In this document: positions 1 to 64,000 of the stretch, piece by piece
How the letters are laid out: each line of letters begins with the position of its first letter
How positions within the stretch are numbered: position 1 is the first letter of the stretch
Source: a phage
DNA length: 64,000 nt
Sequence record: PZ179880.1
Direction: 5' to 3' (one strand)
The notes under the pieces: generated by a model
Seen by the model: the letters and a program-made list of their open reading frames with translations, nothing else
What the model was told of the DNA's origin: nothing
Database searches by the model: none
Made by a program: the position numbers and the translations under genes

Positions 1-82
1 AGAATTTAGATGTAGTCAGTTCAGCAGTCATTTTAGAAGTGGAAGCTTTAATCAAACGGGATTTTAAATCTGCAATAGACAT
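1..82 (-). CDS. uvsX: RecA-like recombinase UvsX, N-terminal 27 codons only; gene continues past the window start
   Basis: Minus-strand ATG at 80-82; translation MSIADLKSRLIKASTSKMTAELTTSKF resembles the T4 UvsX N-terminus; position upstream of the beta-gt locus fits the T4 map. Confidence 0.7.
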   Translation of the reverse strand, partial: MSIADLKSRLIKASTSKMTAELTTSKF

Positions 83-159
83 TCATTTTTTCCATAGGCA
101 TCATTATATTTTCCTCACTGGTTAAAGATAGAGTAATTATAACACAATAAATTTAGGCA

Positions 160-1008
160 TTAATCAACTGCTATCGGATGAATAGCATTAAACTTATGAA
201 ATGCTTCTGATTTTTCTTTGCGCGAAACACACATGCGAAGAACCTTTAATGGCTCGTCTTCTTCACCCAACGATTTTCGTTTTTCGATATTAGAAGTTTT
301 CCAACGAGCTTGCTCTGGAAACTCTCTATTGATTTGCTCAAGCGCTCTATTATGTTTAGAATTACTACGAATTGAACTGCACCCGCCAGGAGCTTGTGCT
401 TTTCCAGATACAACCAGATATTTGAACAAGGCCAAATGCGGATAACCTTGATTAATTAAATTGAGAAATGCATACATATCTTCGCATAAATCAATTTTTC
501 CATACCCAATTTGTTCTGTTGTAAGTTTTCCAAGGTCATACCATGTATTCGTGAATCCATATGAATTTTCACGATAATTACCCCAAGATGAAGTAATTTT
601 AAAAATAGGTAGACGAGCATGGCCATGATAATACCCGCAATCCATGGCATCTTCAACGTATTGAATTAATTCATAGAACTGTTCACGGGTTAATTGATTA
701 ATTTTATCTACGCAGCGACGATCATCTTTCTTTCGCATTGAACTCATACGAATAGTAGTATCATCATCGATCATCCAAATTCGCTGACCTGCATACATAT
801 CAGTAATTGCTTTACGAGTTCCAGCAATTCCATTAACATCATCAGGAATAGTTATAATTTTAGCTCTAGACCCATAAGCGTCATAATAAGCTTTTTCTTC
901 GTGTTTACGTACTACAATATGAGGTTCATAATCAGATGGAAACATATCAAGGGCAGAAACTGCCCCTACGCGTTGATAGCTTGGAATTACGAATTGAATC
1001 ATTTCCAC
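160..1008 (-). CDS. Glycosyltransferase, GT-A-like with DxD motif (IWMIDDDTTI), at the locus where T4 carries beta-glucosyltransferase; possibly a beta-alpha-gt-like DNA-modifying enzyme
   Basis: 282 aa ORF between uvsX and gene 42; DDD motif typical of nucleotide-sugar transferases; no resemblance to T4 beta-gt as I recall it. Confidence 0.55.
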   Translation of the reverse strand: MEMIQFVIPSYQRVGAVSALDMFPSDYEPHIVVRKHEEKAYYDAYGSRAKIITIPDDVNGIAGTRKAITDMYAGQRIWMIDDDTTIRMSSMRKKDDRRCVDKINQLTREQFYELIQYVEDAMDCGYYHGHARLPIFKITSSWGNYRENSYGFTNTWYDLGKLTTEQIGYGKIDLCEDMYAFLNLINQGYPHLALFKYLVVSGKAQAPGGCSSIRSNSKHNRALEQINREFPEQARWKTSNIEKRKSLGEEDEPLKVLRMCVSRKEKSEAFHKFNAIHPIAVD

Positions 1009-1739
1009 TCACCGTTATAATCTTTTTTCGCAATATGAGTTTCGCCAGTTTTCCACCAATGGTCAACCAAGTAAAAATGACGGGAATACACATGAAGACT
1101 TCCGACATTCCATATAATGGAACCCGCTTTATACTGGCGAGTTGAATCACCTGCATTCAAATCAGATACTAATTTATCTAGTACGTATTTTTGCCACGCA
1201 TAATCATTGCGGAATCCGAAGACCACGTCATTTGAGCGCATGTTAACTACTGCATTGACTTTCTTATCACGAATCAGATACTGTACTGTATTCGTACACA
1301 TGAAATCTGACATACCATCTTTATTGTAGTCAAACTGCATGGATGGACGAGTATAAATCATGATACCACGCCGAGAATCAGGATTTTGACCAAGTTCAGC
1401 TAAACACATATCATACTGGGCATAGTTATCTTCTGACCAAATAGCCCAACCATAATTCGAGTTAATTTCGCCTTTAGAAGATGCTACCTGCTGCCAAATC
1501 TTTGGTGTTTCACCTGGAATATCTTTAACAAACAAGCTCTTAGATTTATACCATTCAAGTTCGCGCTGAATGTATTCATCATTAAGAGCACCAAAAATAA
1601 ACGGTTCATCTGCTACAAATGATGCGCCAATAATTTCAATAGTTTTAACACCAGTTTTATCAACTACGAAATCTTTTTCTTTTAATGCAAGCCCCAAATG
1701 AAGACGGATTTCTTCAACTGTCATAGAGTCATTAATCAT
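999..1739 (-). CDS. 42: dCMP hydroxymethylase
   Basis: 246 aa, near-identical to remembered T4 gp42 (MI.DSMTVEEIRLHLGLALKEKDFVVDKTG...). Confidence 0.95.
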   Translation of the reverse strand: MINDSMTVEEIRLHLGLALKEKDFVVDKTGVKTIEIIGASFVADEPFIFGALNDEYIQRELEWYKSKSLFVKDIPGETPKIWQQVASSKGEINSNYGWAIWSEDNYAQYDMCLAELGQNPDSRRGIMIYTRPSMQFDYNKDGMSDFMCTNTVQYLIRDKKVNAVVNMRSNDVVFGFRNDYAWQKYVLDKLVSDLNAGDSTRQYKAGSIIWNVGSLHVYSRHFYLVDHWWKTGETHIAKKDYNGEWK

Positions 1740-1892
1740 TTAAACCTCAATTGATACATTCATATTTAACTTGTAACAGTAATAAACTCCACCCTATAAT
1801 AAGCGTTGGAATCATAAGAGGAACCGTTACACTATAGTATATACTTATTATAATCATCAAGATTAAAAGCAACACTGCTATAATTTTGCTTT

Positions 1893-2144
1893 TCATTCCT
1901 TCTCTCTGATGATAATTACTTGGTTTTGCTGTGCAGATTTTTTAGTTTCACCCGCAATTGACCAAATAAATGTAATAAACCAACCAATAATTGACCAGTT
2001 AAACAGTAAAGATGTGAAAAAGATTCCTACTGTCGATTTTGACCCACGCATCAAGGCGATGAACCATGGAAGCATGTATATAATAATAGCCAACACGCCT
2101 GAAACTAAAACCATAAAAATTGAACCTGCTACTAAAGTTTCCAT
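1893..2144 (-). CDS. imm: Superinfection immunity membrane protein Imm
   Basis: 83 aa, two hydrophobic segments, T4 position between 42 and 43. Confidence 0.85.
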   Translation of the reverse strand: METLVAGSIFMVLVSGVLAIIIYMLPWFIALMRGSKSTVGIFFTSLLFNWSIIGWFITFIWSIAGETKKSAQQNQVIIIREKE

Positions 2145-2151
2145 GTTTTCC

Positions 2152-2544
2152 TCACTTAGTCAAATTTTTTACACATGAATTATAAGAATTCACTACATAC
2201 TCCATCGGAGCATTTTTACCAGTACGCCATTGGTAATTATTAGCCCAATTAGCCCAAAGTTCAGCGCAGTAATTTTCAATTTTTTCTTCGCGTGTAATTA
2301 CATCCGAATTACGATATGCTTGAGCAGATTCATCTGGACGAATAGCTTCGTCAAAATTCGCCTGCATTTGTTCTACTGTCTGTTTTGGAGCTTCTTTATA
2401 ACACTTGACATTAGGATTATAAAATTTGCTTGAACAGTTTACAATTTTTCCTACATCAGACTGATTTACTACCGGTCCTTGAGCTACACAACCAGTAAGA
2501 CCTAATGCAATAACCAAAATAGCGATTTTCATTTCATTCTCCAA
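2152..2544 (-). CDS. Predicted lipoprotein (imm.1-like)
   Basis: 130 aa; signal peptide with lipobox LTGC; downstream of an early promoter. Confidence 0.6.
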   Translation of the reverse strand: MENEMKIAILVIALGLTGCVAQGPVVNQSDVGKIVNCSSKFYNPNVKCYKEAPKQTVEQMQANFDEAIRPDESAQAYRNSDVITREEKIENYCAELWANWANNYQWRTGKNAPMEYVVNSYNSCVKNLTK

Positions 2545-2569
2545 ATCCGTATCAGTAGTTGATAGTTGT

Positions 2570-2599
2570 ATAGTACCATGGAAGAACAGGGATGTAAAC
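2570..2599 (-). promoter_or_regulatory. Early sigma70-type promoter
   Basis: Minus strand GTTTAC - 18 bp - TACTAT preceded by TGG. Confidence 0.6.
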
Positions 2600-2716
2600 A
2601 GTTTTGTGAAAAAAATTTTAGGGAATCCAAAGGGTCCAGAATCATCTCTTTTTCATAAGTATAGATTTATATTACTTGTATGAAAAAGGGACCTGGAGGT
2701 CCCTAGATTTATTCTA

Positions 2717-5413
2717 TCAGCCAAACAGGAAGTCTAACGAAGCTTTTTCTTCATAGTCCATACCTGCCGATTCACACATACCCGCAAGCGGTTTAACAAA
2801 CGATTTTTGGAACAAAGTTGAGTAGTCAATCCAAGCCAGTACATCAGAACGAATTTCTTTTGGAAGTTCCGTACCCGATGGCCAAGCAATGCACTTGTCA
2901 CCAAATGGATTTCCCTCACGTAATGGAAGAACCATTACCTTATTTCCATCCAAAATTGGAGCTACACCTAAACCACTAACAGCTCGACGATAAGTTAGCA
3001 CACCGCGAATGTGGAACGGGCATTTAAATCCTGGCCAACCTTTATCATCATATTTCGCTATATCATTCGCAGTTTTTACTTCAGCAATAACTTTATAGTC
3101 AAGTTGACGATATTCTTTCTCAAAGTTCTTGTAGTATTCTTGGACAGACTCTTCGCCTTCCTGAAGAATACGACGAATACTTTCTTCGAGAGCTTCTTGT
3201 ACTGCTTTTGGTGTTGAACTCTGCTGAGTTTCCATACCCATGATTTTTAGATGTGGTTCAGCAAATCGCTTATCTTCCATATCATAAACGTTTAGAGCAT
3301 AACGTTTTTTCGCTTTCCAAAATCCACCAACACCCTTTGAACCAAGCGGAGGACAAGAAATAGCTTCACGGTCCATATGCATCAGATGCTCGCGGTTATT
3401 CATATAATCACATAACTCACGATATGCAACATCAATCATAGGTTCCATCTTTTTCTTACCGAACTGATTCATGAATTCAACTAAATCATTTTGTTCTTTA
3501 AAGCGGTCAAGACCTACTTTTTCAATTACTTTATCTACACAAACATATACCGAATCAGTATCACCTGCTGCGATGAAATCTTCACCATCAGTTCCACATA
3601 CTTTATTCAGATATTCATTAATTTTACGAGCAATCCACTGAATACCAACTTGACCAAAAATTGTGATAGCAGTAGCATTTCGCAAATCATAATAGCGGAA
3701 ATGAATGTTACCAAGAGCACCATAAAGACTGTTAATAAGAATTTTACGGTTCAGCTGATTTGTGTTAGCAAGTGTAGCTGCTTTTTCACATTCTTCGATC
3801 AGACTATTAAGAACAGATTCGGTGTAATTCGATAATTCATTTAAGAAATCATCATTGAACTTAACATATCGTTCAACTTCTGGTTTAGTTGAGCAAGACC
3901 CTGCGCCTTTCATAATAATCTTTTTAATAGCTTCGGCATTCATTTCTTCAGCGAACATTTTCTTTTTCCAATCTTTACGCTGGAAAAATACTTTAGCGAT
4001 TTCCTTTGGAATGATACCTTCTTGATGCTTATCGTACATCCATCCATTCGGGGAACAAGAGTACTCATCACTTGGCTTAGGAGCGGTTCCTGCGATATAT
4101 TCATGAATTGGATGAACTTTAAACTGTCCACGAATAGTTTCAGGACTAATGTTAACCTGACGAATAATGCTAGGATACAGAGACGTCAAGTCAAAACTCA
4201 TAATGTATCGACGAGCAATCGGTTTAGGTTCAAATACAAACGCACCTGGAAAACTCTGTTTAACGTGCGAACCTTGTTGAGGAATAACCTTATGTTCACC
4301 TTTCAATGAGTTAAAAATAATAGCATCCCAAGTTTTAATAGGACTCATTACACCAGAAAAAGGCATTTTAGCGTAATAAGACATACTTAAAACTAGATCG
4401 ATAAACCCACGAATTTTATCAATTGCTTGAACTGATTCTACGTCAATGATGTTATAGCTAATGTATCGTTGATGATTAGTCTCACGAAGTTTATTAATAG
4501 GACCATCATACGGTAATTTACCTTTTTTGGTTTCATGTTGAGCAACTGATTCCAAAGAGAATGATGGCAAATTAGTAAATGCGAATTTCTTGTACAAATC
4601 TAAATAATCAAGAATAGATACGCCATCAATAGAATAAATTTCTTTGCTACCGTACATATTTTGAATTAGTTTAGATTTTACTCGACCGATTGGAGAGAAG
4701 CGTTTCATACTACGTTCACCGAGAACCATTTTAACACGATTCATGATATACGGAACGTCAAATCCCTCAATATTCCAACCGGTAAAAATAGCAGGTCGTT
4801 TCTGTTCCCAGAGATTAATATATTCCATGAGCATATCACGCTCATTATCAAATGGCATATAAATTACTCGGTCAAGAATTTCTTGAGGAACTTCATCACC
4901 ACCTTCACAGTCAAGCTTAGCAGCTAACTTTGCATCCCATTTTGATACTGAACCGTACATTGAATTCAACAAATCAAAGACGTAAAAACGGTCGTCAATT
5001 GAATCATAATGAGTGATAGCATCAATTTCATATTCTGCTTTCATTGGGTCAGGAAATTTATCGCCAGTAACCTCAATGTCACAGTTAGCTACACGAACAA
5101 ATTTTCGGTCATAAACAATTTCTGAACCATATGTATCACTGATATAAGCGAGTTTAAAATCGTTCATACCGAGAGCTTCGAGACCGATGTCTTCCATTCG
5201 TTTCATCCAATCTCGGGCATCTTTCATTGATGGAAATTTTTGAGGAGCGCAGTTTTTACCGTAAATGTCTTTGTATTTTGATTCTTCCTTACAATGTCTA
5301 AACATAGTCGGAAGATATTCTACTTCACGAGTACGTTCCTTTCCATTTTCATCAATATAACGTTCAACAATATTATTTCCGACTGTTTCGATAGAGATAT
5401 AAAATTCTTTCAT
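2717..5413 (-). CDS. 43: DNA polymerase (family B) with 3'-5' exonuclease
   Basis: 898 aa, matches T4 gp43 length and sequence (MKEFYISIETVGNNIVERYID...). Confidence 0.97.
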   Translation of the reverse strand: MKEFYISIETVGNNIVERYIDENGKERTREVEYLPTMFRHCKEESKYKDIYGKNCAPQKFPSMKDARDWMKRMEDIGLEALGMNDFKLAYISDTYGSEIVYDRKFVRVANCDIEVTGDKFPDPMKAEYEIDAITHYDSIDDRFYVFDLLNSMYGSVSKWDAKLAAKLDCEGGDEVPQEILDRVIYMPFDNERDMLMEYINLWEQKRPAIFTGWNIEGFDVPYIMNRVKMVLGERSMKRFSPIGRVKSKLIQNMYGSKEIYSIDGVSILDYLDLYKKFAFTNLPSFSLESVAQHETKKGKLPYDGPINKLRETNHQRYISYNIIDVESVQAIDKIRGFIDLVLSMSYYAKMPFSGVMSPIKTWDAIIFNSLKGEHKVIPQQGSHVKQSFPGAFVFEPKPIARRYIMSFDLTSLYPSIIRQVNISPETIRGQFKVHPIHEYIAGTAPKPSDEYSCSPNGWMYDKHQEGIIPKEIAKVFFQRKDWKKKMFAEEMNAEAIKKIIMKGAGSCSTKPEVERYVKFNDDFLNELSNYTESVLNSLIEECEKAATLANTNQLNRKILINSLYGALGNIHFRYYDLRNATAITIFGQVGIQWIARKINEYLNKVCGTDGEDFIAAGDTDSVYVCVDKVIEKVGLDRFKEQNDLVEFMNQFGKKKMEPMIDVAYRELCDYMNNREHLMHMDREAISCPPLGSKGVGGFWKAKKRYALNVYDMEDKRFAEPHLKIMGMETQQSSTPKAVQEALEESIRRILQEGEESVQEYYKNFEKEYRQLDYKVIAEVKTANDIAKYDDKGWPGFKCPFHIRGVLTYRRAVSGLGVAPILDGNKVMVLPLREGNPFGDKCIAWPSGTELPKEIRSDVLAWIDYSTLFQKSFVKPLAGMCESAGMDYEEKASLDFLFG

Positions 5414-5473
5414 AGATATTCCTTAGTTTATAGCCCGAGTTATTAGGCTCTTGATATATTATACTCCAAATAA

Positions 5474-5487
5474 GGGGCCGAAGCCCC
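5474..5487 (-). promoter_or_regulatory. Intergenic UUCG-tetraloop RNA hairpin between regA and gene 43
   Basis: Plus GGGGC-CGAA-GCCCC; minus-strand RNA GGGGC-UUCG-GCCCC followed by a U-rich tract. Confidence 0.55.
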
Positions 5488-5492
5488 CTTGC

Positions 5493-5861
5493 TTAATTAC
5501 CAATCGTATATTTGGGAACGAGTTTCCATTCATGTTTTTGCTTAAAAGAAATAACTCGGAAGTTATTAGTTAAATCTTTCATAAAAGTTCTTTGACCGGG
5601 AGCGATTTCAATCAGTCCCCAATCTTCTAACAGCCATGCAATCGAATCACGACGAACTTCATCTTCTTCTGTCATTTCAACCTGGCGACCATCCATACGA
5701 AGCATTTCTTTAAAATGAACGATATAGTATAGTCCTTTTTTCTGGAGAATATGACAGGATTGATACAGAACTTTATCTTTATTATTAGCAATTCCCATAC
5801 GAGTCAAAGTTTCTTTTACTTTCAGAAAATCTTCAGGTTTTTTAAGAGTAATTTCAATCAT
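5493..5861 (-). CDS. regA: Translational repressor RegA
   Basis: 122 aa, matches T4 RegA. Confidence 0.95.
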   Translation of the reverse strand: MIEITLKKPEDFLKVKETLTRMGIANNKDKVLYQSCHILQKKGLYYIVHFKEMLRMDGRQVEMTEEDEVRRDSIAWLLEDWGLIEIAPGQRTFMKDLTNNFRVISFKQKHEWKLVPKYTIGN

Positions 5862-5862
5862 T

Positions 5863-6426
5863 TTACCATTCCAATGCTAGTTTTTTGAGTTGTTTCTGTT
5901 CTTTTACGTTCTTAGTCACTTCTTTCAAAAAATCATCCGTGACTAAACCTTTTAGTTCTTTTAATACTAAAGGAAGTTTTCCATTTTTAGTAAGAATTGA
6001 TTTATAGTTAATTGCATCATTTGTATTAACTTGATACCGCTTAGCAAGTAACTTAATAATCAATACTTCGGTAGAATCTTCAACCAGTTTTGCCCATTTA
6101 CCATATCTTTTACCCCGAGGAACAGCAGCCATCAGATAATTAAAATGGGCTTCATCACTTAAACCTGATCCAATTAAATTCATAGCATATACAGCTGGCA
6201 TGCATTCAGGAAATTGTGATAATGCATTCTCAACCATGTATTTTGAATAATCTTTTTGAGCAATAGAGCATTTAGTTTTATTATTAATAGCTCCAATTAT
6301 TTCAAAAAATTCATTTTCAGCTTTTTCTTTAAAAGAATCAGCAGCGGATTGGACAGCTGTCCAATCTTTTGAATACCAAGCAACTTGATGCTCGTTTAAT
6401 TGAATATCATCTTCAAATAAGCTCAT
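5863..6426 (-). CDS. 62: Clamp loader small subunit gp62
   Basis: Start trimmed to internal ATG ([14 protein letters not shown]...) giving 187 aa as in T4; start sits 1 nt after the gene 44 stop. Confidence 0.9.
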
Positions 6427-6427
6427 A

Positions 6428-7387
6428 TCACTTCCACTGCATTTCACATGCCAATTGAATGAAAAGATATGCTAAATGTAATTCAGTATTAGCCGCAATT
6501 CCATGATACTGGTTATTTTCACCAACAATTTCATACATACGAATAATACTTTGCGGAGTTACGCGTGTATAGATTTCTTCGGCAAGTTTACCTACGAACC
6601 ACGAATAATCAGCTGCATATTTTGGTGCTAAAGCTCTGAGCTGTTTAACATCTTTATTTTTGAGAGACTCAAGAACATCATCAATAGCACCACGATCGTT
6701 AGTAACCAGTGATAAAATACCAGCATCCAAAACACCTTTAGATGAATAACTATCGAGCTCACCAATAGTTTTACGAAAATCAGGAAAATTCTTTTTAACC
6801 AAAGCTGCTACAACTTTCATATCAGCTATAGCAATTCCTTCATGCTTACAGATTTCAGTCAATCGACGAATCATCTGCTTCATCATTTCAATTTTATCTT
6901 CATCGGTCGGTTGACCGAACGTAATAACTCGGCAGCGTGACTGAAGTGGTTTAATAATACCATCAATATTATTAGCAGTAATAATAATACTACAGTTTGA
7001 ACTATAAGCTTCCATAAAGGAACGAAGATGTCGCTGAGACTCTGCTAATCCTGAGCGGTCAAATTCATCAATAACGATTACTTTTTGACGACCATCAAAT
7101 GAAGCGGCGCTGGCAAAATTAGTCAAAGGACCGCGAACGAAATCAATTTTACAATCTGATCCATTCACAAACATCATATCAGCATTTACATCATGACACA
7201 ATGCTTTTGCTACAGTTGTTTTACCTGTTCCTGGAGAAGGAGAATGAAGAATAATATGTGGAATCTTACCTTTACTTGTAATAGATTTAAAGGTTTCTTT
7301 ATCAAAGGCGGGAAGAATACATTCATCGATAGTAGATGGACGATATTTCTGTTCAAGAATGTGTTCTTTTTCATTTACGGTAATCAT
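6428..7387 (-). CDS. 44: Clamp loader ATPase subunit gp44
   Basis: Walker A GTGKTT; start trimmed to [17 protein letters not shown] (319 aa as in T4). Confidence 0.93.
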
Positions 7388-7438
7388 AATTTCCTCATTC
7401 AAGTTTTAGTGTAAATTATAAAGGGCCGAAGCCCTTTA

Positions 7439-8125
7439 TTAAAAATCGTGGGTAGAATCAGCTTCAAGAGCTACCACATAATTCGCGTGTTCACCTTCAA
7501 ATTTAGCAGCACCTTGTTTACCTTTTGCCCAGAGCAGAAGTTTATAATTTCCTGGTTGCATTTTCATATTTGCCATATTGATAATGAAATTAAATGTATT
7601 TTCACCATCATAATCACCAAGAGTCAAAGAATATTTAACACGGGTCAAAGCAGAATCTTCTACTTTATTAAAACCGTTAATTACGATTTTACCTTCTTTT
7701 ACTGTGATAGCAATTGTATCAATCTGCAGACCGCGAGATACACGCAACAGCTGTTGAAGGTCTTCAGCTTTAATTTCAGTAACAACAGATGCTACCGGGA
7801 ATGGAATTGGTTTATTAGGAGCAACTACTGTACTCGGATCGGCTGCTGGCCAAAAAATTGTTGAGCGGGCATCAGCAATTTTAATATTTCCATCTTCTGA
7901 CTGGGAAATTTCTGCATCATCATTAACTAGAGACAGAATACCGAGAAAACCGTTCAAATCGTAAATCGCTACATCAAAATCAATAGTGTCAGAAATATTT
8001 GCTTCTGCATAAGTTGTACCATTAACTGCGCGAGTCATAATAAATTGACCAGATTTAAGCATAATACCGGAGTTAATAGTAGCGAAATTTTTAAGCAGAG
8101 CAGTAGTATCTTTAGACAGTTTCAT
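7439..8125 (-). CDS. 45: Sliding clamp gp45
   Basis: 228 aa, matches T4 gp45. Confidence 0.95.
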   Translation of the reverse strand: MKLSKDTTALLKNFATINSGIMLKSGQFIMTRAVNGTTYAEANISDTIDFDVAIYDLNGFLGILSLVNDDAEISQSEDGNIKIADARSTIFWPAADPSTVVAPNKPIPFPVASVVTEIKAEDLQQLLRVSRGLQIDTIAITVKEGKIVINGFNKVEDSALTRVKYSLTLGDYDGENTFNFIINMANMKMQPGNYKLLLWAKGKQGAAKFEGEHANYVVALEADSTHDF

Positions 8126-8180
8126 GTAATTTCCTTCAATTCAAATGAGATTTAATTTTATAACTAATTTAATAAAGCAA

Positions 8181-8570
8181 TTAACGATTAAAATCAGCAG
8201 CAATTGTTTCCGCAACAATTTGAGCAGCAACAATTAGACGTTCATCTGCATTGCCGCAATATTCATCTTCAAGGCGTTCACCACATGAAGTCATAATAAA
8301 TTTAGCACCGGCGTTTAGAGATTCTGTAGTATGTTTGCGCATTAGTTCAATCCATTTATTACTTACTTCACGATCGATAGCTTCATAATACGCATGACGA
8401 GCAGGTGCAGATTTAATTTTGCTCTGAATAACTTCCATTGCGTTATTAGAAAGAGACAAAACCCATGCTCGACGAATTTTATTTTGGTTTTGTGGATTTG
8501 ATTCAGAACGCACGTGTTTTGGCTGAATATCTTTTACATCAACAGTATAATTCACAGTAATTTTAGTCAT
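8181..8570 (-). CDS. rpbA: RNA polymerase-binding protein RpbA
   Basis: 129 aa, T4 position between 45 and 46. Confidence 0.85.
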
Positions 8571-8579
8571 AATACACCT

Positions 8580-8768
8580 TTAGTCATAATAATCAGTAAC
8601 AGTCCAAGCTTCATTTCTGTTGGACATTATTTTCGTATATTCTGATTTAAATGCATTCTTAAGCATAGATTCAGTAACTATATGCTCTTCATTAGAAAAA
8701 TTATTTCTCAGAATATATCGTTTTATTTCAGGAATAGTTAATAGATGCTGTCCAGTTGAATATTCCAT
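8580..8768 (-). CDS. Hypothetical protein (45.2-like)
   Basis: 62 aa ORF at the T4 45.2 position. Confidence 0.55.
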   Translation of the reverse strand: MEYSTGQHLLTIPEIKRYILRNNFSNEEHIVTESMLKNAFKSEYTKIMSNRNEAWTVTDYYD

Positions 8769-8823
8769 GTTTTTCCTCCATAGAGATTATACTCTAATAA
8801 ATTAAAGCATAATCTCTTATAAA

Positions 8824-10506
8824 TTAAACCATTACAGTAAATCGACCAACTTTCTTCATTTGAAGATGCTGACCATATTCTTGCGGGTCATGGTCTTTAT
8901 GCGAAATTATAAAAACATTAGTGTTTTTCATTGAATTTATAATATTAGCTACACCTTTAATACCTTCGGCATCAAATGACCCATCAAACACTTCATCAAG
9001 AATTAATGTACTAATACTAACACCAGATACGATAGAAGCAATATCACGCCAAGTAAATAAAAGAGCAATATCAATTCGTGCCTTTTCACCTTCACTAAAT
9101 GAAGCATAACTAAAATCTTCACGACCACGGGATTTAATTGTCTCATTAAATTCTTCATCTAATGTAAACACATAATCCGCTTCCATTATTTTAAGATAAT
9201 GGTTAATCTGCTTATTAAATAATGGAATGTACTTTTTAATAATAGCACCTTTAATACCAGAATCTTTGAGCATATCAGTCAAAATTCCTCGGTGGTATTT
9301 TTCCATTACTAAATTAGTTTTTGTCTTAACAATTTTATCAAGTTCTTCTTGAAGCAATGCTATTTCATCAGCATGGTCAATAAACTCGGATGATGCTTTT
9401 TCTATAGCTGCTTTAACTTTTTTAGCTTTATCTACCGTCGTGATTAAGGATTGCTTTTTATTGCGAATATCATTTGCCAACGACTGCTGGGTTTTAATAT
9501 TATCTCGGTATTCATCAACAAGAACTTTTAAATTATCACGGTGTGTTGAAAGCTGTTCAAACGAATGCGTACATTCAGAAACTTTATCTTTAATTTTAGA
9601 AACAACTTTATCACCGGAACTTAATTGTGACAAACAGGTTGGACATAATCCACCTTCGTGATACATATTAATGACTTTATTATACGAGTCAATTTTTGAT
9701 TTAATTAAAACTGCTTCTTGACCGATTTTATTAAATGCATCAGTCGGGTCTTCATCTAAAACAATATTAACTAATCTTTCATTAGCTTCTTCTATTTCCG
9801 ATTTTAGCGTTCTAGCTTCTTTTGCCAAATCATCATACATATTTTGAAGACGAGTAAGGTTGTCACCCGTTAATTTTTTCTGGCGTTCAACGTTATCATT
9901 ATATATTTTAATTTGTTGGATAATACTATCTTTTTTAACGTCAAGCACTTGGTTTTGTGAATTTAATTCACGTATTAGTGCTTTATTAAGCTTATCCATT
10001 TCAGCTAATGTTCCTACCTCAAGCAGGTCTTCCACAAGCTTTCTTCGCGCAGGGGTCGACAAACCCATGAAAGGGGTATACCCTGCTGTACCAAGGACAA
10101 CAATCTGCTTGAAACTGGCATATGACATTCCGATAAGCTGTTCAAATTCTGCTTGGAAATCTTTACTGCTGGCAGATTCATTAAGACGTGTACCGTTAAC
10201 GGTGATTTCGAAAACGTTTGGTTTTTGTCCTCTTTTGATATAGTACTTTTTCTCATCATATTCCATCCACAGTTCAACTAAAAGTTCTTTCTTATTTGTG
10301 CTGTTTATTAATTGGCCTTTCTTTACATCACGAAATGGCTTGCCAAAAAGCCCAAATGTGATGGCTTCTAACATAGTAGACTTACCACCGCCATTTCGTC
10401 CAGTAATAAGAGTTTTTTGAACCTTATCTAATTGAATGTCAATAGGATTTCCACCTACTGACATTATATTTTGATATCTAACTCGGTTTAGTTTAAAATT
10501 CTTCAC
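8824..10506 (-). CDS. 46: Recombination endonuclease subunit gp46 (Rad50/SbcC-like ATPase)
   Basis: 560 aa; Walker A GRNGGGKST, central coiled coil, C-terminal signature/Walker B. Confidence 0.95.
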   Translation of the reverse strand: MKNFKLNRVRYQNIMSVGGNPIDIQLDKVQKTLITGRNGGGKSTMLEAITFGLFGKPFRDVKKGQLINSTNKKELLVELWMEYDEKKYYIKRGQKPNVFEITVNGTRLNESASSKDFQAEFEQLIGMSYASFKQIVVLGTAGYTPFMGLSTPARRKLVEDLLEVGTLAEMDKLNKALIRELNSQNQVLDVKKDSIIQQIKIYNDNVERQKKLTGDNLTRLQNMYDDLAKEARTLKSEIEEANERLVNIVLDEDPTDAFNKIGQEAVLIKSKIDSYNKVINMYHEGGLCPTCLSQLSSGDKVVSKIKDKVSECTHSFEQLSTHRDNLKVLVDEYRDNIKTQQSLANDIRNKKQSLITTVDKAKKVKAAIEKASSEFIDHADEIALLQEELDKIVKTKTNLVMEKYHRGILTDMLKDSGIKGAIIKKYIPLFNKQINHYLKIMEADYVFTLDEEFNETIKSRGREDFSYASFSEGEKARIDIALLFTWRDIASIVSGVSISTLILDEVFDGSFDAEGIKGVANIINSMKNTNVFIISHKDHDPQEYGQHLQMKKVGRFTVMV

Positions 10507-10718
10507 AAAAGATTCCTTTTAATGTATCTTTTAGACCATTCTATCATATCATCATAATCTAAAAAGTATTCATCAAATTCAGCCATGCAAACAACGCCTT
10601 GTGCTGTTTTTGATGTAATATAAATTATTCCAACATATCTAGAATCTTCTTCGGTATAATCAATGTTTGCTATGAATTCATCATTAATGTCAAATGTCGA
10701 AAACTTCACAGTATGCAT
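10503..10718 (-). CDS. Hypothetical protein (46.1-like); start uncertain
   Basis: Small ORF between 46 and 47; ORF-track start 10766 would overlap the next ORF, so an internal Met is assumed. Confidence 0.4.
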   Translation of the reverse strand: MHTVKFSTFDINDEFIANIDYTEEDSRYVGIIYITSKTAQGVVCMAEFDEYFLDYDDMIEWSKRYIKRNLL

Positions 10719-10953
10719 CCTTAATACAAGATACGGCCATATCTCGCAATGATTTAGGTGTGTCATTATCTAAAATGTTGAAGTTAAAAGATACAGCCCA
10801 GTCAGTGCAGACCGTGACCTTTTTAATACAATTATCTTCAACCTCTAGCGGTTCAAACCAATATTCAATAATTTCTTTATGCCCAATATCATCTTTTACT
10901 TCGCATTCAAAATGCTGACTCATCATAACATTTTTAAATTCATCAAAAGTCAT
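10690..10953 (-). CDS. Hypothetical protein (46.2-like)
   Basis: 87 aa ORF adjoining the gene 47 stop. Confidence 0.5.
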   Translation of the reverse strand: MTFDEFKNVMMSQHFECEVKDDIGHKEIIEYWFEPLEVEDNCIKKVTVCTDWAVSFNFNILDNDTPKSLRDMAVSCIKDAYCEVFDI

Positions 10954-11969
10954 TGTGTTGCCTCTACATATAACTGATTTGCATATTGAATAAGTGCTTC
11001 ACGGTCAGAATCAGTGATGTCTGGAATTGCATTAATGTATTCTTCCATCAACGTCTGAAGAGATTGAACTTCAACTTCTTCACTGTCATCTGACTCGACA
11101 GAGTTATCAATCTTTGACACAACTCGTAATGAATGCACAACTTTTTCTAGTTCAGATTCGAACTTCGTTAGATTTTTGTCTACTTCAGTTACTATAACAC
11201 GTACTGATAGATTTGTAAAATCTTTATAGTCAATTTTTCCTTTAAATGGATAATGAATTCTACGATGCCAGGTAGTGTTGTTTGGAATAAATTCCATTCG
11301 TTCTGTTTCTGTATCAAACATCCAGAACCCACGAGGGTCATTCTCGTCACCTGCAGTTAGTGTCCATGGTGTCCCAATATATCTGACGTTAGCAGCCTCA
11401 GAGATAGTATGGAAGTGACCAGACCACACCTCTTTATAAGTCTTAAGGAAATCAGGTTCAAGACCGTGAGATTTCATTCCTTTATAAAAATAAAATCCAT
11501 TCAGTTCCCAGTGACCGACGCAAAAAGAAGCAGATGAAGTTTTGATGTGCTCAAGAATTTCACCAGTATTTTCTTCACACATCCAAGGAATTAAATCAAT
11601 TAAACATCCGTCAAAATCTACTGTAGTAGGCTTATCATATACTTTAACATTAGGATATTTAGCCAAAAGCTCAGTAGAGGCATTTGGAGTTAAAGTATTT
11701 TTAAAGTGCATATCATGGTTTCCTACAACAGTATGTAGGGTAATACCAGCATCATCAAGCATTTGAACTATTTCACGAGCGAACTCCATAGTTTTATGCG
11801 TGATTGCTTTTCGCACATCAAAAATATCGCCGTATTGAATCCATGTAGTAATTCCATTTTTCTTAGAATATTCTATTGCTTGTTTAATTCCATCCAACTG
11901 AATGGATTGAACCCACTCATCATCGGCTTTAACGCCTAAATGCCAATCACCTAAATTTAAAATTTTCAT
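10950..11969 (-). CDS. 47: Recombination endonuclease subunit gp47 (Mre11/SbcD-like phosphoesterase)
   Basis: 339 aa; metallophosphoesterase motifs (GDWH, GDIFD, GNHD). Confidence 0.95.
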   Translation of the reverse strand: MKILNLGDWHLGVKADDEWVQSIQLDGIKQAIEYSKKNGITTWIQYGDIFDVRKAITHKTMEFAREIVQMLDDAGITLHTVVGNHDMHFKNTLTPNASTELLAKYPNVKVYDKPTTVDFDGCLIDLIPWMCEENTGEILEHIKTSSASFCVGHWELNGFYFYKGMKSHGLEPDFLKTYKEVWSGHFHTISEAANVRYIGTPWTLTAGDENDPRGFWMFDTETERMEFIPNNTTWHRRIHYPFKGKIDYKDFTNLSVRVIVTEVDKNLTKFESELEKVVHSLRVVSKIDNSVESDDSEEVEVQSLQTLMEEYINAIPDITDSDREALIQYANQLYVEATQ

Positions 11970-12145
11970 ATATCAAGAACCGTCATTGAAATGCAAAATA
12001 AAATTATTGAAATAAACCCATCTGGCGTGCTAAAGAAACCAATCCAGCATGCTCTAGTGAATAGATAAAATGCAAGAAAAAGTATCACATATCCAAGAAA
12101 TATCATTATATCAAACTCCGTATAAAGCTAAAGGGCCGAAGCCCT

Positions 12146-13348
12146 TTATTTTGTAATAATGTCAAACTGTTCTTTAAAGCAGAAGCTTGAATCTTGATGC
12201 TGATACAAAAATTCATATGCTTTTTCTCGCTCACGGTCATAAAGAGCTCGGTCAGATGACAGTTCTTTAATACGTTCAAACGTTGATTCCATATCATTTT
12301 CATCAAACCAAATGATACCGCTATCATGCGAGGTCAAAGGAGTATTATCAACACGGAATTTTAAATTTTCGCCAGTAGATTTCCAAAATACCGGAATTGT
12401 TCCACATGCACCAAGCTCGAGATGAGTATATTCTAAAGAACGTTGTAGATATTTTTTGTCCAACTTACTCAGCTGATAACCAAATCCGGATTTACTCATG
12501 CGTTCAAGCATTTCGCTATTTACATAACGGTCAAGAATTTGCGTTGGCAAATTAGGAGCAATTTTAATTTGGTCTACTTGATGAAGACGATAATACTCGT
12601 ATGGAATTCCTTTTTCTTTAATAGGAATGAACGCTGGAGAACGTTCCAGACCTTCCATAATAGTACTTAGTCCTGCAGGTTTAAGATGTTTTTCATGAAA
12701 ATCAAACATCTGATAAAAACCTTTCCATGTAGTCGTACGACCAATCCAACGGTTGATATTCATGTTAATTTCAGAAACATCTTTCCAGTAGGTTGATCTA
12801 ACCTTCGCAATATCCATAGGAGGCTGAAAGTTATATACTGTCGGCGCTTCTTCAATATCATCAAACAAAGAAACTGTTTCAGGATACCATTCTTTCATCA
12901 GAACTTTATTAAAATCGCCATTATCAGAATGACTAAAAATAACATCAGCTCGACGAACAGTTTCTTCTAATCCCAAATTTCGGCGCAAAGAAAGAGAAGA
13001 ATGGTCATGTTGATAAACTACAACACGAACCGAAGGTTTAATGTTATCAATAATTTTTTTATAGTTATTAATAGTGTCTTCTTCAACTGAAGTAGCAGGA
13101 ACTGAATTGATAATTAGAATATCACAATCATTTACCAGCTTAAGTGTTTTATCGTATTCTTTTGCCAATAAAACCGGAATTGAAAATGATTTATAATCAT
13201 GCGCACAATTACGAGTAAATGATTTATCTTTAGCATAAACCAAAGTTACTTCATGACCATTTTTAATAAACCAATCACGCTGCTCAAGAGAAAATTTAGT
13301 TACACCGCAACCTTCAAGACCTCGAGCCATAAAAATACATACTTTCAT
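12146..13348 (-). CDS. agt: DNA alpha-glucosyltransferase
   Basis: 400 aa, closely resembles T4 alpha-gt (M.V/ICIFMARGLEGCGVTKF...). Confidence 0.92.
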   Translation of the reverse strand: MKVCIFMARGLEGCGVTKFSLEQRDWFIKNGHEVTLVYAKDKSFTRNCAHDYKSFSIPVLLAKEYDKTLKLVNDCDILIINSVPATSVEEDTINNYKKIIDNIKPSVRVVVYQHDHSSLSLRRNLGLEETVRRADVIFSHSDNGDFNKVLMKEWYPETVSLFDDIEEAPTVYNFQPPMDIAKVRSTYWKDVSEINMNINRWIGRTTTWKGFYQMFDFHEKHLKPAGLSTIMEGLERSPAFIPIKEKGIPYEYYRLHQVDQIKIAPNLPTQILDRYVNSEMLERMSKSGFGYQLSKLDKKYLQRSLEYTHLELGACGTIPVFWKSTGENLKFRVDNTPLTSHDSGIIWFDENDMESTFERIKELSSDRALYDREREKAYEFLYQHQDSSFCFKEQFDIITK

Positions 13349-13591
13349 TTAATATCCTCTTTGTTTTGGTTTATTTTACCAAAAATTTATAAAGCAATAT
13401 AGGAGCCGAAGCTCCTATCCACATAATACGCCATACAGAGGCTCGTTAGAACTTTTAAATTTTATGCGCTTATATTTTATAGTTCCTTCTGCTTTAGCTT
13501 TATCATGAGACTCTTTAAAGCGTCTCATCATTTCCTCTTTAGAGGAACGAATTTTATTATAATCTATTTCAGAAGTCTGGGTGTTCATCTT

Positions 13592-13798
13592 TCATAGTTT
13601 CCACCATTTTTTGACTTGATAGGAATCAACCCACACTTTCATATTAGGGTCTGCTCTTACAATAGGAGGATTAACTTCTTTAATTGAACTATCATGGTAT
13701 TCTTTTTCAGAAATTTTCACACAAAGATGACCATTTAAAGATTCAGTAAATCCTGCATTAATTTTAAGACGCTTGAATTTTACGTGTGTAAGCATCAA
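13592..13798 (-). CDS. Hypothetical protein
   Basis: 68 aa ORF between 55 and agt. Confidence 0.4.
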   Translation of the reverse strand: MMLTHVKFKRLKINAGFTESLNGHLCVKISEKEYHDSSIKEVNPPIVRADPNMKVWVDSYQVKKWWKL

Positions 13799-14081
13799 TC
13801 ATATCCTCAATCTGCGATCTAGTAGTCTTCCAAAGAATACTGATGAGTTCATCGTTATATGGCTGTTTCAGAATATCCCGACTTTTCTTGATAGCATATT
13901 CGTATTGAGCAAAATTATTGTTTTCAGCTGCGATCTGAGCGTGCTTATAAAGACGATTCAGTTCGCGTTTGTTTTTAGACAATAACTTATTTGCTTTTCT
14001 TTCTGCTTCAAGACGGTTCTTTTCTTCAATAGAAGAAATAAGCTTTTCCACTTCATCATTAATTTCGGGTTTATCAGTCAT
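13764..14081 (-). CDS. Hypothetical protein
   Basis: 105 aa, charged and helical. Confidence 0.5.
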   Translation of the reverse strand: MTDKPEINDEVEKLISSIEEKNRLEAERKANKLLSKNKRELNRLYKHAQIAAENNNFAQYEYAIKKSRDILKQPYNDELISILWKTTRSQIEDMIDAYTRKIQAS

Positions 14082-14082
14082 A

Positions 14083-14301
14083 TTATTTCTCTAATATAAA
14101 ATAAAAATCATCATCTGTTAAATGATACCGATAGTTTAATTCTACACCATTAGATTTAAAAGCGGTATCATACGGATTTTCTGGATCAATATCAATGTCA
14201 AGAGCTAAAACTTCCCTGAGATACATTTTAAGTAAATAGGGAATAGCTTCAACTTCAGGTATTTCTTCTAAGAATCCGGAGAGGTTAATCGTTAGCCTCA
14301 T
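14083..14301 (-). CDS. Hypothetical protein
   Basis: 72 aa ORF immediately downstream of gene 55. Confidence 0.5.
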
Positions 14302-14848
14302 ATAAAAAATCCAAACTAGGAGAATCGTCTACAACACTTTTCTTTTCAGCCCCCGGTGTTCTATAGGTTGATTCTTCGTAATGCGTCATTTTATCGTAGA
14401 TGTCTTGAATAAAAGTTTCATCTACTAACGCAACCATATCGTCGTCACGACTGTCATAGACATTGTGAACGAAGTAACTGTATTTCTTTGCAACTTCCTT
14501 ACGTTCTTTTTTAATACGTTGGACGAATGCATTAAAACAAGCTTGAGTTATATATGCATGTGGGTTTTTATATTTCGTTTCATCAAAATTATGAAGCCCC
14601 TTAATAGAAGCTTCTATACCATCTGCAATCATTTCTTGTTTCCAGGATTGGGTGTATCCTGAAAAGTTGAAACGTTTAGATAAGCCTTCTGCAATAAGCA
14701 TAATGGCTAATCCGATGGTATCATTCTGACGAACTACTTTATTTGGGTCTTTATTATTTGCTAATTCTGTTTTCCAATCAATAATAGCTTGTAAAAGCTC
14801 TTTATTGTTTACGTAATTATATTTAGGCTTAGTTTCTGACATTTTCAC
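14285..14848 (-). CDS. 55: Late-transcription sigma factor gp55
   Basis: 187 aa, matches T4 gp55. Confidence 0.93.
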
Positions 14849-14920
14849 CTCTTAGCTCAATTCATAGATCTATTATATCATAATATTTGAAGATCTATCT
14901 TAAAGCATAGAGGATATCAG

Positions 14921-15190
14921 TTATCTAAGTAAACAGTATGCTTGGAACACTTTCTCCATCATCTTTTTAAATTCATGAATATCTATGTAATGACTAGTTA
15001 AATCAGCATGATATAAAAAGTCTAAAAACTTTTCATGTGTGCTAACATATTCGCTTTCATTTAATTCAGAAACATGGCTTTCCCAATATCCAACACCAGT
15101 CTTATTTGGGAAAAATGAAATTTTCATGTATTGGTCAACATAGAAAATTCCATAATTTTCAATAGTAATAGAAATATTAATAAATTTCAT
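14921..15190 (-). CDS. Hypothetical protein
   Basis: 89 aa ORF. Confidence 0.45.
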   Translation of the reverse strand: MKFINISITIENYGIFYVDQYMKISFFPNKTGVGYWESHVSELNESEYVSTHEKFLDFLYHADLTSHYIDIHEFKKMMEKVFQAYCLLR

Positions 15191-15402
15191 ACATTCATCA
15201 ACTTAGCCGCTTCGAGAGCTGCATCTAATGAATCAAATTGATCGACATATTCAATTAATTCGCCATAATTAGCATATAACCACCATTGGCTAAATTCATA
15301 CTCAAGGATGAATCCGTTTCCTTCAATTTGAGTTAAACCAATGCCATTTGTATTTACTTCATATCCGGCAAGACGTAAATCGTTAATAAGAGCTTCGTTC
15401 AT
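15187..15402 (-). CDS. Hypothetical protein
   Basis: 71 aa ORF, overlaps neighbours by 4 nt (translational coupling). Confidence 0.45.
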   Translation of the reverse strand: MNEALINDLRLAGYEVNTNGIGLTQIEGNGFILEYEFSQWWLYANYGELIEYVDQFDSLDAALEAAKLMNV

Positions 15403-15404
15403 AA

Positions 15405-15731
15405 TTATACCTTAGTAATTTTCAGGTCTGCAAATTTTTTCTTACGTTGATTTTTCATGCGACGAATAGTTTTATCGGAAATTTCATGCTTTTGATAAGC
15501 TTTAGATTCTACACCAAAAGCTTTAACATCAAATTCTGACAAGATATATTGAACCAACAATTCACGGACAGTATTGCGTCCAATCTTCTGATCATTCTGT
15601 TTCATCGTCTGATGAAGCTCTTTTTCCCATTTATCCAAAATTTGAGGAGTTACAATATCGCCTTTTTCTAGCAAAGAAACTACTTTATCATATGCGTAAG
15701 AATTGATGGCGTTTTTAATTTGAATAGTCAT
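15405..15731 (-). CDS. Hypothetical protein
   Basis: 108 aa ORF. Confidence 0.5.
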   Translation of the reverse strand: MTIQIKNAINSYAYDKVVSLLEKGDIVTPQILDKWEKELHQTMKQNDQKIGRNTVRELLVQYILSEFDVKAFGVESKAYQKHEISDKTIRRMKNQRKKKFADLKITKV

Positions 15732-15783
15732 ACATTATCCTCAATTACGTTAAAATTTTATTATCCAAAAAGGGCCGAAGCCC

Positions 15784-15984
15784 TTAGCTAAACTTTTTGG
15801 CACCCTTCCAGCCTTCGTACATCATTGCGACTGACAATGACAAAGCTCCTTCACATGCTGCATACTTATTATTCCAGAACCAATTTAGAAAAACTTCATC
15901 CTCAATACCATTGTGTTTCATGTTCTGGAAAAATTTGGCGCGTTCTTCAGCAATTCGCTGCGATAATTTAGATTCAGGATTCAT
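15784..15984 (-). CDS. Hypothetical protein
   Basis: 66 aa ORF; UUCG hairpin just downstream. Confidence 0.45.
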   Translation of the reverse strand: MNPESKLSQRIAEERAKFFQNMKHNGIEDEVFLNWFWNNKYAACEGALSLSVAMMYEGWKGAKKFS

Positions 15985-16125
15985 TTAAATTTCCCAATTA
16001 CCATTTTCATCAATAAATTTAATCCAGTCATTTACTGACCATTTAGTTGTATCGCCTTTTGGAGTAGCATTTAAAGTATATAGCCCCCTTGCTTAAAAAG
16101 CATTCGTTTGATATTCATATTTTCC

Positions 16126-16464
16126 TCAGCTGTAACGATAGCACTCGTTTGATTTACGTTTAGCAACTCGTTGAGAAATATTATAATCAAAATCATCGTC
16201 AATGTAAACTGATTTTTTCAACTTTCTTACTTCACCACGTAATTGACGATTCAATTCATTCTTAACCTCTGAATCAACACCTCGCATACGTCGCCATTTA
16301 TCTGAGCGAAAAATGTTTTCAACCATATCTTTATGACTTACACCATCAGGAGCTTTACGCTTTCCGAAATAGTCATAATCACGTACTTTTAAATCTTTAC
16401 GACGATACGTTTTACCCATGGAGTTTAATTTCCTTAGCAACTGAACTAAATACAGCACGGTCAC
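16126..16464 (-). CDS. Hypothetical basic protein
   Basis: 112 aa, Arg/Lys-rich. Confidence 0.5.
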   Translation of the reverse strand: MTVLYLVQLLRKLNSMGKTYRRKDLKVRDYDYFGKRKAPDGVSHKDMVENIFRSDKWRRMRGVDSEVKNELNRQLRGEVRKLKKSVYIDDDFDYNISQRVAKRKSNECYRYS

Positions 16465-16624
16465 AAATCATCTGTTTATGTAACTTAAGTATAAGATAAT
16501 AAACTTCAAAACCGTTTACGTAAGTAACACGAACAACATTACCATTAATAAAATAATATTGTCCCTTTTTAATTTCTTTATCAACCACAACCATATCAAA
16601 TCCTCAAAGGCAATTCATATGTTA

Positions 16625-16654
16625 ATAATACCATAGTTTGAACTTCTTGTAAAC
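16625..16654 (-). promoter_or_regulatory. Early sigma70-type promoter
   Basis: Minus strand GTTTAC - 18 bp - TGG TATTAT. Confidence 0.55.
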
Positions 16655-16752
16655 AACTTTGTGAAAATTATTTTAGGGAATGATAAGAAGGGAACGATAG
16701 CTTAGAATGGTAATATACAGAATGTGAGAAAGAAAGGCCCAGAGGGCCCGTC

Positions 16753-17061
16753 TTAGTCTTCTATGATATCTCTATCATATCCAAGTGAAATGAGAGTTTC
16801 TTTGAAGTGTTTAATGTTCTTTTGTCTAGAATCATTAATGAAAATGACTGGATAACGAATGTTAAGAGATGTGAATCCAGCGCGTTTAGCAAGAGATACA
16901 ATCAGTGGACGATCATACTCAATCTTACCGTTATTTGTAAGAACTTTATAGAAAGTAAAAGGAGCATTGAGCTCCTTTAGAAGTTTTGTAACTGATTGAC
17001 ATCCAGGACAACGACCTACTTCATCTGGAATTCCATAGACTTCAATCTTGTTCTGTTTCAC
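16753..17061 (-). CDS. nrdH: Glutaredoxin-like protein NrdH
   Basis: 102 aa, CPGC redox motif, adjacent to nrdG/nrdD. Confidence 0.85.
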   Translation of the reverse strand: MKQNKIEVYGIPDEVGRCPGCQSVTKLLKELNAPFTFYKVLTNNGKIEYDRPLIVSLAKRAGFTSLNIRYPVIFINDSRQKNIKHFKETLISLGYDRDIIED

Positions 17062-17063
17062 AA

Positions 17064-17300
17064 CTATTCCTTACTAAGAGCAGCATTCAGCGTGTTAGTA
17101 ATTTTATCCAGACGCTCATTGAACTCGCTAGAAGATAGTCCTTTTTCTGGAGAAATTAAGCTAATCACGAAAAATATAGCAATAAAAGGAATAAGAAAAA
17201 TAGCACCAACTGCCATAAACAAAAAGAACGTTACAGTTGTAAGAAAATCAGCTAAACCTTTACGAAATTTATACATATTTACCCTTAATTGATTAACCAA
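17064..17300 (-). CDS. Small membrane protein
   Basis: 78 aa with one hydrophobic helix. Confidence 0.5.
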   Translation of the reverse strand: MVNQLRVNMYKFRKGLADFLTTVTFFLFMAVGAIFLIPFIAIFFVISLISPEKGLSSSEFNERLDKITNTLNAALSKE

Positions 17301-17390
17301 GCATTGATAAGTACTAAACTATACTGCGAATAAAATTCTGGACCAAAATGAAAAATCATATCATTTATAGTATCAATAATATAATTCAGT

Positions 17391-17861
17391 TTAATCATGT
17401 TTCCACACCCCATCGGTATTTGACCAAAGTCGCTGATTATCTGAACCTCGCCACAGCTTTTTGGTCGGAAGATTTTTCTCATACTTCCCATCAATAATAA
17501 CATCAACATATTTAAGCATTTCTAGTTGTTTAATATCTTCAAACTTGTACCCTGTCCACAACCAAATGCTTTTATTTGGATAAAGATTTTTTACTGTTTG
17601 AACAATGCAATGAACAACATCTCGGTTATCAGGATAAAGAGGGTCTCCTCCAGTTATAGTTAATCCTTCTATATAATCATTATTCAAACATTCAATTAAT
17701 TGTTCTAGTGTTTCACCAGTGAATGGAACGCCATTTCTAGCATTCCATGTTGATTTATTATAACACCCTTCACATTTATGCAAACACCCCGTAACGAAAA
17801 GAACGACCCTGCATCCAGGGCCATTCACAAAATCACAGGGATAAAATCTATCGTAATTCAT
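17391..17861 (-). CDS. nrdG: Anaerobic ribonucleotide reductase activating protein (radical SAM)
   Basis: 156 aa; cysteine cluster CLHKCEGC. Confidence 0.92.
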   Translation of the reverse strand: MNYDRFYPCDFVNGPGCRVVLFVTGCLHKCEGCYNKSTWNARNGVPFTGETLEQLIECLNNDYIEGLTITGGDPLYPDNRDVVHCIVQTVKNLYPNKSIWLWTGYKFEDIKQLEMLKYVDVIIDGKYEKNLPTKKLWRGSDNQRLWSNTDGVWKHD

Positions 17862-19675
17862 TGGTGTTTAACCCTATGCATGATTTCTTTATTTTTGCCA
17901 AGATTAAATCCGCGCTCGTTCGGATTTCCCAAATAACCGCAAGTTCTTCTTATTGTGTTCATCTTTTTAGGATCAGTTTCTCCACAAATAGAACAAACAA
18001 ACCCGTTTTCAGTAGGAGTCATTTCATGGGTACTTCCACACGTAAAACATTTATCTACTGGCATGTTAACACCAAAATAATCTAAATGTTGTGCAGCATA
18101 ATCCCAGACAGCCTCAAGACCTTTTAGGTTATTTTTCATATCAGGAAGTTCAACATAAGAAATGTGACCACCTGTCGCAATGAAATGATATGGGGCTTCG
18201 CGAGAAATCTTTTCAAACGGAGTAATATTTTCTTCTACTGAAACATGGAAACTGTTAGTGTACCATCCTTTATCGGTAACATCTTTTACACTTCCATATT
18301 TTTTTGTATCAAGTTTACAGAAGCGATAACAAAGGTTTTCAGCAGGAGTCGAATACAAACTAAAAGCAAACCCAGTTCTTTCAGCCCACTGTTTAAGACG
18401 AGCATTCATTTTAGTTAAAATTTCTTGTCCAATATCACGACCGACAAGAATATTCAATTCATGAATACCAATGTATCCTAAAGACACTGAACTTCTACCG
18501 TTTTTAAATAACTCAATTATGTCGTCATCAGGTTTAAGACGAACCCCGAATGCACCTTCTTGGTAAAGAATAGGAGCAACAGTCGCTTTAACTCCTTTTA
18601 AGGAACTAATTCTACACATCAAAGCTTCAAAACATAAATCCATTCGCTCATTGAACAATTCAGTAAATTTCTGTTCATTGAACTGTGTTCCAATATAAGA
18701 ATCCAACGCAATACGAGGAAGATTCAGTGTTACAACACCAAGATTATTACGTCCATCAAGAATTTCATTACCGGTTGAATCTTTCCACGCGCTCAAGAAA
18801 CTGCGGCAACCCATTGGAGAAACAGGAATAGATGAGCCGGTGATAGCTTTATTGTTCTTAGCTGAAATAATATCAGGATACATCCTTTTGCTTGCACACT
18901 CTAGAGCAAGCTGCTTAATATCATAGTTCGGATCGTCTTTATAAAGATTAACACCTTCTTCAACGAACATAACAAGCTTAGGGAAAATAGGAGTTATCCC
19001 ATCACGACCGAGACCTTTAATACGATTTTTCAGAATTGCTTTCTGAATCATTCGTTCAGTCCAGTCAGTTCCCGTACCAAATGTAATTGTTACAAAAGGA
19101 GTCTGTCCGTTTGAACTAAAGAGAGTATTTACTTCATATTCATAAGCTTGGAATGCATCGTATACATCTTTTTCTGTTTTAGATTGAGCATAATTTAACG
19201 CATCAGCGATTTGCCATTTTTCTGCATCCTCAATATGTTTTGCATAGGTGCGTTTAACATAAGGAGAAAGTACTTTATCTACATTAGCAAAAGTCGTTCC
19301 GCCATATTGATGGGAAGCAACTTGCGCAGTAATTTGTGCCATAATTGCAGTAGCAACGCCAATTGATTTAGGAGTTTCAATCTGCGCATTACCAAGCTTA
19401 AATCCGTTCTCAAGCATTCCTTTTAAATCTACTAAACAGCAATTAGTAAATGGAAGAGCAGGGGAATAATCAATATCATGAAAATGAATAATTCCGCTTT
19501 CATGCGCTTTCATAATAAAAGACGGGACCATATTTTTGGCAATGTGTTTAGACACAATACCAGCCATAAGGTCCCGTTGAGTTGGAAAAACACGAGAATC
19601 TTTATTAGCATTCTCGTTCAAAAGGTCTTTATTAGTTTTATGAATCAATCCTTCAATTTCTTTTTCAATTGTCAT
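17858..19675 (-). CDS. nrdD: Anaerobic ribonucleoside-triphosphate reductase (glycyl radical enzyme), uninterrupted
   Basis: 605 aa continuous ORF; C-terminal Zn-ribbon cysteines and glycyl-radical region. Confidence 0.95.
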   Translation of the reverse strand: MTIEKEIEGLIHKTNKDLLNENANKDSRVFPTQRDLMAGIVSKHIAKNMVPSFIMKAHESGIIHFHDIDYSPALPFTNCCLVDLKGMLENGFKLGNAQIETPKSIGVATAIMAQITAQVASHQYGGTTFANVDKVLSPYVKRTYAKHIEDAEKWQIADALNYAQSKTEKDVYDAFQAYEYEVNTLFSSNGQTPFVTITFGTGTDWTERMIQKAILKNRIKGLGRDGITPIFPKLVMFVEEGVNLYKDDPNYDIKQLALECASKRMYPDIISAKNNKAITGSSIPVSPMGCRSFLSAWKDSTGNEILDGRNNLGVVTLNLPRIALDSYIGTQFNEQKFTELFNERMDLCFEALMCRISSLKGVKATVAPILYQEGAFGVRLKPDDDIIELFKNGRSSVSLGYIGIHELNILVGRDIGQEILTKMNARLKQWAERTGFAFSLYSTPAENLCYRFCKLDTKKYGSVKDVTDKGWYTNSFHVSVEENITPFEKISREAPYHFIATGGHISYVELPDMKNNLKGLEAVWDYAAQHLDYFGVNMPVDKCFTCGSTHEMTPTENGFVCSICGETDPKKMNTIRRTCGYLGNPNERGFNLGKNKEIMHRVKHQ

Positions 19676-20145
19676 TTTAAACTCTTTCTAAGCTGCTTCT
19701 TAAATGAAGCTATTAATTGTGTTTTAGTGTCAGATTCATTATATTCAAATCCTCTTTGAAGCATCTCGGCCATCATTTCCTCTTTTCCTAAACGAGAAAA
19801 TTCCTTTGATTTATCTCCAACAAAGTTAGGGTGAATATTATTTTGGGTGTAATCGGATTTTAAATAAGTAAGTAAATTTTCTAACCATTCAAGATAATCA
19901 ACACCTTGTCCCTTTAAGCCAGAACGATTAAATTTATGCTTCATTTGACCTTCTGCGGCATTGCATAGATTACAAAGCAATCCACGTACCTTTCCTGCTT
20001 TTGGTCCATTTAATTCATGGTCATGATCAAGATGATTAGCTTGAACATCAGGATTTAGTTCTCGTTGGCAAATTAAGCATTTACCGTTTTGCGCATCATA
20101 AAATTTCTGTTTTTCTTCTTTATATAATTTGCCAGTCAATAACAT
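19672..20145 (-). CDS. 49: Endonuclease VII (Holliday junction resolvase)
   Basis: 157 aa, matches T4 endo VII (MLLTGKLYKEEKQKFYDAQNGKCLICQ...). Confidence 0.95.
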   Translation of the reverse strand: MLLTGKLYKEEKQKFYDAQNGKCLICQRELNPDVQANHLDHDHELNGPKAGKVRGLLCNLCNAAEGQMKHKFNRSGLKGQGVDYLEWLENLLTYLKSDYTQNNIHPNFVGDKSKEFSRLGKEEMMAEMLQRGFEYNESDTKTQLIASFKKQLRKSLK

Positions 20146-20177
20146 AATAAAACCCTTACCTTAAATAGATAAGGGTA

Positions 20178-20465
20178 TTTATTATTTTTAAGTATTGTAA
20201 AACATTCGATGCAATCGTTTATACTGTCGAATCATCTTTTTAGTAGGACGAGAATAGGTTCCTACGCAAGTGGTCATATGAGGGTCCGTAGAATGTCCTT
20301 TAATAAAAAGTTTCCAAACCTTACCGCCATTTAACTTTTCAGTATAAACCAATTCGGTTTTCATTAAAATGTCCTGTCAGAAAAAGAATTTTGAGTTTTT
20401 TCAAGTATTGTAAAACATTTGATGCAATCGCTTATATTGCCGAATCTTTTGGTCAGAAAAAGAAA
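20178..20465. repeat. Pair of ~50 bp direct repeats (about 90% identical) spanning the 3' ends of two adjacent ORFs
   Basis: Copy 1 about 20178-20235 and copy 2 about 20395-20455, both TTTTT(C)AAGTATTGTAAAACATT(C/T)GATGCAATCG... Confidence 0.7.
20196..20366 (-). CDS. Hypothetical 57 aa protein sharing its C-terminal 14 residues with the next ORF
   Basis: Hand-translated MKTELVYTEKLNGGKVWKLFIKGHSTDPHMTTCVGTYSRPTKKMIRQYKRLHRMFYNT; not in ORF track (<60 aa). Confidence 0.4.
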
Positions 20466-20904
20466 TTTGAGTTTCAAGCCATTCAATGTACTCTGCGGCA
20501 GCTTGCATCAGGTTACCTTCATAGCCATCGTTATTTTCTTGCGCAGCTAATTTAGCTAATGCGTATGAAATACGTTCACCTTGAAAAGCGGCTTTAGGCT
20601 TCTGAACATCTTGGCTAGTTCTCTCTACAACTTCTTCAATTTCGCCATTTTCAACGGATTCAGTATTCCACAAACACCAGTATGTAATTGGCTTATCATA
20701 GATGTTAATAATCTTTCCGTCGGAAAGTTCAATTTCAATAATTCCAGTATCAGGTTCTATATCATCTTCGCATTCTTTTGCAAGTTCACGAACTTTAAAG
20801 ACAATACCTGCACTAAGTTCAGGCCAGTAATTACACAGCCCTTTATCAGCACGATTAATTCTAAACCACTTATCTACTGTAATCATGTCCCATCTCCATA
20901 TCAA
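20401..20904 (-). CDS. Hypothetical protein at the T4 pin locus (possibly protease inhibitor Pin)
   Basis: 167 aa ORF between 49 and nrdC; product assignment by position only. Confidence 0.45.
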   Translation of the reverse strand: MIWRWDMITVDKWFRINRADKGLCNYWPELSAGIVFKVRELAKECEDDIEPDTGIIEIELSDGKIINIYDKPITYWCLWNTESVENGEIEEVVERTSQDVQKPKAAFQGERISYALAKLAAQENNDGYEGNLMQAAAEYIEWLETQISFSDQKIRQYKRLHQMFYNT

Positions 20905-21008
20905 TTATGTCATTTATTGTAGGTTCATTATATACTGTTTCTTCATCAGTGTAAACCGGTTCTTCCGGCTCTGGCTCCACAGTTTCCCATCTAACCGCCC
21001 ACCAAGGT

Positions 21009-21218
21009 TTAACCCCGAAGCTTATTAAGTTCTTCATAATCAATCCAGGATTCTAGTCCTGATGGCAAATCAGATTCAATTTCCCAAAGAAGTTCTTCAA
21101 TTTTATGAAGACGATCTAATTCTTCAGCTGGAATAGTAACCATTGATGGAGTTCTTGCTACATTAATATCGTAAATCATATTTACCCCAGTTTGACCATA
21201 CAATCGCCGTATTTCCAC
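21009..21218 (-). CDS. Hypothetical protein
   Basis: 69 aa ORF. Confidence 0.4.
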   Translation of the reverse strand: MEIRRLYGQTGVNMIYDINVARTPSMVTIPAEELDRLHKIEELLWEIESDLPSGLESWIDYEELNKLRG

Positions 21219-21397
21219 TTAGAAATAGACTTTTCACCATTAGAATAATAAACTTCAAGTTTAGCACGATTATTTTTAATTTGAATAACCTTGGCTGTCA
21301 TCAAAGTTCCATACCCATAATAAACTGCAACTTCATCACCTACATATACCGCGCTTCCGCGGTAATCATGAATATAGTCAGTTCCTTCGAGCATCAT
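21182..21397 (-). CDS. Hypothetical protein
   Basis: 71 aa ORF. Confidence 0.4.
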   Translation of the reverse strand: MMLEGTDYIHDYRGSAVYVGDEVAVYYGYGTLMTAKVIQIKNNRAKLEVYYSNGEKSISKWKYGDCMVKLG

Positions 21398-21657
21398 TTA
21401 AAATATTCTCGCAGTTGGTCAAATCCACCAATATGACTTCCATCAGGAGCAAATACCTGGGGCATTGTCAAGCCGATTTGAGTATCACGACCTAGTTTAG
21501 TCAGAAGCTCAGCAATTTTCTCATCATCAAAAACACCTTTTTCCGGCATAATGTTGATAAATTCAAACGGCTGTTTCTTCACGGTCAAAAGACGTTTTGC
21601 ATTATCGCAATACACACATTTATGAATGTTGCTATCATAACCATATACTTTAAACAT
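21394..21657 (-). CDS. nrdC: Thioredoxin/glutaredoxin NrdC
   Basis: 87 aa, CVYC active site. Confidence 0.9.
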   Translation of the reverse strand: MFKVYGYDSNIHKCVYCDNAKRLLTVKKQPFEFINIMPEKGVFDDEKIAELLTKLGRDTQIGLTMPQVFAPDGSHIGGFDQLREYFK

Positions 21658-21658
21658 A

Positions 21659-21901
21659 TTATTCCTTAATTCCTAGTACTTGTTTAAAAGTCTCGTCGTA
21701 ATCAAGACTTTGGCCCGTTTGTTCTTTATGTTTGTATATAATATCACTTACTTCTGATAGCATATTTTTATATGAACGAGTTAAAGCAGATTTAAGCACG
21801 CTGTATCTATCAGGAAATTTACCATGTTCATTATAATAAGCTATTGCTAATTCACGGACTGCCTTTTCAGCAGCCTCCATATATTCTTTACGCTTGGTCA
21901 T
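21659..21901 (-). CDS. Hypothetical protein
   Basis: 80 aa ORF. Confidence 0.5.
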
Positions 21902-21903
21902 TT

Positions 21904-22293
21904 TTAATCCAAAATATTATTAGGCATTGGTTGAACACTCACAAGTTCTTTAAAGAACTCAGTAGAGTCAGGCAATTTAACCATTTCCGGAGCATGCTTA
22001 CTGAATTTATGTTTACATTGACGGCATTTATATTCAAGCTCTGGTTTACGCCAGTTAATCAATTGAACTTGTTCAGTACCGCATTCAGGGCAATTAGGAA
22101 CGTTTTTAGAAGCTCTTTCACGTCGTTCAACCATAGCCATAATAGCATCCCATGCTGGAGGTTTAAAATCTAAATCGTCGCAGCCGTGAATCTTTCCACG
22201 CATTTCCATATCATCTTCCTCACCAGCCATAATAATTTTAATTAAACTGGAATTACTTGAAGCTGCAATGTCTTCTAATAAACGCTTTTTCAT
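21904..22293 (-). CDS. Hypothetical protein with Zn-ribbon-like cysteine pairs
   Basis: 129 aa; CPECG ... CRQCKHKF. Confidence 0.5.
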
Positions 22294-23216
22294 TTCAATA
22301 CCTCAATAGCATTACGTAAACCATTTGCTTTGGCGGTTAAAGCCTTAAGAACTTTAGTATGCTCTTCAATCTGTTTTTCAACTTCAATCAAACGGGCACT
22401 GAGATATTCGCGTTCTTCTTTCATAGTATCATTTCCATGATTGGATTTTGGTGTAGGTTTAAATTCACTAGGGTCCTTTAATTTAATAACAAATTTAGTT
22501 TCAAACAGCGAAAGACCATAATTCGTATTATCATCAAAGGATTTGACTACATCCATATCAGATAATAACACGCGTAAATTATAAGCCAAAGAACTAATAG
22601 TTTCATTGTGTTTATTAGCTTCGCGTGGTTTCATATACGGAAGATTTTTATATATCTCGTGCGGAGCACAAATGATAATTGACAATTCAAATTGCCCATT
22701 CTGGGACGATGGAGTGAATTTAGCCGTAACCCAGTCTTTTACATTCACATTAATAGTACGGTTATCACCATGACAAAACAGTCTACGAGAATGCTTAAAA
22801 AGCATATTCACGTTATTATTGAATTCGTGTGAAAATTCACTAGCAAATTTTTCTTTACTATCTTTAGAAAACCATTCTTCTAAATAAGTTCTTTTCACGT
22901 CGTTAATAATATTAAATGTAACAACACTAGCATTTGATACATTAGTCTCAATGTAGCTTGGATACATAAATTTTTTAACATTATTAACAGCTATCACAGA
23001 AGATAGTAATCGGGAACGTTTGAACCACTCGAGCAAAGAACCAAGAGAATGTGAATACGCATTTTGTGTATCTTTACAAATATGGTTTTCCCATCCAATA
23101 TAGTCTAAAAAATCACGAAGAATATTATTGATTACTGCTCTGTGTCCTATCTGATAATTACGATGTTTAGTAATAAGACTGTCAAAATAATCAATATAAT
23201 GTTTACGAGTTTTCAT
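22290..23216 (-). CDS. Hypothetical protein with C-terminal coiled coil (paralogue family member 1)
   Basis: 308 aa; C-terminal heptad-rich helix ending AIEVLK. Confidence 0.6.
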   Translation of the reverse strand: MKTRKHYIDYFDSLITKHRNYQIGHRAVINNILRDFLDYIGWENHICKDTQNAYSHSLGSLLEWFKRSRLLSSVIAVNNVKKFMYPSYIETNVSNASVVTFNIINDVKRTYLEEWFSKDSKEKFASEFSHEFNNNVNMLFKHSRRLFCHGDNRTINVNVKDWVTAKFTPSSQNGQFELSIIICAPHEIYKNLPYMKPREANKHNETISSLAYNLRVLLSDMDVVKSFDDNTNYGLSLFETKFVIKLKDPSEFKPTPKSNHGNDTMKEEREYLSARLIEVEKQIEEHTKVLKALTAKANGLRNAIEVLK

Positions 23217-23268
23217 GTTCTTCTCACTTGGTTAATGATTTATACTCCGAGCCATCCTTGGCTTTAAA

Positions 23269-24270
23269 TTACTTAATTAACTGTAAAGCTTGTTCCAGAC
23301 GATCAAGACGATTAACAGATTCTTCCCAAATCCTTTTAGCCTGCTCATATTCTTTCTGCGCTTTATTAGAAATTTCTAGAACTTCTTTATAAGCTTTTTC
23401 TAGTGCAATAACTTCTGGACGAATTTCTATCGGTTCAGGTGAATCATCAAGACATTCCATTAGTTCCTCAAGGGTAGTTTCTTCTTTAGGAGTATTCACA
23501 ATTTCATCACATTTTTGTTGGTAAATTTCTTTATCAGTAGGTGAATAAGCACATTTCACTTCACGAAGGCTAATTACGAGTTTATATCCTTCCCAACCGC
23601 ATATATTCTTAAAAGGATATGTATGAATATTTTCTACTGTTTCCATACAAAGTAATGCGGTCACTAATTGACGAGTTATAGTGCTAGCAATTGAGAAAAA
23701 TTTATTAATATTCTTTTGGTTAGTTTCTGGTGTAAAAAATCCATAATTCACAAAAATAGATACTTTATTTTTATCAAGTTCATATTCTTTTATGATAATC
23801 ATATCAGAAGCCAAAGGATGAATTTGACGATAATCGCCATAACATAATTTAGAAGCTGATTTTAGAATCTGTCCTTTGAAAAGTCTGAAATTACTAATCC
23901 AACGACGAGTAAAAATATTCTCAGGGTCTTCTTTATTATTAAGATGATAAGAATTAACATCACCGAACCAATTATATCCTACTACATCTTTGGTTCGTTT
24001 AATTTCTTTCCCAAAATTACCAAGAATATCCCGATTAACCAAATATGAAAGAAGACGAGACTCTTTAAAGGTTTTCTTGATAACATCTTTATCTACACGG
24101 CTAGAAATTTTACGAATTTCATGAATAAATTTAGTAGAAGAAACAATACTTGCATCAACACTATTGAGCCATTGATTGATAATAGAAAGAACGCTATTTT
24201 GGCCAAACATCGGTATAGCTTTATCATCAATAACGCTATTGAATGATTTGATATATTCGTTACGAGTCAA
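23269..24270 (-). CDS. Hypothetical protein with C-terminal coiled coil (member 2)
   Basis: 333 aa; N-terminus resembles member 1; C-terminal helix ending ALQLIK. Confidence 0.6.
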   Translation of the reverse strand: MTRNEYIKSFNSVIDDKAIPMFGQNSVLSIINQWLNSVDASIVSSTKFIHEIRKISSRVDKDVIKKTFKESRLLSYLVNRDILGNFGKEIKRTKDVVGYNWFGDVNSYHLNNKEDPENIFTRRWISNFRLFKGQILKSASKLCYGDYRQIHPLASDMIIIKEYELDKNKVSIFVNYGFFTPETNQKNINKFFSIASTITRQLVTALLCMETVENIHTYPFKNICGWEGYKLVISLREVKCAYSPTDKEIYQQKCDEIVNTPKEETTLEELMECLDDSPEPIEIRPEVIALEKAYKEVLEISNKAQKEYEQAKRIWEESVNRLDRLEQALQLIK

Positions 24271-24325
24271 TAATCTCCTCAGTAGAAAGTAAGAACATTA
24301 TACCACATCCTTGTGGCAAAGTAAA

Positions 24326-25354
24326 CTAGTTCAGTGCATTTAGTGCATTGTTCAGTTTAGAACGTTGCTTTGTCAGATTTTGAACCCTTGACTGAGCTTG
24401 TTCTAACGCCTTTTCAGCTTCTAGCATTTCATTGGTCGCTTTAACGAGTTCATCATCTACTGCCTTAAGAGACTTTTCAATCGCATCAGCGTGCCATTTT
24501 TCTACAGGTTTAAAATTTGAATTTTCAGTAGGAAGAAAACTCACTTTATTAAGTTTACATGCATCTATGTTACTTGAACTGTACATCCAACATTTAGGAT
24601 CGTTTGATAAGTAATTGGATAAATTTAAATTTAAGGTATCTTGCACTTCCTGCTTTTTCTCTTGAACAATTTCATCCTTTCTCAAAAATTCATATTTAAA
24701 TGAAACGATCATATCAAGTTCATATGTTGTTGTATGTTCCCAATTTCGCTCAAAACGAGGTAAAATCTTAGATTGAACAGCAGCAACAACATCCATATAC
24801 TTAAATGCTTCTGTCAGCTGTGATTTAAGACATTCACAAATTGAAAGAGAATTTTTAGTATTAGGCTTAAAGCTAATTCGTGCAGTTCTATTATTTTCTT
24901 TTAACGGTCTTACTTCCATCTGAAGAGTATAACCATCAAATTTCAGGTTCTTTAAGTTAATATCAGAGCCTTTTAATCGACTAGCAGTAGACAAAATTTG
25001 CTTTAATTGTTTACGGAATAGAGCAATAAATCTCCATTCAATACGATAATGATTTGGATTGAAAAATCCAGATGATAAATCGACCTTACTTTGACCAACG
25101 CCTTGAACAATCAAAGGATTTTTATAATCAATAGTTTTACAGAAATCGGTGAGCTGTTCACGAGCAGTCATTTGTGTAATATACCCTGCTTTACTAAAAT
25201 TACGCACCCATTCACTGCTATTCGTATACTTAAAGTGATGAATAACACGATTAACTTTATCAGGGTCTAAATTATTTTCACACAAAAATGTCATAACATC
25301 ACGAGTATAGCTGGCATTACGAACCATATCTTCAATTTGAGAACGAGTTTTCAT
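24326..25354 (-). CDS. Hypothetical protein with C-terminal coiled coil (member 3)
   Basis: 342 aa; C-terminal helix ending ALNALN. Confidence 0.6.
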   Translation of the reverse strand: MKTRSQIEDMVRNASYTRDVMTFLCENNLDPDKVNRVIHHFKYTNSSEWVRNFSKAGYITQMTAREQLTDFCKTIDYKNPLIVQGVGQSKVDLSSGFFNPNHYRIEWRFIALFRKQLKQILSTASRLKGSDINLKNLKFDGYTLQMEVRPLKENNRTARISFKPNTKNSLSICECLKSQLTEAFKYMDVVAAVQSKILPRFERNWEHTTTYELDMIVSFKYEFLRKDEIVQEKKQEVQDTLNLNLSNYLSNDPKCWMYSSSNIDACKLNKVSFLPTENSNFKPVEKWHADAIEKSLKAVDDELVKATNEMLEAEKALEQAQSRVQNLTKQRSKLNNALNALN

Positions 25355-25362
25355 GGTGTTCC

Positions 25363-26265
25363 TTAAGATTTAAGTAAATCAACGATTTTAATTAATTTTT
25401 CACGCTCAGATTTAGCTTTACTACTCAATCCAGATAGTCTGAAAATTTCATCATCATATTGCTGAATAGAAATATTTAGCTCTTCAATCTGCTTATTAAA
25501 ATAAGCAATTTGTTCAGAATGTTTTTCATTACTGCGAACTGGTACAGGTTTTGTAGGTAATTTAGTTGAACTGGATTCATCTGGGCGATAAATTAAAATG
25601 CAATTTGAACCAATCGGACATTTAGCACCAGACACATATTCTAATGTTCCGGCTTCTTTTAAAACTTCAAAAGCTAAACAGAGATGATGCCCCATATTAA
25701 CATAATCTGTAGAGCGAGCTCTGATGTAATAATCATCTCCACGAGTACTAAATTTAAAGCATTTAAGGTCTTCTGTATTATTGGTCTTAAAAATCATTTG
25801 TTTATCTAGACCTTTAGCTAATCGAGCGCCTAATGCTAATAATCGTCGTTGATTTTCCCACAAATCCGCAATCATTTGGTCAAATGATAATTTCGGCATT
25901 AGTCGACCATAAAGGTCATATCCTTTATTATAATTGCGAAGGATTTCACTCGCATTAATACGAGACAACGCTCCAATTTTATTAAGGGCTTTCATGATGC
26001 GATTAGATAAACCCATTCCAGATCCGTTTGTTCGTTGCAAATGTTTATCTAATCCAAACCCAATATCAACTTTAAATTTATCTAAAATTTCAGCATGAAC
26101 ATCTCTGTCAATAACATTCAAATCCAAAGTTGGGTTAAATCTATGAAAAAATTTATCTGGCTCTCCACGACGAAGTACAGTCCATTCATTTAATTTTTTA
26201 TTAACTAAAGATTTAATTACTGCATTGACATTATTAATTACTACTGACATATTTTCCTCACTCAA
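25363..26265 (-). CDS. Hypothetical protein with C-terminal coiled coil (member 4)
   Basis: 300 aa; C-terminal helix ending IVDLLKS. Confidence 0.6.
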   Translation of the reverse strand: MSEENMSVVINNVNAVIKSLVNKKLNEWTVLRRGEPDKFFHRFNPTLDLNVIDRDVHAEILDKFKVDIGFGLDKHLQRTNGSGMGLSNRIMKALNKIGALSRINASEILRNYNKGYDLYGRLMPKLSFDQMIADLWENQRRLLALGARLAKGLDKQMIFKTNNTEDLKCFKFSTRGDDYYIRARSTDYVNMGHHLCLAFEVLKEAGTLEYVSGAKCPIGSNCILIYRPDESSSTKLPTKPVPVRSNEKHSEQIAYFNKQIEELNISIQQYDDEIFRLSGLSSKAKSEREKLIKIVDLLKS

Positions 26266-26666
26266 TTTTCAATTTTACTAAATATACAGAATAAGATGGA
26301 ACAGACTATATAAGCACCACACACAGATTGAACTAATACCATTCCAAAGAACCAAACAATATTATCAAACAATGTCTGTTTTACGTCGAAAGGACGTAAA
26401 CTTACAGTAATATTATCACCTTTTTCTATTGAAGAATACATCTCTGGGGAAATATATTCACTAAATCTATAACCGTCTTTGAGTTCATATACAGCAATAA
26501 ACGATAAACTAGACCCCTTTCCTTGAGTTCCTGTAAAGGTATTAACTACAGTAACATCATAATCTTTATAATGCATATAATCATTAATAGCATAATAACC
26601 ATATGCAATTATTATACATAAACAACATATCAATAAATTCAATCTTTTAATTATCAACTGTTTCAT
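26262..26666 (-). CDS. Membrane protein
   Basis: 134 aa with N- and C-terminal hydrophobic helices. Confidence 0.55.
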   Translation of the reverse strand: MKQLIIKRLNLLICCLCIIIAYGYYAINDYMHYKDYDVTVVNTFTGTQGKGSSLSFIAVYELKDGYRFSEYISPEMYSSIEKGDNITVSLRPFDVKQTLFDNIVWFFGMVLVQSVCGAYIVCSILFCIFSKIEN

Positions 26667-26721
26667 AATAATCTCAATTAAAAGGGCTTAGAACCATTAT
26701 ACCATCCTTGGTATAAAGCGG

Positions 26722-27249
26722 TTATGCGAGTACCGTCTTTAACCGTTCTTCAAACTTCCGAAGAGTATTTTGGCGTTCAGCTCTTTGCTTTTTGTAAGTT
26801 TCAATACGCTCTGAAATGAGAGTGTATCGTTCATTTACTGATTCTTTCATAAAATCAGGAATTTCACGAGAAGCTTTAATCTCATCAAATTTATCAATAA
26901 CAGCTTGCTCTTCAGCAATTAAGTTATCATACATCAAAATATCTTTCTTGATGAACTCAATATCTTCTTGAGTTACACGAGATAATTTAGATGCTTTATC
27001 CTTTTTGTACTGTTCATTAGTATCACGAGACCAGTGTAATGTACGATTTTTATTCGTATTCTTGTAAATTTCTACAATACCAATCTCATCGATAATAACG
27101 ATCCAATTCCAACGGGATTTGTAAATTTGTCCTCCATCAACCGTGATTTCACCTCCGATTGAGATGTCATTAAAGAACTTGCTTTGTGCTTCAGATTTAA
27201 ATTTACCATCGTTATAATTTACTAAGTTGAAAATATCTTTAGCGTTCAT
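26722..27249 (-). CDS. Hypothetical protein
   Basis: 175 aa ORF downstream of an early promoter. Confidence 0.55.
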   Translation of the reverse strand: MNAKDIFNLVNYNDGKFKSEAQSKFFNDISIGGEITVDGGQIYKSRWNWIVIIDEIGIVEIYKNTNKNRTLHWSRDTNEQYKKDKASKLSRVTQEDIEFIKKDILMYDNLIAEEQAVIDKFDEIKASREIPDFMKESVNERYTLISERIETYKKQRAERQNTLRKFEERLKTVLA

Positions 27250-27277
27250 TTTCTGTTCCTCCGTAGTTGATAGGGTA

Positions 27278-27307
27278 ATAATACCACAGAGGAACAGTCT
27301 TGTAAAC
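27278..27307 (-). promoter_or_regulatory. Early sigma70-type promoter
   Basis: Minus strand GTTTAC - 18 bp - TGG TATTAT. Confidence 0.55.
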
Positions 27308-27309
27308 CA

Positions 27310-27624
27310 CTAAAAGAAACTTCTTTCACAATTTTTTCCACTGAACCATGCACTTACCGCTTTCTTGGTCTCAGGAGCAGTGTTATCCATAAACCATTCA
27401 AAGGCAGCCTTTTTGTGATTCTGGAGGGCTTCTCGGGCTTTAATCTGCTCACGGTCTATTAACACTAACATATGAGCCTTTCTTGTCACCATGGGCTTCT
27501 TATGATTTTTTGAATACTCCCAGTCATTTGTCCATCGCATTGTCGTTGCGAACTTAAATACTGCTTCTTTAATTTTAGTTTCGTAAATTTCACGAGCCTT
27601 TGAGTATAACATCATTACCTCCAT
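27310..27624 (-). CDS. Hypothetical protein
   Basis: 104 aa ORF. Confidence 0.5.
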   Translation of the reverse strand: MEVMMLYSKAREIYETKIKEAVFKFATTMRWTNDWEYSKNHKKPMVTRKAHMLVLIDREQIKAREALQNHKKAAFEWFMDNTAPETKKAVSAWFSGKNCERSFF

Positions 27625-27713
27625 TCACCAGTTTAATTCTAGTTATCTTTTTAATGGCAGTCCATATAATCTATTTCTGAACTGCCTTTTTGTCATAGAA
27701 GTCCTCTTATGAA

Positions 27714-28694
27714 TTATTTCAGAAGAGTAACCTCAGCAATTTCTTCCCAACCGTTTTTGTCGGTCATAATAAAGTCAGCAAGATAAAGAGCAGTACGCAG
27801 TGAAACATTGCGTAAACGATTAACATTAACTTTCATCCATGATAATGCTTTATAAGTTTCTTCATCAGAAAGACCGCGCTTTTGCATCATGTCAGTTGAA
27901 AGAATAACATCTTCAACCCTGACCATAATTTCTTCATTAGTGTGAACACCCAAATCCAAATAAACCGAGCGGGACACTAATGCTTGTAAATGTGGAGCAA
28001 GTTTAGTACCACGGTCTAATTCGCGGTCAATGTCAACGTTTGTGATAAAAACAATCGTTCCTTTAAATTCAAACTCACGCTCAATGCCTTTTTCTTCTAA
28101 GTAAGAAGATGCGGTGCTCCAGCAGACTTTACGGGTCTCTCCAGTGTCCAGAGCAGCTTTCAGAAGATTAAGAATGTCCATATCAGAGAAAACATCCACA
28201 TCATCAATCAAAAGGACAGAATTCTCTTCACGATTATTCCAAAGCTGCTCATAAAGACCAATACCAGAGATTTTACCATTAATGCTTTTATATTCAATGT
28301 ATCCAATATCATTTGCTTTATTTAAAGCTTTATCTAAAGAATACGTTTTACCAATACCTGCTGCGCCAGAGATAATTAATGAACGAATATTTCCATTAAT
28401 AATACCATTCGTCATCATTCCCATAACATTAAATCTTTTATTAATGCGGGTTTTCATATCTTCATACGATTCTTTAATTTCTTCAACTTTTACACCATCA
28501 TATGAAATATCTGATTTGTAAACCCAAACACCGCGACGTTTACCGTCAATTTCAACAAAAACTTTACCATCTCCTTGTGCATCTACCGGAGCATTATCTG
28601 GGAACCATTCGCCTAAGAGCTCAAAAGTTCCAGAGATTTCTTTACCGAAGTAGATACCCTTATTGATAGTTACAGTTTTCATTTTATTCTCCAA
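27714..28694 (-). CDS. P-loop NTPase (AAA-like ATPase)
   Basis: 326 aa; Walker A GAAGIGKT, Walker B LLIDDVD. Confidence 0.7.
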   Translation of the reverse strand: MENKMKTVTINKGIYFGKEISGTFELLGEWFPDNAPVDAQGDGKVFVEIDGKRRGVWVYKSDISYDGVKVEEIKESYEDMKTRINKRFNVMGMMTNGIINGNIRSLIISGAAGIGKTYSLDKALNKANDIGYIEYKSINGKISGIGLYEQLWNNREENSVLLIDDVDVFSDMDILNLLKAALDTGETRKVCWSTASSYLEEKGIEREFEFKGTIVFITNVDIDRELDRGTKLAPHLQALVSRSVYLDLGVHTNEEIMVRVEDVILSTDMMQKRGLSDEETYKALSWMKVNVNRLRNVSLRTALYLADFIMTDKNGWEEIAEVTLLK

Positions 28695-28718
28695 TTTTAC
28701 ATTTGTTTTGATAGGGTA

Positions 28719-28748
28719 ATAGTATCACACTACTACCCTGCTGTAAAC
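28719..28748 (-). promoter_or_regulatory. Early sigma70-type promoter
   Basis: Minus strand GTTTAC - 18 bp - TGA TACTAT. Confidence 0.55.
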
Positions 28749-28751
28749 AAT

Positions 28752-29015
28752 TTATTTTAATGTTTGCCAAATTTTTACTGCTTCGCGACGAGATACTTCT
28801 ACGGCGCCAAGTTCTATAGCTTTTTGGCGTCGCCGAGCGTGTAAGTCATAATGTTTAATGCGTTTATCTTGAAACCAAGAACGTTTCATTCCTATTGCTT
28901 CTGCCATTTCATGAAGCTCTTCAATATCTCCATCAGTGAACATATGACAATTTTTAGTTGGATGACCGCGAAGTTTCCATCCATGATTCATTAAAACATC
29001 TACGTAAACTGTCAT
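28752..29015 (-). CDS. DUF4031-like small protein
   Basis: 87 aa; motifs CHMFTD ... KRSWFQ ... HYDL recalled as typical of DUF4031. Confidence 0.5.
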   Translation of the reverse strand: MTVYVDVLMNHGWKLRGHPTKNCHMFTDGDIEELHEMAEAIGMKRSWFQDKRIKHYDLHARRRQKAIELGAVEVSRREAVKIWQTLK

Positions 29016-29198
29016 TGATTCTGCTCCAAATATGTTTCTATAATTTTCTGAGCGAGATAAACTGCATTATCTTCAGTTGCATCTTCTAAGAAACTTTCAA
29101 AACACTCTGAAATTTCTTCTGTGTCAATCAACTTTTTTACTTCAATTGGTGTAATTTTCATTTTGTTTTTCCGTTTAAGTGTTTGTTTTGATAGTTGT

Positions 29199-29228
29199 AT
29201 AGTACCATAAAGCTTTATGCTTGTAAAC
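29199..29228 (-). promoter_or_regulatory. Early sigma70-type promoter
   Basis: Minus strand GTTTAC - 18 bp - TGG TACTAT. Confidence 0.55.
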
Positions 29229-29278
29229 AATTTTGTGAAAAATTTTTGAAATAAAAAAGGGAGCCCGAAGGCTCCCTA

Positions 29279-30292
29279 TCATTTATAATAACTTCGGTGG
29301 TTTTCAAGATAAACCCTCTCAAGGAAGTCATCCCAAAAACCCATGTCTACTTTTTGCTGCATACCGTTCTTAGAAGCTTCAGTAGATGCTGCTTCTACTT
29401 GATCGACCACATCTTCCAAAAACTCTTGAACCGTTTTAAATGGATGTTTACCCAACTTCACGTCGAGAATAAATGGAGCATCTTGGAGTGGATAAACCAA
29501 GTCACCAGTTTTGTAAATTTCCAATAGTTGGAGTCCACCACGGCAAGCATGACTCAGAGCTTTCCAGTCAATACCTTCATTGGCTTCGGCCTTACGAGCA
29601 CGTTCACCGTATTCAGCATCTAATTTGTTCAGTGACTGCTTAAGCTCAATAAGAGAAAGCGTTGTCTGATATTTACGACCCAACACTGTGTAGAACGTCT
29701 GTGGGCCTGTTTTCTCATGATTATGGAACACCCATTCACAGAATTCGTTTTCTGGAAGACGATGCTTAATATCTTCAACTTTAGTACGACGCTGCTTAAT
29801 GGAACCGTCTTCTTGGTAATCAACCCATTGCTCAGGGATTTGATTAACTACTTTCAATACATCACGTAATGCAGCCAAACGAGAACCCTTAACGCCGTAT
29901 TTAGAAGCTTGCTTACGGACATATCCTAAATAGGATTTCATGTTAGTCGTATAAAAACGAGAACGGTTGTCTTGAATAAACTTCCACACATCAGGCAAAT
30001 CAGATTTAACCACTAGTTCAGGTGGAGTGTGAAGCATATCTAACGCTACAGTTTCACCATCTGCTGCTAATTTAAAGAAATACTTAAGACTATACAATTC
30101 GTGGTCAATATCATCTTTAGTGTTTTTAGATGATGTGTTGTTAGTGTTTTTACTCATGTGCTCTTTAACATTTCCGATAAGAATATCACGAGCAGGAGGA
30201 ACAAAGATTTCTTTAAAATCTACATCAGATTCTGGGGTAGAAGTTCCATAAAGATGACTACCAAAATAGCTTTTCATTACTGTTTTCATCAT
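29279..30292 (-). CDS. Predicted nucleotidyltransferase (Pol-beta superfamily)
   Basis: 337 aa; N-terminal GS-x10-DxD motif (YGSHLYGTSTPESDVDF). Confidence 0.6.
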   Translation of the reverse strand: MMKTVMKSYFGSHLYGTSTPESDVDFKEIFVPPARDILIGNVKEHMSKNTNNTSSKNTKDDIDHELYSLKYFFKLAADGETVALDMLHTPPELVVKSDLPDVWKFIQDNRSRFYTTNMKSYLGYVRKQASKYGVKGSRLAALRDVLKVVNQIPEQWVDYQEDGSIKQRRTKVEDIKHRLPENEFCEWVFHNHEKTGPQTFYTVLGRKYQTTLSLIELKQSLNKLDAEYGERARKAEANEGIDWKALSHACRGGLQLLEIYKTGDLVYPLQDAPFILDVKLGKHPFKTVQEFLEDVVDQVEAASTEASKNGMQQKVDMGFWDDFLERVYLENHRSYYK

Positions 30293-30750
30293 TCAGCCTT
30301 ATATTCAATAACAGGACATACTTTAGCTTTACGAGCTTTTAAAAATTCGACGATAATCGATTTCTTGGGTTGAATAGGAGGTAAACCTTTATACGCCCTA
30401 TCAATATTTTCTACGTGTAAAGCATAATCCTTTTTCCATTTATAATCTTTATATTTTTCACGCAAATGCGCAGGAATAACAAATGAACCGATAATAAGTA
30501 AAACAAGCAAAATGGCAAGTATAAATGCTGATGGAATAAGAGTCCATAAACTACCAAAAATAAGCCATTTCTGTATGATTTCTGCACAGATGATAGTTAG
30601 ACCTACGAGTATAGTACATCCGAAAAAAGAAACGAAAAATGTAGGGATAACAATAGACCAAAAGTATGCGCATAGTGTCTTAGGTCGTTTCCATTCGTCG
30701 TTAAACATTTTAAATAATTTATAGTGCCAAGAGCTTTCATTAATAATCAT
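30289..30750 (-). CDS. Membrane protein
   Basis: 153 aa with multiple hydrophobic helices. Confidence 0.55.
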   Translation of the reverse strand: MIINESSWHYKLFKMFNDEWKRPKTLCAYFWSIVIPTFFVSFFGCTILVGLTIICAEIIQKWLIFGSLWTLIPSAFILAILLVLLIIGSFVIPAHLREKYKDYKWKKDYALHVENIDRAYKGLPPIQPKKSIIVEFLKARKAKVCPVIEYKAE

Positions 30751-30752
30751 AA

Positions 30753-31274
30753 TTATCCTTTCATTGAAGGTGTAACAGTTGTTAAATACTTAATCATAGC
30801 TTCAGCTTCTGATTTTGATAATGAAATTTCTTCATTGTTTTGACGAATAGAAATAAAATCCGGATGACGGTCACCACCAGCTTTTAAAACACACATATAA
30901 GTATCAGTTTCATCTTCAATATCTGAAATGATTGAAGCAGTTCCACACGAATGTGGTTTTTGATAAATCAATACAGCTTTTCTTCCACCATTTGACTGTT
31001 CATAAACTTTTAATACATCAAACAAATCACTTCTTTTATCAATAGCTAAAATGTTATTTTCATCTTCAATGTTAAATCCTTCGGATACTTCATAAAGTGT
31101 CACCCATAAATCACCTATATCGATAGTAGCATTTTCCTTTCCATGACTTTCAAGAGCATGACAAATTTTCTTAATTTCGTCATAACTCATTTTAATAATA
31201 TCATCTCCTTGAATAAGGAAGATGTCATTTTTAAATTCAACACGAATTAAACCGCTTCCACTTGAAATAAACAT
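30753..31274 (-). CDS. Hypothetical protein (tandem paralogue A)
   Basis: 173 aa; C-terminus EAEAMIKYLTTVTPSM resembles the next ORF. Confidence 0.55.
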   Translation of the reverse strand: MFISSGSGLIRVEFKNDIFLIQGDDIIKMSYDEIKKICHALESHGKENATIDIGDLWVTLYEVSEGFNIEDENNILAIDKRSDLFDVLKVYEQSNGGRKAVLIYQKPHSCGTASIISDIEDETDTYMCVLKAGGDRHPDFISIRQNNEEISLSKSEAEAMIKYLTTVTPSMKG

Positions 31275-31280
31275 ATTTCC

Positions 31281-31835
31281 TCACTTTGAAATCATAGTTG
31301 GAATGACAGAATCAAGATAAGTCTTTAACGCAATAGCTTCGTCTTTGGTAAATGTGACAATATGTGATCGAAAATCGTCAATTTGGCGAATAGTTAAGAC
31401 ATCTCCCTCTTCATAACATTTTGATACATTTAAAAGAGTTTCATCATTCTGATTGCAAGCGTTAGTAATAATAGCATTGCAATTTTTGAGCCATTTTAAA
31501 CTATGTTTTCTTTCATTAGAATAATAAAAATATTTAATCTTAGCTATAAAACTATCCCAATGGATAACTGATAAACACATTGACTCACTTTTAATATTAA
31601 ATCCTGGGCATGAAGAATAAAAATGAATTTTGTGCTCATCATTGATGCTTACTATTTTATCAGTATAAGGATATTCAATTTGGGTTAAATGAATGATTTC
31701 ACTAGGCGTAAAATATAGCATATCGTCTTCTTGCGTCAAACGATACATGTTATTTACTTTTTCTATAGCCAATTCACCAAAAAGCGGACTAACTTCTAAT
31801 ACTAATCGTTTCATATTAATCCTTTTTATTGGCAT
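31281..31835 (-). CDS. Hypothetical protein (tandem paralogue B)
   Basis: 184 aa; C-terminus DEAIALKTYLDSVIPTM. Confidence 0.55.
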   Translation of the reverse strand: MPIKRINMKRLVLEVSPLFGELAIEKVNNMYRLTQEDDMLYFTPSEIIHLTQIEYPYTDKIVSINDEHKIHFYSSCPGFNIKSESMCLSVIHWDSFIAKIKYFYYSNERKHSLKWLKNCNAIITNACNQNDETLLNVSKCYEEGDVLTIRQIDDFRSHIVTFTKDEAIALKTYLDSVIPTMISK

Positions 31836-32094
31836 GAATTTGTTCTAAAATTTTAGAGTATTCCTTTGTATCAGATTTACGTACAATCGATACACTATAA
31901 GGCATACTATCGGTATCTTTTATAAAGCGTTCCAAATGACACTCTAACAAAATTTCTGGGTTATAAATCGTGTACATCAAATTACCTGTTGCTCCACGAT
32001 ATTGACAGATTTCTACTGATTGAGCATCATTCCACAATTTTGTTAAGACTAAATCGCCTACTTCTAATTTAGGAAAGCCCATGTTATTCACCAA
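31816..32094 (-). CDS. Hypothetical protein
   Basis: 92 aa ORF. Confidence 0.45.
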   Translation of the reverse strand: MVNNMGFPKLEVGDLVLTKLWNDAQSVEICQYRGATGNLMYTIYNPEILLECHLERFIKDTDSMPYSVSIVRKSDTKEYSKILEQIHANKKD

Positions 32095-32269
32095 TTAAAG
32101 TTTCAATATAAGAATCAAGATTTACTTTAGCTTCTTCCATAAGAGTTTTGTATTTAATCTTGTTAGCATGTCCGGAGAAAGCTGATTCATCAATAATTGT
32201 TGATGTATGAACAGCTTTACTATACGTCTCAATTAATTCTCTTAATTTAAAAGCCTGCTCACTTGTCAT
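32084..32269 (-). CDS. Small acidic helical protein (small-protein family)
   Basis: 61 aa; N-terminal motif SEQAFKLRELIETY. Confidence 0.45.
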   Translation of the reverse strand: MTSEQAFKLRELIETYSKAVHTSTIIDESAFSGHANKIKYKTLMEEAKVNLDSYIETLIGE

Positions 32270-32430
32270 TACATACTCCTTTGAATAATATCAATAATGT
32301 TGTTCACCAGATTATAAGTAAACATTGGGTAATTATATTGAATCATCACATACACAACAAACAAAACTTTCATTCTCTTCTCCTTGGCAGTTGACAAGAT
32401 TACTATACCATAACCTTGCCAACTTGTAAA

Positions 32431-32604
32431 CCATTAAATGACGTTTTCAATAAAATTCTGAAGCTTTGTATGAGCATCAACCATGATTTTCAATTCTTCT
32501 TTAGCGAAAGCTGTACCTCTTTCACGAGAAGAACATTCATAGTCAGAAACTGCATTAGCATATTCTTCAATTAGCTTCATTAAAAACATCTGCTTTTCAG
32601 TTTT
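32431..32604 (-). CDS. Small acidic helical protein (small-protein family)
   Basis: Hand-translated 57 aa MKTEKQMFLMKLIEEYANAV...; not in ORF track. Confidence 0.4.
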
Positions 32605-32791
32605 CATTATTCCACCTAATCATTTCAAGATATTGAACTAACTTAGCTTTAGATTTATCCAAATCCTTTTTAGCTGCTTCTATACCATCGTATGAATATC
32701 CTTCACAATGCTCAACTGCTAATTGATATGAATCTATTTCAATATCACGTGCTAATTTAATGATTTTTTCAAACTGTTCGCGTGTTAGCAT
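32597..32791 (-). CDS. Small acidic helical protein (small-protein family)
   Basis: 64 aa; MLTREQFEKIIKLARD. Confidence 0.45.
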   Translation of the reverse strand: MLTREQFEKIIKLARDIEIDSYQLAVEHCEGYSYDGIEAAKKDLDKSKAKLVQYLEMIRWNNEN

Positions 32792-32793
32792 AC

Positions 32794-32973
32794 TTACACT
32801 CTCGTATTATGATCGATAATTTCATCAAGAAACATATCTAACGCTTCTACAGCATTATCAACTTTAGCTTCAAATTCTTCAATACCTGATAAGGCAAAGT
32901 TAATGCGTTCCTCATCTGCTTTGCGAATTAAAGCTATCAATTCCTTAATTTTATCCGCTTGTTCAATGCTAGT
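32794..32973 (-). CDS. Small acidic helical protein (small-protein family)
   Basis: Start trimmed to [17 protein letters not shown] (60 aa). Confidence 0.45.
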   Translation of the reverse strand, partial: TSIEQADKIKELIALIRKADEERINFALSGIEEFEAKVDNAVEALDMFLDEIIDHNTRV

Positions 32974-32975
32974 CA

Positions 32976-33164
32976 TTATTCCACCACATATGAAAGAGAG
33001 AATATTGCACACGCCATATGAGTTGCAACTTCATCACACATATCATAACGTTTCTTAAGAAGTTCTACAAGTTCTTCACTAGTGACTTCATCCATGTCGA
33101 CGAAAAAATCACCATTAATGATGACATAGATATTTCCTTCTTGATTAAGTGCTTCAATTTTCAT
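32976..33164 (-). CDS. Small acidic protein
   Basis: Start trimmed to [10 protein letters not shown] with AGGAG ribosome-binding site; ORF-track start lies upstream of the promoter. Confidence 0.45.
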
Positions 33165-33192
33165 GATGTTCTCCTCTTTATCCGATGGTTGT

Positions 33193-33222
33193 ATAGTACC
33201 ACAGCTCAAACGGAAAGTAAAC
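33193..33222 (-). promoter_or_regulatory. Early sigma70-type promoter
   Basis: Minus strand GTTTAC - 18 bp - TGG TACTAT. Confidence 0.55.
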
Positions 33223-33259
33223 CGGTAAAATGAAAAAAGTCTCCCGAAGGAGACTAATG

Positions 33260-33646
33260 TTATTCGAGGGAAAGAAGATACTTACTCTGGTAAAACATTC
33301 CAGTAATATCATCTATCGTGCTTTGGATGGCTGGAGGCATTTCTTTATAAATGCTGTTAGATTGGTCTAGTATGCGATCAATCATTTTAATTGTGTCGGT
33401 AGGAAGTTTACTAGCATCTGGAATTGAAGGTGTGTATTTTCTACCAGAATACCCCAAATATTGCTCACCAAATTTATCAATCAAATCTGGCAACTCGGAG
33501 AAAATAAAATCGTATGCTTTGTGTCTAGCATAACTTTTAGTTTCAAAATGTGCAGAATGAAAATAAGCTTGTGCAGCCATTAATAAACCTAAGTATTCAT
33601 CTGCCTTTGAAGGTTTTCCACTTTGTGAAAAGTCGCTGAATTTCAT
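33260..33646 (-). CDS. Hypothetical protein (rI.-1-like)
   Basis: 128 aa ORF immediately downstream of rI. Confidence 0.55.
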
Positions 33647-33936
33647 TCAGTCTCCAATTTAATGTTCATAATTCTAGCGTATGATTGTGCCATCTCCGCG
33701 CCTCGCTCTATACATTCAAAATCGGAAGAGCACGGGTCATTTTTATAAGTCGTTCGCATAAAACTATAGAACTGTTCAGATGATTCTACGCTTTTGTTTT
33801 CAAAAAGCATATAAACGTGTCTAATACCAGATTCCATAAATTTATCAAAATGAGGATCGACATTCGCTTCAATTGGTGGAGATAAAGCAAACGCTAATCC
33901 TAGCATGGCAAATAGTGCCGTTGCTTTTAAGGCCAT
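33643..33936 (-). CDS. rI: Lysis inhibition regulator RI (antiholin)
   Basis: 97 aa, near-identical to T4 RI (MALKATALFAMLGL...NVDPHFDKFMESGIRHVYMLF...). Confidence 0.93.
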   Translation of the reverse strand: MALKATALFAMLGLAFALSPPIEANVDPHFDKFMESGIRHVYMLFENKSVESSEQFYSFMRTTYKNDPCSSDFECIERGAEMAQSYARIMNIKLETE

Positions 33937-33948
33937 AAAGGCCTCCTA

Positions 33949-34161
33949 TCATTTTTGTCCTGTATTTACTTTATGCCGATGCACGGCCTTAACTTTATCA
34001 AGGTATTTTTCAAAATTTCGCAATCTAGTATAGTCTGCCGGAGATTGGTTGAGTGATACTTCTCGACGCAAAGCTGAAATGATATTTCCAACTTCCCTAC
34101 GAATTTCATCTAATTGAAGAACAGTAAGATTGCGAAGTTGCTTTTCAGTTAATTGTAGCAT
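33949..34161 (-). CDS. Hypothetical protein
   Basis: 70 aa ORF between tk and rI. Confidence 0.5.
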
Positions 34162-34203
34162 ATATACCCCTTTAGTTAGATAAACCTATTTATAACTTTT
34201 GCA

Positions 34204-34785
34204 CTAACCGAGCTTTTTAGTTAATTCATTCCAATGTTTTCTACACAAAGAAACATAAATTTCATCACCAATACAGATTTGATTACCTTCTTTAACTGGT
34301 GTTCCATCTTCCATTAATCGAGCTGTCATAATCGCTTTTTTACCGCAATGACAAACTGCCTTTAGTTCAATAAGTTTATCTGCAATCGCCAAAAGTTCTT
34401 TAGAACCTTCAAATAATTTTCCGGCGAAATCAGTCCTTAGACCATAAGCCATAACAGGAACATTATATGTATCAACAATTCGACTTAATTGATGCACCTG
34501 TTCAGTTTTTAAAAACTGGGCTTCATCTACAAATACACAATGAATATCTTTTTGTGCTTCAGCCCATTTATAGAACTCAAAAATATCCATATCATCCGTA
34601 ATAATATTCGCTTCCTGCTTAATTCCAATGCGAGAAACGACTTCACAGACAGAATCGCGAGTATCAATAGCAGGCTTAAGAACTAATACACCCATTCCGC
34701 GTTCTTTATAATTATGTGCAGCAGTCAAAAGAGAAGCAGATTTTCCAGCATTCATTGCTGCGTAAGTAAAAATTAAACTCGCCAT
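34204..34785 (-). CDS. tk: Thymidine kinase
   Basis: 193 aa; P-loop AAMNAGKS; C-terminal Zn cysteines. Confidence 0.93.
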   Translation of the reverse strand: MASLIFTYAAMNAGKSASLLTAAHNYKERGMGVLVLKPAIDTRDSVCEVVSRIGIKQEANIITDDMDIFEFYKWAEAQKDIHCVFVDEAQFLKTEQVHQLSRIVDTYNVPVMAYGLRTDFAGKLFEGSKELLAIADKLIELKAVCHCGKKAIMTARLMEDGTPVKEGNQICIGDEIYVSLCRKHWNELTKKLG

Positions 34786-34794
34786 ATCACCTTC

Positions 34795-34980
34795 TTAAAG
34801 CATATTCACATAAGCTATTAATTCGTTTTCTTTCTTATCAAACCGATCAGCAAATTCTTCTTGCTGTTCGGGAGATAGCGGGCCGTATTCATCATAAAAG
34901 GTGTTTGCTTCTGTATGCTCATCTAGAAGTTCATGGATAAGCTCAAACAATTTATCTTTTTGTTCTTTACTCAGACTCAT
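34795..34980 (-). CDS. Small acidic helical protein
   Basis: 61 aa; MSLSKEQKDKLFELIHELL. Confidence 0.45.
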   Translation of the reverse strand: MSLSKEQKDKLFELIHELLDEHTEANTFYDEYGPLSPEQQEEFADRFDKKENELIAYVNML

Positions 34981-35146
34981 ATATTAATTTCCAGGAGTTT
35001 TAAAATAATTCGCTTTTGCTTAAATATTTCCATAGTTAAATGACCAGTATCTTTTTGACCGATTCCAATGGCAAAACCTTTATTGACAGCGAGTTCAATT
35101 AAATTATCAAGCTCACGTAACACTTCATACTGTAACTCAAAACTAT

Positions 35147-35359
35147 TCATTTCGGTTTACCTTCTTTAACGAAATCTGGATAAGGATAAAATCCCGAATA
35201 AAATCCTTCACCTTTATGATTGATGCATCCTTTATTAGAACAATAACACCAATAATCGAAATCACAAGCCATTTCATCGTTGCATAAAGCAAAAACAACT
35301 GGCCATTTACACTTTTCACAATGGGCATTTTTAAGAATACTAGTTTGGCTCATAACCAT
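35147..35359 (-). CDS. Small cysteine-rich (likely Zn-binding) protein
   Basis: 70 aa with at least 8 Cys (CEKCKW...CNDEMACDFDYWCYCSNKGC). Confidence 0.5.
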   Translation of the reverse strand: MVMSQTSILKNAHCEKCKWPVVFALCNDEMACDFDYWCYCSNKGCINHKGEGFYSGFYPYPDFVKEGKPK

Positions 35360-35577
35360 GTAACCTTTAAGCAGTATTCTTCTACATGCTGTTTACGACC
35401 TTTCTTATCAATAAAGGTATATTCAACGAATGTTCCAATGTAGTCTTTATCTACATCATGCGGACTATTAATTGGACATTTAGTACGGCAAATGCGTTCC
35501 CATTGACGAATAATTACTGCCTTATTCTTTGGGTCATATGGATGTGGATAATGTATATTCATAATAACGGTTCCCAA
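35350..35577 (-). CDS. Hypothetical protein
   Basis: 75 aa ORF. Confidence 0.45.
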   Translation of the reverse strand: MGTVIMNIHYPHPYDPKNKAVIIRQWERICRTKCPINSPHDVDKDYIGTFVEYTFIDKKGRKQHVEEYCLKVTWL

Positions 35578-36026
35578 TCAACAATCACAATTTCTAATTT
35601 AGAGGAATATGTATCTAAAATCCCCTCAATAATATCCCAGTTCCCTTTACCTATGCCTGCACCAATCCTAGGCATATAGATTGTAGGTTTAATCAGTTTA
35701 TTTTCACCAAACTCATTTAATTCTAACATACAATTCATTAAAGCGGAATACTCAAAATTTGGCCCTGGTTGAAATTGAGTATAAAGGTTGAAGCAATACG
35801 CTTTATGAGTCCTAAAGTATTTTTCATAGACTGAGTAAGAACCGAGTTTAGTTACATCACCCCATTCAGTCTGTAATTTATCAGCTTCCAAAATTTTAGG
35901 GAAAGCTTTGGTTAATTGACCCGCTACGCCTGAACCCATAGTATGAAAACAATTGCATCCATGCGCAATATTTTTACCTTCAGCGAAAAGGGCGACAATA
36001 TCGCCCTTGATATATTTTACAATCAT
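35559..36026 (-). CDS. Macrodomain protein (TARG1/DarG-like predicted ADP-ribosyl hydrolase)
   Basis: 155 aa; GD-x11-AHGCNC-x3-MGSGVAGQL resembles the TARG1/DarG macrodomain signature. Confidence 0.6.
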   Translation of the reverse strand: MIVKYIKGDIVALFAEGKNIAHGCNCFHTMGSGVAGQLTKAFPKILEADKLQTEWGDVTKLGSYSVYEKYFRTHKAYCFNLYTQFQPGPNFEYSALMNCMLELNEFGENKLIKPTIYMPRIGAGIGKGNWDIIEGILDTYSSKLEIVIVDWEPLL

Positions 36027-36370
36027 CTAGTACTCAATCCTCGATTATAAGAATCTACCAAACGGTCAACCATTGAATGACAAGCGGCTTTATCTTTCTC
36101 CTCCGCAACTGAACATTCTAAGGTATTCCACTTTTTAGCATATCGTTTTAATAATGTATCGTTTTTGTATCTGCTTGATTTATCTCTTTCTCCGTCTTTA
36201 TATGCATATATTAATTTCTGCGCAAATTCAGCTTGGCATGCTTTATTTTTCCCACAATAATCTGCCGCAGTGCGATTTACATATTCTCTAATTTCAGTAT
36301 ATGATGTATCTGCTGACGCAGAAGCAGAAAATGAAATTAATCCTATACATAAAACCAAAATTTTAGTCAT
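36023..36370 (-). CDS. Secreted protein with cleavable signal peptide
   Basis: 115 aa; N-terminal MTKILVLCIGLISFSASASA followed by a polar domain with 4 Cys. Confidence 0.55.
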   Translation of the reverse strand: MTKILVLCIGLISFSASASADTSYTEIREYVNRTAADYCGKNKACQAEFAQKLIYAYKDGERDKSSRYKNDTLLKRYAKKWNTLECSVAEEKDKAACHSMVDRLVDSYNRGLSTR

Positions 36371-36908
36371 TTACTATTTCCAAAAGTTTATTATTTTTAA
36401 GGTAATTAGCCTTTTCTAGGACTTCAGAAGCATATTTAGAACCAGCTTTAACATTCCATCCCGAATTATAAGAGGATATTGCTTTTCTTATATCGCCCTT
36501 ATGTATATTTAACCAATAAGAAAGTTCAATGTACGCCCAGGAAGCTGAATTGGATCGTTTATTCAACATTCTTTTTATTTCAGCATCGGTCATATTATAA
36601 CCAAGTTCCTTAACTCTTGCTCGCATAGTAGGCAAATAATTTTGGAACATTCCATAAGCGTGATGCTTTGGTTTAGATTTTAAATTAACTCCGCCAGAGC
36701 TTTCTTGCCATAAAATAGCAGCCATTATATGACCTAATCCGCTCTTGTGGATATTTTTGTGTGTTTTATATTTTCCATCCTTAGAAAATTGTTCCCCGAA
36801 TTGATACGCGTAACGCATGTTATCGAGTTGGACATTACTGAAAGTATGCTCGGAGCTATGTGCCATCATTGAAATGGCCAATAGACCAGCGAGTAGTGCT
36901 TTTCTCAT
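36363..36908 (-). CDS. Periplasmic lytic-transglycosylase-like protein (SLT-like)
   Basis: 181 aa; signal peptide MRKALLAGLLAISMMAHS; motif WQESSGG ... YGMFQ. Confidence 0.5.
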   Translation of the reverse strand: MRKALLAGLLAISMMAHSSEHTFSNVQLDNMRYAYQFGEQFSKDGKYKTHKNIHKSGLGHIMAAILWQESSGGVNLKSKPKHHAYGMFQNYLPTMRARVKELGYNMTDAEIKRMLNKRSNSASWAYIELSYWLNIHKGDIRKAISSYNSGWNVKAGSKYASEVLEKANYLKNNKLLEIVND

Positions 36909-36915
36909 GCTTACC

Positions 36916-37377
36916 TCATTGAGTTTTAATTACTGCTTTAGAAGCCTTTCCTGGTAAACGACGACTGTTGATAATTGCCATCCTACATTGAAGTGACGGG
37001 TCTTTGAACTTCGCGTTAGGTTTACAAACTGTAAATCCAAGCCAAAGATTTCCATCTGTGATTTCTAAACGTCCAGGACGATATTCAACCCCATCAATAA
37101 AATCCTCGTCAATGTCAGGACGCGGAGGCATACTCAGGAATTCATTAACTTCTAAAACATGGTCTTTTATTTTATGGAATAATTCAAAAACATATGTCTC
37201 ATCAATCTCCCGTTGAATTGCACGATCAAGAAGATGTTGAGAATATTTTAGATGAAACGATGAGACTCCTGCTGCTTTTGATGCCTCACGAATCTCATTG
37301 TTAATTTGACGAAACTCCGACTCAAAGTGACGACGAAGCTTATTTCGACGGATAAAAACTTCTGTATTGATAGTCAT
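36916..37377 (-). CDS. regB: Endoribonuclease RegB
   Basis: 153 aa, matches T4 RegB; early promoter upstream. Confidence 0.9.
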   Translation of the reverse strand: MTINTEVFIRRNKLRRHFESEFRQINNEIREASKAAGVSSFHLKYSQHLLDRAIQREIDETYVFELFHKIKDHVLEVNEFLSMPPRPDIDEDFIDGVEYRPGRLEITDGNLWLGFTVCKPNAKFKDPSLQCRMAIINSRRLPGKASKAVIKTQ

Positions 37378-37404
37378 GTTATTCTCCTCTTAACTGATAG
37401 AAAA

Positions 37405-37434
37405 ATTATACCACAGTCAAGAGGAAAAGTAAAC
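37405..37434 (-). promoter_or_regulatory. Early sigma70-type promoter upstream of regB
   Basis: Minus strand GTTTAC - 18 bp - TGG TATAAT (perfect extended -10). Confidence 0.65.
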
Positions 37435-37436
37435 AG

Positions 37437-37757
37437 TTATTCTTTAAATCTAATCAATTTATTCATAGACTTTGAAACTTCTGCACGAACCTCATGTAGA
37501 TTTTTGAGCTGTTCAAGACGCTGTTCATAGTAAGCAATTTCATCTTCTTCGAGACAGTCCTGTGAATCTTCTTTAAGATAACGTGCATAGTCCTGGAAAG
37601 CGTTACGAACTACTTCCTGGAAGTCATCAAGACTTTGAATTTTCTTAGGAGCAACAGATACACGACGAGGGGCAGTATAATACTCATAACCAAACCCTGC
37701 GCTTAATTGAGCCATTAGTATTTTTCCTCTGGCTGGAACACAGCACGACAAGCCCAC
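37437..37757 (-). CDS. Hypothetical protein
   Basis: 106 aa ORF. Confidence 0.45.
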
Positions 37758-37981
37758 ATACTGGCTTCTTTGAGTTTCGTTTTAGCAATAGTTAACTGAT
37801 CGAGGCTTTCAGCATAATTCTTCGCGAATTCACAGTCTTCACAATTATCTAGTGCTTCCCAAAATTCATCGTATAAAGCGTCAAAGATAAGTCCTAATCG
37901 AACTTCAGCGTCTTTGATAGCATTCACTTTACCGATTTTCTTTTCAGTATGCGGTTTATAACCTTTAATATCTTCAATCAT
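37715..37981 (-). CDS. Hypothetical protein
   Basis: 88 aa ORF. Confidence 0.45.
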
Positions 37982-38195
37982 ATTCTACTTCCTCACCCGT
38001 TCCCAAATCATATTCAACTAAACGAATAGGTTCATGAATGCTATATCCTTGAACAGAAATTTCTGTCGTAGGATAAATTCCATTAATATCACCCATATTC
38101 CAAGCTTCATTAAATTGTTGTTCGCCTGAATTACTAAACCACTCTGCGAAAGCATTTAGTACATCTTCAGAACCTTCAATAATTATCTTTGCCAT
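37974..38195 (-). CDS. Hypothetical protein
   Basis: 73 aa ORF. Confidence 0.45.
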   Translation of the reverse strand: MAKIIIEGSEDVLNAFAEWFSNSGEQQFNEAWNMGDINGIYPTTEISVQGYSIHEPIRLVEYDLGTGEEVEYD

Positions 38196-38557
38196 TACAG
38201 ACTCTCAGTAAAGGTACGAGCAATAACGTCGCGCTGCTGTTCCGGAGTCAGAGAGTTAAAGCGAACTGCATAACCGGATACACGGATGGTCAGCTGCGGA
38301 TATTTTTCCGGATGCTTAACTGCATCTTCCAGAGTTTCACGACGCAGAACGTTTACGTTCAGGTGTTGACCACCTTCAATTTTAACTGTAGGCTGTGGTT
38401 CAATTTCAATTTCACGTGCATGCAAACCGCAGAAAATTTCTGGGTCTACAAAAGAGTCCTCTTTAAAGGTTTTAGAGACAATAATTCGCGCTTGAATACC
38501 ATCTTCAAAATAAATAGTACCTTTATGTGTGCCTTCAAGAATTTGATATGCTTTCAT
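38195..38557 (-). CDS. Autonomous glycyl radical cofactor (GrcA/YfiD-like)
   Basis: 120 aa; C-terminal ~60 aa ([60 protein letters not shown]) matches E. coli GrcA as I recall it, including the RVSGY glycyl-radical motif. Confidence 0.85.
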
Positions 38558-38563
38558 ATAACC

Positions 38564-38944
38564 TCAATTAGAAAATAAATTTATCCAAGATTGTTCTTTA
38601 ATTAAAAATGGCTCAGAATCATATGCTATTAAACTTTGGGTGATTAGTCCTTTAAAAGGTCCATCAATAAATTCCATGGTAAAATATGGAATTTTATTCA
38701 TTAATCTTGCATTAGGAGCCGTGCACAAAACTCTGCATCCTTTGAATACGCCTTTTTGTAATTTGTATTGCTTGGGATAAAATTCGCTCAAAATGTTATT
38801 TTTTGCCAAAATTTCAAAATGATTCACCAATTTATTTTTAATAGTTTTTGGCGAAAAATAAAGATATTCGAAAAGCTGAGTGTCTGTCATCATTGCATTC
38901 CGATTACGAAAAACTGTGGACGAGTAATACCACCAATGCAGCAT
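38564..38944 (-). CDS. Hypothetical protein
   Basis: 126 aa ORF. Confidence 0.5.
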   Translation of the reverse strand: MLHWWYYSSTVFRNRNAMMTDTQLFEYLYFSPKTIKNKLVNHFEILAKNNILSEFYPKQYKLQKGVFKGCRVLCTAPNARLMNKIPYFTMEFIDGPFKGLITQSLIAYDSEPFLIKEQSWINLFSN

Positions 38945-39477
38945 TTACTATTGCAACAGTGATGCACAGTTTCAATATGAATATCGTAAATTTTATCCAT
39001 ATCAGGAGATTTAACAGGCTCATCGATTATATACAAAATCCGCGAAAGCGATAAACCTCTGAACTTGCTTCCTTTATTACCGATAAAACTACGGACAGAA
39101 TCGGTAAATAAGCGGAATCGAATATCATCGCTAGAATAACGAGAAAATTCTTTTTTAATGTGGCCCGCAGAAATTTTAGCATAAGCTGAAGTATTAGAAA
39201 GAACAATAACTGTTCCGCCATCATACAGCCAATTAGCAGCGAAGTTAGTCACAGCAGTTGATTTACCGGATTGACGTCCACCATCTAGTCGAAGTGTGCA
39301 ATACTGTTTGAGTAAGTCTTCAAATGGTGGGATATAATCGTTTTTACAAATTTCTTCTACTCTAGCATCAGAATGGTGTGTAAAAGCATTCATCAGGGAT
39401 AGATAAGGACCAGTTAAAAATGTTCTCATTTTGTTATCTCTAAATTTGGGCCATTCCATGGCGCATGAATTTTCCAT
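38890..39477 (-). CDS. Small P-loop NTPase
   Basis: 195 aa; Walker A GGRQSGKST, Walker B-like ILYIIDEP. Confidence 0.55.
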   Translation of the reverse strand: MENSCAMEWPKFRDNKMRTFLTGPYLSLMNAFTHHSDARVEEICKNDYIPPFEDLLKQYCTLRLDGGRQSGKSTAVTNFAANWLYDGGTVIVLSNTSAYAKISAGHIKKEFSRYSSDDIRFRLFTDSVRSFIGNKGSKFRGLSLSRILYIIDEPVKSPDMDKIYDIHIETVHHCCNSKCCIGGITRPQFFVIGMQ

Positions 39478-39582
39478 TTCTGTATTTACCCATTACCGCA
39501 CTTGGGCTCGACCTTATTACAGGTTGGCGGGAATCCCTCATAGAATCATGAGGTCCAGCTTGTTCCCATATTTCTTATTTGC

Positions 39583-40056
39583 TTATTTGAATGATTTGAC
39601 ATACTGAACAGAACCTTTGCTATTCACAAAGGCGATTTTACCATTTTTGTTATACATGGTGGCAGTACGCTGATAGCCATAAGTTTGCTTACCAGATTGA
39701 TAACCAACTAATGCAAAATTATCTTCGCCCATTTTATTCTGCTTAGCGCGGATGCGTTCATGGCCGTGTGCCATAAGAACCTTAGCATCACCAGTTGCAA
39801 TGGATCTACGAGTTTTTTCATCTTCAACTGTATTAACAAAATCGTCAAATGAATCAAATTTAGCATGGGATTTATTATACAGTTTTCCATCTACTGCATA
39901 ATTATATCCCTGTACATCCATCTCAACTTCTGTACCATCATCCAATACAGCAGTGATTTTTTGACCTTTTTTAAATTTCAAAAGATCAGTAAAAGATTCA
40001 GCAATAATTTGAGAATTAATAGCTGCTTCAGTGATAAATTCTTGATATGTTTTCAT
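39583..40056 (-). CDS. Internal head protein with capsid-targeting leader
   Basis: 157 aa; N-terminus MKTYQEFITEA matches the T4 IP capsid-targeting consensus. Confidence 0.7.
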   Translation of the reverse strand: MKTYQEFITEAAINSQIIAESFTDLLKFKKGQKITAVLDDGTEVEMDVQGYNYAVDGKLYNKSHAKFDSFDDFVNTVEDEKTRRSIATGDAKVLMAHGHERIRAKQNKMGEDNFALVGYQSGKQTYGYQRTATMYNKNGKIAFVNSKGSVQYVKSFK

Positions 40057-40065
40057 ATGTTTCCT

Positions 40066-40482
40066 TTAAATGTAAATATTTTTGCCGTAATACTTGTACC
40101 AGTGTGGCTTCATTAAAATTTTTTCATCGAGTCGTTGTTGACTCAATTTAATAGCTGATTTGCATGGATTATAATCATTTTTCCATTCTGCTGGAATATC
40201 GCTGATGTCAGGAACTTCAGTATCTTTTATACTAAACCCACGTTTTAAGCATTCCGTTATAATGTCTGATTGACGCTTTCGCAAAAATTCTAACTTATCG
40301 TAAAAGAACGTAACATGACCAGAACCTAAAATAAACTCGGAAGATATTTTAAAATCTTTAACCCGCTTACCATTTGCCACGTGTTTACGAACTATACCAA
40401 AAACACGTGGCAATTCACGATACTCAGCCATAAGATGTTGGTCGGTCAGTTCAGAAACAAGTGTTAAATTGATACGAGTCAT
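40066..40482 (-). CDS. denV: Endonuclease V (pyrimidine-dimer DNA glycosylase)
   Basis: Start trimmed to [12 protein letters not shown] (138 aa as in T4); GGAGG ribosome-binding site 6 nt upstream. Confidence 0.93.
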
Positions 40483-40509
40483 AATTTCCTCCAAGTAGTT
40501 GATGAATGT

Positions 40510-40539
40510 ATAGTATCAAAGTCCTTGGAGGAAGTAAAC
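40510..40539 (-). promoter_or_regulatory. Early sigma70-type promoter upstream of denV
   Basis: Minus strand GTTTAC - 18 bp - TGA TACTAT. Confidence 0.55.
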
Positions 40540-40540
40540 A

Positions 40541-41343
<803 letters not shown>

Positions 41344-41799
41344 TTAAAAGAGGCTGTTCATTATTCGGTAAAGTGAAGGGCCCATCACATATTGCCACTG
41401 GGTACGAGGAATAAGAGCAAAAGCATCCATCTCTGGAATCATAACGCCATCTTTATTTTCAAAATAAGACTCGCAATAGCAATTTCTAAACATCTCATGC
41501 TCTACTGGAATCGTATAATAAAATAACTGTAGGTCTTTATTACTAGAATATTTAAATACACCTAGGTCTTCTAGAAGGTCTGGATTATAATTGTTAAAAC
41601 CAGTCTCTTCTAAACATTCTCTTCGTGCTGCATCTAATGCGCTTAAATCAGAATTTTCTACACGGCCCTTTGGAATATCCCAGCGATGTGCCATCATTCC
41701 AGGCTTACGAGAACCAGTAACCCGACCCATAAATAAATCTTTATCTTCTGTCATAAAGATAATACCAGCTGATAATGTTTTCATTTTAATTTCCTGCAA
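41344..41799 (-). CDS. nudE: Nudix hydrolase
   Basis: 151 aa; Nudix box GRVENSDLSALDAARRECLEETG. Confidence 0.85.
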   Translation of the reverse strand: MQEIKMKTLSAGIIFMTEDKDLFMGRVTGSRKPGMMAHRWDIPKGRVENSDLSALDAARRECLEETGFNNYNPDLLEDLGVFKYSSNKDLQLFYYTIPVEHEMFRNCYCESYFENKDGVMIPEMDAFALIPRTQWQYVMGPSLYRIMNSLF

Positions 41800-42143
41800 T
41801 CAATCACAAACTCTTTCATTGATTCATTTTCAATATAAGACATGTAGCTATTATATTCTTTTAATTGTATTTTGTAATCCTTTTTTCTTTGCCAATTTAT
41901 TTTAAAATTATCATAATGAAAATATAGAATGATACAAAAGAATGAAAATAATGAAATAATTTTAGTATAGCGAAGTTCACTCCAAACTTCTATTATATTT
42001 ACTGTGCCATCGATGTTTAAAATAAGACAGTCAATTAACAATCCAAAAAGACTACCCGCAAGAGCTGCAGCCAACGCCACAGCAAAAATTAAAAATGACC
42101 CAGGAAGCGAATATTTGACTTTATTTAGTTTTGGCTTTTGCAT
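41781..42143 (-). CDS. Membrane protein
   Basis: 120 aa, hydrophobic helices. Confidence 0.5.
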   Translation of the reverse strand: MQKPKLNKVKYSLPGSFLIFAVALAAALAGSLFGLLIDCLILNIDGTVNIIEVWSELRYTKIISLFSFFCIILYFHYDNFKINWQRKKDYKIQLKEYNSYMSYIENESMKEFVIDCRKLK

Positions 42144-42538
42144 CGTGATTCCTTAACAAATTTCATAATTTCATCAAATTCATACGCAGCAAGTTTAAGC
42201 TGATATTCCTTTTTAATCTTTTTACACTGTGCTTTCCAATCACGTACGCGTTTACGATAATGCCTTCCTTGATACCAGTATCCTACCCAATTTACAGGTA
42301 CTAATAAAAATGGAACTATTAATGGAAGAATTAGCATTAATACAAGTATTTCGCCAGAATCAATATCAGTCATAACATCTAAAACACCTCCAATAATCAA
42401 TAGAATTACAAATGATATGAGTATAACAGGACCTATTAATACATCAGTAGAAATTAGCTGGCGCTTTAATTCATACTTCAAAGGTTTACTTGGAAGGTAT
42501 AGTGATGGCTTTGACATATTCTCTACATTCCTTAACAA
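42125..42538 (-). CDS. Membrane protein
   Basis: 137 aa, two hydrophobic helices. Confidence 0.5.
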   Translation of the reverse strand: MLRNVENMSKPSLYLPSKPLKYELKRQLISTDVLIGPVILISFVILLIIGGVLDVMTDIDSGEILVLMLILPLIVPFLLVPVNWVGYWYQGRHYRKRVRDWKAQCKKIKKEYQLKLAAYEFDEIMKFVKESRCKSQN

Positions 42539-43094
42539 ATTTTTCTAGTAATAAATCGCTTTCAAAATTAGGATTTTCTACGAATTTATCAAAAAGATCA
42601 TCAACAATAGTCAAGATATTCTTTTTACTAAGAATACGCTTATTTTCATATTTTGTTTCAGAGTCAACTATAAGAGTAAAGAAATATTTCTTGCCTTGAA
42701 ATTTTACTGTAGTATCAATATAAAATAAATTTGACTTTTGTAAATTACGTCTAAAACACGCGTCACTTAAACTATAAATGCCAAGATAATCATAATCGTC
42801 GTTTAAATAACAAACTGTCCATTCAGGAGAAATGAAATCAGTAAATTCAACATCAAAATCACATGTCAATGAATGAATTGATTCAATACTGTTAATAAGT
42901 ATTCCAGGACGTATTAAAGACTTTTTACCTCTATAAAATCTTCCAGAAAGACTTTCGTCAGTTTCATACGAAGACCCCCAATAGTAATTACGTCCTTCTG
43001 CCATACGTTTAAGAACATTCAGTAATTGGTCTGGAACATCAACATGTCTTTGGAACTCTTCAAACATTGAATTGAAATCATTTTGCATTCTCAT
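42486..43094 (-). CDS. Hypothetical protein
   Basis: 202 aa ORF. Confidence 0.55.
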   Translation of the reverse strand: MRMQNDFNSMFEEFQRHVDVPDQLLNVLKRMAEGRNYYWGSSYETDESLSGRFYRGKKSLIRPGILINSIESIHSLTCDFDVEFTDFISPEWTVCYLNDDYDYLGIYSLSDACFRRNLQKSNLFYIDTTVKFQGKKYFFTLIVDSETKYENKRILSKKNILTIVDDLFDKFVENPNFESDLLLEKFVKECREYVKAITIPSK

Positions 43095-43135
43095 TCCTAT
43101 TTACTCCAAGTAATAGGGGCCGAAGCCCCTTATCA

Positions 43136-43729
43136 TTATTTCAGAGAATTAATGTATTCCTGAACATCGGCAGAGGTAGTTTCAACCCCAGAAATATTAC
43201 CGTTAAAGGTTTCAACTCGAGCAAGGGTATCTTCAATATCAACCTTAGTCAGTGCTGCAATTTCAACTACATCATCAGCAGTACTAATTCCAAGGGCATT
43301 TGCTGCACGAGTTTCACGGATATATTCCAATTTAACCGCAAGTTCTTGACGAGCATCATCTAACTCAACTACTTTCTTGGCGATTTCAATTCGCATTTCA
43401 GCATAACCGTCAGCCTTAGTAGTCAACTGCTCAGCTGTTCGACGATATAGTAAACCGAGTTTAGCATGCATTGTTACATCTTGGCCTTCGGAAAGAAGTT
43501 TACGAATTTCACGCTCTTTTGATTCGGCCTGTCGATTCTTTTCGATAACAAGTTCACGAATACGTTTTTCTTCGTTAATAGATTTAACAGAAGCAGTTTT
43601 TAGATCTTTAATTTTATCAAGTAGTTTTGCTGCTGCAGCAGTATACTGTTCTTCAACAGATAGATTTTTAGCCATAGCAGAACCAAGTTTAGTGCGAATA
43701 AACTCAACAATTTTCTTCAGTGTGTTCAT
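43136..43729 (-). CDS. Hypothetical coiled-coil protein
   Basis: 197 aa, heptad-rich helices; early promoter upstream. Confidence 0.55.
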
Positions 43730-43756
43730 AGTATTTCCTTAGGTTGATATAATTAG

Positions 43757-43786
43757 ATAATATCATGTTTCTAATAGATTGTAAAC
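43757..43786 (-). promoter_or_regulatory. Early sigma70-type promoter
   Basis: Minus strand GTTTAC - 18 bp - TGA TATTAT. Confidence 0.55.
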
Positions 43787-44122
43787 TTATTCTTCGTCTA
43801 GTTCGTCGATAAAGACGTTGATGGCCTCGACAATGGCATCGTTAATAGCCAGTAAAATAAAATCGTCGTCAGTACCTTTATAAGATTCTGAAGCATTGAT
43901 ATATGCTTGATTGGCGAGTTCCCAAGCCTTTTTAAAATAAGGAGCTTCATCATCAGGACAAATATCCCGCACACCTTCAAAGATACGATTGGCATAATCT
44001 AACACCCATTGTACAGGCATGTTTTGAGAACGTTCATTAAACTCTTTAAAGTCCTTAGATTCAAAAAGCTCTTCAGGATAATCATTTCTATTACAAAAAT
44101 CTTTGCTAAAGTTGCGTTTCAT
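43787..44122 (-). CDS. Hypothetical acidic protein
   Basis: 111 aa; early promoter upstream. Confidence 0.5.
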   Translation of the reverse strand: MKRNFSKDFCNRNDYPEELFESKDFKEFNERSQNMPVQWVLDYANRIFEGVRDICPDDEAPYFKKAWELANQAYINASESYKGTDDDFILLAINDAIVEAINVFIDELDEE

Positions 44123-44148
44123 AATATTTTCCTCATTTGTATAGGCTC

Positions 44149-44178
44149 ATAATATCTCAATCATGAGCCCGTGTAAAC
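44149..44178 (-). promoter_or_regulatory. Early sigma70-type promoter
   Basis: Minus strand GTTTAC - 18 bp - TATTAT. Confidence 0.5.
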
Positions 44179-44442
44179 TTATTTCATATTATTGAAATAT
44201 TCTTCTGCGATTTCATCATTATCGTGGTAAACTTTAGAAGACAGTTTAACATAACCTTCAGCAGTGAACATGTTAATCACAACTTTTACAGTATACCACT
44301 GACCGTCTTCATTACCCATTACTGCGTAAGTTTCAAACATCGGATGGTCAGGACCGATAACTTTAATATCATTCACTGTACGACCGAAATCTTCTGAAAC
44401 GCATTTCATAAAGAAGTTGAACAGTTCGCCGTAATTATCCAT
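44179..44442 (-). CDS. Hypothetical protein
   Basis: Start trimmed to MDNYGELF (GGAG ribosome-binding site); ORF-track N-terminus is a read-through of the promoter. Confidence 0.5.
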   Translation of the reverse strand: MDNYGELFNFFMKCVSEDFGRTVNDIKVIGPDHPMFETYAVMGNEDGQWYTVKVVINMFTAEGYVKLSSKVYHDNDEIAEEYFNNMK

Positions 44443-44485
44443 TTTATTCTCCAAGTTGTTTTCTGTATCAGTAGTTGATAGTTGT

Positions 44486-44515
44486 ATAGTACCATGGAAG
44501 AACAGAGATGTAAAC
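44486..44515 (-). promoter_or_regulatory. Early sigma70-type promoter
   Basis: Minus strand GTTTAC - 18 bp - TGG TACTAT; almost the same sequence as the promoter at 2570-2599. Confidence 0.55.
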
Positions 44516-44671
44516 AGTTTTGTGAAAAAATTTTTAGGGAATTCTAGGGCAGAGAGGGGCAATTAAAGGATAGGATAATATATTATAAAGGGTAGAAACT
44601 AAATGATGCTTAGAGAGGTCCAGAAAGGCCTAGATACCAAAAAGCCCTATCATTTAGATAGGGATTTAAAA

Positions 44672-45235
44672 TTATTTACCTAGTTTAGTTATTATAGCTT
44701 CGGCAGCAGCTTTTAGTTTAGATGCGGTGTTAATACGATTTTTAATTTCAGTATACGCATCGCCAAGAACGTCAAGGCTATCAGAATAAACACTTACACT
44801 ATTGCGTTCGCTATTTGAAATAGAACCTTTAGTTTTACGATCAAAATCGGTGTACACGTCTTGAAGATCACGGGCTGCCTTCTTTGCATCATCCAATGCA
44901 TCAAGAGCTTTATTCAAAGCATTAACATATTTTTTAGTGTCAAACATATTCTTAGAAATTTTAACAGGTGCACGTTCAGGAGTAGCTAAGGCAGATTTAG
45001 GAACCTGAGCGCCTGATGCTAATTTCTTAGAAATTTTGAAAAATGCTTTATTGAATTTATTTTCTTGACTCATCGTAAAAGAACTATTATCAATGTTATA
45101 CATTTCAATAGCTTTAGCTTTCCACTTAAGAAAATCGCCACGGTCTTTTGGGTCCAATTGGAAGAATACTTTAGTAAGATCTGCTTCAGATGGTAATTTT
45201 GCTGCTTCGGTTAAAAATTCGGCATAGGTTTTCAT
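44672..45235 (-). CDS. Internal head protein with capsid-targeting leader
   Basis: 187 aa; N-terminus MKTYAEFLTEAAKL. Confidence 0.65.
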   Translation of the reverse strand: MKTYAEFLTEAAKLPSEADLTKVFFQLDPKDRGDFLKWKAKAIEMYNIDNSSFTMSQENKFNKAFFKISKKLASGAQVPKSALATPERAPVKISKNMFDTKKYVNALNKALDALDDAKKAARDLQDVYTDFDRKTKGSISNSERNSVSVYSDSLDVLGDAYTEIKNRINTASKLKAAAEAIITKLGK

Positions 45236-45325
45236 TTAAAATCCTTGAAATAATTTATCGGTTGGTTATTAATTATTTATTACTTTGTTATTATCCGTAA
45301 CAGCATTCTCTATGTGATTCAAACT

Positions 45326-45352
45326 AAAAAGCCCCAACCTTTCGGTCGGGGC
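45326..45352 (-). terminator. Intrinsic terminator (9 bp stem, then U-run on the minus-strand RNA)
   Basis: Plus-strand AAAAA-GCCCCAACC-TTTC-GGTCGGGGC; minus transcript reads hairpin followed by UUUUU. Confidence 0.55.
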
Positions 45353-45356
45353 TAAG

Positions 45357-45660
45357 CCTTGCGGCAACCTTGTCGGGGTTCCACCTGCTAAGGCAAGTGT
45401 TTGTACGAAACGCCGGGATTCGAACCCGGTTATTAAGTAGTTGACGCTACTCAATATTTTTAAAAGGCCATATCTCGACCATATCCGAACGTTCCGTCAA
45501 AAACGCTACTCGGCTTACGGCAAAGATATTTCCTCGAATCGATAATTCGGTGCGCCGTTTCTGCTGTGATAGTAAAGAGCCAGAACACAGTAAAACTGTG
45601 GGAGGAAACTATACTCCAGGGAACATCAGTCCGACGACTTACCGGTAGCGACCCGGTTTC
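45357..45660 (-). ncRNA. Candidate stable RNA region (position analogous to T4 species 1/2 RNAs) with a tRNA-like T-arm motif
   Basis: ~300 nt without a credible ORF; CCGGG-ATTCGAA-CCCGG at 45413-45429; terminated by the hairpin at 45326-45352. Confidence 0.35.
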
Positions 45661-46011
45661 TTAATATTCTTTTAAAGAATCAATATATTCACGGCGTTTA
45701 CGCCACAAATCAATTGCTTCATACGCGGATTCAGCATTTCGAATTAGCCGGCATTTATGTAAAGACTTATGATTTTGATATTGTGTAGATAACGGAATTG
45801 TATCTAAAAGGTCTTTACGATCAAAATATTCGTAACCATCTAAACCAAATGAACGATTTTTGAGAAATTGCCAATGACCATATTCGTTTTCGACATAAAC
45901 ATAATCTGCATGCTGATAAAGCAAATTAATTACACGTTCAGAAATAACAGTATCATTATGATTAAAATAGAATGTTAAATCATGAACTACTAAATAAACA
46001 TTACCTTTCAT
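45661..46011 (-). CDS. Hypothetical protein
   Basis: 116 aa ORF between tRNA-Arg and the noncoding RNA region. Confidence 0.5.
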   Translation of the reverse strand: MKGNVYLVVHDLTFYFNHNDTVISERVINLLYQHADYVYVENEYGHWQFLKNRSFGLDGYEYFDRKDLLDTIPLSTQYQNHKSLHKCRLIRNAESAYEAIDLWRKRREYIDSLKEY

Positions 46012-46029
46012 ATTTTCCTCACTTATAAT

Positions 46030-46105
46030 TGGTCGAGGCAGTAGGGATCGAACCTACGACCTAGGACTTAGAAGGTCCTTGCTCTTCCTTCTGAGCTATG
46101 CCCCG
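46030..46105 (-). tRNA. tRNA-Arg (anticodon TCT), CCA encoded
   Basis: Hand-folded cloverleaf: acceptor CGGGGCA/TGCCTCG, anticodon loop CTTCTAA, T-loop TTCGATC. Confidence 0.85.
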
Positions 46106-46109
46106 TAAT

Positions 46110-46184
46110 TGGGTGACCGATGGGAGTCGAACCCATGACTACGAGAATCACAATCTCGAGTTCTACCAACTGAACTACGGCCAC
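46110..46184 (-). tRNA. tRNA-His (anticodon GTG) candidate
   Basis: Acceptor GTGGCCG/CGGTCAC, D-stem GTTC/GAAC, anticodon loop TTGTGAT; no G at -1, so His identity is tentative. Confidence 0.65.
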
Positions 46185-46298
46185 ATTAATACCTACTCCA
46201 ACAATCAAGATGTCTTCACACGAAATTAAGAGAAGAGTGATCAGTTCAACCCCTATAATCGCGTCAAGTAGGTATTAATGTGACAGTTGTCACAAATT
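46185..46298 (-). ncRNA. Structured spacer inside the tRNA cluster (candidate small RNA or processing element)
   Basis: Flanking inverted repeat TAATACCTACT / AGTAGGTATTA and palindrome TGTGACAGTTGTCACA; no ORF. Confidence 0.3.
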
Positions 46299-46374
46299 TG
46301 GCGGACGTGATAGGATTCGAACCTATAACCAATCGCTTAACAGGCGATCGCTCTGCCATTGAGCTACACATCCA
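46299..46374 (-). tRNA. tRNA-Asn (anticodon GTT), CCA encoded
   Basis: Acceptor GGATGTG/CACGTCC, anticodon loop CTGTTAA, T-loop TTCGAAT. Confidence 0.8.
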
Positions 46375-46378
46375 AATT

Positions 46379-46465
46379 GGTGGGGAGTGGTGGAGTCGAA
46401 CCACCCGAGTCGCAATGACAATGGATTTACAGTCCACACCGCTACCTCTACGGGATAACTCCCCC
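46379..46465 (-). tRNA. tRNA-Tyr (anticodon GTA), type II with long variable arm
   Basis: 87 nt; acceptor GGGGAGT/ACTCCCC, anticodon loop CTGTAAA, CCA encoded. Confidence 0.8.
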
Positions 46466-46475
46466 AAATTAATTT

Positions 46476-46550
46476 GGTGGCCCTGGGTGGAATTGAACCA
46501 CCATCTGGCGATTATGAGTCGCTTGCTTGAACCTTCCAGCTACAGGGCCT
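46476..46550 (-). tRNA. tRNA with CAT anticodon (Ile2-type by T4 position, or Met)
   Basis: Acceptor GGCCCTG/CAGGGCC, anticodon loop CTCATAA; 1 nt from tRNA-Thr (dimeric precursor). Confidence 0.8.
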
Positions 46551-46551
46551 T

Positions 46552-46627
46552 GGTGCTGATTGACGGAATCGAACCGCCGACCTTCTCATTACAAGTGAGT
46601 TGCTCTACCTACTGAGCTAAATCAGCA
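46552..46627 (-). tRNA. tRNA-Thr (anticodon TGT)
   Basis: Acceptor GCTGATT/AATCAGC, anticodon loop CTTGTAA, T-loop TTCGATT. Confidence 0.85.
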
Positions 46628-46632
46628 AAACT

Positions 46633-46722
46633 GGCGGAGGCGATAGGATTTGAACCTATGAGTCGCCGGAGCGACTGCCGGTTTTCAAGACCGGTGCATT
46701 AAACCACTCCGCCACGCCTCCA
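46633..46722 (-). tRNA. tRNA-Ser (anticodon TGA), type II
   Basis: 90 nt; acceptor GGAGGCG/CGCCTCC, anticodon loop CTTGAAA, long variable arm. Confidence 0.85.
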
Positions 46723-46724
46723 GT

Positions 46725-46798
46725 CTCCGTGGCAGGATTTGAACCTACGACATTCTGCTCCCAAAGCAGACGCTCTACCAAACTGAGCTACACGGAGT
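46725..46798 (-). tRNA. tRNA-Pro (anticodon TGG), CCA not encoded
   Basis: Acceptor CTCCGTG/CACGGAG, anticodon loop TTTGGGA; 2 nt from tRNA-Ser (dimeric precursor). Confidence 0.85.
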
Positions 46799-46807
46799 AA
46801 ATTAAAT

Positions 46808-46882
<75 letters not shown>

Positions 46883-46887
46883 AATTT

Positions 46888-46974
46888 GGTGCGAGAAGTG
46901 GGACTCGAACCCACAAGGAAATCATTCCGCAGCATTTTAAGTGCTGTGCCTTTACCAATTTGGCCATTCTCGCG
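46888..46974 (-). tRNA. tRNA-Leu (anticodon TAA), type II
   Basis: 87 nt; acceptor GCGAGAA/TTCTCGC, anticodon loop CTTAAAA. Confidence 0.85.
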
Positions 46975-46975
46975 C

Positions 46976-47048
46976 TGGGAATAAAGGACTCGAACCTTTG
47001 CATCCTGGAATCAAAATCCAGTGCCTTACCAACTTGGCTAATTCCCAA
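46976..47048 (-). tRNA. tRNA-Gln (anticodon TTG), CCA not encoded
   Basis: Acceptor TGGGAAT/ATTCCCA, anticodon loop TTTTGAT; 1 nt from tRNA-Leu (dimeric precursor). Confidence 0.85.
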
Positions 47049-47144
47049 TTATTAACAAAGGCTCTTAAGCAAGAACCCTTGATGATAGAGGGTATTAATC
47101 AGTGCGATATGAGTTAATAATAACAAATAATTCTTAAAGCATAT

Positions 47145-47432
47145 TTACCATTTATAATAATACATATTTACGATGCATTCAAGACCCAAAGGATTCTTGA
47201 AAATATCATATTCAAGAGGACCTTTTTCTGTTTCAATAAAGAAATCAAAATTTACTGTATTAAATTTACGTTCTTCCTTCACTAATTTAACTTGAGAAGA
47301 TGAACGGTCAATGTAAACCTTTTCAACTTCAAAACATGTTAAAATGCCATAATCATCAATCAAAGCTTTAGCCGCGTCTTGATCATATTTATATCCATTT
47401 TCAATGGATGATACTTTCGCATAAAGAATCAT
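47145..47432 (-). CDS. Hypothetical protein
   Basis: 95 aa ORF. Confidence 0.5.
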   Translation of the reverse strand: MILYAKVSSIENGYKYDQDAAKALIDDYGILTCFEVEKVYIDRSSSQVKLVKEERKFNTVNFDFFIETEKGPLEYDIFKNPLGLECIVNMYYYKW

Positions 47433-47434
47433 TA

Positions 47435-47833
47435 TCAGCCTTCATCAACAATAGTGTGAGTATTAGCATTTACGATTTGCCACCAATCAAAGCGATTAGA
47501 ATCCATCGGTTTGTTTTCATTTTCTTTGATAATGTCACGGAGTTCATCTTCAGAGAATGCTTTAGCAATTAAATCGGTATACCCACCACGGGGATAATAA
47601 TTATCACCTGCAAACAAAAGGAAATTTACCTTCCCGGAAGCAACATATGCTTCCTTAGGATACTTGTTTCCTGCGTGGTCAACCACTTCAATATAACGGT
47701 AAGGAATATCGGTTCTTTCAACCCATTGCCATGCCGCCGCAGGGGAATCGAAAGCATCTACACCTAAACGATTATCTTCATCTTTAGACGGATTATTTTC
47801 GTAATCCGCATATACATAATATTCAACGTTCAT
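47435..47833 (-). CDS. Hypothetical protein
   Basis: 132 aa ORF. Confidence 0.5.
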   Translation of the reverse strand: MNVEYYVYADYENNPSKDEDNRLGVDAFDSPAAAWQWVERTDIPYRYIEVVDHAGNKYPKEAYVASGKVNFLLFAGDNYYPRGGYTDLIAKAFSEDELRDIIKENENKPMDSNRFDWWQIVNANTHTIVDEG

Positions 47834-48018
47834 TATTCACCTTTAGAAATTTTATCCATAACAATAGCAATTAAACCAATTAAAAATGCTACTACAAGTG
47901 AAAAAACATTTTCTGCCGTAGTCAATAATCCGCATATAAATCCAACAAACATTGAAAAACTGAAAGCGGAAGCAGAAATTGCAATAGCAACATTTCGAAT
48001 TAATTCACAACGTTTCAT
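47833..48018 (-). CDS. Small membrane protein
   Basis: 61 aa, hydrophobic. Confidence 0.45.
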   Translation of the reverse strand: MKRCELIRNVAIAISASAFSFSMFVGFICGLLTTAENVFSLVVAFLIGLIAIVMDKISKGE

Positions 48019-48046
48019 TTTATTCTCCTCAGTAGTAGATAGGGTA

Positions 48047-48076
48047 ATAGTATCACTACCCTATCTAAAAGTAAAC
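48047..48076 (-). promoter_or_regulatory. Early sigma70-type promoter
   Basis: Minus strand GTTTAC - 18 bp - TGA TACTAT. Confidence 0.55.
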
Positions 48077-48310
48077 TTATTTTTTACGAAAAATTGATTT
48101 ATTTTCTGCTGCCCATTTTTCAATAACTGCAGCAGGACCAGTAACAACAATTTTATCACCGTAATCTTCTGCGGCGAGTTGACCGAAATTATCTAATGCA
48201 TCACGAAGAACTCCATGAGGCATTTCACCCATTTTATCTTTCTTGCCAGTGTAAATAAACTCAACTTTTACATCAGCAGTTTCAGCAATAAATTCTTGGT
48301 AAGTTTTCAT
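48077..48310 (-). CDS. Internal head protein with capsid-targeting leader, at the ipI locus
   Basis: 77 aa; N-terminus MKTYQEFIAE is the T4 capsid-targeting consensus; early promoter upstream. Confidence 0.7.
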   Translation of the reverse strand: MKTYQEFIAETADVKVEFIYTGKKDKMGEMPHGVLRDALDNFGQLAAEDYGDKIVVTGPAAVIEKWAAENKSIFRKK

Positions 48311-48340
48311 TTTATTTTCCTAATTAATTTTGATGAGGTA

Positions 48341-48370
48341 ATAATATCACTACCTCATCAGTATGTAAAC
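48341..48370 (-). promoter_or_regulatory. Early sigma70-type promoter upstream of the ipI-locus internal protein
   Basis: Minus strand GTTTAC - 18 bp - TGA TATTAT. Confidence 0.55.
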
Positions 48371-48382
48371 AACTTTGTGAAA

Positions 48383-49067
<685 letters not shown>

Positions 49068-49068
<1 letters not shown>

Positions 49069-49793
49069 TATAGTACCTTTAGTGTATTTTTAATTTTAGA
49101 AAAAAGTTCTTCAAGAGAACCATCGTTTGTAATTACTAAATCGCCATCACGAATTGGCAATCCAGCTTCTGTAATATGTGTATCATTGGATTTTTGACCA
49201 GGACGAACTACATGAATTACTGTAGCACCCATCGCCCTAGCCGCATCCATTTCATGATCTTGACGGGTATCAGGAACGATATAATAATCATAACCTGAGT
49301 TAAATTTATCAAGATAATCTAAAGCAAATAATTTTACCCAATACATGCGGTCGAAGTTATTAACAATCAAATCCGTACCTAGGGCTTGCATCAGACGACG
49401 GACTGACCATTGATCTTCAATATTATTTATAACGTCAATAATCTTGTTACATGCTACGGAATCAACTGATTCTTGTCCTTCGTCCTCAAAAACACACACA
49501 CCCTTAATTGGGCTTTTACCGTTAAGATAGCAAAATGCTTGTTCCATAATCGTAATTACTTCTGATTTAGTCAGATTTAAATTAGTCTCACGATCATAGT
49601 CAATTCCTTCAAACTCTTTGCGAGTTAAGCAAGGATAGTCAGTGTTTGTTGCAAATACACCCCACGCATAAGCCAATGCATCCTTAATAGGACCAGCAAG
49701 TTGATATTTAACTGCAGAATAATTATTCATGATAAAATCTGCAGTAGTATCTTTTCCACTACGCTTTACACCACTTAAAAAGATTAGTTTCAT
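49068..49793 (-). CDS. 1: Deoxynucleoside monophosphate kinase
   Basis: 241 aa; P-loop GVKRSGKDT. Confidence 0.93.
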
Positions 49794-49842
49794 ATGTTTC
49801 TCCTCAAATTTAGTTAAGATTATAACACATGAAACTGAAGCA

Positions 49843-50373
49843 TTAAACTTCTGCTATAATTTTGCCATCTTTTTCTACTTGAAAATACGTATAAGGAATC
49901 GTTGCTGTACATACTAAAGCTGGGTCTGAATCTTCAGTGTAGCTAAATTCTACTTCAGACAGGTCAGAAACCCAAGGCTTATAAAAATTTATTGACATCA
50001 CGATTTCAGTTTTACTATTATCTAAAATGTAAAGCGTAATGTATTCAGGACCTGTTTTTTGGGCAGTATTTTCGCCTGTAAGATAGTTACTAGTTCCTAG
50101 CATCCATTCATACATTCCTATCCACGACTTAAGTTCTTCATCAACTATAAATCTCACGATGAGTGGATCGTACTCAAATGTAACACCTGGACGTTGTGCT
50201 CGGCCCAGTCCAAACGGCCCAGTCACGGTATCAGTAACAGGTATCCTAATTCCTGGAATAGGAACTGACTGAGCATTTAAAGTAAAAGCAGATGTAGTAT
50301 TACTATGCGGTATTGATACTACAAAGTTAGTTGTATTTGCTTGGTTAAAAATTTGTTGTAGTGCTTGCGACAT
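49843..50373 (-). CDS. 3: Tail completion / sheath stabiliser gp3
   Basis: Start trimmed to MSQALQQIFNQ (176 aa as in T4); GAGGAA ribosome-binding site. Confidence 0.8.
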   Translation of the reverse strand: MSQALQQIFNQANTTNFVVSIPHSNTTSAFTLNAQSVPIPGIRIPVTDTVTGPFGLGRAQRPGVTFEYDPLIVRFIVDEELKSWIGMYEWMLGTSNYLTGENTAQKTGPEYITLYILDNSKTEIVMSINFYKPWVSDLSEVEFSYTEDSDPALVCTATIPYTYFQVEKDGKIIAEV

Positions 50374-50479
50374 ATATTCCTCATAATGCTTTATAAATGT
50401 TGGTGGTATAATGGGTCTAAGTCCCTTCCATTCAATTTCAATTAGAACAAACAATAGAAAAGAATGGAAGATAATAGAA

Positions 50480-51154
50480 TTAATTTATTAGACTTCTTAA
50501 ACGAGCAGAAGTCATAAATGGAAATTTTTCTAAAGTTGGCTTTCGCCAATATCTTGGATGACAAGTTGATTTAAAATCAAGAACAATTTTCTTTGCTTCA
50601 TCAATAGTGCTAACTCCAAAGTTATCTAACATTATTTTCTTTTCTTTTTCCCACCGTTTATTAGCTAAAGCAGATTGAAGCTTTTTGTTTTTAAATGTAT
50701 CATTTTTTCTAGAATGAGTTGTGCCTTGTGTCGGACTCCATCCTCTTCCTAAAATAAATCCCTCAGGAATTATATCTCCATCATGCAATTTTATACATCT
50801 TTTACCATTATTATAATATTTTCGTCCAGTTTGTGTATTTGAAATATTATTTGCATGTTTTCTTTTTAACCAACCATAAACTTTATTATTTCTCCTAACA
50901 TATTTAGTTGAAACCGTCATTTTTATGGCCGCATAAGATAATTTTAAAGAATTTGGGTGTATTTTTACTAATAGTTGATGTGCAACATAATGCTCTTCTG
51001 GAGTTAAATCAACCAAGTTAGAAGCATCATTACTACCGCCTAAACATTTCGGAATAATATGATGTCTTTCTTTATATCCAGTAAGGGCTCTATTGCGAGC
51101 CCTATCAATTAGTGAATTATAAATTTTTTCATAATTCATCGTACATTGCTCCAA
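50480..51154 (-). CDS. HNH homing endonuclease (free-standing)
   Basis: 224 aa; motif [36 protein letters not shown]; inserted between genes 3 and 2. Confidence 0.8.
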
Positions 51155-51963
51155 ACTTTGTTTGCAGAGAAACGTTTTCCTTTGGAGTAGAAGCTTTGGA
51201 GTGGCATTAACACAACGTTCGCCCAGTCTTTCGGGGCGATTTCAACAAGGCTACCCATGATATTACCAGGTATATATGCCTTAATCATTTGATCTGCACC
51301 CCTAAATCCTTTCACTTGACTCCAATCAATTTTTAATTTCGTTTTATTAGTAATAGTAGGTGTATTTGAATATTGCTTTAAAAGCTCTTCTAGAAACTGT
51401 TGACGAGCTTTAGGTGGAATATAGTGCAAGTTCAATCCATACATTAAATTATGTTTACCTAAACCGAGGTAAATTATCAAAGGAAATTTATCCCAATAAG
51501 GAAGAGTTTCCTTGTGTTTAGCATCGTAAGCAAAAGCATATATTCGTCCCGGCTGCGGGCGAACAACTTTATGTCCTTTTACCTGCTTAATAGTTTCAGC
51601 AAACCACTTTCTGGTTTTATTATTAATTGCTGCACCTTCATTACGAATTTTATCACGCAACGTTTGCCTGAATGAATTTATCATAAGCAGTTGTCTTTCT
51701 TGCTTATTGAGTTTATTCATTGGTTTTGATTCAAGCTTTTGAATCTTTTCAGCTGTTTTAATTCCTGAAGCATATTTTGACATTGCCGAAGTAAACGTAG
51801 AATATTTAATTCCTTTTTCTTCAGCAAATTGCTTTCCTGTCATTCCTTTTGCTTTGGCCTTTTTGTATTCAAGACCTATCTGAATCCATTTCTTTTCGTT
51901 TAATGATTGCTTAACCTTTGGAACTTGGGGAGTGCTTTCATTAATTATTTGAAAAATAGCCAT
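51136..51963 (-). CDS. 2: DNA end-protector protein gp2
   Basis: 275 aa basic protein at the T4 gene 2 position. Confidence 0.8.
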
Positions 51964-52415
51964 TATGCCCCCTTAAAGCCAAGAGCTCGTAATCCATCTT
52001 CTGTTAAAATTCTAAATTTTATTCCACGCTTTTCAGCTAAAGATTGTGCTGCTTTCCATTTGTCAGTATTAACGGAATATGTATAGATTTCATTCATAAA
52101 TCTTTTCTTCGCTGCAGTTGTTAGATGTGCTGGTTTAACTGGTGGTTGTGTTTCTTTTTTAGGTTTTATTTCAATAAAAAATTCTTGTCCAGAAGAATCT
52201 TTCATCCAAATATCCATGAAGTATCTACGTTTTTTCCCTTCTGCATTACAAAAATAAGGAATTACTGCTGTTTCACTACCCCATGCAATAATTTCTGGAT
52301 TTTTATCTAACCATTCAAAAAAGAATTTTTCCCAATTTGATCTATACGTAATTTTTTTAGGGTCACCTCTATATTTTGATATATTTTTAGGAACCCATTT
52401 TCCAGAATATGCCAT
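51963..52415 (-). CDS. 4: Head completion protein gp4
   Basis: 150 aa as in T4; late promoter upstream. Confidence 0.85.
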
Positions 52416-52426
52416 TGGATTCTCCT

Positions 52427-52450
52427 TATAAATAGATAATATATTTATAA
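52427..52450. promoter_or_regulatory. Divergent late promoters between gene 4 (minus) and gene 53 (plus)
   Basis: TATAAATA at 52427-52434 on plus; TATTTATA at 52442-52449 on plus (TATAAATA on minus). Confidence 0.7.
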
Positions 52451-52462
52451 ACAGGAGGGCCC

Positions 52463-53053
52463 ATGCTCTTTACATTTTTTGATCCGATTGAATATGCGGC
52501 CAAAACGGTGAATAAAAACGCGCCGACTATTCCTATGACAGATATTTTTAGAAACTATAAAGACTATTTCAAACGTGCTCTTGCGGGATATCGCTTACGT
52601 ACTTATTATATTAAAGGTTCACCACGCCCGGAAGAATTAGCAAATGCTATATATGGAAATCCACAGTTGTATTGGGTTTTATTGATGTGTAATGATAATT
52701 ATGATCCGTATTATGGATGGATTACTTCACAGGAAGCTGCTTATCAAGCATCTATACAAAAATACAAAAATGTAGGTGGAGACCAAATAGTATATCATGT
52801 GAATGAGAATGGTGAAAAATTTTATAATTTAATATCATACGATGATAATCCATATGTTTGGTATGATAAAGGCGATAAAGCTAGAAAATATCCTCAATAT
52901 GAAGGAGCACTTGCTGCTGTTGATACGTATGAAGCTGCTGTTCTTGAAAATGAAAAACTTCGTCAAATAAAAATAATAGCAAAATCAGACATCAATTCAT
53001 TTATGAACGACCTTATACGTATAATGGAGAAATCTTATGGAAATGATAAGTAA
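52463..53053 (+). CDS. 53: Baseplate wedge protein gp53
   Basis: 196 aa as in T4; late promoter upstream. Confidence 0.9.
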   Translation: MLFTFFDPIEYAAKTVNKNAPTIPMTDIFRNYKDYFKRALAGYRLRTYYIKGSPRPEELANAIYGNPQLYWVLLMCNDNYDPYYGWITSQEAAYQASIQKYKNVGGDQIVYHVNENGEKFYNLISYDDNPYVWYDKGDKARKYPQYEGALAAVDTYEAAVLENEKLRQIKIIAKSDINSFMNDLIRIMEKSYGNDK

Positions 53054-54764
53054 TAACCTTAATTGGTTTGTTGGTGTTGTTGAAGATAGAATGGACCCAT
53101 TAAAATTAGGTCGTGTTCGTGTTCGTGTGGTTGGTCTGCATCCGCCTCAAAGAGCACAAGGTGATGTAATGGGTATTCCAACTGATAAATTACCATGGAT
53201 GTCAGTTATTCAACCTATAACTTCGGCAGCAATGTCTGGAATTGGAGGCTCCGTTACTGGTCCGGTAGAAGGAACTAGAGTTTATGGTCATTTTTTAGAC
53301 AAATGGAAAACTAACGGAATTGTCCTTGGCACGTATGGTGGGATAGTTCGCGAAAAACCTAATAGACTCGAAGGATTTTCTGACCCAACTGGACAGTATC
53401 CTAGACGTCTAGGAAATGATACTAACGTATTAAACCAAGGCGGAGAAGTAGGATATGATTCGTCTTCTAACATTATCCAAGATAGCAATCTAGACACTGC
53501 GATAAATCCCGATGATAGACCACTATCAGAGATTCCAACTGATGATAATCCAAATATGTCAATGGCTGAAATGCTTCGCCGTGATGAAGGATTAAGACTA
53601 AAAGTTTATTGGGATACCGAAGGATATCCGACAATTGGTATTGGTCATCTTATCATGAAGCAGCCAGTTCGTGATATGACCCAAATTAATAAAGTTTTAT
53701 CAAAACAAGTTGGTCGTGAAATTACCGGAAATCCAGGTTCCATTACAATGGAAGAAGCGGTAACTTTATTTGAACGCGATTTGGCTGATATGCAACGTGA
53801 CATTAAATCACATTCTAAAGTTGGCCCAGTTTGGCAAGCAGTTAATCGTTCTCGTCAAATGGCGTTAGAAAATATGGCATTCCAAATGGGCGTTGGTGGC
53901 GTAGCTAAATTTACCACAATGTTAACTGCTATGTTAGCCGGAGATTGGGAAAAAGCATATAAAGCCGGTCGTGATTCATTGTGGTATCAACAAACAAAAG
54001 GCCGTGCATCCCGTGTTACCATGATTATTCTTACAGGGAATTTGGAATCATACGGTATTGAAGTTAAAACACCAGCTAGGTCTTTGTCAGCAATGGCTGC
54101 TACTGTAGCAAAGTCTTCTGACCCGGCTGACCCTCCTATTCCGAATGATTCGAGAATTTTATTCAAAGAACCTGTTTCTTCATATAAAGGTGAATATCCG
54201 TATGTTCACACAATGGAAACTGAAAGCGGTCATATTCAGGAATTTGATGATACTCCGGGGCAAGAACGATACAGATTAGTTCATCCAACTGGAACGTATG
54301 AGGAAGTATCACCATCAGGAAGAAGAACGAGAAAAACTGTTGATAATTTGTATGATATAACAAATGCTGATGGTAATTTTTTGGTAGCCGGCGATAAAAA
54401 GACTAACGTCGGTGGATCAGAAATTTATTACAACATGGATAATCGTCTTCACCAAATAGATGGAAGCAATACGATATTTGTGCGTGGAGATGAAACCAAG
54501 ACGGTTGAAGGTAATGGAACTATCCTAGTCAAAGGTAATGTTACTATTGTAGTTGAAGGTAATGCTGACATTACAGTTAAAGGGGATGCTACCACTTTAG
54601 TTGAAGGAAATCAGACTAATACAGTAAATGGAAATCTTTCTTGGAAAGTTGCTGGAACAGTTGATTGGGACGTTGGCGGTGATTGGACAGAAAAAATGGC
54701 ATCTATGAGTTCTATTTCATCTGGTCAATACACAATTGATGGATCGAGGATTGACATTGGCTAA
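53037..54764 (+). CDS. 5: Baseplate hub and tail lysozyme gp5
   Basis: 575 aa; lysozyme domain (MAEMLRRDEGLRLKVYWDTEGYPTIGIGHLI) and C-terminal VxGxxxxx beta-helix repeats. Confidence 0.95.
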   Translation: MEMISNNLNWFVGVVEDRMDPLKLGRVRVRVVGLHPPQRAQGDVMGIPTDKLPWMSVIQPITSAAMSGIGGSVTGPVEGTRVYGHFLDKWKTNGIVLGTYGGIVREKPNRLEGFSDPTGQYPRRLGNDTNVLNQGGEVGYDSSSNIIQDSNLDTAINPDDRPLSEIPTDDNPNMSMAEMLRRDEGLRLKVYWDTEGYPTIGIGHLIMKQPVRDMTQINKVLSKQVGREITGNPGSITMEEAVTLFERDLADMQRDIKSHSKVGPVWQAVNRSRQMALENMAFQMGVGGVAKFTTMLTAMLAGDWEKAYKAGRDSLWYQQTKGRASRVTMIILTGNLESYGIEVKTPARSLSAMAATVAKSSDPADPPIPNDSRILFKEPVSSYKGEYPYVHTMETESGHIQEFDDTPGQERYRLVHPTGTYEEVSPSGRRTRKTVDNLYDITNADGNFLVAGDKKTNVGGSEIYYNMDNRLHQIDGSNTIFVRGDETKTVEGNGTILVKGNVTIVVEGNADITVKGDATTLVEGNQTNTVNGNLSWKVAGTVDWDVGGDWTEKMASMSSISSGQYTIDGSRIDIG

Positions 54765-55293
54765 TATACTTCCAATGAGCGCTGATTTAGGAGAATCCAT
54801 GGAAGGTTCTTCTATCGACGTCACCTTTACCGCTCAATTAGAAACAGGTGAAACGTTAGTATCTATAAATATAACTAGTTACGAAGAAACTCCTGGGGTT
54901 TTAGTAGAAGAAAATCGCTTATACGGAACGTATGAATCTGTATTTGGATTTGGAAATGACGCATTGAAATATCGTTTAGATGATGAATTTAAAACTGCTG
55001 CTTCATGGGAAGACCTTCCAACTGATTCTAATACTCAGTTATATCTATGGAAAGCTCCTCAAAACCTCCAGAAGACATTCACTTATGAAGTAACATTAAT
55101 ATATGACTACCAAGAACAAAGTGAATCTGGAGGTTCTGGCAGTAATTCTAGGTCATCTTCTGATACTACTGAACCAACGGATCCTCCTGCTCCAATAAGA
55201 AAAACTCTTGTTAAAAATTACACAAAAACTATAGTTGGAAATTGGAGCCGTTGGGCTAATAAATTGAGAAGCTACGTATATGAGAGGCAATAA
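54736..55293 (+). CDS. Hypothetical baseplate-region protein (5.1-like); start uncertain
   Basis: 185 aa ORF overlapping the gp5 3' end. Confidence 0.55.
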
Positions 55294-55586
55294 TGTCAGG
55301 ATTAAGTTATGATAAGTGTGTTACTGCTGGCCATGAAGCGTGGCCTCCAACAGTTGTGAATGCTACACAAAGTAAAGTATTCACTGGAGGAATTGCTGTT
55401 CTCGTAGCAGGTGATCCAATTACAGAACACACAGAAATTAAAAAGCCATATGAAACACATGGCGGAGTGACACAACCTAGAACTTCTAAGGTATATGTCA
55501 CTGGAAAGAAAGCTGTTCAAATGGCTGATCCAATATCATGCGGTGATACTGTGGCTCAGGCATCATCTAAAGTATTCATTAAATAG
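55293..55586 (+). CDS. 5.4: PAAR-repeat spike-tip protein gp5.4
   Basis: 97 aa as in T4. Confidence 0.85.
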
Positions 55587-55594
55587 GATTTAAA

Positions 55595-57577
55595 ATGGCA
55601 AATACCCCTGTAAATTATCAATTAACAAGAACAGCAAATGCTATTCCCGAGATATTCGTCGGGGGTACATTTGCTGAAATAAAACAAAACCTCATTGAAT
55701 GGCTTAATGGTCAAAATGAATTTTTGGATTATGATTTTGAAGGCTCAAGATTAAACGTTCTGTGCGACCTTTTGGCTTATAATACATTGTACATTCAACA
55801 GTTTGGTAATGCTGCCGTGTATGAAAGCTTTATGCGTACTGCTAACTTACGTAGTTCAGTAGTTCAAGCGGCACAAGATAATGGATATTTACCTACTTCA
55901 AAATCAGCTGCTCAAACTGAAATTATGCTAACTTGTACAGACGCATTGAATAGAAATTACATTACTATTCCTCGTGGTACTCGCTTTTTAGCATATGCAA
56001 AGGATACTTCTGTTAATCCTTATAACTTTGTCTCTACTGAAGATGTTATTGCTATTCGTGATAAAAATAACCAATATTTTCCACGTTTAAAATTGGCCCA
56101 AGGACGTATAGTAAGAACTGAAATCATTTACGATAAATTAACACCTATTATCATTTATGACAAAAATATAGATAGAAACCAAGTTAAACTATACGTTGAT
56201 GGAGCAGAATGGATTAACTGGACAAGAAAGTCAATGGTTCATGCTGGTTCTACATCAACAATTTACTACATGCGTGAAACTATTGATGGAAATACTGAAT
56301 TTTATTTTGGTGAAGGTGAGATTTCTGTTAACGCGGCAGAAGGAGCATTGACCGCTAATTATATTGGAGGTCTTAAACCTACCCAGAACTCTACGATTGT
56401 TATTGAGTACATCAGTACTAACGGTGCAGATGCGAATGGTGCAGTCGGATTTTCATACGCAGATACATTAACAAATATAACTGTCATCAATATTAATGAA
56501 AACCCAAACGATGACCCAGATTTTGTTGGGGCAGATGGCGGCGGTGACCCAGAAGATATTGAACGTATTCGCGAATTGGGTACTATTAAACGTGAAACCC
56601 AACAACGCTGCGTAACTGCGACTGATTATGATACATTCGTTTCAGAAAGATTCGGTTCTATTATTCAAGCGGTTCAGACTTTCACTGATTCTACTAAACC
56701 TGGTTATGCATTTATTGCTGCTAAACCTAAATCAGGACTATATTTAACTACTGTACAACGTGAAGATATTAAAAATTATCTAAAAGATTATAATTTAGCT
56801 CCTATTACACCATCAATTATTTCTCCTAATTATCTTTTTGTTAAGACTAATTTAAAAGTAACATATGCTTTAAATAAGCTGCAAGAATCAGAACAGTGGC
56901 TAGAAGGTCAAATAATTGATAAAATTGATCGTTATTATACCGAAGATGTAGAAATTTTTAACTCATCTTTCGCTAAATCTAAGATGTTGACATATGTAGA
57001 TGATGCAGATCATTCTATCATTGGCTCATCCGCGACAATTCAAATTGTCCGTGAAGTACAAAACTTCTATAAAACGCCTGAAGCGGGTATTAAATACAAT
57101 AATCAAATAAAAGATCGTTCTATGGAATCTAATACGTTTTCATTTAATTCTGGACGAAAGGTTGTAAATCCTGATACTGGTTTAGAAGAAGATGTATTAT
57201 ATGACGTTCGTATAGTATCAACAGACCGAGATTCTAAAGGAATTGGCAAAGTTATTATTGGTCCATTTGCTTCTGGCGATGTTACAGAAAATGAAAACAT
57301 TCAGCCATATACAGGCAATGATTTTAATAAATTAGCAAGTTCCGATGGACGTGACAAATACTATGTTATCGGTGAAATAAATTATCCAGCTGACATGATT
57401 TATTGGAATATCGCTAAAATTAATTTAACATCCGATAAATTTGAGGTTCAGACTATTGAGCTATATTCTGATCCAATAGACGATGTTATTTTCACGCGCG
57501 ATGGTTCACTGATTGTATTTGAAAATGATTTACGTCCACAATACTTAACTATCGATTTGGAGCCTATATCACAATGA
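55595..57577 (+). CDS. 6: Baseplate wedge protein gp6
   Basis: 660 aa as in T4. Confidence 0.93.
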   Translation: MANTPVNYQLTRTANAIPEIFVGGTFAEIKQNLIEWLNGQNEFLDYDFEGSRLNVLCDLLAYNTLYIQQFGNAAVYESFMRTANLRSSVVQAAQDNGYLPTSKSAAQTEIMLTCTDALNRNYITIPRGTRFLAYAKDTSVNPYNFVSTEDVIAIRDKNNQYFPRLKLAQGRIVRTEIIYDKLTPIIIYDKNIDRNQVKLYVDGAEWINWTRKSMVHAGSTSTIYYMRETIDGNTEFYFGEGEISVNAAEGALTANYIGGLKPTQNSTIVIEYISTNGADANGAVGFSYADTLTNITVININENPNDDPDFVGADGGGDPEDIERIRELGTIKRETQQRCVTATDYDTFVSERFGSIIQAVQTFTDSTKPGYAFIAAKPKSGLYLTTVQREDIKNYLKDYNLAPITPSIISPNYLFVKTNLKVTYALNKLQESEQWLEGQIIDKIDRYYTEDVEIFNSSFAKSKMLTYVDDADHSIIGSSATIQIVREVQNFYKTPEAGIKYNNQIKDRSMESNTFSFNSGRKVVNPDTGLEEDVLYDVRIVSTDRDSKGIGKVIIGPFASGDVTENENIQPYTGNDFNKLASSDGRDKYYVIGEINYPADMIYWNIAKINLTSDKFEVQTIELYSDPIDDVIFTRDGSLIVFENDLRPQYLTIDLEPISQ

Positions 57578-60500
57578 CAGTAAAAGCACCTTCAGTCACT
57601 AGTCTCAGAATTTCCAAGTTATCCGCAAATCAGGTGCAAGTACGCTGGGATGACGTTGGTGCTAATTTCTACTATTTTGTAGAAATCGCTGAGACAAAAA
57701 CAGACTCGGGGGAAAATCTCCCGAGTAATCAATACAGATGGGTTAACTTAGGATATACTGCAAATAACAGCTTCTTTTTTGATGATGCCGACCCATTGAC
57801 ATCATACATTATTAGAGTAGCCACAGCTGCGCAAGATTTTGAGCAGTCTGATTGGATTTATACCGAAGAGTTTGAAACTTTTGCTACAAACGCTTATACA
57901 TTTCAAAACATGATTGAAATGCAATTAGCTAATAAATTCATTCAAGAAAAATTTGCTCTTAATAATTCTGACTATGTTAATTTTAATAATGATACTATAA
58001 TGGCTGCATTGATGAATGAATCATTCCAATTCAGCCCATCATATGCTGATGTTTCATCAATAAGTAATTTTATTATTGGTGAAAATGAGTATCATGAAAT
58101 ACAAGGTTCTATTCAGCAAGTATGTAAGGATATTAACCGAGTTTATTTGATGGAATCAGAAGGGATTCTATATCTTTTTGAGCGTTATCAACCTGTAGTT
58201 AAAGTATCTAATGATAAAGGACAAACCTGGAAAGCTGTAAAGCTCTTCAATGATCGTGTAGGATATCCTTTATCTAAGACTGTATATTACCAATCTGCAA
58301 ACACAACATACGTTCTAGGATACGACAAGATTTTCTACGGCCGCAAATCTACTGATGTTAGATGGTCAGCTGATGATGTTAGATTTAGTTCGCAGGATAT
58401 AACATTTGCTAAACTTGGAGATCAACTTCATTTGGGATTTGATGTTGAAATATTTGGTACTTATGCTACATTACCAGCGAATGTATACCGCATTGCAGAA
58501 GCTATTACTTGCACCGATGATTACATTTACGTTGTCGCCAGAGACAAAGTTAGATACATAAAAACGAGTAATGCACCTATAGATTCTGATCCATTATCTC
58601 CAACATATTCGGAAAGACTTTTTGAACCTGATACAATGACTATAACCGGAAATCCTAAAGCAGTATGCTATAAAATGGATTCTATCGGTGATAAAGTTTT
58701 TGCTCTTATTATTGGTGAAGTTGAAACATTAAATGCTAATCCTAGAACATCAAAAATAATTGACTCTGCTGATAAAGGAATATATATTTTAAATCATGAC
58801 ACGAAAACATGGAAAAGAGTTTTTGGCAACACTGAAGAAGAAAGAAGACGTATTCAACCTGGATATGCGAATATGTCAACTGACGGTAAATTAGTTTCTC
58901 TATCTTCGAGTAATTTTAAATTTTTAAGTGATAACATTGTTAATGACCCTGAAACTGCAGCGAAATATCAGTTAATCGGTGCTGTTAAATATGAATTTCC
59001 TCGTGAATGGCTAGCTGATAAGCATTATCATATGATGGCATTTATAGCAGATGAAAAATCTGATTGGGAAACTTTTACGCCTCAGCCGATGAAATACTAT
59101 GCAGAACCATTCTTTAACTGGTCTAAAAAATCTAACACACGCTGTTGGATAAACAACTCTGACAGAGCTGTAGTAGTTTATGCTGATTTAAAATATACCA
59201 AAGTTATTGAAAATTTTCCAGAAACATCGCCAGATAGATTAGTTCATGAATACTGGGATGACGGCGATTGCACTATAGTAATGCCAAATGTTAAATTCAC
59301 GGGATTTAAAAAATATGCGTCTGGGATGCTTTTTTATAAATCTTCTGGTGAAATAATTTCTTACTATGATTTTAACTATCGAGTGAGAGATACGGTTGAA
59401 ATAATTTGGAAGCCAACTGGAATATTTTTAAAAGCATTTTTACAAAACCAAGAGCGTGAAACTCCTTGGTCACCGGAAGAAGAGCATGGATTAGCTGATC
59501 CTGATTTAAGACCATTGATTGGCACAATGATGCCTGATTCTTATTTGCTACAGGATTCTAATTTTGAGGCATTCTGCGAAGCATATATTCAGTATCTTTC
59601 TGATGGATATGGAACTCAGTATAATAATTTACGAAATTTAATTCGTAACCAATATCCGCGAGAAGAGCATGCATGGGAATATTTGTGGTCAGAGATATAT
59701 AAAAGAAACATTTATTTAAATGCTGATAAACGTGATGCTGTTGCAAGATTTTTTGAATCACGTAGCTATGATTTTTATTCTACTAAAGGAATTGAAGCAT
59801 CATACAAATTTCTTTTTAAAGTTCTTTATAATGAAGAAGTTGAAATTGAAATTGAATCTGGGGCTGGTACTGAATATGATATAATCGTTCAATCTGATTC
59901 TTTGACTGAAGATTTAGTAGGACAAACGATTTATACTGCTACAGGAAGATGTAATGTTACTTATATAGAAAGAAGCTATTCCAATGGCAAATTGCAATGG
60001 ACCGTAACTATTCATAATCTTTTGGGAAGATTAATTGCCGGTCAAGAAGTTAAAGCAGAAAGACTCCCTAGTTTCGAAGGCGAAATTATTCGCGGGGTTA
60101 AAGGAAAGGATTTGCTTCAAAATAATATAGACTATATTAATAGAAGTAGATCATATTATGTAATGAAAATTAAATCAAATTTACCTTCTTCCCGCTGGAA
60201 ATCTGACGTTATTCGTTTTGTTCATCCAGTAGGATTTGGATTTATAGCAATTACTCTTTTAACAATGTTTATTAATGTCGGTTTAACTCTTAAACATACA
60301 GAGACTATAATTAATAAATACAAAAACTACAAATGGGATTCTGGATTGCCTACTGAATATGCTGATAGAGTAGCTAAATTAACTCCAACCGGTGAAATTG
60401 AGCATGACTCAGTTACAGGCGAAGCAATTTATGAACCTGGCCCAATGGCTGGTGTAAAATATCCTCTTCCTGATGACTATAATGCTGAAAATAATAATTC

Positions 60501-60672
60501 AATATTTCAAGGTCAATTGCCGTCTGAACGACGTAAATTAATGAGTCCTCTATTTGATGCATCTGGAACAACATTTGCACAATTTAGGGATTTAGTTAAT
60601 AAACGTCTAAAAGATAATATAGGAAATCCAAGAGACCCTGAAAATCCAACACAGGTTAAAATAGATGAATGA
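57574..60672 (+). CDS. 7: Baseplate wedge protein gp7
   Basis: 1032 aa as in T4. Confidence 0.93.
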   Translation: MTVKAPSVTSLRISKLSANQVQVRWDDVGANFYYFVEIAETKTDSGENLPSNQYRWVNLGYTANNSFFFDDADPLTSYIIRVATAAQDFEQSDWIYTEEFETFATNAYTFQNMIEMQLANKFIQEKFALNNSDYVNFNNDTIMAALMNESFQFSPSYADVSSISNFIIGENEYHEIQGSIQQVCKDINRVYLMESEGILYLFERYQPVVKVSNDKGQTWKAVKLFNDRVGYPLSKTVYYQSANTTYVLGYDKIFYGRKSTDVRWSADDVRFSSQDITFAKLGDQLHLGFDVEIFGTYATLPANVYRIAEAITCTDDYIYVVARDKVRYIKTSNAPIDSDPLSPTYSERLFEPDTMTITGNPKAVCYKMDSIGDKVFALIIGEVETLNANPRTSKIIDSADKGIYILNHDTKTWKRVFGNTEEERRRIQPGYANMSTDGKLVSLSSSNFKFLSDNIVNDPETAAKYQLIGAVKYEFPREWLADKHYHMMAFIADEKSDWETFTPQPMKYYAEPFFNWSKKSNTRCWINNSDRAVVVYADLKYTKVIENFPETSPDRLVHEYWDDGDCTIVMPNVKFTGFKKYASGMLFYKSSGEIISYYDFNYRVRDTVEIIWKPTGIFLKAFLQNQERETPWSPEEEHGLADPDLRPLIGTMMPDSYLLQDSNFEAFCEAYIQYLSDGYGTQYNNLRNLIRNQYPREEHAWEYLWSEIYKRNIYLNADKRDAVARFFESRSYDFYSTKGIEASYKFLFKVLYNEEVEIEIESGAGTEYDIIVQSDSLTEDLVGQTIYTATGRCNVTYIERSYSNGKLQWTVTIHNLLGRLIAGQEVKAERLPSFEGEIIRGVKGKDLLQNNIDYINRSRSYYVMKIKSNLPSSRWKSDVIRFVHPVGFGFIAITLLTMFINVGLTLKHTETIINKYKNYKWDSGLPTEYADRVAKLTPTGEIEHDSVTGEAIYEPGPMAGVKYPLPDDYNAENNNSIFQGQLPSERRKLMSPLFDASGTTFAQFRDLVNKRLKDNIGNPRDPENPTQVKIDE

Positions 60673-61669
60673 TTCAAGTGTTATCTATCGTGCGATAGTT
60701 ACTTCAAAATTTAGAACAGAAAAAATGTTGAATTTTTATAATTCAATTGGAAGTGGTCCGGATAAAAACACTATCTTTATTACATTTGGAAGATCAGAAC
60801 CGTGGTCATCAAACGAAAACGAGGTGGGATTTGCCCCACCTTATCCCACCGATTCTGTGTTAGGTGTAACTGACATGTGGACTCATATGATGGGAACCGT
60901 GAAGGTTCTTCCATCTATGCTTGATGCAGTTATTCCTCGTCGAGATTGGGGAGATACTAGATATCCGGATCCATACACATTTAGAATTAACGATATTGTA
61001 GTGTGTAACTCAGCTCCTTACAACGCTACCGAATCAGGCGCAGGCTGGTTAGTATATCGTTGTTTAGATGTTCCTGATACCGGAATGTGCTCAATTGAGT
61101 CTTTAACTAATAAGGATGAATGCCTTAAGCTAGGTGGAAAATGGACTCCTTCTGTTAGGTCAATGACTCCTCCTGAAGGTCGAGGAGACGCGGAAGGAAC
61201 AATCGAACCTGGAGACGGGTATGTATGGGAATATCTTTTTGAGATTCCGCCTGATGTATCTATAAACAGATGCACGAATGAATATATCGTGGTTCCTTGG
61301 CCTGAGGAATTAAAAGAAGATCCGACTAGATGGGGGTATGAAGATAACCTCACTTGGCAGCAAGATGATTTTGGATTAATTTACCGGGTTAAGGCAAATA
61401 CTATTCGTTTTAAAGCATACTTAGATTCAGTTTATTTTCCTGAAGCTGCATTGCCAGGAAATAAAGGATTTAGACAAATATCGATAATCACGAATCCTCT
61501 TGAAGCTAAAGTTCATCCAAATGACCCAAACGTTAAAGCTGAAAAGGATTACTATGATCCGGAAGATTTAATGAGGCATTCGGGCGAAATGATTTATATG
61601 GAAAATAGGCCACCTATTATTATGGCAATGGACCAAACAGAAGAAATCAATATTCTGTTTACATTTTAA
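60665..61669 (+). CDS. 8: Baseplate wedge protein gp8
   Basis: 334 aa as in T4. Confidence 0.93.
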   Translation: MNDSSVIYRAIVTSKFRTEKMLNFYNSIGSGPDKNTIFITFGRSEPWSSNENEVGFAPPYPTDSVLGVTDMWTHMMGTVKVLPSMLDAVIPRRDWGDTRYPDPYTFRINDIVVCNSAPYNATESGAGWLVYRCLDVPDTGMCSIESLTNKDECLKLGGKWTPSVRSMTPPEGRGDAEGTIEPGDGYVWEYLFEIPPDVSINRCTNEYIVVPWPEELKEDPTRWGYEDNLTWQQDDFGLIYRVKANTIRFKAYLDSVYFPEAALPGNKGFRQISIITNPLEAKVHPNDPNVKAEKDYYDPEDLMRHSGEMIYMENRPPIIMAMDQTEEINILFTF

Positions 61670-61674
61670 ATTAA

Positions 61675-61698
61675 GGGAGCCCATGGGCTCCCTTTTTC
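61675..61698 (+). terminator. Intrinsic terminator after gene 8
   Basis: GGGAGCC-CATG-GGCTCCC hairpin followed by TTTTTC. Confidence 0.7.
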
Positions 61699-61700
61699 TT

Positions 61701-61708
61701 TATAAATA
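61701..61708 (+). promoter_or_regulatory. Late promoter for gene 9
   Basis: TATAAATA about 25 nt upstream of the gene 9 start. Confidence 0.7.
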
Positions 61709-61732
61709 CTATAAACTCATAAGGAAACCGCT

Positions 61733-62599
61733 ATGTTCATTCAAGAACCAAAGAAATTGATTGATACCGGCGAAATTGGTAACGCTTCTACTGGTGATAT
61801 CTTATTCGACGGTGGTAATAAAATTAATAGTGATTTTAATGCAATTTATAACGCGTTTGGCGATCAGCGTAAAATGGCAGTAGCAAATGGCACTGGTGCT
61901 GACGGCCAAATTATCCATGCTACTGGATATTATCAAAAGCATTCTATCATAGAGTACGCAACTCCGGTGAAAGTTGGTACTAGACATGATATTGATACCT
62001 CTACTGTAGGTGTTAAAGTTATCATTGAAAGAGGCGAACTTGGCGACTGTGTTGAATTTATTAACTCAAATGGATCAATATCAGTTACTAATCCTTTAAC
62101 GATTCAAGCTATTGATTCAATTAAAGGTGTTTCGGGTAATTTGGTAGTAACTAGCCCATATAGTAAAGTTACTTTACGTTGTATTTCATCTGATAATTCT
62201 ACGTCAGTTTGGAATTATTCTATTGAAAGTATGTTTGGCCAAAAAGAATCACCGGCCGAAGGTACATGGAATATTTCTACATCTGGGTCAGTTGACATTC
62301 CATTGTTTCATCGTACTGAATATAACATGGCTAAATTGTTAGTTACATGCCAATCAGTAGATGGAAGAAAAATTAAAACGGCAGAAATAAATATTCTTGT
62401 AGATACTGTTAATTCAGCGGTCATTTCTTCTGAATATGCTGTCATGCGAGTTGGGAATGAAACCGAAGAAGACGAAATCGCTAATATTGCATTTAGTATT
62501 AAAGAAAATTATGTAACGGCGACTATAAGTTCTTCAACTGTCGGTATGAGAGCAGCAGTTAAAGTTATCGCTACGCAGAAAATCGGGGTGGCTCAATAA
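61733..62599 (+). CDS. 9: Baseplate protein gp9 (long tail fibre socket)
   Basis: 288 aa as in T4; late promoter TATAAATA at 61701-61708. Confidence 0.93.
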   Translation: MFIQEPKKLIDTGEIGNASTGDILFDGGNKINSDFNAIYNAFGDQRKMAVANGTGADGQIIHATGYYQKHSIIEYATPVKVGTRHDIDTSTVGVKVIIERGELGDCVEFINSNGSISVTNPLTIQAIDSIKGVSGNLVVTSPYSKVTLRCISSDNSTSVWNYSIESMFGQKESPAEGTWNISTSGSVDIPLFHRTEYNMAKLLVTCQSVDGRKIKTAEINILVDTVNSAVISSEYAVMRVGNETEEDEIANIAFSIKENYVTATISSSTVGMRAAVKVIATQKIGVAQ

Positions 62600-62608
62600 T
62601 GAAACAAA

Positions 62609-64000
62609 ATATTAATATCGGTAATGTTGTTGATGATGGTACCGGTGACTACCTGCGTAAAGGTGGTATAAAAATAAATGAAAACTTTGATGAACTTTAT
62701 TATGAACTTGGTGATGGAGATGTTCCATATTCAGCCGGTGCCTGGAAAACTTATAATGCTTCATCTGGACAAACACTAACGGCAGAATGGGGAAAATCAT
62801 ATGCCATTAATACTTCGTCTGGAAGAGTAACTCTACAACTTCCTAAAGGAACTGTTAATGATTACAACAAGGTAATTAGAGCTAGAGACGTATTCGCTAC
62901 ATGGAACATCAATCCAGTTACTTTAGTAGCTGCTTCCGGAGATACAATTAAAGGGTCGTCATCATCGGTTGAAATTAATGTTCAATTTAGTGATTTAGAG
63001 TTAGTTTATTGCGCTCCAGGACGTTGGGAATATGTCAAAAACAAACAAATTGACAAAATTGTTAGTTCAGATATTAGTAATGTAGCTCGCAAAGAATTTT
63101 TAGTTGAAGTTCAAGGACAAACTGACTTTTTAGATGTTTTCAATGGAACTAGTTATAATGTTAATAACATAAGAGTGAAGCATCGTGGTAACGAATTATA
63201 TTACGGTGATGTATTTAGTGAAAATAGCGACTTTGGCTCTCCAGGGGAAAATGAAGGCGAATTAGTTCCTCTTGATGGATTTAATATTCGATTAAGACAG
63301 CCATGTAATATTGGTGACACCGTTCAAATTGAAACATTTATGGATGGTGTATCACAATGGAGAAGTTCATATACAAGACGCCAAATAAAAGTACTAGATT
63401 CAAAACTAACATCAAAGACTTCATTAGAAGGAAGTATTTACGTTACTGATTTATCAACGATGAAATCAATTCCATTTTCCGCTTTTGGATTAATTCCTGG
63501 TGAACCTATTAATCCTAATTCTCTTGAGGTTCGTTTTAATGGAATTTTACAGCAGCAGGCTGGAACAGCTGGATATCCTCTGTTTTTGTGTGAAGGCGCT
63601 AATTCAGATACGCAAGAAGGATGTATATCTCTTGGCGGCGAATGGAAAGAATCAAACACGGATTATTCTATAGAATATGAAGACGGAAAACCTATCAGTC
63701 TTTTATTTGATAGAAAATTTGAATCCGGCGACATTATCGTTATAACATGGTTCAATAACGATTTAGGAACTCTTTTAGAAAAAGATGACATTATTGAATT
63801 AACAGATGACCGTTATGTTAGCAAAGGATCATCTACTGAAGTTACTGGTGATGTGGCCTTAACAGATTTTGATAAAATCGGCTGGCCAAATGTTGAAAAA
63901 GTTGATTCTTATACTAGAACGTATAATTCAATATCATCTATTTTCGATAGCATTTATCCTGTAGGTTCAATTTATGAAAATGCTATAAATCCAAATAATC
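62609..64000 (+). CDS. 10: Baseplate protein gp10, N-terminal ~463 codons (continues past window end)
   Basis: Hand-read start MKQNINIGNVVDDGTGDYLRKGG matches T4 gp10; no stop before window end. Confidence 0.85.

Follow-up and report, generated by a model that had tools for sequence, protein, structure and literature searches.

Which enzyme takes the place of T4 beta-gt in this phage, and which modified bases would its virion DNA carry? At the locus where T4 has segA and b-gt, the 64,000-nt stretch of phage DNA that was analysed (PZ179880.1; hereafter the window) contains an ORF of 282 codons on the minus strand, running from a GTG at 1008 to a stop codon at 160-162 and including the sequence IWMIDDDTTI. 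A preliminary description, made from the sequence, had placed a 282-aa protein with this motif between uvsX and gene 42. The ORF and its flanks were confirmed, uvsX starting at 82 on the minus strand, but the length of the protein was not: translation almost certainly begins at the ATG at 1002-1000, giving 280 aa. This ATG is favoured over the GTG at 1008 because it overlaps the stop codon of gene 42 in an ATGA, because a Shine-Dalgarno-like GGTGA lies 6 nt upstream of it, and because 280 aa is the annotated length in all homologues, including those of T2, NR1 and many other phages. On these three grounds, the GTG was ruled out as the start. The reference proteins of PMC6024577 likewise give 280 aa for T2. 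The same ATGA overlap is annotated in T2, T6 (record AP018814) and NR1, and suggests that translation of the gene may be coupled to that of gene 42. The features of the locus are collected in Table 1.

Table 1. Features of the window discussed in the text
Feature	Coordinates	Strand	Remarks
uvsX, 5' end; downstream flank, cut by window edge	1..82	-	translation MSIADLKSRLIKAS...; coordinates same in NR1
ba-gt (ggt / TAGT), beta-glucosyl-HMC-alpha-glucosyltransferase	160..1002	-	280 aa + stop codon 160-162
D79-D80-D81 codons, DxD metal/nucleotide-sugar binding motif, directly after strand E74-78	760..768	-	invariant in 48/48 family members
R11 codon, N-terminal IPSYQR motif, end of strand 1	970..972	-	family-invariant, intact in window
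ATGA overlap, ba-gt start codon (1002-1000) / gene 42 stop TGA (1001-999)	999..1002	-	read from sequence
Gene 42, dCMP hydroxymethylase, hmC precursor maker	999..1739	-	97.6% identical to T4 gp42; annotated so in homologous records
alpha-gt, DNA alpha-glucosyltransferase, 400 aa, T2/RB-type allele	12146..13348	-	91.5% identical to T4 alpha-gt
T4-coordinate jumps	13339-13364, 17841-17861, 19137-19140, 30294-31255, 55292-55293		blastn map

The protein matched PHROG 842, "beta-glucosyl-HMC-alpha-glucosyltransferase", with E=7e-89, and the Pfam family PF20691 (TET-associated glycosyltransferase, TAGT) with 38.3 bits over profile positions 2-205 of 205, the curated gathering score being 27.5. When 50,697 phage records were searched by tblastn with the window protein, 690 matched. 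The PHROG E-value, the PF20691 score above cutoff and these matching records together indicate that ba-gt is not a chance ORF. The matching genes were at least 95% identical in 472 records, nearly all from Tequatrovirus, and that of Shigella phage SF2-1 was 100% identical at the protein level. In the same search, relatives in phages of Klebsiella, Enterobacter and Salmonella were ~63-65% identical, and that of Serratia phage Muldoon 47%. The T2 protein was 97.9% identical over 280/280 aa, the annotated T6 protein 97.3% over 261 aa and the EH2 protein 98.6%. These comparisons bear out the T2/T6 gentiobiosyl type, which the preliminary description had put forward as one possibility. The neighbourhood agrees: over its first 2.6 kb, the window shares ~97% DNA identity and the order of its genes with hundreds of Tequatrovirus genomes, and ba-gt likewise lies between gene 42 and uvsX in T2, T6 and NR1. 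In NR1, a phage of the Durham Collection, as is EH2, the gene coordinates of the locus are the same as in the window.

The T2 and T6 genes, whose products are listed in PMC6024577 as reference proteins Q06717 and Q06718, share with the window gene not only position but also the ATGA overlap, the DxD motif and the pairing with alpha-gt; they are the same gene and differ only as alleles. The residues peculiar to the window allele (S23, K33, K92 and I101) are absent from the compared references and all fall in variable columns of the family alignment. That alignment comprised 48 sequences; a first homologue search had yielded 12 relatives, and a subsequent profile search 50, down to ~20% identity. 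Five residues, R11, R63, D79, D80 and D81, are invariant in the family, and all are intact in the window protein.

We then considered the fold. The preliminary description had assigned the protein to the GT-A type on account of its DxD motif. Searches of PDB sequences, one with the protein and one with an 11-sequence profile, returned only chance-level matches (TLR4 and IGF2BP3). Since no solved relative was detectable by sequence, the fold was tested by structure comparison. A single-sequence AlphaFold model was unusable (pLDDT 40.4) and was replaced by a run on the 48-sequence alignment, which gave a model with pLDDT 92.7 and pTM 0.90. In a Foldseek comparison with the PDB, this model had 188 matches at E<=0.001, headed by AvpGT, TarP, TarS, WrtF, RmlT and K4 chondroitin polymerase. 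According to the model, the protein has a GT-A fold, as the assignment had supposed, and the DxD motif follows beta-strand 4; the two Rossmann-like domains of a GT-B fold were not found in it. The TAGT of T6 has likewise been described as a GT-A protein, sister to GT2 (PMC13216743). The bacterial GT-A enzymes of the GT2 family (TarP, TarS, SpsA and K4 chondroitin polymerase) are only 7-16% identical to the window protein, a relation undetectable by sequence profile against the PDB, and they act on polysaccharide or teichoic acid, whereas the acceptor of ba-gt is glucosylated DNA.

The beta-glucosyltransferase of T4 (PF09198, PDB 1JG7) uses UDP-glucose as donor and, like ba-gt, forms a beta linkage, also on modified DNA of the phage. 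Its gene and the window ba-gt share a syntenic position beside gene 42, but the proteins are not alike: the best BLASTP alignment had E=3.3 over 8 residues, and a Pfam search with the window protein gave no PF09198 match. Nor did direct comparison reveal any similarity between the window protein and T4 alpha-gt. The T4 beta-gt is a GT-B enzyme (PMC13216743) with hmC as acceptor, whereas the window protein is of GT-A type and its acceptor would be the first glucose. With neither sequence similarity nor fold in common, identity with T4 beta-gt was rejected. T4 beta-gt and SegA, used as tblastn queries, found nothing anywhere in the window, and the stretch 71-1016 had no blastn match to T4. The window thus differs from the T4 locus in lacking segA as well, and the replacement of beta-gt proposed earlier holds.

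The preliminary description had also entertained another sugar, naming the arabinosyltransferase of RB69. The RB69/Mosigvirus candidate for that enzyme, RB69 ORF003c, is also a phage enzyme that sugars modified cytosine in the DNA of a T4 relative. However, ORF003c adjoins rIIA, unlike ba-gt, and its comparison with the window protein gave a BLASTP E-value of 1.2 and an hhalign probability of 0.08%. An RB69-type arabinosyltransferase was accordingly discarded.

As first described, both partner genes are present, with gene 42 and alpha-gt products 97.6% and 91.5% identical to those of T4. The alpha-gt protein is 99.5% identical to that of T2, 99.8% to that of EH2 and 91.8% to that of T6. Two alpha-gt alleles, ~9% apart, can be distinguished: one in T4 and T6 (98.8% mutual identity) and one in T2, the RB phages, EH2 and the window (99.5-99.8%). 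T6 carries the T4-type allele; therefore, alpha-gt allele and presence of ba-gt are uncoupled in that phage.

The gene pair itself is familiar. PMC6024577 describes a T4 a-gt homologue paired with a T2 ba-gt homologue in twelve sequenced "RB" phages; in its Table 1, these have an a-gt 91-92% identical to that of T4, no b-gt and a ba-gt 98-99% identical to that of T2. The window has the configuration given there for the RB phages. Elsewhere, the usual arrangement was reported to be TAGT with alpha-GT or beta-GT, and alpha-GT and beta-GT occurred together in only 6 of 753 genomes (PMC13216743). The pairing of alpha-gt with ba-gt is the commonest arrangement in Tequatrovirus, and the alpha plus beta pair of T4 is the rarity. 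The novelty initially attributed to the locus was thus overrated, judging from PMC13216743 and Table 1 of PMC6024577: ba-gt in the place that beta-gt has in T4 is the ordinary arrangement in Tequatrovirus, has already been described and represents no new biology.

Overall, these data make it very probable that 160..1002 encodes a ba-gt of the T2/T6 type, making gentiobiosyl-hydroxymethylcytosine (gentiobiosyl-hmC). In the proposed pathway, gp42 would make hydroxymethyl-dCMP, to be incorporated into the phage DNA. The alpha-gt would glucosylate most hmC residues in alpha linkage, and ba-gt, as a GT-A enzyme of DxD type with UDP-glucose as donor, would join a second glucose to the first through a beta-1,6 linkage, yielding gentiobiosyl-hmC. 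In the absence of beta-gt, hmC residues missed by alpha-gt should therefore stay unglucosylated. The virion DNA is predicted to contain hmC, alpha-glucosyl-hmC and gentiobiosyl-hmC, and to be free of beta-glucosyl-hmC.

The sugar, linkage and acceptor ascribed here to the window enzyme are those of near-identical homologues studied by others. That it would form a beta-1,6 linkage with UDP-glucose as donor is argued by analogy with a deletion in T6 and with HPLC/MS of EH2 and NR1. Deletion of ba-gt from T6 abolished the second glucose, left only alpha-glucosyl-hmC and increased sensitivity to Brig1 (PMC11078745); the same mutant was also used in bioRxiv 10.64898/2026.02.25.707755. In Durham Tequatroviruses with alpha-GT and TAGT, HPLC/MS revealed hmC, alpha-glucosyl-hmC and gentiobiosyl-hmC, and beta-glucosyl-hmC was absent (PMC13390438).

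A member of this family could in principle have another specificity, using a different donor sugar or acting directly on unglucosylated hmC. In PF20691, members are found together with alpha-GT, together with beta-GT or on their own (288/753 genomes; PMC13216743), which means that the acceptor is not the same throughout the family. Distant members are only 20-30% identical, and a NAR 2026 paper suggested differing specificity for TAGT homologues that stand alone or are paired with beta-GT. The window gene, however, is paired with alpha-gt, and its product is 97-100% identical to the T2, T6 and EH2 orthologues, whose products have been determined (PMC11078745, PMC13390438). Direct action on hmC also fits poorly with the approximately quarter to third of hmC that stays unglucosylated in T2, T6 and the Durham phages. 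We consider a different specificity extremely unlikely and retain the transfer of a second glucose as the predicted reaction.

How much of the hmC would be gentiobiosylated is a separate matter. Gentiobiosyl-hmC amounts to ~5% in T2 and ~72% in T6, and EH2 and NR1 contain about one-third hmC and two-thirds gentiobiosyl-hmC (PMC13390438). Among the Durham phages, the ratio of hmC to alpha-glucosyl-hmC to gentiobiosyl-hmC is either 1:~0:2 or, in EL, BGP and Geo, 1:2:2 (PMC13390438); the latter three have the same gene pair, so the EH2 and NR1 proportions are not transferable to the window phage. Because near-identical enzymes give such different levels of gentiobiosylation, the exact base proportions are not predictable with confidence for this phage.

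The low value in T2 raises the possibility that the window ba-gt is present but weak or inactive, with the DNA essentially alpha-monoglucosylated. The T2 gene that accompanies so little gentiobiosyl-hmC is, after all, 97.9% identical to that of the window, and T6 records with apparent lesions, described below, suggest that the gene can be lost or weakened under laboratory conditions. The window copy, by contrast, is full length, has the five invariant residues in place (among them R11, a position occupied by His in T2) and is still linked to gene 42 through the ATGA. An independent isolate has a 100% identical copy. Moreover, the alpha-gt and ba-gt of the window are closest to those of EH2, with its two-thirds gentiobiosyl-hmC (PMC13390438). 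A weak or inactive enzyme is thus very unlikely, and gentiobiosylation by a working ba-gt remains our reading of the locus.

In the T2 gene (AP018813, L001:3001-3843), the codon corresponding to 970-972 of the window encodes His, as in no other phage compared; the residue is Arg in 48/48 family members and in the window. His11 is present in all eight T2 records, which do not differ from one another in DNA sequence. The ba-gt proteins of T2 and EH2 differ only in R11H and P251S. Their alpha-gt proteins are 99.8% identical, and the alpha-gt allele was therefore rejected as an explanation for the difference between the two phages. Judged by these sequences, R11H may be what lowers gentiobiosyl-hmC in T2 to the classical ~5%, when T6 and EH2 have about two-thirds or more, although we hold this proposal to be doubtful. 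A limited search of the literature found no mention of the substitution. If R11H were the cause, the window allele with R11 would predict heavy gentiobiosylation like that of T6 and EH2, and the level of modification in Tequatroviruses would be predictable from residue 11 as a sequence marker.

The two T6 reference records each have an apparent lesion of another kind. In MH550421 (L002:3138-3980), codon 10 of ba-gt is an amber TAG and the gene is annotated from Met20, as a protein of 261 aa. In AP018814 (L004:3135-3974), a 3-nt deletion in a GATGATGAT run removes one Asp, changing the invariant DDD to DD. These lesions are odd for a phage with 72% gentiobiosyl-hmC and may be stock-specific variants; T6 being the classical high-gentiobiosyl phage, its records are to be read with caution. 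The window gene contains neither R11H nor the amber codon nor the one-Asp deletion.

Consensus scanning of positions 1-2700 was not informative: for promoters it gave 19 promoter-like sites, with 11.8±4.1 expected, and for terminators one terminator-like site, with 1.3 expected, located inside a coding region. This site, a 9-bp GC-rich hairpin (TAGGGGCAG-TTT-CTGCCCTTG; 948-968, minus strand) spanning ba-gt codons 12-18, 34 nt into the coding sequence, thus scored as terminator-like at chance frequency. In the record of Yersinia phage fPS-65, the region that matches ba-gt includes an annotated terminator. At the imm.1 position, the minus-strand ORF 2152-2544 has a lipoprotein-like N-terminus (MKIAILVIALGLTGC), and the one family it matches is PHROG 1754, whose function is unknown; the label 'iduronate sulfatase' that it bears in some RefSeq phage records looks like an annotation error.

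Further differences from T4 were evident elsewhere in the window. Judging from the T4-coordinate jumps of the blastn map, the T4 mobile elements segA, mobB, mobC, the nrdD intron with I-TevII, mobD and segC are apparently absent, with two unrelated ORFs (30289-31274) apparently in the place of mobD. Genes 3 and 2 are separated by only 10 bp in T4 (T4 76063-76073); in the window, an insertion between them encodes a 224-aa HNH homing endonuclease (50480-51154, minus strand; PHROG 655, E=2.6e-59). Four minus-strand proteins (39583-40056, 40541-40837, 44672-45235 and 48077-48310) have an N-terminus of the capsid-targeting type, MKTY(Q/S/A)EF, and three of the four match PHROG families of internal virion or head proteins. 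The window has no homologue of T4 IPI or IPIII, and for IPII the only match was a weak one at the N-terminus (E=1.7e-4). IPI of T4 inhibits GmrSD, which targets glucosylated hmC; polymorphism of the internal proteins therefore bears on sensitivity to type IV restriction.

The practical value of these results lies in the correct annotation of the gene and in the prediction of the virion DNA bases. Which defences of the host are effective against the phage depends on the type of sugar that its hmC carries. Gentiobiosyl-hmC withstands the Brig1 glycosylase in vitro (PMC11078745) and the removal of glucose by BapA (bioRxiv 10.64898/2026.02.25.707755), but enzymes of the GmrSD family such as BrxU still cut it (PMC13390438). 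The ba-gt of Bas37 has been linked to evasion of the type I defence Mokosh (bioRxiv 10.1101/2025.11.20.689424).

Follow-up and report, generated by a model that had tools for sequence, protein, structure and literature searches.

The region analysed here lies in a 64,000-nt stretch of phage DNA (PZ179880.1; hereafter the window), a Tequatrovirus (T4-like) segment that spans nrdD, gene 49, pin and nrdC, with all local genes on the minus strand. Along the direction of transcription the order is nrdC (21394-21657), three small ORFs, pin (20401-20886), a small gene that we call X (20188-20364), a stem-loop (20152-20176), gene 49 for the 157-aa endonuclease VII (19672-20145) and nrdD (17858-19675). 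This gene order, together with the annotation of relatives, bears out the preliminary description, which had placed the locus in the gene 49-nrdC interval of T-even phages. The closest relatives over positions 19600-21700 are Escherichia phages ECO07P4 and a51 (99.7% identity) and Yersinia phage ZN18 (99.6%). The pin gene encodes PinA, the inhibitor of host Lon protease, here in its 161-aa T4-type chimeric form, and X encodes a protein of the DUF7279 family (phrog_3272). The sizes first given for the two proteins need adjustment: the small one has 58 rather than 57 residues, and an ORF of 167 codons does exist for the larger one when TTG is taken as its start, but in relatives the annotated start of pin is the ATG at 20886, and the protein then has 161 aa. 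The stem-loop directly upstream of gene 49 has a 10-bp stem and a folding energy of -18.2 kcal/mol (z = -4.1). Both the stem-loop and the adjoining late-promoter-like AATAAATA (20176-20183) are kept in all four layouts of the locus described below, at every locus read and in three other genera. Compared with the T4 late-promoter consensus TATAAATA, AATAAATA agrees at 7 of 8 positions, and RB69 has a perfect TATAAATA. A role in the regulation of gene 49 has reportedly been assigned to this stem-loop (Barth et al. 1988). An Rfam scan of 19600-21700 gave nothing significant, the best match being ohsC with 26.5 bits where the gathering score is 50, and after this null result an RNA reading of the repeat was abandoned.

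The pin and X genes end alike. A repeat search aligned 20171-20233 with 20384-20446 at 83% identity over 63 nt, and within this alignment lies a coding core, 20188-20233 (copy B') against 20401-20446 (copy B), identical at 41 of 46 positions (89%), or at 48 of 56 when ten bases are added; the longest perfect block shared by B and B' is 17 nt. The 41/46 pair is unique in the 64-kb window in a scan of direct 46-mers at offsets of 46-2000 nt, and in 20 dinucleotide-preserving shuffles the best 46-mer match was 29-33/46; the repeat at offset 213 is well beyond chance. Thus, the direct repeat of about 50 bp and 90% identity first noticed at the gene ends stands, with the correction that its copies are spaced 213 nt from start to start and not about 217 bp. 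Each copy forms the 3' end of a minus-strand ORF and comprises its final 14-15 codons and the stop codon, encoding KIRQYKRLHQMFYNT in pin and MIRQYKRLHRMFYNT in X, with the common peptide IRQYKRLH(R/Q)MFYNT. The duplication had been said to include the 3' flanks as well; it holds for the coding ends, but past the stop codons the similarity is weak, amounting to about 7 of 10 A/T-rich bases. There is also a second direct repeat, at offset 76, in which 20376-20397 and 20452-20473 are identical at 21 of 22 positions. The latter segment (A, minus strand) holds the pin codons for TQISFSD and is the intact counterpart of A' (20365-20397, minus strand), which the alignment with pin ends of other Tequatrovirus phages (type II, see below) identifies as a non-coding remnant of the 3' end of an ancestral short pin (..TQNSFSDRTF, then stop). 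Because of this second repeat, the layout is A-B-A'-X-B' and not a simple two-copy repeat. Read in gene direction, pin runs through A (TQISFSD) into B (QKIRQYKRLHQMFYNT and stop), followed by A' (TQNSFSDRTF and stop) outside any gene, then by the X body and B' (KKMIRQYKRLHRMFYNT and stop), the hairpin and gene 49.

Which of the two genes the shared end belongs to is revealed by the protein families. The 161-aa ORF matches Pfam Inhibitor_I24 (PF10465) with 162.1 bits against a cut-off of 27 over residues 4-141, and phrog_2167 covers residues 1-146. The T4 PinA family profile thus ends at about residues 141-146, whereas residues 147-161, the final 15 of the T4-type form, lie outside both PinA profiles and match positions 44-58 of the DUF7279 profile phrog_3272. 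Together with the shared peptide, this match upholds the earlier proposal that the C-terminus common to both proteins is homologous by descent. Outside Tequatrovirus, genes or gene fragments of pin end in ...FSDEAF, ...FSDRGF, ...FSSKSF, ...FNAKSF or ...YLERRLS, each followed by a stop codon; neither these nor the pin genes in about 127 Tequatrovirus records have the tail, which is accordingly no feature of the PinA family. On the other hand, homologues of X that do have the tail are found directly upstream of the gene-49 hairpin in Mosigvirus RB69 (ORF087c, ending in ...RPTKKMIRQYKRFHRDFYNVY), Dhakavirus JS10 and Gaprivervirus VR26. Since pin ends in other genera are without the tail and X homologues are with it, the tail is native to X, and the short ...FSDRAF is the ancestral end of pin. 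The comparison therefore indicates that the tail belongs to X and that T4-type PinA is a chimera carrying the last 15 codons of its neighbour. The suggestion that the shared tail might be a conserved peptide motif is correct for the family of the small gene, DUF7279, but not for PinA. Compared with T4-type PinA clusters, the window pin shows 93-98% identity, an equal length of 161 aa and the same tail. T4 PinA inhibits both the ATPase and the proteolytic activity of Lon, according to work cited in PMC8835725, and the window allele is predicted to be a Lon inhibitor as well.

Gene X is a member of DUF7279 (PF23945) with 62.7 bits against a gathering cut-off of 24.5 over residues 7-56, and it matches phrog_3272 at 3.4e-34 over residues 1-58. 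It displays both traits of the family, namely the C-terminal RPTKK-IRQ(Y/F)KR(L/F)HR-F motif and the site directly upstream of gene 49. The tail is the best-conserved part of the homologue alignment, with R39, P40, T41, K42, I45, R46, K49, R50, H52, R53 and F55 invariant, and X is under purifying selection across four genera (in the tail, pN of 0.09-0.16 vs pS of 0.6-1.0). The AlphaFold2 model of X, with a pLDDT of 81.7 for the best model only and 52-63 for the other four, consists of three strands and a C-terminal helix (residues 42-56) that coincides closely with the repeated segment; a Foldseek search of the PDB with this model found no match below E = 0.27. Apart from spurious eukaryotic repeat proteins, a profile search with the X alignment against 1.8 billion representatives found only close relatives within Tevenvirinae and a single distant homologue of 54 aa. 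The window, translated in six frames and scanned with an HMM, contained no further DUF7279 copies. We found no mention of DUF7279, PF23945 or RB69ORF087c in the literature searched, the coverage of which was incomplete. For annotation of this region it follows that the 58-aa ORF is a real conserved gene and that the 33 nt upstream of it are a non-coding pin relic.

By reading Tequatrovirus sequences base by base we established four natural layouts of the locus. In type II (e.g. OE5505 and Sa45lw), a 148-aa pin ends in SFSDRAF, its stop codon overlaps the start of X (TAATG), and X follows with its tail. In type I, represented by T4, RB27 and four IMG/VR contigs, and also by T6 and PST on the basis of a matching 637-nt span, pin encodes 161 aa and there is no X. 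T4 differs from type II by the loss of exactly 137 nt, and at its junction, GACCGA/ATGATTC, translated as SFSDR/MIQQYKRLHQMFYNT, the Met44 codon of X and the arginine codon that belonged to the old pin end are both still recognisable; the junctions in other type I phages read DQM or DQK, single-base steps from DRM. Type III (Pu-Krd-SF6) has a short pin and has lost X by a 169-nt deletion with the junction TTTTAAT/ACTTGA. The window represents type IV, that is, the fused pin, then the 33-nt relic of the ancestral pin end and then a complete X. An IMG/VR scan with pin yielded five loci, too few for layout counts, and junction-specific megablast was used instead; with records required to cover at least 80% of the query, so that the counts are lower bounds, it gave 113 records for type IV, 339 for the A-B junction (types I and IV, which puts type I at about 226), 57 for type II and 70 for type III. 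The type IV count agrees with a tblastn search with X (111 records at 99% or more), and an evenly spaced genome sample is consistent with the layout counts. The 113 records with the type IV junction come from phages of Escherichia, Shigella, Yersinia, Salmonella and Proteus hosts, and the layout of the window looks stable. The comparison of T-even genomes for copy-number variation, proposed in the preliminary description, was thus rewarding: the intervening gene is present or absent exactly at the repeats.

These layouts suggest how the window came to carry its repeats. Comparison shows an ancestral state in which a 148-aa pin (...SFSDRAF) overlapped the start of X (TAATG) and was followed by X, the hairpin and gene 49. 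In the T4 lineage, as the same comparison shows, the 137-nt deletion (from GACCGA to ATGATTC) took out the pin stop codon and X codons 1-43 and joined pin in frame to X codons 44-58, giving rise to the 161-aa T4 PinA (...SFSDR-MIQQYKRLHQMFYNT); the junction variants DQM and DQK arose by later point changes. Subsequently, on the simplest history, a phage with the fused pin (DQK) probably recombined illegitimately with a phage that had a short pin and an X allele like that of Sa45lw. The join may have occurred at an A-rich micro-homology, ACTTGAAAA/AACTCAAA, since ACTTGAAAA/TAAT at the end of B and GCTTGA/AACTCAAA at the start of A would combine into the observed ACTTGAAAAAACTCAAAA. Such a join would have put the last 11 codons of the donor pin, now the non-coding relic, together with the whole of X and its native tail, downstream of the fused pin. 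X would thereby have lost its translational coupling to pin, and a change of CGAG to AGGA in the relic would have provided it with a ribosome-binding site of its own. The relic differs from the type II pin end at 4 of 33 positions, and three of these differences cluster in precisely this change, which is located 7 nt before the X ATG and is present in type IV only; we infer that AGGA is the Shine-Dalgarno sequence of X, compensating for the lost coupling. Two illegitimate recombination events in a variable region, a fusion and then the re-acquisition of X, are in our judgement very probably the explanation of the repeat. By the same token, we are rather confident that the repeat is an ordinary scar of evolutionary recombination and not a functional element or a new device.

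The main competing explanation is the one initially put forward, a partial tandem duplication within the genome that included a gene end, the copies having since diverged to about 89% identity. Two nested direct repeats, at offsets 213 and 76, are what such a process could leave behind, and if a unit A-X-B were duplicated and the first X body then lost, the same A-B-A'-X-B' order would result. The copies are not, however, each other's closest relatives. The pin tail (B) differs from the X tail of OE5505 at 1 of 48 positions and from the X tail of its own neighbour (B') at 5 of 48, and being closer to the X tail of another phage, it marks the window as a recombinant rather than a decayed tandem duplication. 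Moreover, the X body and the X tail of the window have diverged from OE5505 at similar rates (8/129 and 4/48 differences), and a pin relic lies between the copies. Over the first 84 nt of the unit (A-B) the window does not differ from type I phage RB27. The X body matches that of type II phage Sa45lw except at two sites near its 5' end, Sa45lw itself having kept the ancestral CGAGC...TAATG junction. The relic A' has the N allele and the intact A the I allele of a difference that segregates among pin genes in the population (P0028 and others), and it is the pin copy that bears the most derived junction, DQK. The allele distances thus suggest that the 89% identity of the copies reflects two allele lineages of X and not the decay of a local duplication. 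An A-X-B duplication from which the first X was then deleted appears to fit these distances and the derived DQK less well than recombination does, and we consider a tandem origin of the repeat unlikely. It is even harder to accept that X with its flanks is a mobile cassette, of the PeSL or homing type, that was inserted at the end of pin and duplicated its target. Formally, a 213-nt segment does lie between 46-nt direct repeats, and the region is hyperplastic, of the kind for which PeSL-mediated indels have been described (PMC4122927). Yet four genera have X at this site as the ancestral state, so that the outgroup site is not empty, and the locus has no endonuclease, integrase or inverted repeats, X being a 58-aa protein without a nuclease domain. 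The repeat itself is coding, without a sigma70-like promoter or a stem-loop, and has no further copies in the 64-kb window. A transposon or homing insertion with target duplication was accordingly rejected on account of the missing nuclease domain, the missing flanking inverted repeats and the presence of X in outgroups, and a PeSL motif was rejected because both copies are coding, with no promoter- or terminator-like site in 20188-20233 or 20401-20446, and number just two in the 64-kb window instead of being many and dispersed. All in all, a cassette of this kind is highly improbable.

The remaining alternative concerns function rather than origin: the repeat could be a C-terminal module shared under selection, through which PinA gained the function of the basic and aromatic DUF7279 helix, e.g. 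in binding Lon, nucleic acid or a partner, with both copies kept by selection on both proteins. The tail is indeed strongly conserved in X and predicted to be helical, and it is present in full in all 161-aa clusters. More intriguing is the number of times that pin and DUF7279 have been joined. In a Mosigvirus-like metagenome contig (L015, 1201-1626), a deletion at an ACGTTT micro-homology fused pin to the X tail (...YLERR/FHRDFYNVY), with gene 49 following directly. In two others (L016 and L017, 1201-1776), which come from separate samples, the downstream X is deleted and pin carries the upstream DUF7279 paralogue as an in-frame N-terminal fusion, producing a protein of 191 aa. RB69 (L005) has such a second paralogue upstream of pin, ORF089c (990-1106, minus strand; tail RPTKRQLRKAKRSHRNFYREY); it is annotated there as a 38-aa ORF starting with TTG, but related contigs (L015) have full-length 56-aa versions, so that in Mosigvirus pin is flanked by DUF7279 genes on both sides. 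The Mosigvirus-like fusions are an independent recurrence of the same series of events as in Tequatrovirus. With the T4-type tail, the Mosigvirus-like tail (P0047) and the N-terminal full fusion (P0046), there have been at least three separate fusions, and by Rosetta-stone logic these, together with the paralogues on both sides of pin in RB69, would make DUF7279 proteins partners of PinA and their C-terminal basic helix a transferable module. The repeated fusion could hint at a functional link, although adjacency alone is a sufficient explanation, as it makes deletion fusions likely; we therefore hold such a partnership to be improbable. Were it real, the helix might serve to bind Lon or a substrate, the activity of PinA would be altered by the T4-type tail, and in the lineage of the window selection would retain the module-bearing PinA along with a free DUF7279 protein.

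Several observations speak against selection for the module in PinA. About 127 Tequatrovirus records and all other genera manage with a tail-less pin, and the fold search, with its best E-value of 0.27, was uninformative. In captured tails the changes are M44K, R46Q, H52N and R53Q, i.e., four nonsynonymous and no synonymous, and the last three affect R46, H52 and R53, positions that are invariant in X; between the window and OE5505, by contrast, the native tails of X show three synonymous and no nonsynonymous changes. The contrast of 4:0 vs 0:3 corresponds to a Fisher probability of about 0.03 in what is a small sample. The substitution pattern leans towards the captured tail being tolerated baggage in PinA, and a selected shared module seems to us unlikely. 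Some benefit of the tail to PinA is nevertheless conceivable, its full length being kept in every 161-aa PinA cluster seen.

The layouts also bear on the idea that the repeat itself may mediate deletion of the intervening gene. Formally, a B x B' crossover would be expected to yield type I and an A x A' crossover type II, and the copies could in principle recombine. However, all six type I sequences read have TGA at the site where the window X has TAA, and type I junctions include DRM and DQM, more primitive than the DQK of the window; both details argue against an origin of type I from B x B'. For A x A', the product would be a short pin ending in SFSDRTF, and none was found among 13 clusters of 148-aa pin, just as no crossover product of the repeat copies was found in the sequences compared. 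The 17-nt perfect block is short for T4 homologous recombination. Given that DQK is two single-base steps removed from the primary junction DRM kept in T4, and given the difference in stop codons, the T4-type layout without X appears to be ancestral to the window layout and not its repeat-mediated deletion product. The order of events was deduced from a few sequences, by way of their junction variants and allele distances, and pin alleles are mosaic, so that gene conversion could blur the allele distances.

The picture that emerges is in many respects familiar. Hyperplastic regions of T4-like phages undergo modular shuffling and indels mediated by PeSLs (Arbiol et al. 2010; Comeau et al. 2014, PMC4122927), and the pin-49 locus resembles them in that small non-essential early genes located between core genes are gained, lost and swapped among close relatives, with short repeats at the break points and four layouts among near-identical genomes. 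On the other hand, PeSLs are intergenic composites of a terminator and an early promoter that exist in many copies and act as a recurrent recombination signal, whereas the window repeats consist of coding sequence and a pin relic at a single locus and are products of illegitimate joins. The fusion itself is like other cases of chimeric ORF formation by deletion, in which the in-frame loss of a stop codon and of the 5' part of a neighbour endows the upstream protein with the neighbour's C-terminus. What distinguishes the window from a plain deletion fusion is that the donor gene has been restored downstream, and it is this coexistence of the chimera with an intact donor that produces the direct repeat. 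The locus therefore offers a clean and datable case of hyperplastic change in T4-like phages, combining deletion fusion, whole-gene loss and cassette re-acquisition at one site. Although of an ordinary kind, the event is apparently unreported for PinA, and we know of no paper tracing the C-terminus of T4 PinA to the neighbouring gene. Work on Lon biochemistry uses PinA in its 161-aa T4 form; the 15 C-terminal residues of that form, a predicted helix from a DUF7279 neighbour, are foreign to the ancestral inhibitor. This origin of the tail bears on construct design and on the reading of PinA-Lon structures, the more so as a natural tail-less PinA of 148 aa is common.

The surroundings of pin and X depart from those in T4 in further ways. 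In the window, nrdD (within 17391-19675, minus strand) is one unbroken ORF of 605 aa that abuts a 156-aa nrdG-like ORF; in T4 (NC_000866), nrdD is interrupted by a group I intron that carries a homing-endonuclease ORF, and mobC separates nrdG from nrdD; the window phage is without both. Between pin and nrdC (20870-21397, minus strand), a 57-aa 49.1-like ORF, a 69-aa ORF and a 71-aa DUF7205 ORF replace 49.2 and 49.3 of T4. The 69-aa ORF has a sub-threshold Pfam match to the RecBCD inhibitor gp5.9 of T7 (E = 0.004, 17.5 bits vs a cut-off of 24.5), and its counterpart in relatives is annotated as 'antitoxin from a toxin-antitoxin system'. Finally, a strong sigma70-like promoter match, TTTACA-17-TATAAT (11/12), is present at 20927-20955 on the minus strand, inside the 49.1-like ORF just upstream of pin, and may serve as an early promoter for pin and X.

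Follow-up and report, generated by a model that had tools for sequence, protein, structure and literature searches.

Introduction

Dsr1 is an NAD-depleting defence protein that is activated by the phage capsid protein (PMC13581612), and T4 infects Dsr1 cells thanks to nrdC.5, described as an early gene, which overcomes the defence and enables a T4 deletion mutant to plate again on dsr1 cells (Srikant et al. 2022, eLife, PMC9391042). Few inhibitors of sirtuin-type NAD-depleting defence are known besides NrdC.5. A working analogy for the action of NrdC.5 is offered by the phage protein DSAD1 (PMC10973363, PMC11087589), which binds a SIR2-type NADase at its sensor region and keeps a phage structural protein from activating it; DSR2, the target of DSAD1, responds to the tail tube protein, and Dsr1 to the capsid protein. 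A comparison of DSAD1 with the proteins described below detected neither sequence nor fold similarity. Broader comparators are gp49.2, an inhibitor of OLD (PMC13096335), and TifA, Dmd and AdfA (PMC9391042), which, like the present family, are products of small to mid-sized early accessory genes that are clustered, dispensable in laboratory hosts and variable between related phages. These four are nonetheless unrelated to the family in sequence, and for none of them has a tandem array of paralogs sharing a coiled-coil tail been described. One of them, gp49.2, is encoded about 2 kb downstream of the family, in the same gene string of T4-type genomes.

Here we analyse a 64-kb stretch of phage DNA (the window) that carries an nrdC.5 ortholog together with three neighbouring genes, nrdC.3, nrdC.4 and nrdC.6, for which the literature reports no function; anti-Dsr1 action so far belongs to NrdC.5 alone. 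We present profile comparisons and structure predictions indicating that the four genes arose by tandem duplication of a single ancestral gene of T4-like phages and have since diverged. Recognition of the three T4 neighbours as NrdC.5 paralogs provides concrete anti-defence candidates in the best-studied phage.

Organization of the locus

The window comes from a phage of Tequatrovirus type, and its nucleotide sequence is 95.6% identical to that of T4. It contains, exactly where a first-pass annotation had placed them, four consecutive minus-strand ORFs of 308, 333, 342 and 300 aa. That annotation could assign them to no described T4 function; they in fact map one-to-one to the named T4 genes nrdC.3, nrdC.4, nrdC.5 and nrdC.6 (names by RB51 synteny), and the function of nrdC.5 is published. 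The features of the locus are as follows.

21904..22293, minus strand: nrdC.2, 129 aa, zinc ribbon, conserved downstream neighbour
22290..23216, minus strand: nrdC.3, 308 aa, 92.5% identical to T4, phrog_1435 (E 6e-101), family member
22293..22427, minus strand: nrdC.3 C-terminal heptad helix, aa 264-308
23269..24270, minus strand: nrdC.4, 333 aa, TTG start after GAGGAG, phrog_1435 (E 9e-168), family member
23272..23421, minus strand: nrdC.4 C-terminal heptad helix, aa 284-333
24297..24325, minus strand: T4 early-type promoter directly upstream of nrdC.4 (GTTTAC, 17-nt spacer, TG-TATAAT), a consensus match only
24326..25354, minus strand: nrdC.5, 342 aa, Pfam DUF7235 (PF23882; E 1e-120), ortholog of the T4 anti-Dsr1 gene
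24332..24499, minus strand: nrdC.5 C-terminal heptad helix, aa 286-341 (AlphaFold2), following a linker that is disordered and hypervariable, aa 226-283
25363..26265, minus strand: nrdC.6, 300-aa ORF from TTG, phrog_2257, family member
25369..25527, minus strand: nrdC.6 C-terminal helix, aa 247-299, as two segments (247-276 and 282-299; AlphaFold2)
27278..27306, minus strand: early-type promoter-like site upstream of nrdC.8, a consensus match only

The 342-aa protein is 93% identical to T4 NrdC.5 over 333 residues and occupies the same genome position, which identifies it as the ortholog of the anti-Dsr1 protein, growth rescue on Dsr1 being known for the T4 allele only (PMC9391042); the other three are distant paralogs with the same architecture. 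For nrdC.6, translation probably begins at the ATG at 26250, behind a GAGG Shine-Dalgarno sequence, and the protein would then have 295 aa. The site at 27278..27306 is a candidate origin for a transcript running into nrdC.6 and nrdC.5, and the early-type promoter matches fit the description of nrdC.5 as an early gene in PMC9391042, from which we infer early expression of the family. The nrdC.3 stop overlaps the nrdC.2 start (ATGA), an arrangement that recurs between nrdC.2 and the last family member in every genus examined. An Rfam search of the 20-30 kb interval found no RNA family.

Homology of the four proteins

At the level of single sequences the relationship is barely visible: pairwise BLASTP among the four is significant only for nrdC.3 against nrdC.4, the identity of nrdC.3, nrdC.4 and nrdC.6 to nrdC.5 is 14-21%, and a DNA repeat search detected no duplication between the genes beyond the ATGAAAACTCGT start common to nrdC.3 and nrdC.5. 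Because no nucleotide-level repeat remains, the gene duplications must be old. Profile comparison reveals what the single sequences conceal. The nrdC.3 and nrdC.4 families align with an hhalign E-value of 7e-14, in line with nrdC.4 being the closest paralog of nrdC.3, and nrdC.4 aligns with nrdC.5 over 233 collinear columns (E 1.5e-4); once distant members are included, each of the three clade pairs scores a probability of 97%, with E-values of 2.5e-11 to 1.2e-10. HMMs built with one family left out at a time and run against the 104 ORFs of the window recover nrdC.4 at E 7.8e-10, nrdC.3 at 7.6e-9 and nrdC.5 at 7e-14, the next unrelated ORF scoring 0.05 or worse, and a superfamily HMM matches nothing in the 64 kb but these four ORFs.

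The most divergent member is nrdC.6, which misses the strict leave-clade-out test (E 0.26). Its clade is nevertheless linked to the others by hhalign at E 4e-11 and 1e-10, the best matches of an HMM made with the nrdC.6 clade alone are, beyond its own members, nrdC.4, nrdC.5 and nrdC.3, and the Pfam DUF7235 model matches bridging proteins of both nrdC.6-like and nrdC.4-like type. What ties nrdC.6 to the other three is thus the reciprocal profiles, the bridging sequences and the structure prediction. All four proteins contain motifs 1-3, a PxP[VI] element and a heptad helix with the signature end described below, together with significant profile-profile scores.

That the four might be unrelated proteins with a generic C-terminal coiled coil, acquired by convergence or through composition, is suggested by the BLASTP results and by the separate families in which Pfam and PHROGs place them. 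This reading is largely refuted here and keeps next to no probability: the three motifs are collinear and lie outside the coiled coil, the profile matches extend over the head domains, and the separately predicted models agree in the order of their secondary-structure elements and have structural matches in common. The duplicated and diversified family postulated in the first-pass annotation is therefore borne out by both profile and structure comparison. nrdC.8 has a heptad helix at its end too, but its candidacy for fifth member was rejected in view of its lack of a significant HMM match.

Current databases split the family over three Pfam families, and its unification is new. Only nrdC.5 passes the DUF7235 (PF23882) gathering threshold (403 against 30 bits), while nrdC.3 remains below it with an 11.4-bit match confined to the tail, and nrdC.4 and nrdC.6 show no match to this Pfam model. 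PF26897 (nrdC.4 type) and PF26899 (nrdC.6 type) are precomputed labels on close homologs with 90-99% identity, and the window proteins matched neither of them in the Pfam copy searched. In PHROGs, phrog_1435 matches both nrdC.3 and nrdC.4 over their full length, whereas nrdC.5 and nrdC.6 belong to phrog_2351 and phrog_2257, respectively. Our results suggest grouping PF23882, PF26897 and PF26899 into a single clan.

A two-lobed head and a conserved heptad tail

AlphaFold2 models of nrdC.5 and nrdC.6, predicted separately and, for nrdC.6, from its own family alignment only, feature the same order of elements: a helical lobe, a beta-beta-alpha-beta-beta lobe, a disordered linker and a long heptad helix. 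Model confidence is moderate (pLDDT of 71 for nrdC.5 and 77.5 for nrdC.6), and the two agree in secondary structure over 64% of the aligned head columns against 38% in shifted controls, with no shift reaching 64%. Both models match the same uncharacterised T4-like phage proteins in BFVD; the proteins match no known domain, the PDB yielded no fold match and no significant hit in a profile search of its sequences, and PADLOC and NCBIfam searches of the proteins were without matches. The plan of each family protein is a head of two lobes, followed by a disordered linker and then by a heptad helix of roughly 50 residues, a domain map that suggests which part binds and which part assembles.

The coiled-coil helix that had been noted at the end of each protein is supported by predicted tail helices of 45-56 residues and by a 3.5-position hydrophobic periodicity in the family alignments of all four tails (permutation p = 0.02, <0.0005, 0.0005 and 0.0065). 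In single-sequence heptad tests, nrdC.5 has hydrophobic residues at 10 of 10 a/d positions (p<0.005), nrdC.4 and nrdC.6 are marginal (p about 0.05) and nrdC.3 is not significant (p = 0.145). The heptad periodicity suggests that the proteins probably oligomerize via the tail. The similarity of the C-terminal endings, likewise remarked on before, is real, as the last 13 residues of the helix form a family signature, [QE]RxKLxxA[IL]xxLK, which is the most conserved part of the superfamily (mean BLOSUM pair score of 1.68 at the C-terminal end versus 0.0-0.6 elsewhere). At the opposite end, the N-terminal M(K)TR motif is genuine as well, with T3 and R4 invariant in alignment A2, but it is present in three of the four proteins and not in two as had been claimed. 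Variable positions cluster in the linker and close to the N-terminus, roughly between residues 10 and 70.

The family alignment contains no invariant column and no invariant polar residue, its nearly invariant positions being L, A and P. Because polar residues are not conserved, we reject an enzymatic function and consider the family proteins non-enzymatic. Since Dsr1 depletes NAD and phages are known to rebuild NAD via NARP pathways, the proteins could in principle be enzymes, acting for example on NAD or its breakdown products, with NrdC.5 countering Dsr1 metabolically and not by binding. Such a scenario is very improbable in a family that is devoid of an invariant polar or catalytic residue, matches no enzyme family or fold, and combines a head with a long coiled coil in an architecture typical of binders. 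DNA mimicry of the Ocr/ArdA anti-restriction type was rejected on grounds of charge, the four proteins being basic or neutral (pI 9.1, 6.9, 9.1 and 9.2) and not acidic.

Evolutionary rates and a model for counter-defence

Each of the four genes has a gene-wide dN/dS of less than 1 (0.16-0.35 for nrdC.3 to nrdC.5, 0.06-0.10 for nrdC.6), and dN of nrdC.3 to nrdC.5 exceeds that of flanking genes 5- to 30-fold. The arms-race pattern proposed in the first-pass annotation holds up: nrdC.5 does counter a host defence, Dsr1 (PMC9391042), but with dN/dS below 1 the signature is one of faster evolution, allele replacement and gene loss and not of pervasive positive selection. The slow evolution of nrdC.6 would suit a housekeeping-like conserved role as well as an arms race.

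We favour, with moderate confidence, a model in which the diverged tandem copies are early, non-enzymatic counter-defence binders, oligomerized or given a common handle by their tails and specific for host immune proteins through their heads. The proteins would be made early, the conserved tail would drive oligomerization or provide a common handle, and the fast-changing head, especially the variable stretch in the first ~70 residues (about 20-60), would recognize the host immune protein. By analogy with the blocking of DSR2 by DSAD1, NrdC.5 would bind Dsr1 directly, so that the latter would not fire when capsid protein appears late in infection, while NrdC.3, NrdC.4 and NrdC.6 would neutralize other defence systems. 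This makes the three promising candidate inhibitors of further defences, new as candidates but belonging to a kind of system already known.

Counter-defence could alternatively be the task of NrdC.5 only, with NrdC.3, NrdC.4 and NrdC.6 serving other early host-takeover or regulatory tasks, outside immunity, on the same scaffold. The strong purifying selection on nrdC.6, a pI of about 9 that would allow nucleic acids or other partners to be bound in a general way, and a literature that assigns a function to NrdC.5 alone among the four are in keeping with this division of labour, which we regard as on balance unlikely given that the genes are dispensable, deletion-prone and variable between alleles, that the region holds other anti-defence genes (pin and gp49.2, the latter against OLD, alongside nrdC.5), and that the family is restricted to phages.

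Distribution and plasticity of the array

The family is small, with 28 matches among 1.84 billion representatives, and every traceable match comes from T4-like phages. Synteny comparison across T-even genomes, which had been suggested as a check, places it always just upstream of nrdC.2. Copy number is one in CC31 and PM2, three in RB69 and others, and four in Tequatrovirus, a series that offers a way to study the gain of counter-defence specificity by duplication. Within a genus, an array of three or four genes is stable; at the same time, a natural deletion in ACG-C40 has left only nrdC.6 of the four, nrdC.4 is frameshifted in L013, P0056 is a fusion protein, and genes are exchanged one by one in a mosaic fashion. 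The nrdC.3 alleles are ~60% identical between phages that are otherwise about 92% identical, and a related-locus search with nrdC.3 alone found only two close relatives. The chimeric protein P0240 could be traced to sequenced phages through its NrdC.5-type tail only. The locus is thus dispensable and plastic, in agreement with the earlier description of a plastic nrdC-tk region.

Copy-number variation also bears on whether the four proteins could be subunits of one machine, a mixed coiled-coil complex acting as a unit against Dsr1 or in another early process. Conservation that peaks at the extreme C-terminus across paralogs is unusual for independently evolving homo-oligomers, and the genes are adjacent, probably co-transcribed, and stably maintained as three- or four-copy arrays within genera; yet CC31 and PM2 manage with a single copy and ACG-C40 with nrdC.6 alone, gene-by-gene mosaic exchange speaks against tight co-adaptation, and plasmid-expressed nrdC.5 alone rescued a T4 mutant carrying a larger deletion, which may have spared some of the paralogs (PMC9391042). 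An assembly of this kind is therefore quite improbable. In a further reading, which we hold to be distinctly unlikely, the tail would be a common assembly handle that supports homo- or mixed oligomeric coiled coils with different, rapidly exchangeable heads, creating a modular, multi-specific inhibitor platform in which each head would act against a different host sensor of phage structural proteins (e.g. Dsr1/Avs7-type capsid sensors) and which would gain new specificities by tandem duplication and swapping of head alleles.

Identity and homology of the four tandem proteins

The window is a segment of a T4-type phage genome. Its queried 4 kb shares 99.8% identity with Escherichia phage ECO07P4 and 95.6% with T4, and has matches in 507 phage records, nearly all of them Tequatrovirus. 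The ORF call reproduces exactly the coordinates of the four genes noted in the first-pass annotation, all on the minus strand, and synteny with the annotated RB51 genome identifies these as nrdC.3 to nrdC.6, flanked by nrdC.7/nrdC.8 upstream and nrdC.2/nrdC.1/nrdC downstream.

Genes of the array and their identity to the T4 counterparts
22290-23216 (-): nrdC.3, 92.5%; its stop overlaps the nrdC.2 start (ATGA)
23269-24270 (-): nrdC.4, about 97%; TTG start codon preceded by GAGGAG, with a consensus-matching early-type promoter immediately upstream (GTTTAC, 17-nt spacer, TG-TATAAT)
24326-25354 (-): nrdC.5, 93%
25363-26265 (-): nrdC.6, 97%; the ATG at 26250, with a GAGG Shine-Dalgarno sequence, is most likely the start, for a product of 295 aa

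Current databases file these proteins separately: nrdC.5 belongs to Pfam DUF7235 (E 1e-120), the labels PF26897 and PF26899 are attached to close homologs of nrdC.4 and nrdC.6, respectively, and PHROG places nrdC.3 and nrdC.4 together in phrog_1435, nrdC.5 in phrog_2351 and nrdC.6 in phrog_2257. Pairwise BLASTP among the four detects only nrdC.3 versus nrdC.4 (E 0.003). Comparison of family alignments by hhalign pairs nrdC.3 with nrdC.4 (98% probability, E 7e-14) and nrdC.4 with nrdC.5 (E 1.5e-4 over 233 collinear columns), while the remaining pairs give weak yet collinear matches, each time via the same motifs. Collinearity of all four families also holds when 24 diverse members are aligned with plain MAFFT.

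Shared features in the 24-member alignment
Motif 1: F-K-x-[SG]-x-[LI]-[ST]...A-x-x-x-L-x-[ND]-[FY]
Motif 2: LL-x-x-A-[SA]-[RK]-L-x-x-G
Motif 3: A-[LF]-x-x-M-[DE]-x-V
PxP[VI]: directly precedes the final helix
Common C-terminal ending

A profile of this alignment retrieved only 28 matches from 1.84 billion representative proteins; 10 of the matches add distant members to the family, all full-length and built on the same plan. Such distant members link the clades: the database protein P0242 matches the nrdC.5, nrdC.6, nrdC.3 and nrdC.4 HMMs at 3e-10, 4e-6, 3e-5 and 9e-4, P0236 and P0241 match the nrdC.6 HMM at 9e-17 and those of nrdC.5 and nrdC.4 at about 1e-5, and several are matched by the curated DUF7235 model, in some cases in the head domain. 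With these members included, the broad clades of nrdC.6, nrdC.5 and nrdC.3 plus nrdC.4 (c6, c5 and c34) align by hhalign at 97% probability throughout (c6-c5 4.2e-11, c6-c34 1.2e-10, c5-c34 2.5e-11). As a non-circular check, HMMs built without a given family were run against all 104 window ORFs of at least 80 aa, and they recover nrdC.4 (7.8e-10), nrdC.3 (7.6e-9) and nrdC.5 (7e-14), with the best unrelated ORF at E 0.05 or worse. In this strict form of the test nrdC.6 is missed among the 104 ORFs (E 0.26). The reciprocal test succeeds: the top non-self matches of an HMM from the nrdC.6 clade only are nrdC.4 (2.6e-5), nrdC.5 (6e-5) and nrdC.3 (0.08).

Predicted structures

The nrdC.5 model was computed from an alignment of the nrdC.3, nrdC.4 and nrdC.5 families (pLDDT 71, pTM 0.58) and the nrdC.6 model from its own family only (pLDDT 77.5, pTM 0.65), so that the two input alignments have no sequences in common. 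The order of elements is nevertheless identical: several N-terminal helices, with motifs 1 and 2 on two helix pairs, are followed by a small hairpin, a beta-beta-alpha-beta-beta unit carrying motif 3 on its helix, a low-confidence linker and a terminal helix of 50-56 residues. Secondary-structure agreement reaches 64% over sequence-aligned head columns, compared to a mean of 38% for circularly shifted controls, none of which (0/222) attains that value. Against predicted viral structures, Foldseek yields with either model only uncharacterised 300-370-aa proteins from T4-like phages (10-16% identity), and both searches have three targets in common (Pectobacterium phage PM2, Acinetobacter phage Acj61 and Yersinia phage fHe-Yen9-01). 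Pairwise profile alignment and structure prediction agree, then, on the single duplicated and diversified family proposed at first pass, and the four database families unite as a single superfamily, restricted to phages and with a defined domain plan, a unification that is new.

A conserved C-terminal tail

The proposed heptad-rich helix at the end of each protein is borne out by the family alignments, where all four tails show a 3.5-residue hydrophobic periodicity (p = 0.02, <0.0005, 0.0005 and 0.0065) and the a/d positions of the nrdC.5 tail are hydrophobic in 10/10 cases. In a comparison of 17 divergent lineages, conservation along the protein peaks in the final 13 residues (consensus [QE]RxKLxxA[IL]xxLK), with a mean BLOSUM pair score of 1.68 versus 0.0-0.6 in other regions. 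As this conservation exceeds the needs of a generic coiled coil, it suggests a specific shared interaction, be it self-assembly, mixed assembly or a common partner.

In two metagenomic proteins, P0240 (173 aa) and P0229 (129 aa), a C-terminal helix of the NrdC.5 or NrdC.6 type follows an unrelated N-terminal part, which hints that the tail can be shuffled as a module; nothing among sequenced phages matches the P0240 head, so an assembly artefact is possible. The product of nrdC.8 (26722-27249 (-), 175 aa), 98-100% identical within Tequatrovirus, has a heptad-patterned helix at its C-terminus too (p = 0.015) but no HMM link to the family. Separately, the nrdC.5 model weakly matches a 175-aa protein of Klebsiella phage KPV15 in Foldseek (E 8e-4).

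Distribution and plasticity of the locus

The array lies constantly between nrdC.8 and nrdC.2, with variable copy number.

Family copies per phage group
Tequatrovirus: 4
Nine other T4-like-looking contigs of about 155-172 kb: 3 (nrdC.6-like, nrdC.5-like, nrdC.4-like)
RB69: 3
CC31 (Karamvirus): 1
PM2 (Mosugukvirus): 1

In all cases, across four genera, the CxxC zinc-ribbon gene nrdC.2 directly follows the last family member, with a start that overlaps the preceding stop (window 21904-22293 (-); related phage loci L004 7942-8247, L007 8996-9253 and L008 8804-9016). This arrangement looks like conserved translational coupling and suggests nrdC.2 as a possible partner of the family. The window nrdC.2 encodes 129 aa, with a T4 match limited to residues 1-99 (78% identity); annotated T4 nrdC.2 is 104 aa.

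Besides copy number, the suspected plasticity of the region is evident in a deletion, a split gene, a fusion and divergent alleles. Phage ACG-C40 has lost nrdC.3 to nrdC.5 (L005 6802-7213), nrdC.4 is split by a frameshift in contig L013 (9944-10997), and P0056 (299 aa) is a fusion left by a deletion, in which a central part of nrdC.5 runs into the C-terminal half of nrdC.3; nrdC.3 to nrdC.6 are dispensable and unstable. Tequatrovirus nrdC.3 alleles fall into two classes, of 90% or more versus about 60% amino-acid identity, in phages otherwise about 92% identical and with neighbouring genes above 90%; against ECML-134, nrdC.4 is 98% identical and nrdC.3 only 61%. Neighbouring genes thus have different closest relatives, indicating exchange gene by gene. 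The lack of nucleotide-level repeats linking the four genes indicates that the duplications are old. dN/dS is 0.16-0.35 for nrdC.3 to nrdC.5 and 0.06-0.10 for nrdC.6, with most flanking genes at 0.1 or less and nrdC.2 and nrdC.7 higher. Orthologs differ mainly in the linker and near the N-terminus (residues about 30-55 for nrdC.5, 25-55 for nrdC.6 and 10-70 for nrdC.4), and those of nrdC.5 also at about 190-215; in the motif core and tail, orthologs are nearly invariant. A metagenomic nrdC.3-like protein, P0232 (225 aa), has F, L, I, C or Y in place of many residues and looks like the product of assembling heavily C-to-T-damaged or hypermutated reads, not a real variant.

Function and proposed mechanism

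Dsr1 is a SIR2-domain protein thought to disrupt cellular NAD+ levels. Among T4 mutants with compensatory deletions evolved by Srikant et al. (eLife 2022, PMC9391042), one deletion clone lost plating on ECOR17 and on MG1655 with dsr1, and plasmid-borne nrdC.5, an early gene, restored its infection. The Dsr1 sensor, common to Avs7, recognises the phage major capsid protein (PMC13581612). T6 gp49.2, whose gene lies just downstream in this gene string, inhibits the OLD defence system (PMC13096335), so the region behaves as an anti-defence neighbourhood. The first-pass annotation holds overall, in observation and in interpretation: its arms-race reading is supported by nrdC.5 countering Dsr1 (PMC9391042), an activity demonstrated by others, our own demonstration being of homology, architecture, distribution and locus plasticity. 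Its remark that no T4 function could be assigned stands for nrdC.3, nrdC.4 and nrdC.6, on which we found no paper, and falls for nrdC.5, since all four are named T4 genes and the function of this one is published.

The family alignment contains no invariant polar residue, Pfam, NCBIfam and PDB searches give no enzyme-like match, and the proteins are basic or neutral, unlike DNA mimics; we therefore read them as binding proteins. In the mechanism we propose, early-expressed NrdC.3-6 would assemble, probably as oligomers, through the conserved tail and recognise targets through the variable head. NrdC.5 may block Dsr1 by direct binding, by analogy with DSAD1 against DSR2, and NrdC.3, NrdC.4 and NrdC.6 would act on other targets in putative anti-defence roles, making them three new, testable anti-defence candidates.

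Neighbouring features

Between pin and nrdC, the position from which anti-OLD T6 gp49.2 comes (PMC13096335), the window (20188-21397 (-)) carries small ORFs unlike the T4 49.1-49.3 set, and in the ECML-134 and ACG-C40 records a small ORF at the matching place, between pin/49.1 and nrdC, is labelled antitoxin-like. The nrdC.10 product (27714-28694 (-), 326 aa), conserved across all T4-like genera examined, weakly matches P-loop, AAA and STAND-like NTPases (AAA_14 E 6e-5, nSTAND3 E 5e-4). At 29258-29277 the minus strand carries a strong GC-rich hairpin with a T-run after it (AGGGAGCC-TTCG-GGCTCCCT TTTTTATTT), probably an intrinsic terminator that ends the transcription unit upstream; beyond it lie early-type promoters at 29227-29199 and 28747-28719.

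Follow-up and report, generated by a model that had tools for sequence, protein, structure and literature searches.

Within a stretch of 64,000 nucleotides of phage DNA (PZ179880.1; hereafter the window), two adjacent genes on the minus strand encode proteins whose C-termini carry the same motif. The protein of the downstream gene (B, 30753..31274, 173 aa) ends in ...SKSEAEAMIKYLTTVTPSMKG and that of the upstream gene (A, 31281..31835 as the longest open reading frame, 184 aa) ends in ...TKDEAIALKTYLDSVIPTMISK. The locus raises the question of whether the two proteins are related beyond this motif, how they came to lie side by side and what they might do next to a gene for a membrane protein. 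The source of the window is a Tequatrovirus (T4-like phage): its segment 30200-32200 matches many Tequatrovirus genomes at 97-98% identity, with 507 records found in a nucleotide search and 360 of them covering at least 80% of the query, and its base composition is AT-rich (~35% G+C). It is proposed, with an overall probability of about 0.7 that applies mainly to the identity claims, that A and B are tandem paralogues of the T4 MobD.1/Y05I family and are homologous end to end.

The two reading frames of the preliminary description, their adjacency and their like C-termini are borne out, as is the length of B; the 184 aa given there for A belong to the longest reading frame only. Translation of A would more likely start at the ATG at 31814 (31281..31814, 177 aa), since this codon is preceded by an AAGGA Shine-Dalgarno sequence and lies 1 nt past the stop codon of the upstream gene, and the orthologue of A is annotated in RefSeq NC_054944 as 177 aa. 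The alternative ATG at 31835 falls within the upstream gene and lacks a Shine-Dalgarno sequence. That upstream gene (31816..32082, minus strand, 88 aa) encodes a Phage_tudor protein (Pfam PF24144, E 5e-40); in part of the loci examined a tudor gene stands upstream of the y05I gene, and T4 has no tudor gene. On the other side of A, the Shine-Dalgarno sequence of B (GAGGA) overlaps the stop codon of A. The neighbouring membrane-protein gene also proved real: it is a 153-aa reading frame (30289..30750, minus strand) that starts 2 nt past the stop codon of B, matches phrog_944 ('membrane protein') and encodes two strongly hydrophobic stretches (residues ~25-66 and 62-98) plus a basic tail (net +7); its stop codon overlaps the start of nrdC.11.

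Further minus-strand genes near A and B are tk, rI.1, rI, rI.-1, a row of small 'mobD.x' genes, nrdC.11 and nrdC.10. The spacers are tight: A and B are separated by TGAGGAAATATG, B and the membrane-protein gene by TAATTATG, and the latter gene runs into nrdC.11 through an ATGATG overlap. This packing suggests co-transcription and translational coupling. A promoter-like site, GTTTACA-17-TGGTATAGT (32402..32430, minus strand), scored 10 of 12 consensus positions with a TG in a consensus scan and is present in T4 with two mismatches; it is read as T4-early-like, its promoter function being inferred from the sequence. It is the probable start of a unit comprising mobD.2, a DUF7438 gene, the tudor gene, A, B, the membrane-protein gene and nrdC.11, and the probable end of the A/B transcription unit is a terminator-like GC-rich hairpin with a T run located after nrdC.11 (29258..29277, minus strand).

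The similarity between A and B extends over their full length. In BLASTP, residues 3-171 of B pair with residues 15-181 of A over 175 columns (26% identity, 49% positives, E 8e-8), and the Smith-Waterman score of 87 compares with 31 ± 5 in 2000 shuffles (z = 11). Removal of the last 25 residues lowers z to 5.4, a score that 2 of 2000 shuffles reach, and in a half-by-half comparison the N-terminal halves give z = 6.1 and the C-terminal halves z = 6.2. The N domain (~31515..31805 in A, ~30990..31271 in B; minus strand) matches Pfam T4_y05I_N (PF24449, gathering cut-off 24.9) with 133.1 bits (E 6e-39) for A and 113.9 bits (E 6e-33) for B; the C domain (~31293..31502 in A, ~30762..30971 in B; minus strand) matches T4_y05I_C (PF24448, gathering cut-off 27) with 74.9 bits (E 6.6e-21) and 83.1 bits (E 1.9e-23), respectively. 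Both proteins also match phrog_1502 (A, E 3e-80; B, E 2.6e-66). The significant full-length alignment, together with the Pfam domains and the PHROG common to both, shows that A and B are paralogues, with stronger support than the preliminary description had supposed, and its statement that the two proteins differ outside the motif does not stand. We attach practically no weight to the notion that A and B are unrelated and owe a short C-terminal likeness to chance or convergence; it was rejected because the alignment is significant over its full length, without the last 25 residues and for the N-terminal half alone, both Pfam domains lie above the gathering threshold in both proteins, and a natural fusion described below joins the two genes in register.

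Paralogy places both proteins in a known family. A is 87.5% identical to T4 MobD.1 (tblastn) and syntenic with T4 mobD.1, and is the orthologue of T4 MobD.1 (Y05I). B shares the two-domain architecture and the PHROG of MobD.1, but it is only distantly related to A, as the identity given above indicates, and has no T4 counterpart. The pair lies where synteny in Tevenvirinae places the family, with the mobD.2-5 small genes on one side and nrdC.11 on the other. Pfam and PHROGs already list the family, which is present in hundreds of sequenced T-even phages, and A and B are nothing categorically new. In the literature searched, mobD.1 appears once, as a locus landmark, a search for 'y05I' gives unrelated papers only, and neither A nor B matches the PADLOC and NCBIfam models for defence and anti-defence.

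The C-terminal motif that drew attention to the pair corresponds to DEAIALKTYLDSVIPTM in A (31293..31343, minus strand), where the helix is assigned by homology to the model of B, and to EAEAMIKYLTTVTPSM in B (30762..30809, minus strand), where it forms the C-terminal helix at residues 55-72 of the C-domain model. Aligned across the family it reads (T/S)K.EA.AL..YL(N/T/D)(S/T)V(I/T)P(T/S)M, a stretch better conserved than any other in the family, in which E, Y, L, V and P are conserved family-wide. Between A and B, the C-terminal helix is simply where the likeness is easiest to see. All 20 aligned relatives match T4_y05I_C in a Pfam scan, and many family members are stand-alone C-domain proteins of 67-87 aa that carry the motif; these came from an exhaustive profile search of 1.84 billion representatives, and a separate profile search for homologues missed them. 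The exhaustive search returned only 28 clusters, indicating a narrow family. The motif is thus not peculiar to this pair: no element is more conserved across the T4_y05I_C family as a whole, and it is the family hallmark and, as modelled, the amphipathic C-terminal helix of a C domain of ~70 aa.

The distribution of the domain points in the same direction. Full-length single y05I copies occur in Mosigvirus, Gaprivervirus and Dhakavirus, and C-only copies in Tegunavirus, Kagamiyamavirus, Winklervirus, Moonvirus, Jiaodavirus and an Enterobacter phage. Gelderlandvirus has two tandem C-only copies, and one genome of this genus has the whole block of tudor gene, C-domain gene and membrane-protein gene duplicated; in a neighbour-joining tree the two Gelderlandvirus copies are not assignable as orthologues of A and B. 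By this distribution, the C domain is the ancestral core and the N domain an add-on, and tandem copies arose or persisted on more than one occasion. In 16 of 16 loci examined from other phages that carry the phrog_944 membrane-protein gene, a gene with y05I_C lies directly upstream of it, often overlapping it, on the way to nrdC.11. The phrog_944 profile has ~85 extra N-terminal positions, which was the reason for a search for 'Rosetta stone' fusions of y05I_C with the membrane protein; none was seen by tblastn across 923 records, in which nearly all matches cover only the ~150-aa protein.

Comparison with T4 reveals what became of B in that phage. The T4 gene order is nrdC.11, mobD (an HNH homing endonuclease) and mobD.1, and both B and the 153-aa membrane-protein gene are absent. 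In an alignment, the window and T4 remain identical to the end of mobD.1, across the intergenic Shine-Dalgarno sequence and over the first 19 nt of B (ATGTTTATTTCAAGTGGAA, encoding MFISSG), a stretch (31256..31280, minus strand) that T4 has retained directly upstream of the mobD cassette as TGAGGAAATATGTTTATTTCAAGTGGAA, the Shine-Dalgarno sequence of B plus six codons. Past these six codons T4 diverges into a 23-codon reading frame and mobD, and homology resumes at the start codon of nrdC.11. Since T4 keeps the ribosome-binding sequence and first codons of B, T4 descends from a B-bearing phage in which the mobD cassette took the place of B and the membrane-protein gene. The free-standing mobD cassette, whose position in the T4 locus is documented (PMC2988022), sits in T4 at exactly the A/B locus between nrdC.11 and mobD.1, but it has no sequence relationship to A or B, and there is no mobD at the A/B locus of the window. 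T4 also lacks the part of the window at 31813..32257 that holds the DUF7438 gene and the tudor gene (a 445-bp indel).

The survey of related phages envisaged in the preliminary description gives B in 501 phage records (434 at at least 80% identity), A-type genes in 729 and the membrane protein in 923, and mobD at 95% identity or more in only ~47. The presence of B and the membrane-protein gene is the common state in Tequatrovirus; T6 has kept the membrane-protein gene at least. In T2, both copies are broken into frameshifted pieces, and viable genome-reduced T4 mutants had lost the nrdC.11-mobD.3 fragment (PMC9825161). The A/B module is therefore accessory under laboratory conditions.

The locus has been reshuffled in other phages as well. 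A single gene of 179 aa fuses the N domain of A, up to ...NDET, to the C domain of B, from DTYMCV... onward; this fusion protein (P0011) is found in six metagenomic contigs and in Shigella phage SP21535, and its gene is the only copy, lying between the tudor gene and the membrane-protein gene. Mapping of the junction places the joint at the 9-nt word GATGAAACT, which is in register in both genes (31437..31445 in A, with the blastn break point at 31437; 30906..30914 in B, with the break point at 30914; both on the minus strand), and the sequence between the two words is deleted. Relative to phage Kelasse, DNA similarity is lost from 32080 to 31416 and is 95-96% on either side, an allele swap that takes in the tudor gene and the N domain of A and has a break point inside the C domain of A. 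The distances between alleles differ by domain, at 0.65 for the N domain vs 0.40 for the C domain among A alleles and 0.69 vs 0.18 among B alleles, which makes the N domain the fast-evolving part and the C domain the conserved one.

As to the age of the pair, global nucleotide identity between A and B is 52%, and identity at third codon positions is ~0.3-0.5, running from 0.27 to 0.67 across alignment blocks, and ~0.3 within the motif. The only 9-nt words that the two genes have in common in register are AGGATTTAA and the crossover word GATGAAACT. Neither residual nucleotide similarity nor unsaturated synonymous sites, the marks of a recent tandem duplicate, are found between A and B. The low nucleotide identity and the third positions at random level suggest that the duplication is old. 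Gene conversion was considered as the cause of motif conservation and rejected, third-codon identity within the motif being at the random level; the motif is instead kept by purifying selection on the protein.

Local duplication followed by divergence, as put forward in the preliminary description, is only one of the ways in which an old pair could have arisen. In a rough neighbour-joining tree, built like the others on ~70-100 saturated positions, A groups with the single-copy orthologues of Mosigvirus and Gaprivervirus in a clade that leaves B outside, and B itself occurs as two alleles that are ~57% identical. The sequences leave three options for the origin of B, namely an ancient duplication followed by losses, accelerated evolution of B, or the import of a distant relative. 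In the last case B would be a xenologue, a distant family member brought beside A by recombination with another T-even-like phage. The branching of B outside A and the single-copy orthologues, the existence of two divergent B alleles and the mosaic character of the locus (the Kelasse allele swap, the replacement by mobD in T4, the 445-bp indel and the fusion genes) are all consistent with such an import. However, no donor lineage with a single B-like copy was found, B-type matches being essentially confined to Tequatrovirus; the tandem C-domain copies of Gelderlandvirus, in the same position, fit an old in-place duplication with later losses; and faster evolution of B could yield the same tree. 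We regard import as possible but rather doubtful.

Structure prediction, likewise envisaged in the preliminary description, gave models of both domains. AlphaFold2 models the N domain of full-length B with a pLDDT of ~90 as bbbba-bbbba (E,E,E,E,H,E,E,E,E,H), and the C domain in the same model has a pLDDT below 50; modelled alone with a deeper alignment, the C domain of B reaches a pLDDT of 85 and shows five strands followed by a long C-terminal helix that is the motif. In a Foldseek search against the PDB the full-length model has repeats I-II of human PURA at rank 1 (probability 0.96, with a weak E of 0.057), and later matches include other Whirly-like folds, namely 2it9, 2nvn and SsgA/SsgB (3cm1, 6slc; E 0.2-0.4). 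The C-domain model has MoSub1/PC4 at rank 1 (probability 0.96, TM 0.52), with repeat III of Drosophila Pur-alpha at rank 7 and Borrelia Pur-alpha at ranks 16 and 32 (TM 0.56-0.58) lower down; the fr and MS2 coat proteins are also in this list, among unrelated matches. The statistical significance is weak, with E values of 0.32-3.5 for the C domain and TM values of 0.33-0.58 over both models.

At the sequence level, searches of the PDB with single sequences (phmmer) and with two profiles gave no meaningful link to solved structures, and a Pfam scan of 20 members gave the y05I domains and a sub-threshold DUF7189 only, with no PurA, Whirly or PC4. A fold search of BFVD returned only family members and uncharacterised Bacillus-phage proteins. 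An origin of the whole protein from three repeats was considered and is unsupported: hhalign aligned only repeat 1 with the C domain (E ~1e-3, probability 22%, suggestive only) and gave nothing for repeat 1 against repeat 2 or for repeat 2 against the C domain.

The predicted folds resemble Pur-alpha in having a double bbbba domain followed by a single repeat, a likeness that is consistent across both domains and statistically weak. PC4-like domains have been divided into 'type I' (intramolecular), the kind matched by the N domain, and 'type II' (dimerising), the kind matched by the C domain, and the fold class typically binds single-stranded nucleic acids; it is stated that no protein has both types, one known exception apart, and Pur-alpha is then discussed under proteins with both (PMC7549692). 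The predicted architecture of A and B is like that of Pur-alpha (PURA), an intramolecular double bbbba unit and then a single bbbba repeat, but the phage proteins are acidic, are only about half as large, have no detectable sequence similarity to it and give weak structural E-values. The C-domain model matches best the single-repeat 'type II PC4-like' dimers, namely the C-terminal domain of PC4/Sub1 and Pur-alpha of Borrelia burgdorferi (Bpur). Like both of these, the phage C domain also exists as a stand-alone form of ~70 aa; its model has five strands vs the canonical four, and PC4/Sub1 and Bpur bind nucleic acid, whereas the phage family is acidic and has no sequence relationship to them.

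These models allow a mechanism to be proposed. The N domain would be an intramolecular pair of bbbba repeats and the C domain a single such repeat. In PC4, Sub1, Borrelia Pur-alpha and repeat III of Pur-alpha, a single repeat is completed only by dimerising with a second copy. By analogy with these single-repeat PC4-like proteins, and given that stand-alone C domains exist, the C domain may be a dimerisation module whose motif helix packs on the sheet of the partner, giving A-A, B-B or A-B dimers that each display two variable N domains; we put the chances of this arrangement at about even. An A-B heterodimer cannot be obligatory, since the single-copy genomes of T4, Mosigvirus and Gaprivervirus manage without the second paralogue. 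Specificity would be provided by the variable N domains.

What the dimers might bind is a matter on which the fold and the charge pull apart. One reading takes A and B as Pur-alpha/PC4-like regulators of transcription or RNA that bind single-stranded DNA or RNA, the paralogues differing in sequence specificity. It would agree with the Pfam name 'putative transcription factor', with the structural matches to PURA repeats I-II, MoSub1/PC4, Pur-alpha repeat III and Borrelia Pur-alpha, with the usual ligands of the fold class (PMC7549692) and with a likely early transcription unit. However, the whole family is acidic: the net charge is -5 for A, -12 for B and down to -22 in relatives, with pI values of 4.2-5.7, figures that describe bulk charge only. 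The invariant residues are mostly hydrophobic or in the helix rather than basic or aromatic residues of the sheet, and the structural scores are weak and come with no sequence-level link. Among the matches there are, moreover, proteins of the same fold that have no nucleic-acid role. SsgA and SsgB, which act in actinomycete cell division, use the Whirly-like fold for protein-protein contacts and not for nucleic-acid binding; with weak scores and an unrelated biology, they serve as an analogy only for the N domain. Taken together, nucleic-acid binding seems to us unlikely.

We favour over it, tentatively and with somewhat less than even confidence, a role in binding or mimicking proteins or as a decoy, possibly at the membrane protein, within a host-interaction module that is non-essential and expressed early, inferred from the acidity of the proteins and from the position of the C domain, which is always encoded directly upstream of the basic-tailed membrane protein. 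The adjacency by itself says little about a physical interaction, because gene order is generally conserved in T-even phages. A more specific version of the protein-binding role can be imagined, in which A and B pair via the C-terminal repeat, A-B heterodimers included, and attach to the basic cytoplasmic tail of the membrane protein, and in which the N domains, hypervariable and cassette-like, bind host targets or mimic them, so that the module could be swapped for host range or counter-defence. This version is a long shot; if true, the locus would be a swappable host-range or counter-defence module that T4 and T2 have lost.

The importance of these observations is modest. What is new is the scar of B in T4, the in-register fusion, the conserved linkage between the C domain and the membrane-protein gene and the predicted Pur-alpha-like architecture. 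T4 is atypical at this locus, in that mobD has replaced B and a widely conserved membrane-protein gene and only a six-codon scar remains, and since T4 lost both genes, work on T4 only cannot show the role of the module. An orphan family thereby gains a concrete hypothesis, in which a Pur-alpha-like architecture would combine a dimerising C-terminal repeat with a variable N domain.

Directly upstream of the Phage_tudor gene and of the tandem pair A (the T4 MobD.1 orthologue) and B (its paralogue without a T4 counterpart) lie four small tandem genes of 57-64 aa on the minus strand (window 32084..32976), all four of which match the Pfam family DUF7438 (E 5e-13 to 1.5e-17). Judged by sequence, these genes (32084..32269, 32434..32607, 32597..32791 and 32794..32976, each on the minus strand) are a second tandem paralogue array, larger than A/B, in the transcription unit proposed for A/B; further DUF7438 copies occur past tk in related loci, at the tk.1/tk.2 positions. 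The first gene downstream of the early-promoter-like site is the T4 mobD.2 homologue (32269..32373, minus strand), which has a strong Shine-Dalgarno sequence (AAGGAG) and encodes a 34-aa hydrophobic peptide (MKVLFVVYVMIQYNYPMF...) with no Pfam match.

A 445-bp block (window 31813..32257) comprising one DUF7438 gene and the Phage_tudor gene is missing from T4, where the corresponding position is 7815..7818 of L002, and a similar block (window 32258..31826) is absent from T2. In Gelderlandvirus loci the y05I gene, the MobD.1-family gene, is preceded by a Phage_tudor gene. The Gelderlandvirus Salmonella phage SEA1 (OQ927978.1) carries the entire block, consisting of a Y05J-like peptide, small ORFs, Phage_tudor, y05I_C (the family's C domain) and the phrog_944 membrane protein, in two tandem copies (2902..4960 and 5535..6987), and the related contigs L008 and L009 each carry a single copy of the SEA1-type block. 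In Klebsiella phage JD18 the 63-aa ORF (1596..1787) immediately upstream of the y05I_C gene has a C-terminal end (...SRIVLKQGNDIIHLDTKQIDSLIKFLIEAKDGE) that by eye recalls the C domain's strand-Q-D-strand-helix arrangement; the ORF gave no HMM match at E < 1, and may represent a second, highly diverged copy.

Name-propagation errors are common at this locus in public records, including NC_054944, other RefSeq records and mobD.4 of T4 (NC_000866). MobD.x homologues are misnamed 'molybdopterin-guanine dinucleotide biosynthesis protein MobD', a 61-aa DUF7438 gene 'helicase loader' and, in several GenBank records, nrdC.11 'thioredoxin', and the T6 and ADUt annotations mislabel the membrane protein as 'prohead core protein'.

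The mobD.x-nrdC.11 gene block is bracketed by two perfect GC-rich hairpins (window 29258..29277 and 33238..33255), which have terminator scores on both strands. Farther along the window, GC skew changes sign at about 50000..52000, being negative before about 52 kb and positive after, which is consistent with a switch of the predominant coding strand. Between nrdC.11 and nrdC.10 lies a gene for an 87-aa DUF4031 protein (28752..29015, minus strand; E 1.5e-21); this interval, which holds no gene in T4 and a Mod-like ADP-ribosyltransferase gene in T2 and some contigs, is another variable slot.

Follow-up and report, generated by a model that had tools for sequence, protein, structure and literature searches.

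Membership of the small ORFs

Several small ORFs with similar N-termini lie close together in phage sequence PZ179880.1, which raises the question of whether they form one protein family and what its proteins might do. The 64,000-nt stretch that was analysed (the window) was assigned to Tequatrovirus (T4-like). The flagged region shared 99% identity with Yersinia phage PYPS2T and was syntenic with T4 mobD.1 through tk.4. The motif-bearing ORFs (57–64 aa) were found on the minus strand, with the coordinates and N-termini reported in the first-pass annotation (Table 1). The start of mobD.4 was placed at the ATG codon at 32976, in line with the annotation of relatives, and not at the upstream GTG of the ORF list.

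Pfam analysis showed that all five motif-bearing proteins matched PF24219 (DUF7438) with 49.6–68.5 bits (gathering threshold 25), and the alignments were near full-length in each case (from model positions 1–3 to 56–57 of the 57-position model). The best score was obtained for the copy beside tk, which had rightly been pointed out as a further relative. No match to PF24219 was found for mobD.5, rI.1, or the 57-aa ORF at 34977–35150. The PF24219 model was presumably derived from the same T4-like proteins; therefore, these matches were considered as curated membership and not as independent proof.

In a leave-one-paralog-out test, one paralog group was removed from the profile and the 1206 ORFs of the window were scored. 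The held-out member was the best non-training ORF in five out of five cases (E 3e-6 to 0.27). Group-versus-group comparison with hhalign gave P<0.005 for 6 of the 10 family pairs, while 0 of 15 control pairs (controls mobD.5, rI.1, and the 57-aa ORF) reached P<0.05; the weakest family pairs were mobD.2a with mobD.3 or with the tk.2-type member (P 0.2–0.3). Protein identity among the paralogs was only 20–37%, and the family alignment contained no conserved run of 7–10 columns. The relatedness that had been proposed from the N-terminal motif was thus beyond chance on alignment, and the comparisons indicated that the motif-bearing ORFs form a true, lineage-restricted paralogous family, already catalogued as Pfam DUF7438. 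Exactly five members were found among the 1206 window ORFs and exactly five among the 3168 ORFs in the complete genome of the nearest relative, with no sixth member in either set.

About five members had been counted between 32084 and 33164. Four of them belonged to the family; the fifth ORF, mobD.5, lacked the motif and was rejected as a member, with no DUF7438 match, a negative family HMM result, and no hhalign P below 0.055 with any member group. The idea of an uninterrupted tandem array had to be given up, as mobD.2, which gave no match to the family HMM, and an early promoter sit between the 61-aa member and mobD.2a. Two other candidates, rI.1 and the 57-aa ORF, were excluded by Pfam, the family HMM, and hhalign, despite the superficially similar "TEKQL" N-terminus of rI.1.

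DUF7438 corresponds to PHROGs 653, 2758, and 4859, and its T4 members are mobD.2a, mobD.3, mobD.4, tk.1, and tk.2. Compared with this T4 set, the present phage lacked tk.1 and carried a non-T4 allele of tk.2 (54% identical). Compared with T4 and T2, it had in addition the 61-aa member, equivalent to RB3_102, and an adjoining Tudor-domain ORF. The family is thus already known, and the present work re-identifies it. Because DUF7438 has no known function, membership gives no mechanism.

Table 1. Features of the mobD–tk region of the window
Feature	Coordinates	Strand	Motif or profile result	Translation signals and position	pN/pS
DUF7438 member, 61 aa	32084..32269	-	PF24219 57.8 bits; PHROG 4859 at 5e-39	AAGGAG Shine-Dalgarno; TAATG overlap with mobD.2 stop codon	0.33
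mobD.2, 34 aa, hydrophobic, non-member	32269..32373	-	annotated mobD.2 in RB3, T4T, T2		
T4-type early promoter	32402..32430	-	GTTTACA, 17 nt, TG-TATAGT; 10/12 matches plus TG extension (promoter scan)		
DUF7438 member mobD.2a, 57 aa	32434..32607	-	PF24219 54.2 bits; PHROG 2758	AGGTGG Shine-Dalgarno; 11-nt overlap with 3' end of mobD.3	0.08
DUF7438 member mobD.3, 64 aa	32597..32791	-	PF24219 64.1 bits; PHROG 653		0.15
DUF7438 member mobD.4, 60 aa	32794..32976	-	PF24219 49.6 bits; PHROG 653	GGTGG Shine-Dalgarno; TAATG overlap with mobD.5 stop codon	0.25
mobD.5, 62 aa, non-member	32976..33164	-	PHROG 3024 only	first in operon	
Early-promoter-like sequence	33193..33222	-	GTTTAC, 18 nt, TACTAT; read by eye	upstream of mobD.5	
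Terminator hairpin of rI.-1	33238..33255		scan		
DUF7438 member, tk.2 allele, 61 aa	34795..34980	-	PF24219 68.5 bits	ATGA start/stop overlap with upstream ORF; directly upstream of tk	

Promoters and transcription units

The promoter scan called one T4-type early promoter, which precedes mobD.2 and the 61-aa member. Its hexamers were invariant in T4T and Mosigvirus, and mobD.2 and this promoter were conserved at the nucleotide level as far as Mosigvirus. The position of the promoter corresponded to that of the T4 early promoters Pe57.9 / Pe57954 (PMC6024815), as judged by T4 coordinates and not by a mapped 5' end. A second, early-promoter-like sequence upstream of mobD.5 was left uncalled by the scan (8/12 matches) and was located directly after the terminator hairpin of rI.-1. 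In T4, the mobD.5 promoter has been mapped using primer extension (PMC1702504).

The genes mobD.5, mobD.4, mobD.3, and mobD.2a are driven by the one candidate early promoter upstream of mobD.5, with start/stop overlaps between mobD.5 and mobD.4 and between mobD.3 and mobD.2a. The early promoter called by the scan drives mobD.2, followed by the 61-aa member and the Tudor-domain ORF. The tk.2-type copy is located within the tk operon.

Predicted structure

AlphaFold modelled the 61-aa member as a two-helix hairpin with helices at residues 3–28 and 34–60 (pLDDT 86), and the tk.2-type member as a two-helix hairpin with helices at residues 5–32 and 37–60 (pLDDT 90.9), which agreed with the earlier description of the proteins as helical. 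Every protein of the family is accordingly predicted to be one antiparallel two-helix hairpin of about 60 residues. Positions conserved across the paralogs were mainly hydrophobic (L12, I13, and L51), plus E4. The shared N-terminal motif consisted of S/T-x-E-Q followed by hydrophobic residues in heptad-like intervals; a further conserved stretch, L-x-x-[YF]-[IVL], was located in the C-terminal region. Both stretches resemble helix starts and core positions of the predicted hairpin rather than an active site.

The loop was where variation clustered within orthologues, and the paired termini were nearly invariant; the indels of mobD.4 were found in the loop only. Such loop variability may merely mean relaxed constraint.

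The matches from the fold searches were generic hairpins throughout, Rop and phage Aqs1 among them, and the PDB sequence profile search with the family profile (E ≤ 10) gave nothing informative and no solved structure. The two-helix hairpin is one of the commonest folds. Aqs1 of Pseudomonas phage DMS3 is a small early protein whose binding target is the host regulator LasR; it shared no sequence similarity with the DUF7438 proteins and comes from another phage with another host.

Distribution and allele exchange

The copy number of DUF7438 genes ranged from 2 to 5 across Tevenvirinae loci. Orthologues with 89–100% identity occupied the same genomic positions in hundreds of Tequatrovirus genomes, and the 61-aa member was found in 193 phage records only. 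The site beside tk and the rI cluster was conserved in Tequatrovirus, in Mosigvirus, and in one further T4-like lineage. Losses were found in close relatives: mobD.2a of the T4 reference was shortened to 38 aa, and the N-terminus was missing from mobD.3 of PYPS2T.

Two allele classes were present at the tk.2 site among 742 phage records. The tk.2-type member of the present phage was 54% identical to that of T4T, against 99–100% for the flanking genes tk, tk.3, and tk.4; conversely, it was 75% identical to that of a phage whose tk was only 71% identical. These sequence comparisons indicated that the tk.2 site carries alleles swapped between T4-like phages.

A tk.2-type member was also found in about 64 genomes of Kuravirus (phiEco32-like) podophages, with 58% identity to one T4-like variant, and the Kuravirus locus had no annotated tk or rI homologue. 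Kuravirus and T4-like phages are unrelated, and the host is the sole thing that they have in common. An exhaustive profile search of 1.84 billion representatives yielded only 25 sequences at E<1e-3; the named ones belonged to T4-like phages or Kuravirus, and several were metagenomic. A word-indexed search for remote homologues gave only T4-like orthologues.

Selection, expression, and dispensability

The pN/pS values were 0.06–0.33 over all members and were comparable to those of rI, tk, and mobD.5, which pointed to purifying selection on all five. In the proteomics of T4, MobD.3 and MobD.4 were placed in the early RNA / early protein class and Tk.1 and Tk.2 in the early RNA / middle protein class, and MobD.2a was assigned no protein class (PMC9697503 supplements). 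This detection concerns T4 orthologues: the 61-aa member has none, and the tk.2-type protein is 54% identical to T4 Tk.2. With protein detection taken from the T4 orthologues, the five DUF7438 genes are genuine and expressed.

T4 knockdowns of mobD.2a, mobD.3, mobD.4, tk.1, and tk.2 were given the score "Not Fit", which denotes the absence of a fitness effect (PMC11879866 supplement), and the T4 stretch from nrdC.11 through mobD.3 is deletable (PMC9825161). The members are individually dispensable in the laboratory host. Redundancy, or a minor role within the phage programme, would fit the absent knockdown phenotype equally well.

Possible role of the DUF7438 proteins

T4 is the reference virulent phage, and about half of its genes are still without function. 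DUF7438 comprises five such function-less T4 genes in one 3-kb stretch; at least four of the T4 orthologues have early RNA and a detected protein, and the genes are under selection and exchanged between unrelated coliphages. Searches of Pfam, PHROGs, NCBIfam, PADLOC, and PDB sequences gave no informative homology or target. In the literature searched, DUF7438 was mentioned in no paper, toxicity or binding data on the members were not found, and mobD.x, tk.1, and tk.2 had incidental mentions only (deletability, a promoter used as control, and omics tables); the genes were unmentioned in the HIDEN-SEQ preprint and the DarTG1 paper.

The best explanation as a whole, which is put forward tentatively, is that the expressed DUF7438 paralogs are two-helix hairpins and probable accessory binders of host proteins. 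A lone hairpin would probably pair with itself or with a co-translated paralog to give a four-helix bundle. Early in infection, it would probably bind a protein of the host (E. coli / enterobacterial) stoichiometrically and serve as an accessory factor in host modulation or counter-defence. Paralogs and alleles would probably differ in specificity, which may be carried by the variable loop end. Early transcription, the lack of a fitness cost, variable copy number, allele swapping, and transfer to Kuravirus were compatible with such a host-directed accessory role and fit it circumstantially.

A bolder form of this explanation, possible but doubtful, is that the DUF7438 proteins are diversifying binders of host targets that, for instance, inhibit anti-phage defence proteins or serve as their decoys. 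They would combine a conserved hairpin scaffold with a variable loop end, their alleles would be swapped among T4-like genera and into phiEco32-like podophages, and the paralogs might form mixed four-helix bundles. Diversifying binders of this kind would represent a new and compact type of scaffold for anti-defence or host takeover, in the phage that has been studied best. If defence or takeover targets of the host are indeed bound, the family would offer a very small, easily engineered scaffold for an anti-defence repertoire, and the mosaic hot spot beside tk would be explained.

The members may instead act inside the phage programme, as small adaptors or regulators, for example of tk/nrd nucleotide metabolism or of lysis inhibition by rI.-1, rI, and rI.1, which lie between both clusters. 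The conserved place beside tk and the rI cluster and the evident purifying selection would fit this role, as would the start/stop overlaps with neighbours, which suggest coupled translation; rI.-1 and rI.1 are accessory genes implicated in lysis inhibition (PMC2962797). However, a phage-internal role is unlikely, since the Kuravirus member sits in a locus with neither neighbour annotated, the copy number varies, truncated members occur in the T4 reference and PYPS2T, and knockdowns had no fitness effect.

Acidity had been ascribed to the whole group. It was strong in mobD.4 and the tk.2-type member (net charge -8.4 and -10.3 over 60–61 residues; pI 4.3–4.4), but the 61-aa member, mobD.2a, and mobD.3 were only mildly acidic (net charge -2.4 to -3.4; pI 5.0–5.3), within the normal range of the 43 small window ORFs, 44% of which had a pI below 5.5. 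Lambda Gam and T7 Gp5.9 are examples of small helical dimeric DNA mimics from phages. The DUF7438 proteins resemble the phage DNA mimics T4 Arn, T7 Ocr and Gp5.9, and lambda Gam in being early, dispensable, and acidic, and two members have a comparable charge density. However, they had neither a sequence match nor a specific fold match to any known mimic, and conservation across the paralogs concerned mainly the hydrophobic core, not an acidic surface. A general DNA-mimic reading was not supported because only two members are strongly acidic, and it is quite improbable that acidic members use a phosphate-like charge pattern to block a DNA-binding enzyme of the host, such as a restriction or RecBCD-type nuclease.

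Rop, the ColE1 repressor of primer, is a homodimeric four-helix bundle, and the DUF7438 proteins could by analogy bind RNA as such bundles and, early in infection, modulate its interactions with other RNAs or with proteins. This is very unlikely: Rop showed no sequence relationship to the family in Pfam (E ≤ 1) or in the PDB profile search, where it was missing even at E = 10, and its hairpin, a very common fold, matched the DUF7438 models no better than hundreds of unrelated hairpins did. Moreover, the family is acidic, and no basic or aromatic surface position was conserved across the paralogs.

That the ORFs are spurious or non-functional, either duplicates in decay or frames open by chance in AT-rich early DNA, might be suggested by the shortened mobD.2a and mobD.3 of relatives and by the knockdowns without phenotype, but this was largely refuted, with hardly any probability left to it, by the low pN/pS of every member, the detected T4 proteins, the orthologues kept across genera and in Kuravirus, and the Shine-Dalgarno sequences and start/stop overlaps in place.

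Database labels

Two misleading database labels were corrected. The PHROG 4859 label "helicase loader" (T4 gp59-type) was rejected for the 61-aa protein, which matched only DUF7438 in Pfam; a separate DNA helicase loader of about 217 aa (PYPS2T gp081) is annotated elsewhere in the nearest complete genome, and the label appears to be mis-propagated. The label [quoted passage not shown] in several GenBank records was rejected as well, with no MobA/MobB-type match in Pfam or NCBIfam. It evidently arose from the T4 gene names mobD.x; T4 mobD itself is a homing endonuclease.

Gene map and table of features

The region 31800-35200 shared 99.0% identity with Yersinia phage PYPS2T, the nearest relative with a complete genome, and 97-98% with many Tequatrovirus genomes; the window was therefore assigned to a T4-like phage genome. 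The gene order on the minus strand was nrdC.11, mobD.1, a Tudor-domain ORF, a 61-aa ORF, mobD.2, mobD.2a, mobD.3, mobD.4, mobD.5, rI.-1, rI, rI.1, tk, tk.x, tk.3, tk.4, and vs, in agreement with the annotated maps of T4, RB3, and T2. Immediately downstream of the 61-aa ORF, which was found in only 193 phage records, is the Tudor-domain ORF (Pfam Phage_tudor, PF24144, 136 bits). Both are absent in T4 and T2, where mobD.2 abuts mobD.1, and they therefore behave as an insertion/deletion cassette.

Positions of the genes and transcription signals described in the text
Feature	Position	Strand	Length	Remarks
Tudor-domain ORF	31816-32082	-	~88 aa	length as annotated in RB3
61-aa ORF	32084-32269	-	61 aa	RB3_102-like; without T4 counterpart
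mobD.2	32269-32373	-	34 aa	hydrophobic: MKVLFVVYVMIQYNYPMFTYNLVNNIIDIIQRSM
Second early promoter	32402-32430			conserved in T4T and Mosigvirus
mobD.2a	32434-32607	-	57 aa	
mobD.3	32597-32791	-	64 aa	
mobD.4	32794-32976	-	60 aa	
mobD.5	32976-33164	-	62 aa	
Early-promoter-like sequence	33193-33222			T4-type
Rho-independent terminator hairpin	33238-33255			after rI.-1, before the mobD.5 promoter; perfect 7-bp GC-rich stem (AGTCTCC TTCG GGAGACT), then T-run on minus strand
tk.2-type ORF	34795-34980	-	61 aa	at T4 tk.2 position; 54% identity to T4 tk.2
57-aa ORF	34977-35150	-	57 aa	PHROG 3452; RB32ORF110c-like
tk.4	35559-36026	-		macro-domain protein
phi32_28 (phiEco32 gene 28)	3501-3662 in EU330206.1		53 aa	tk.2-type DUF7438

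Family relationship

The first-pass annotation had noticed an N-terminal motif (S/T-x-E-Q-x-F/A-x-K-I/L-x-E-L-I) in about five tandem small ORFs at 32084-33164 and in one beside tk. The ORFs and the quoted sequences were found in the window as described. The observation holds, and the family is a genuine one that had been catalogued before, as Pfam DUF7438 (PF24219), as PHROG 653 and its relatives, and as T4 mobD.2a, mobD.3, mobD.4, tk.1, and tk.2. Hundreds of genomes carry annotated orthologues nearly identical to the window genes.

Pairwise identity between the paralogs was only 20-37%, so BLAST alone was marginal (best pair, the 61-aa ORF and mobD.2a, E = 1e-4). The motif similarity was borne out by three other comparisons. 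The four motif-bearing ORFs and the tk-adjacent ORF matched PF24219 from end to end at 49.6-68.5 bits (gathering cutoff, 25 bits), and the Pfam search gave no PF24219 match for mobD.5, rI.1, or the 57-aa ORF. In each of five trials with HMMs built from four paralog groups and their orthologues, the best non-training match among the 1206 window ORFs was the held-out paralog (E = 3e-6 to 0.27). Group-to-group hhalign gave P values of 1.5e-4 to 0.26 for the family pairs, below 0.005 in 6 of 10, while none of the 15 control pairs with mobD.5, rI.1, or the 57-aa ORF fell below 0.05. The PHROGs assignments were to the cross-hitting families 653, 2758, and 4859.

The interval holds four members of this paralogous family rather than five, mobD.5 being unrelated. 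The tandem array is broken by the mobD.2 ORF and an early promoter. No further member was present among the window ORFs or elsewhere in the complete PYPS2T genome.

Predicted structure

AlphaFold2 models built with family alignments agreed with the helical character proposed earlier: each of the two members modelled was predicted as a single antiparallel two-helix hairpin (61-aa member, helices 3-28 and 34-60, pLDDT 86; tk.2-type member, helices 5-32 and 37-60, pLDDT 90.9). The columns conserved across the paralogs (E4, L12, I13, and L51) were mostly core positions; the N-terminal motif therefore appears to mark where helix 1 begins, together with its hydrophobic stripe, and its conserved counterpart in helix 2 is L-x-x-[YF]-[IVL]. 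Little was learned from the fold searches: no PDB entry matched in Foldseek at E < 0.4 (best, DUF683, Rop with TM 0.85, Fap1, and Aqs1), and the top BFVD matches were uncharacterised proteins of ~60 aa, mostly of T4-like phages. The PDB sequence search found no solved relative.

Translation and transcription signals

Shine-Dalgarno sequences (AAGGAG, AGGTGG, or GGTGG) were plausible before four of the five members and weak for mobD.3 and the tk.2-type ORF. The starts of three members overlap the neighbouring ORF (TAATG, ATGA, or 11 nt), which suggests translational coupling. The pN/pS values of the members, from 5-10 related loci, were 0.06-0.33, compared with 0.09 for rI and 0.11 for tk. In the time-resolved T4 transcriptome and proteome, mobD.3 and mobD.4 are early RNA and early protein, tk.1 and tk.2 are early RNA and middle protein, and mobD.2a and mobD.5 are early RNA without a protein class (PMC9697503, supplements 4 and 6). 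The doubt about translation raised earlier is thus answered by proteomics for the T4 orthologues that have a protein class; for the 61-aa member, mobD.2a, and the tk.2 allele of the window, translation is predicted.

The T4 counterpart of the promoter-like sequence before mobD.5 has been mapped by primer extension (PMC1702504). The second early promoter fits, by coordinates, the position expected for T4 promoters Pe57.9/Pe57954 (PMC6024815). The terminator hairpin also scored as terminator-like on the plus strand, and the annotation of phage OE5505 lists it as a terminator.

Distribution and evolution

The family has a narrow distribution. All matches in a word-indexed search were orthologues of the five paralogs, and an exhaustive profile search against 1.84 billion representatives gave 25 matches with E < 1e-3. 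Several of these were unnamed metagenomic sequences; the named ones belonged to Tevenvirinae (Tequatrovirus, Mosigvirus including RB69, and others) and to one Kuravirus cluster. About 64 genomes of Kuravirus (phiEco32-like podophages) carry a 53-aa tk.2-type member, which shared 58% identity with a variant on a 173-kb T4-like contig and matched the tk.2 group in hhalign (P = 3e-12). Such a distribution points to horizontal transfer among virulent coliphages that are unrelated to each other. In phiEco32 the gene stands at the end of a replication/nucleotide-metabolism operon, three genes from an upstream HNH endonuclease gene.

Across Tevenvirinae the homologous region holds two to five copies; tk.1 is an additional divergent member in T4, T2, and Mosigvirus, and is absent from the window. 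Alleles at the tk.2 site fall into two classes: identity is ≥95% in ~375 records and below 60% in 293. The window allele shared 54% identity with that of T4T, though the flanking tk, tk.3, and tk.4 shared 99-100%, and it was 75% identical to that of a phage whose tk was only 71% identical. Within orthologous groups, substitutions and indels cluster in the loop and adjoining helix ends, and hardly any change is seen in the paired termini. In the T4 reference, mobD.2a is truncated to 38 aa (full length in T4T, T2, and the window), and mobD.3 of PYPS2T is missing a few codons at its start that the window copy has; given such damaged copies in close relatives, single members appear expendable.

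Possible function

The literature search found no mention of DUF7438, and NCBIfam and PADLOC searches with the members found nothing. Knockdown of T4 mobD.2a, mobD.3, mobD.4, tk.1, and tk.2 had no fitness effect (PMC11879866, supplement 15), and nrdC.11 through mobD.3 were lost from viable T4 in a genome-reduction study (PMC9825161).

Rop and Aqs1 are stand-alone hairpins that pair into four-helix bundles. By analogy, the members would probably form such bundles, and they would probably bind host proteins, with specificity differing between paralogs and alleles. As a whole, this picture of early accessory hairpins, the best supported of the readings, is put forward tentatively, on circumstantial evidence. 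What most favours a host-directed role over a phage-internal one, such as an adaptor, is the Kuravirus member, since the host is the only thing that Kuravirus and T4-like phages have in common; dispensability, presence/absence variation, and allele swapping also point to the host. DNA mimicry, suggested earlier for such arrays, may apply to mobD.4 and the tk.2-type member, with net charges of -8 and -10. It does not suit the remaining three, which are charged like other small ORFs of the window. The phage-internal adaptor and a Rop-like RNA-binding role were ranked lower, as was non-functionality, which is contradicted by the pN/pS values and the proteomics. Given its evolutionary pattern, the family is a reasonable choice for targeted experiments.

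Two database names had no support. The 61-aa member is called "helicase loader" (PHROG 4859), but its only Pfam match was DUF7438 and a separate helicase loader is annotated in the nearest complete genome. [quoted passage not shown], given to mobD.x proteins, arose from misreading the T4 gene name mobD and had no domain-search support. Both names are mis-propagated in GenBank/RefSeq records of relatives, as is probably the label "starvation-inducible transcriptional regulator" for rI.-1.

Neighbouring small genes

The segment 32244-32431, with mobD.2 and its promoter, was the sole part of the 32000-33250 query that aligned to Mosigvirus at the nucleotide level (71-73%), and T4T, the window, and Mosigvirus have identical promoter hexamers. 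The mobD.2 product could be a small, conserved membrane protein; a run-on gene call over mobD.2a and mobD.2 matched Pfam PF26864 besides PF24219.

At 34977-35359 on the minus strand, the tk.2-type allele is followed by the unrelated 57-aa ORF and then by a cysteine-rich 70-aa ORF (C-x2-C ... C-x-C ... C; RB32ORF111c-like), which may be a zinc ribbon. The T4 counterpart has tk.1 and tk.2 upstream of tk. Since T2 carries all these ORFs, the region is a mosaic of small cassettes.

By sequence comparison, tk.4 is a second swapped-allele gene in the operon of the tk.2-type allele: it was 100% identical to T4 and T2, but identity dropped to 58% with RB3 and phage IsaacDaniel, although the genes next to it in those two phages were 93-100% identical to the window. 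Because macro domains remove ADP-ribose, a counter-defence role of tk.4 would be plausible.
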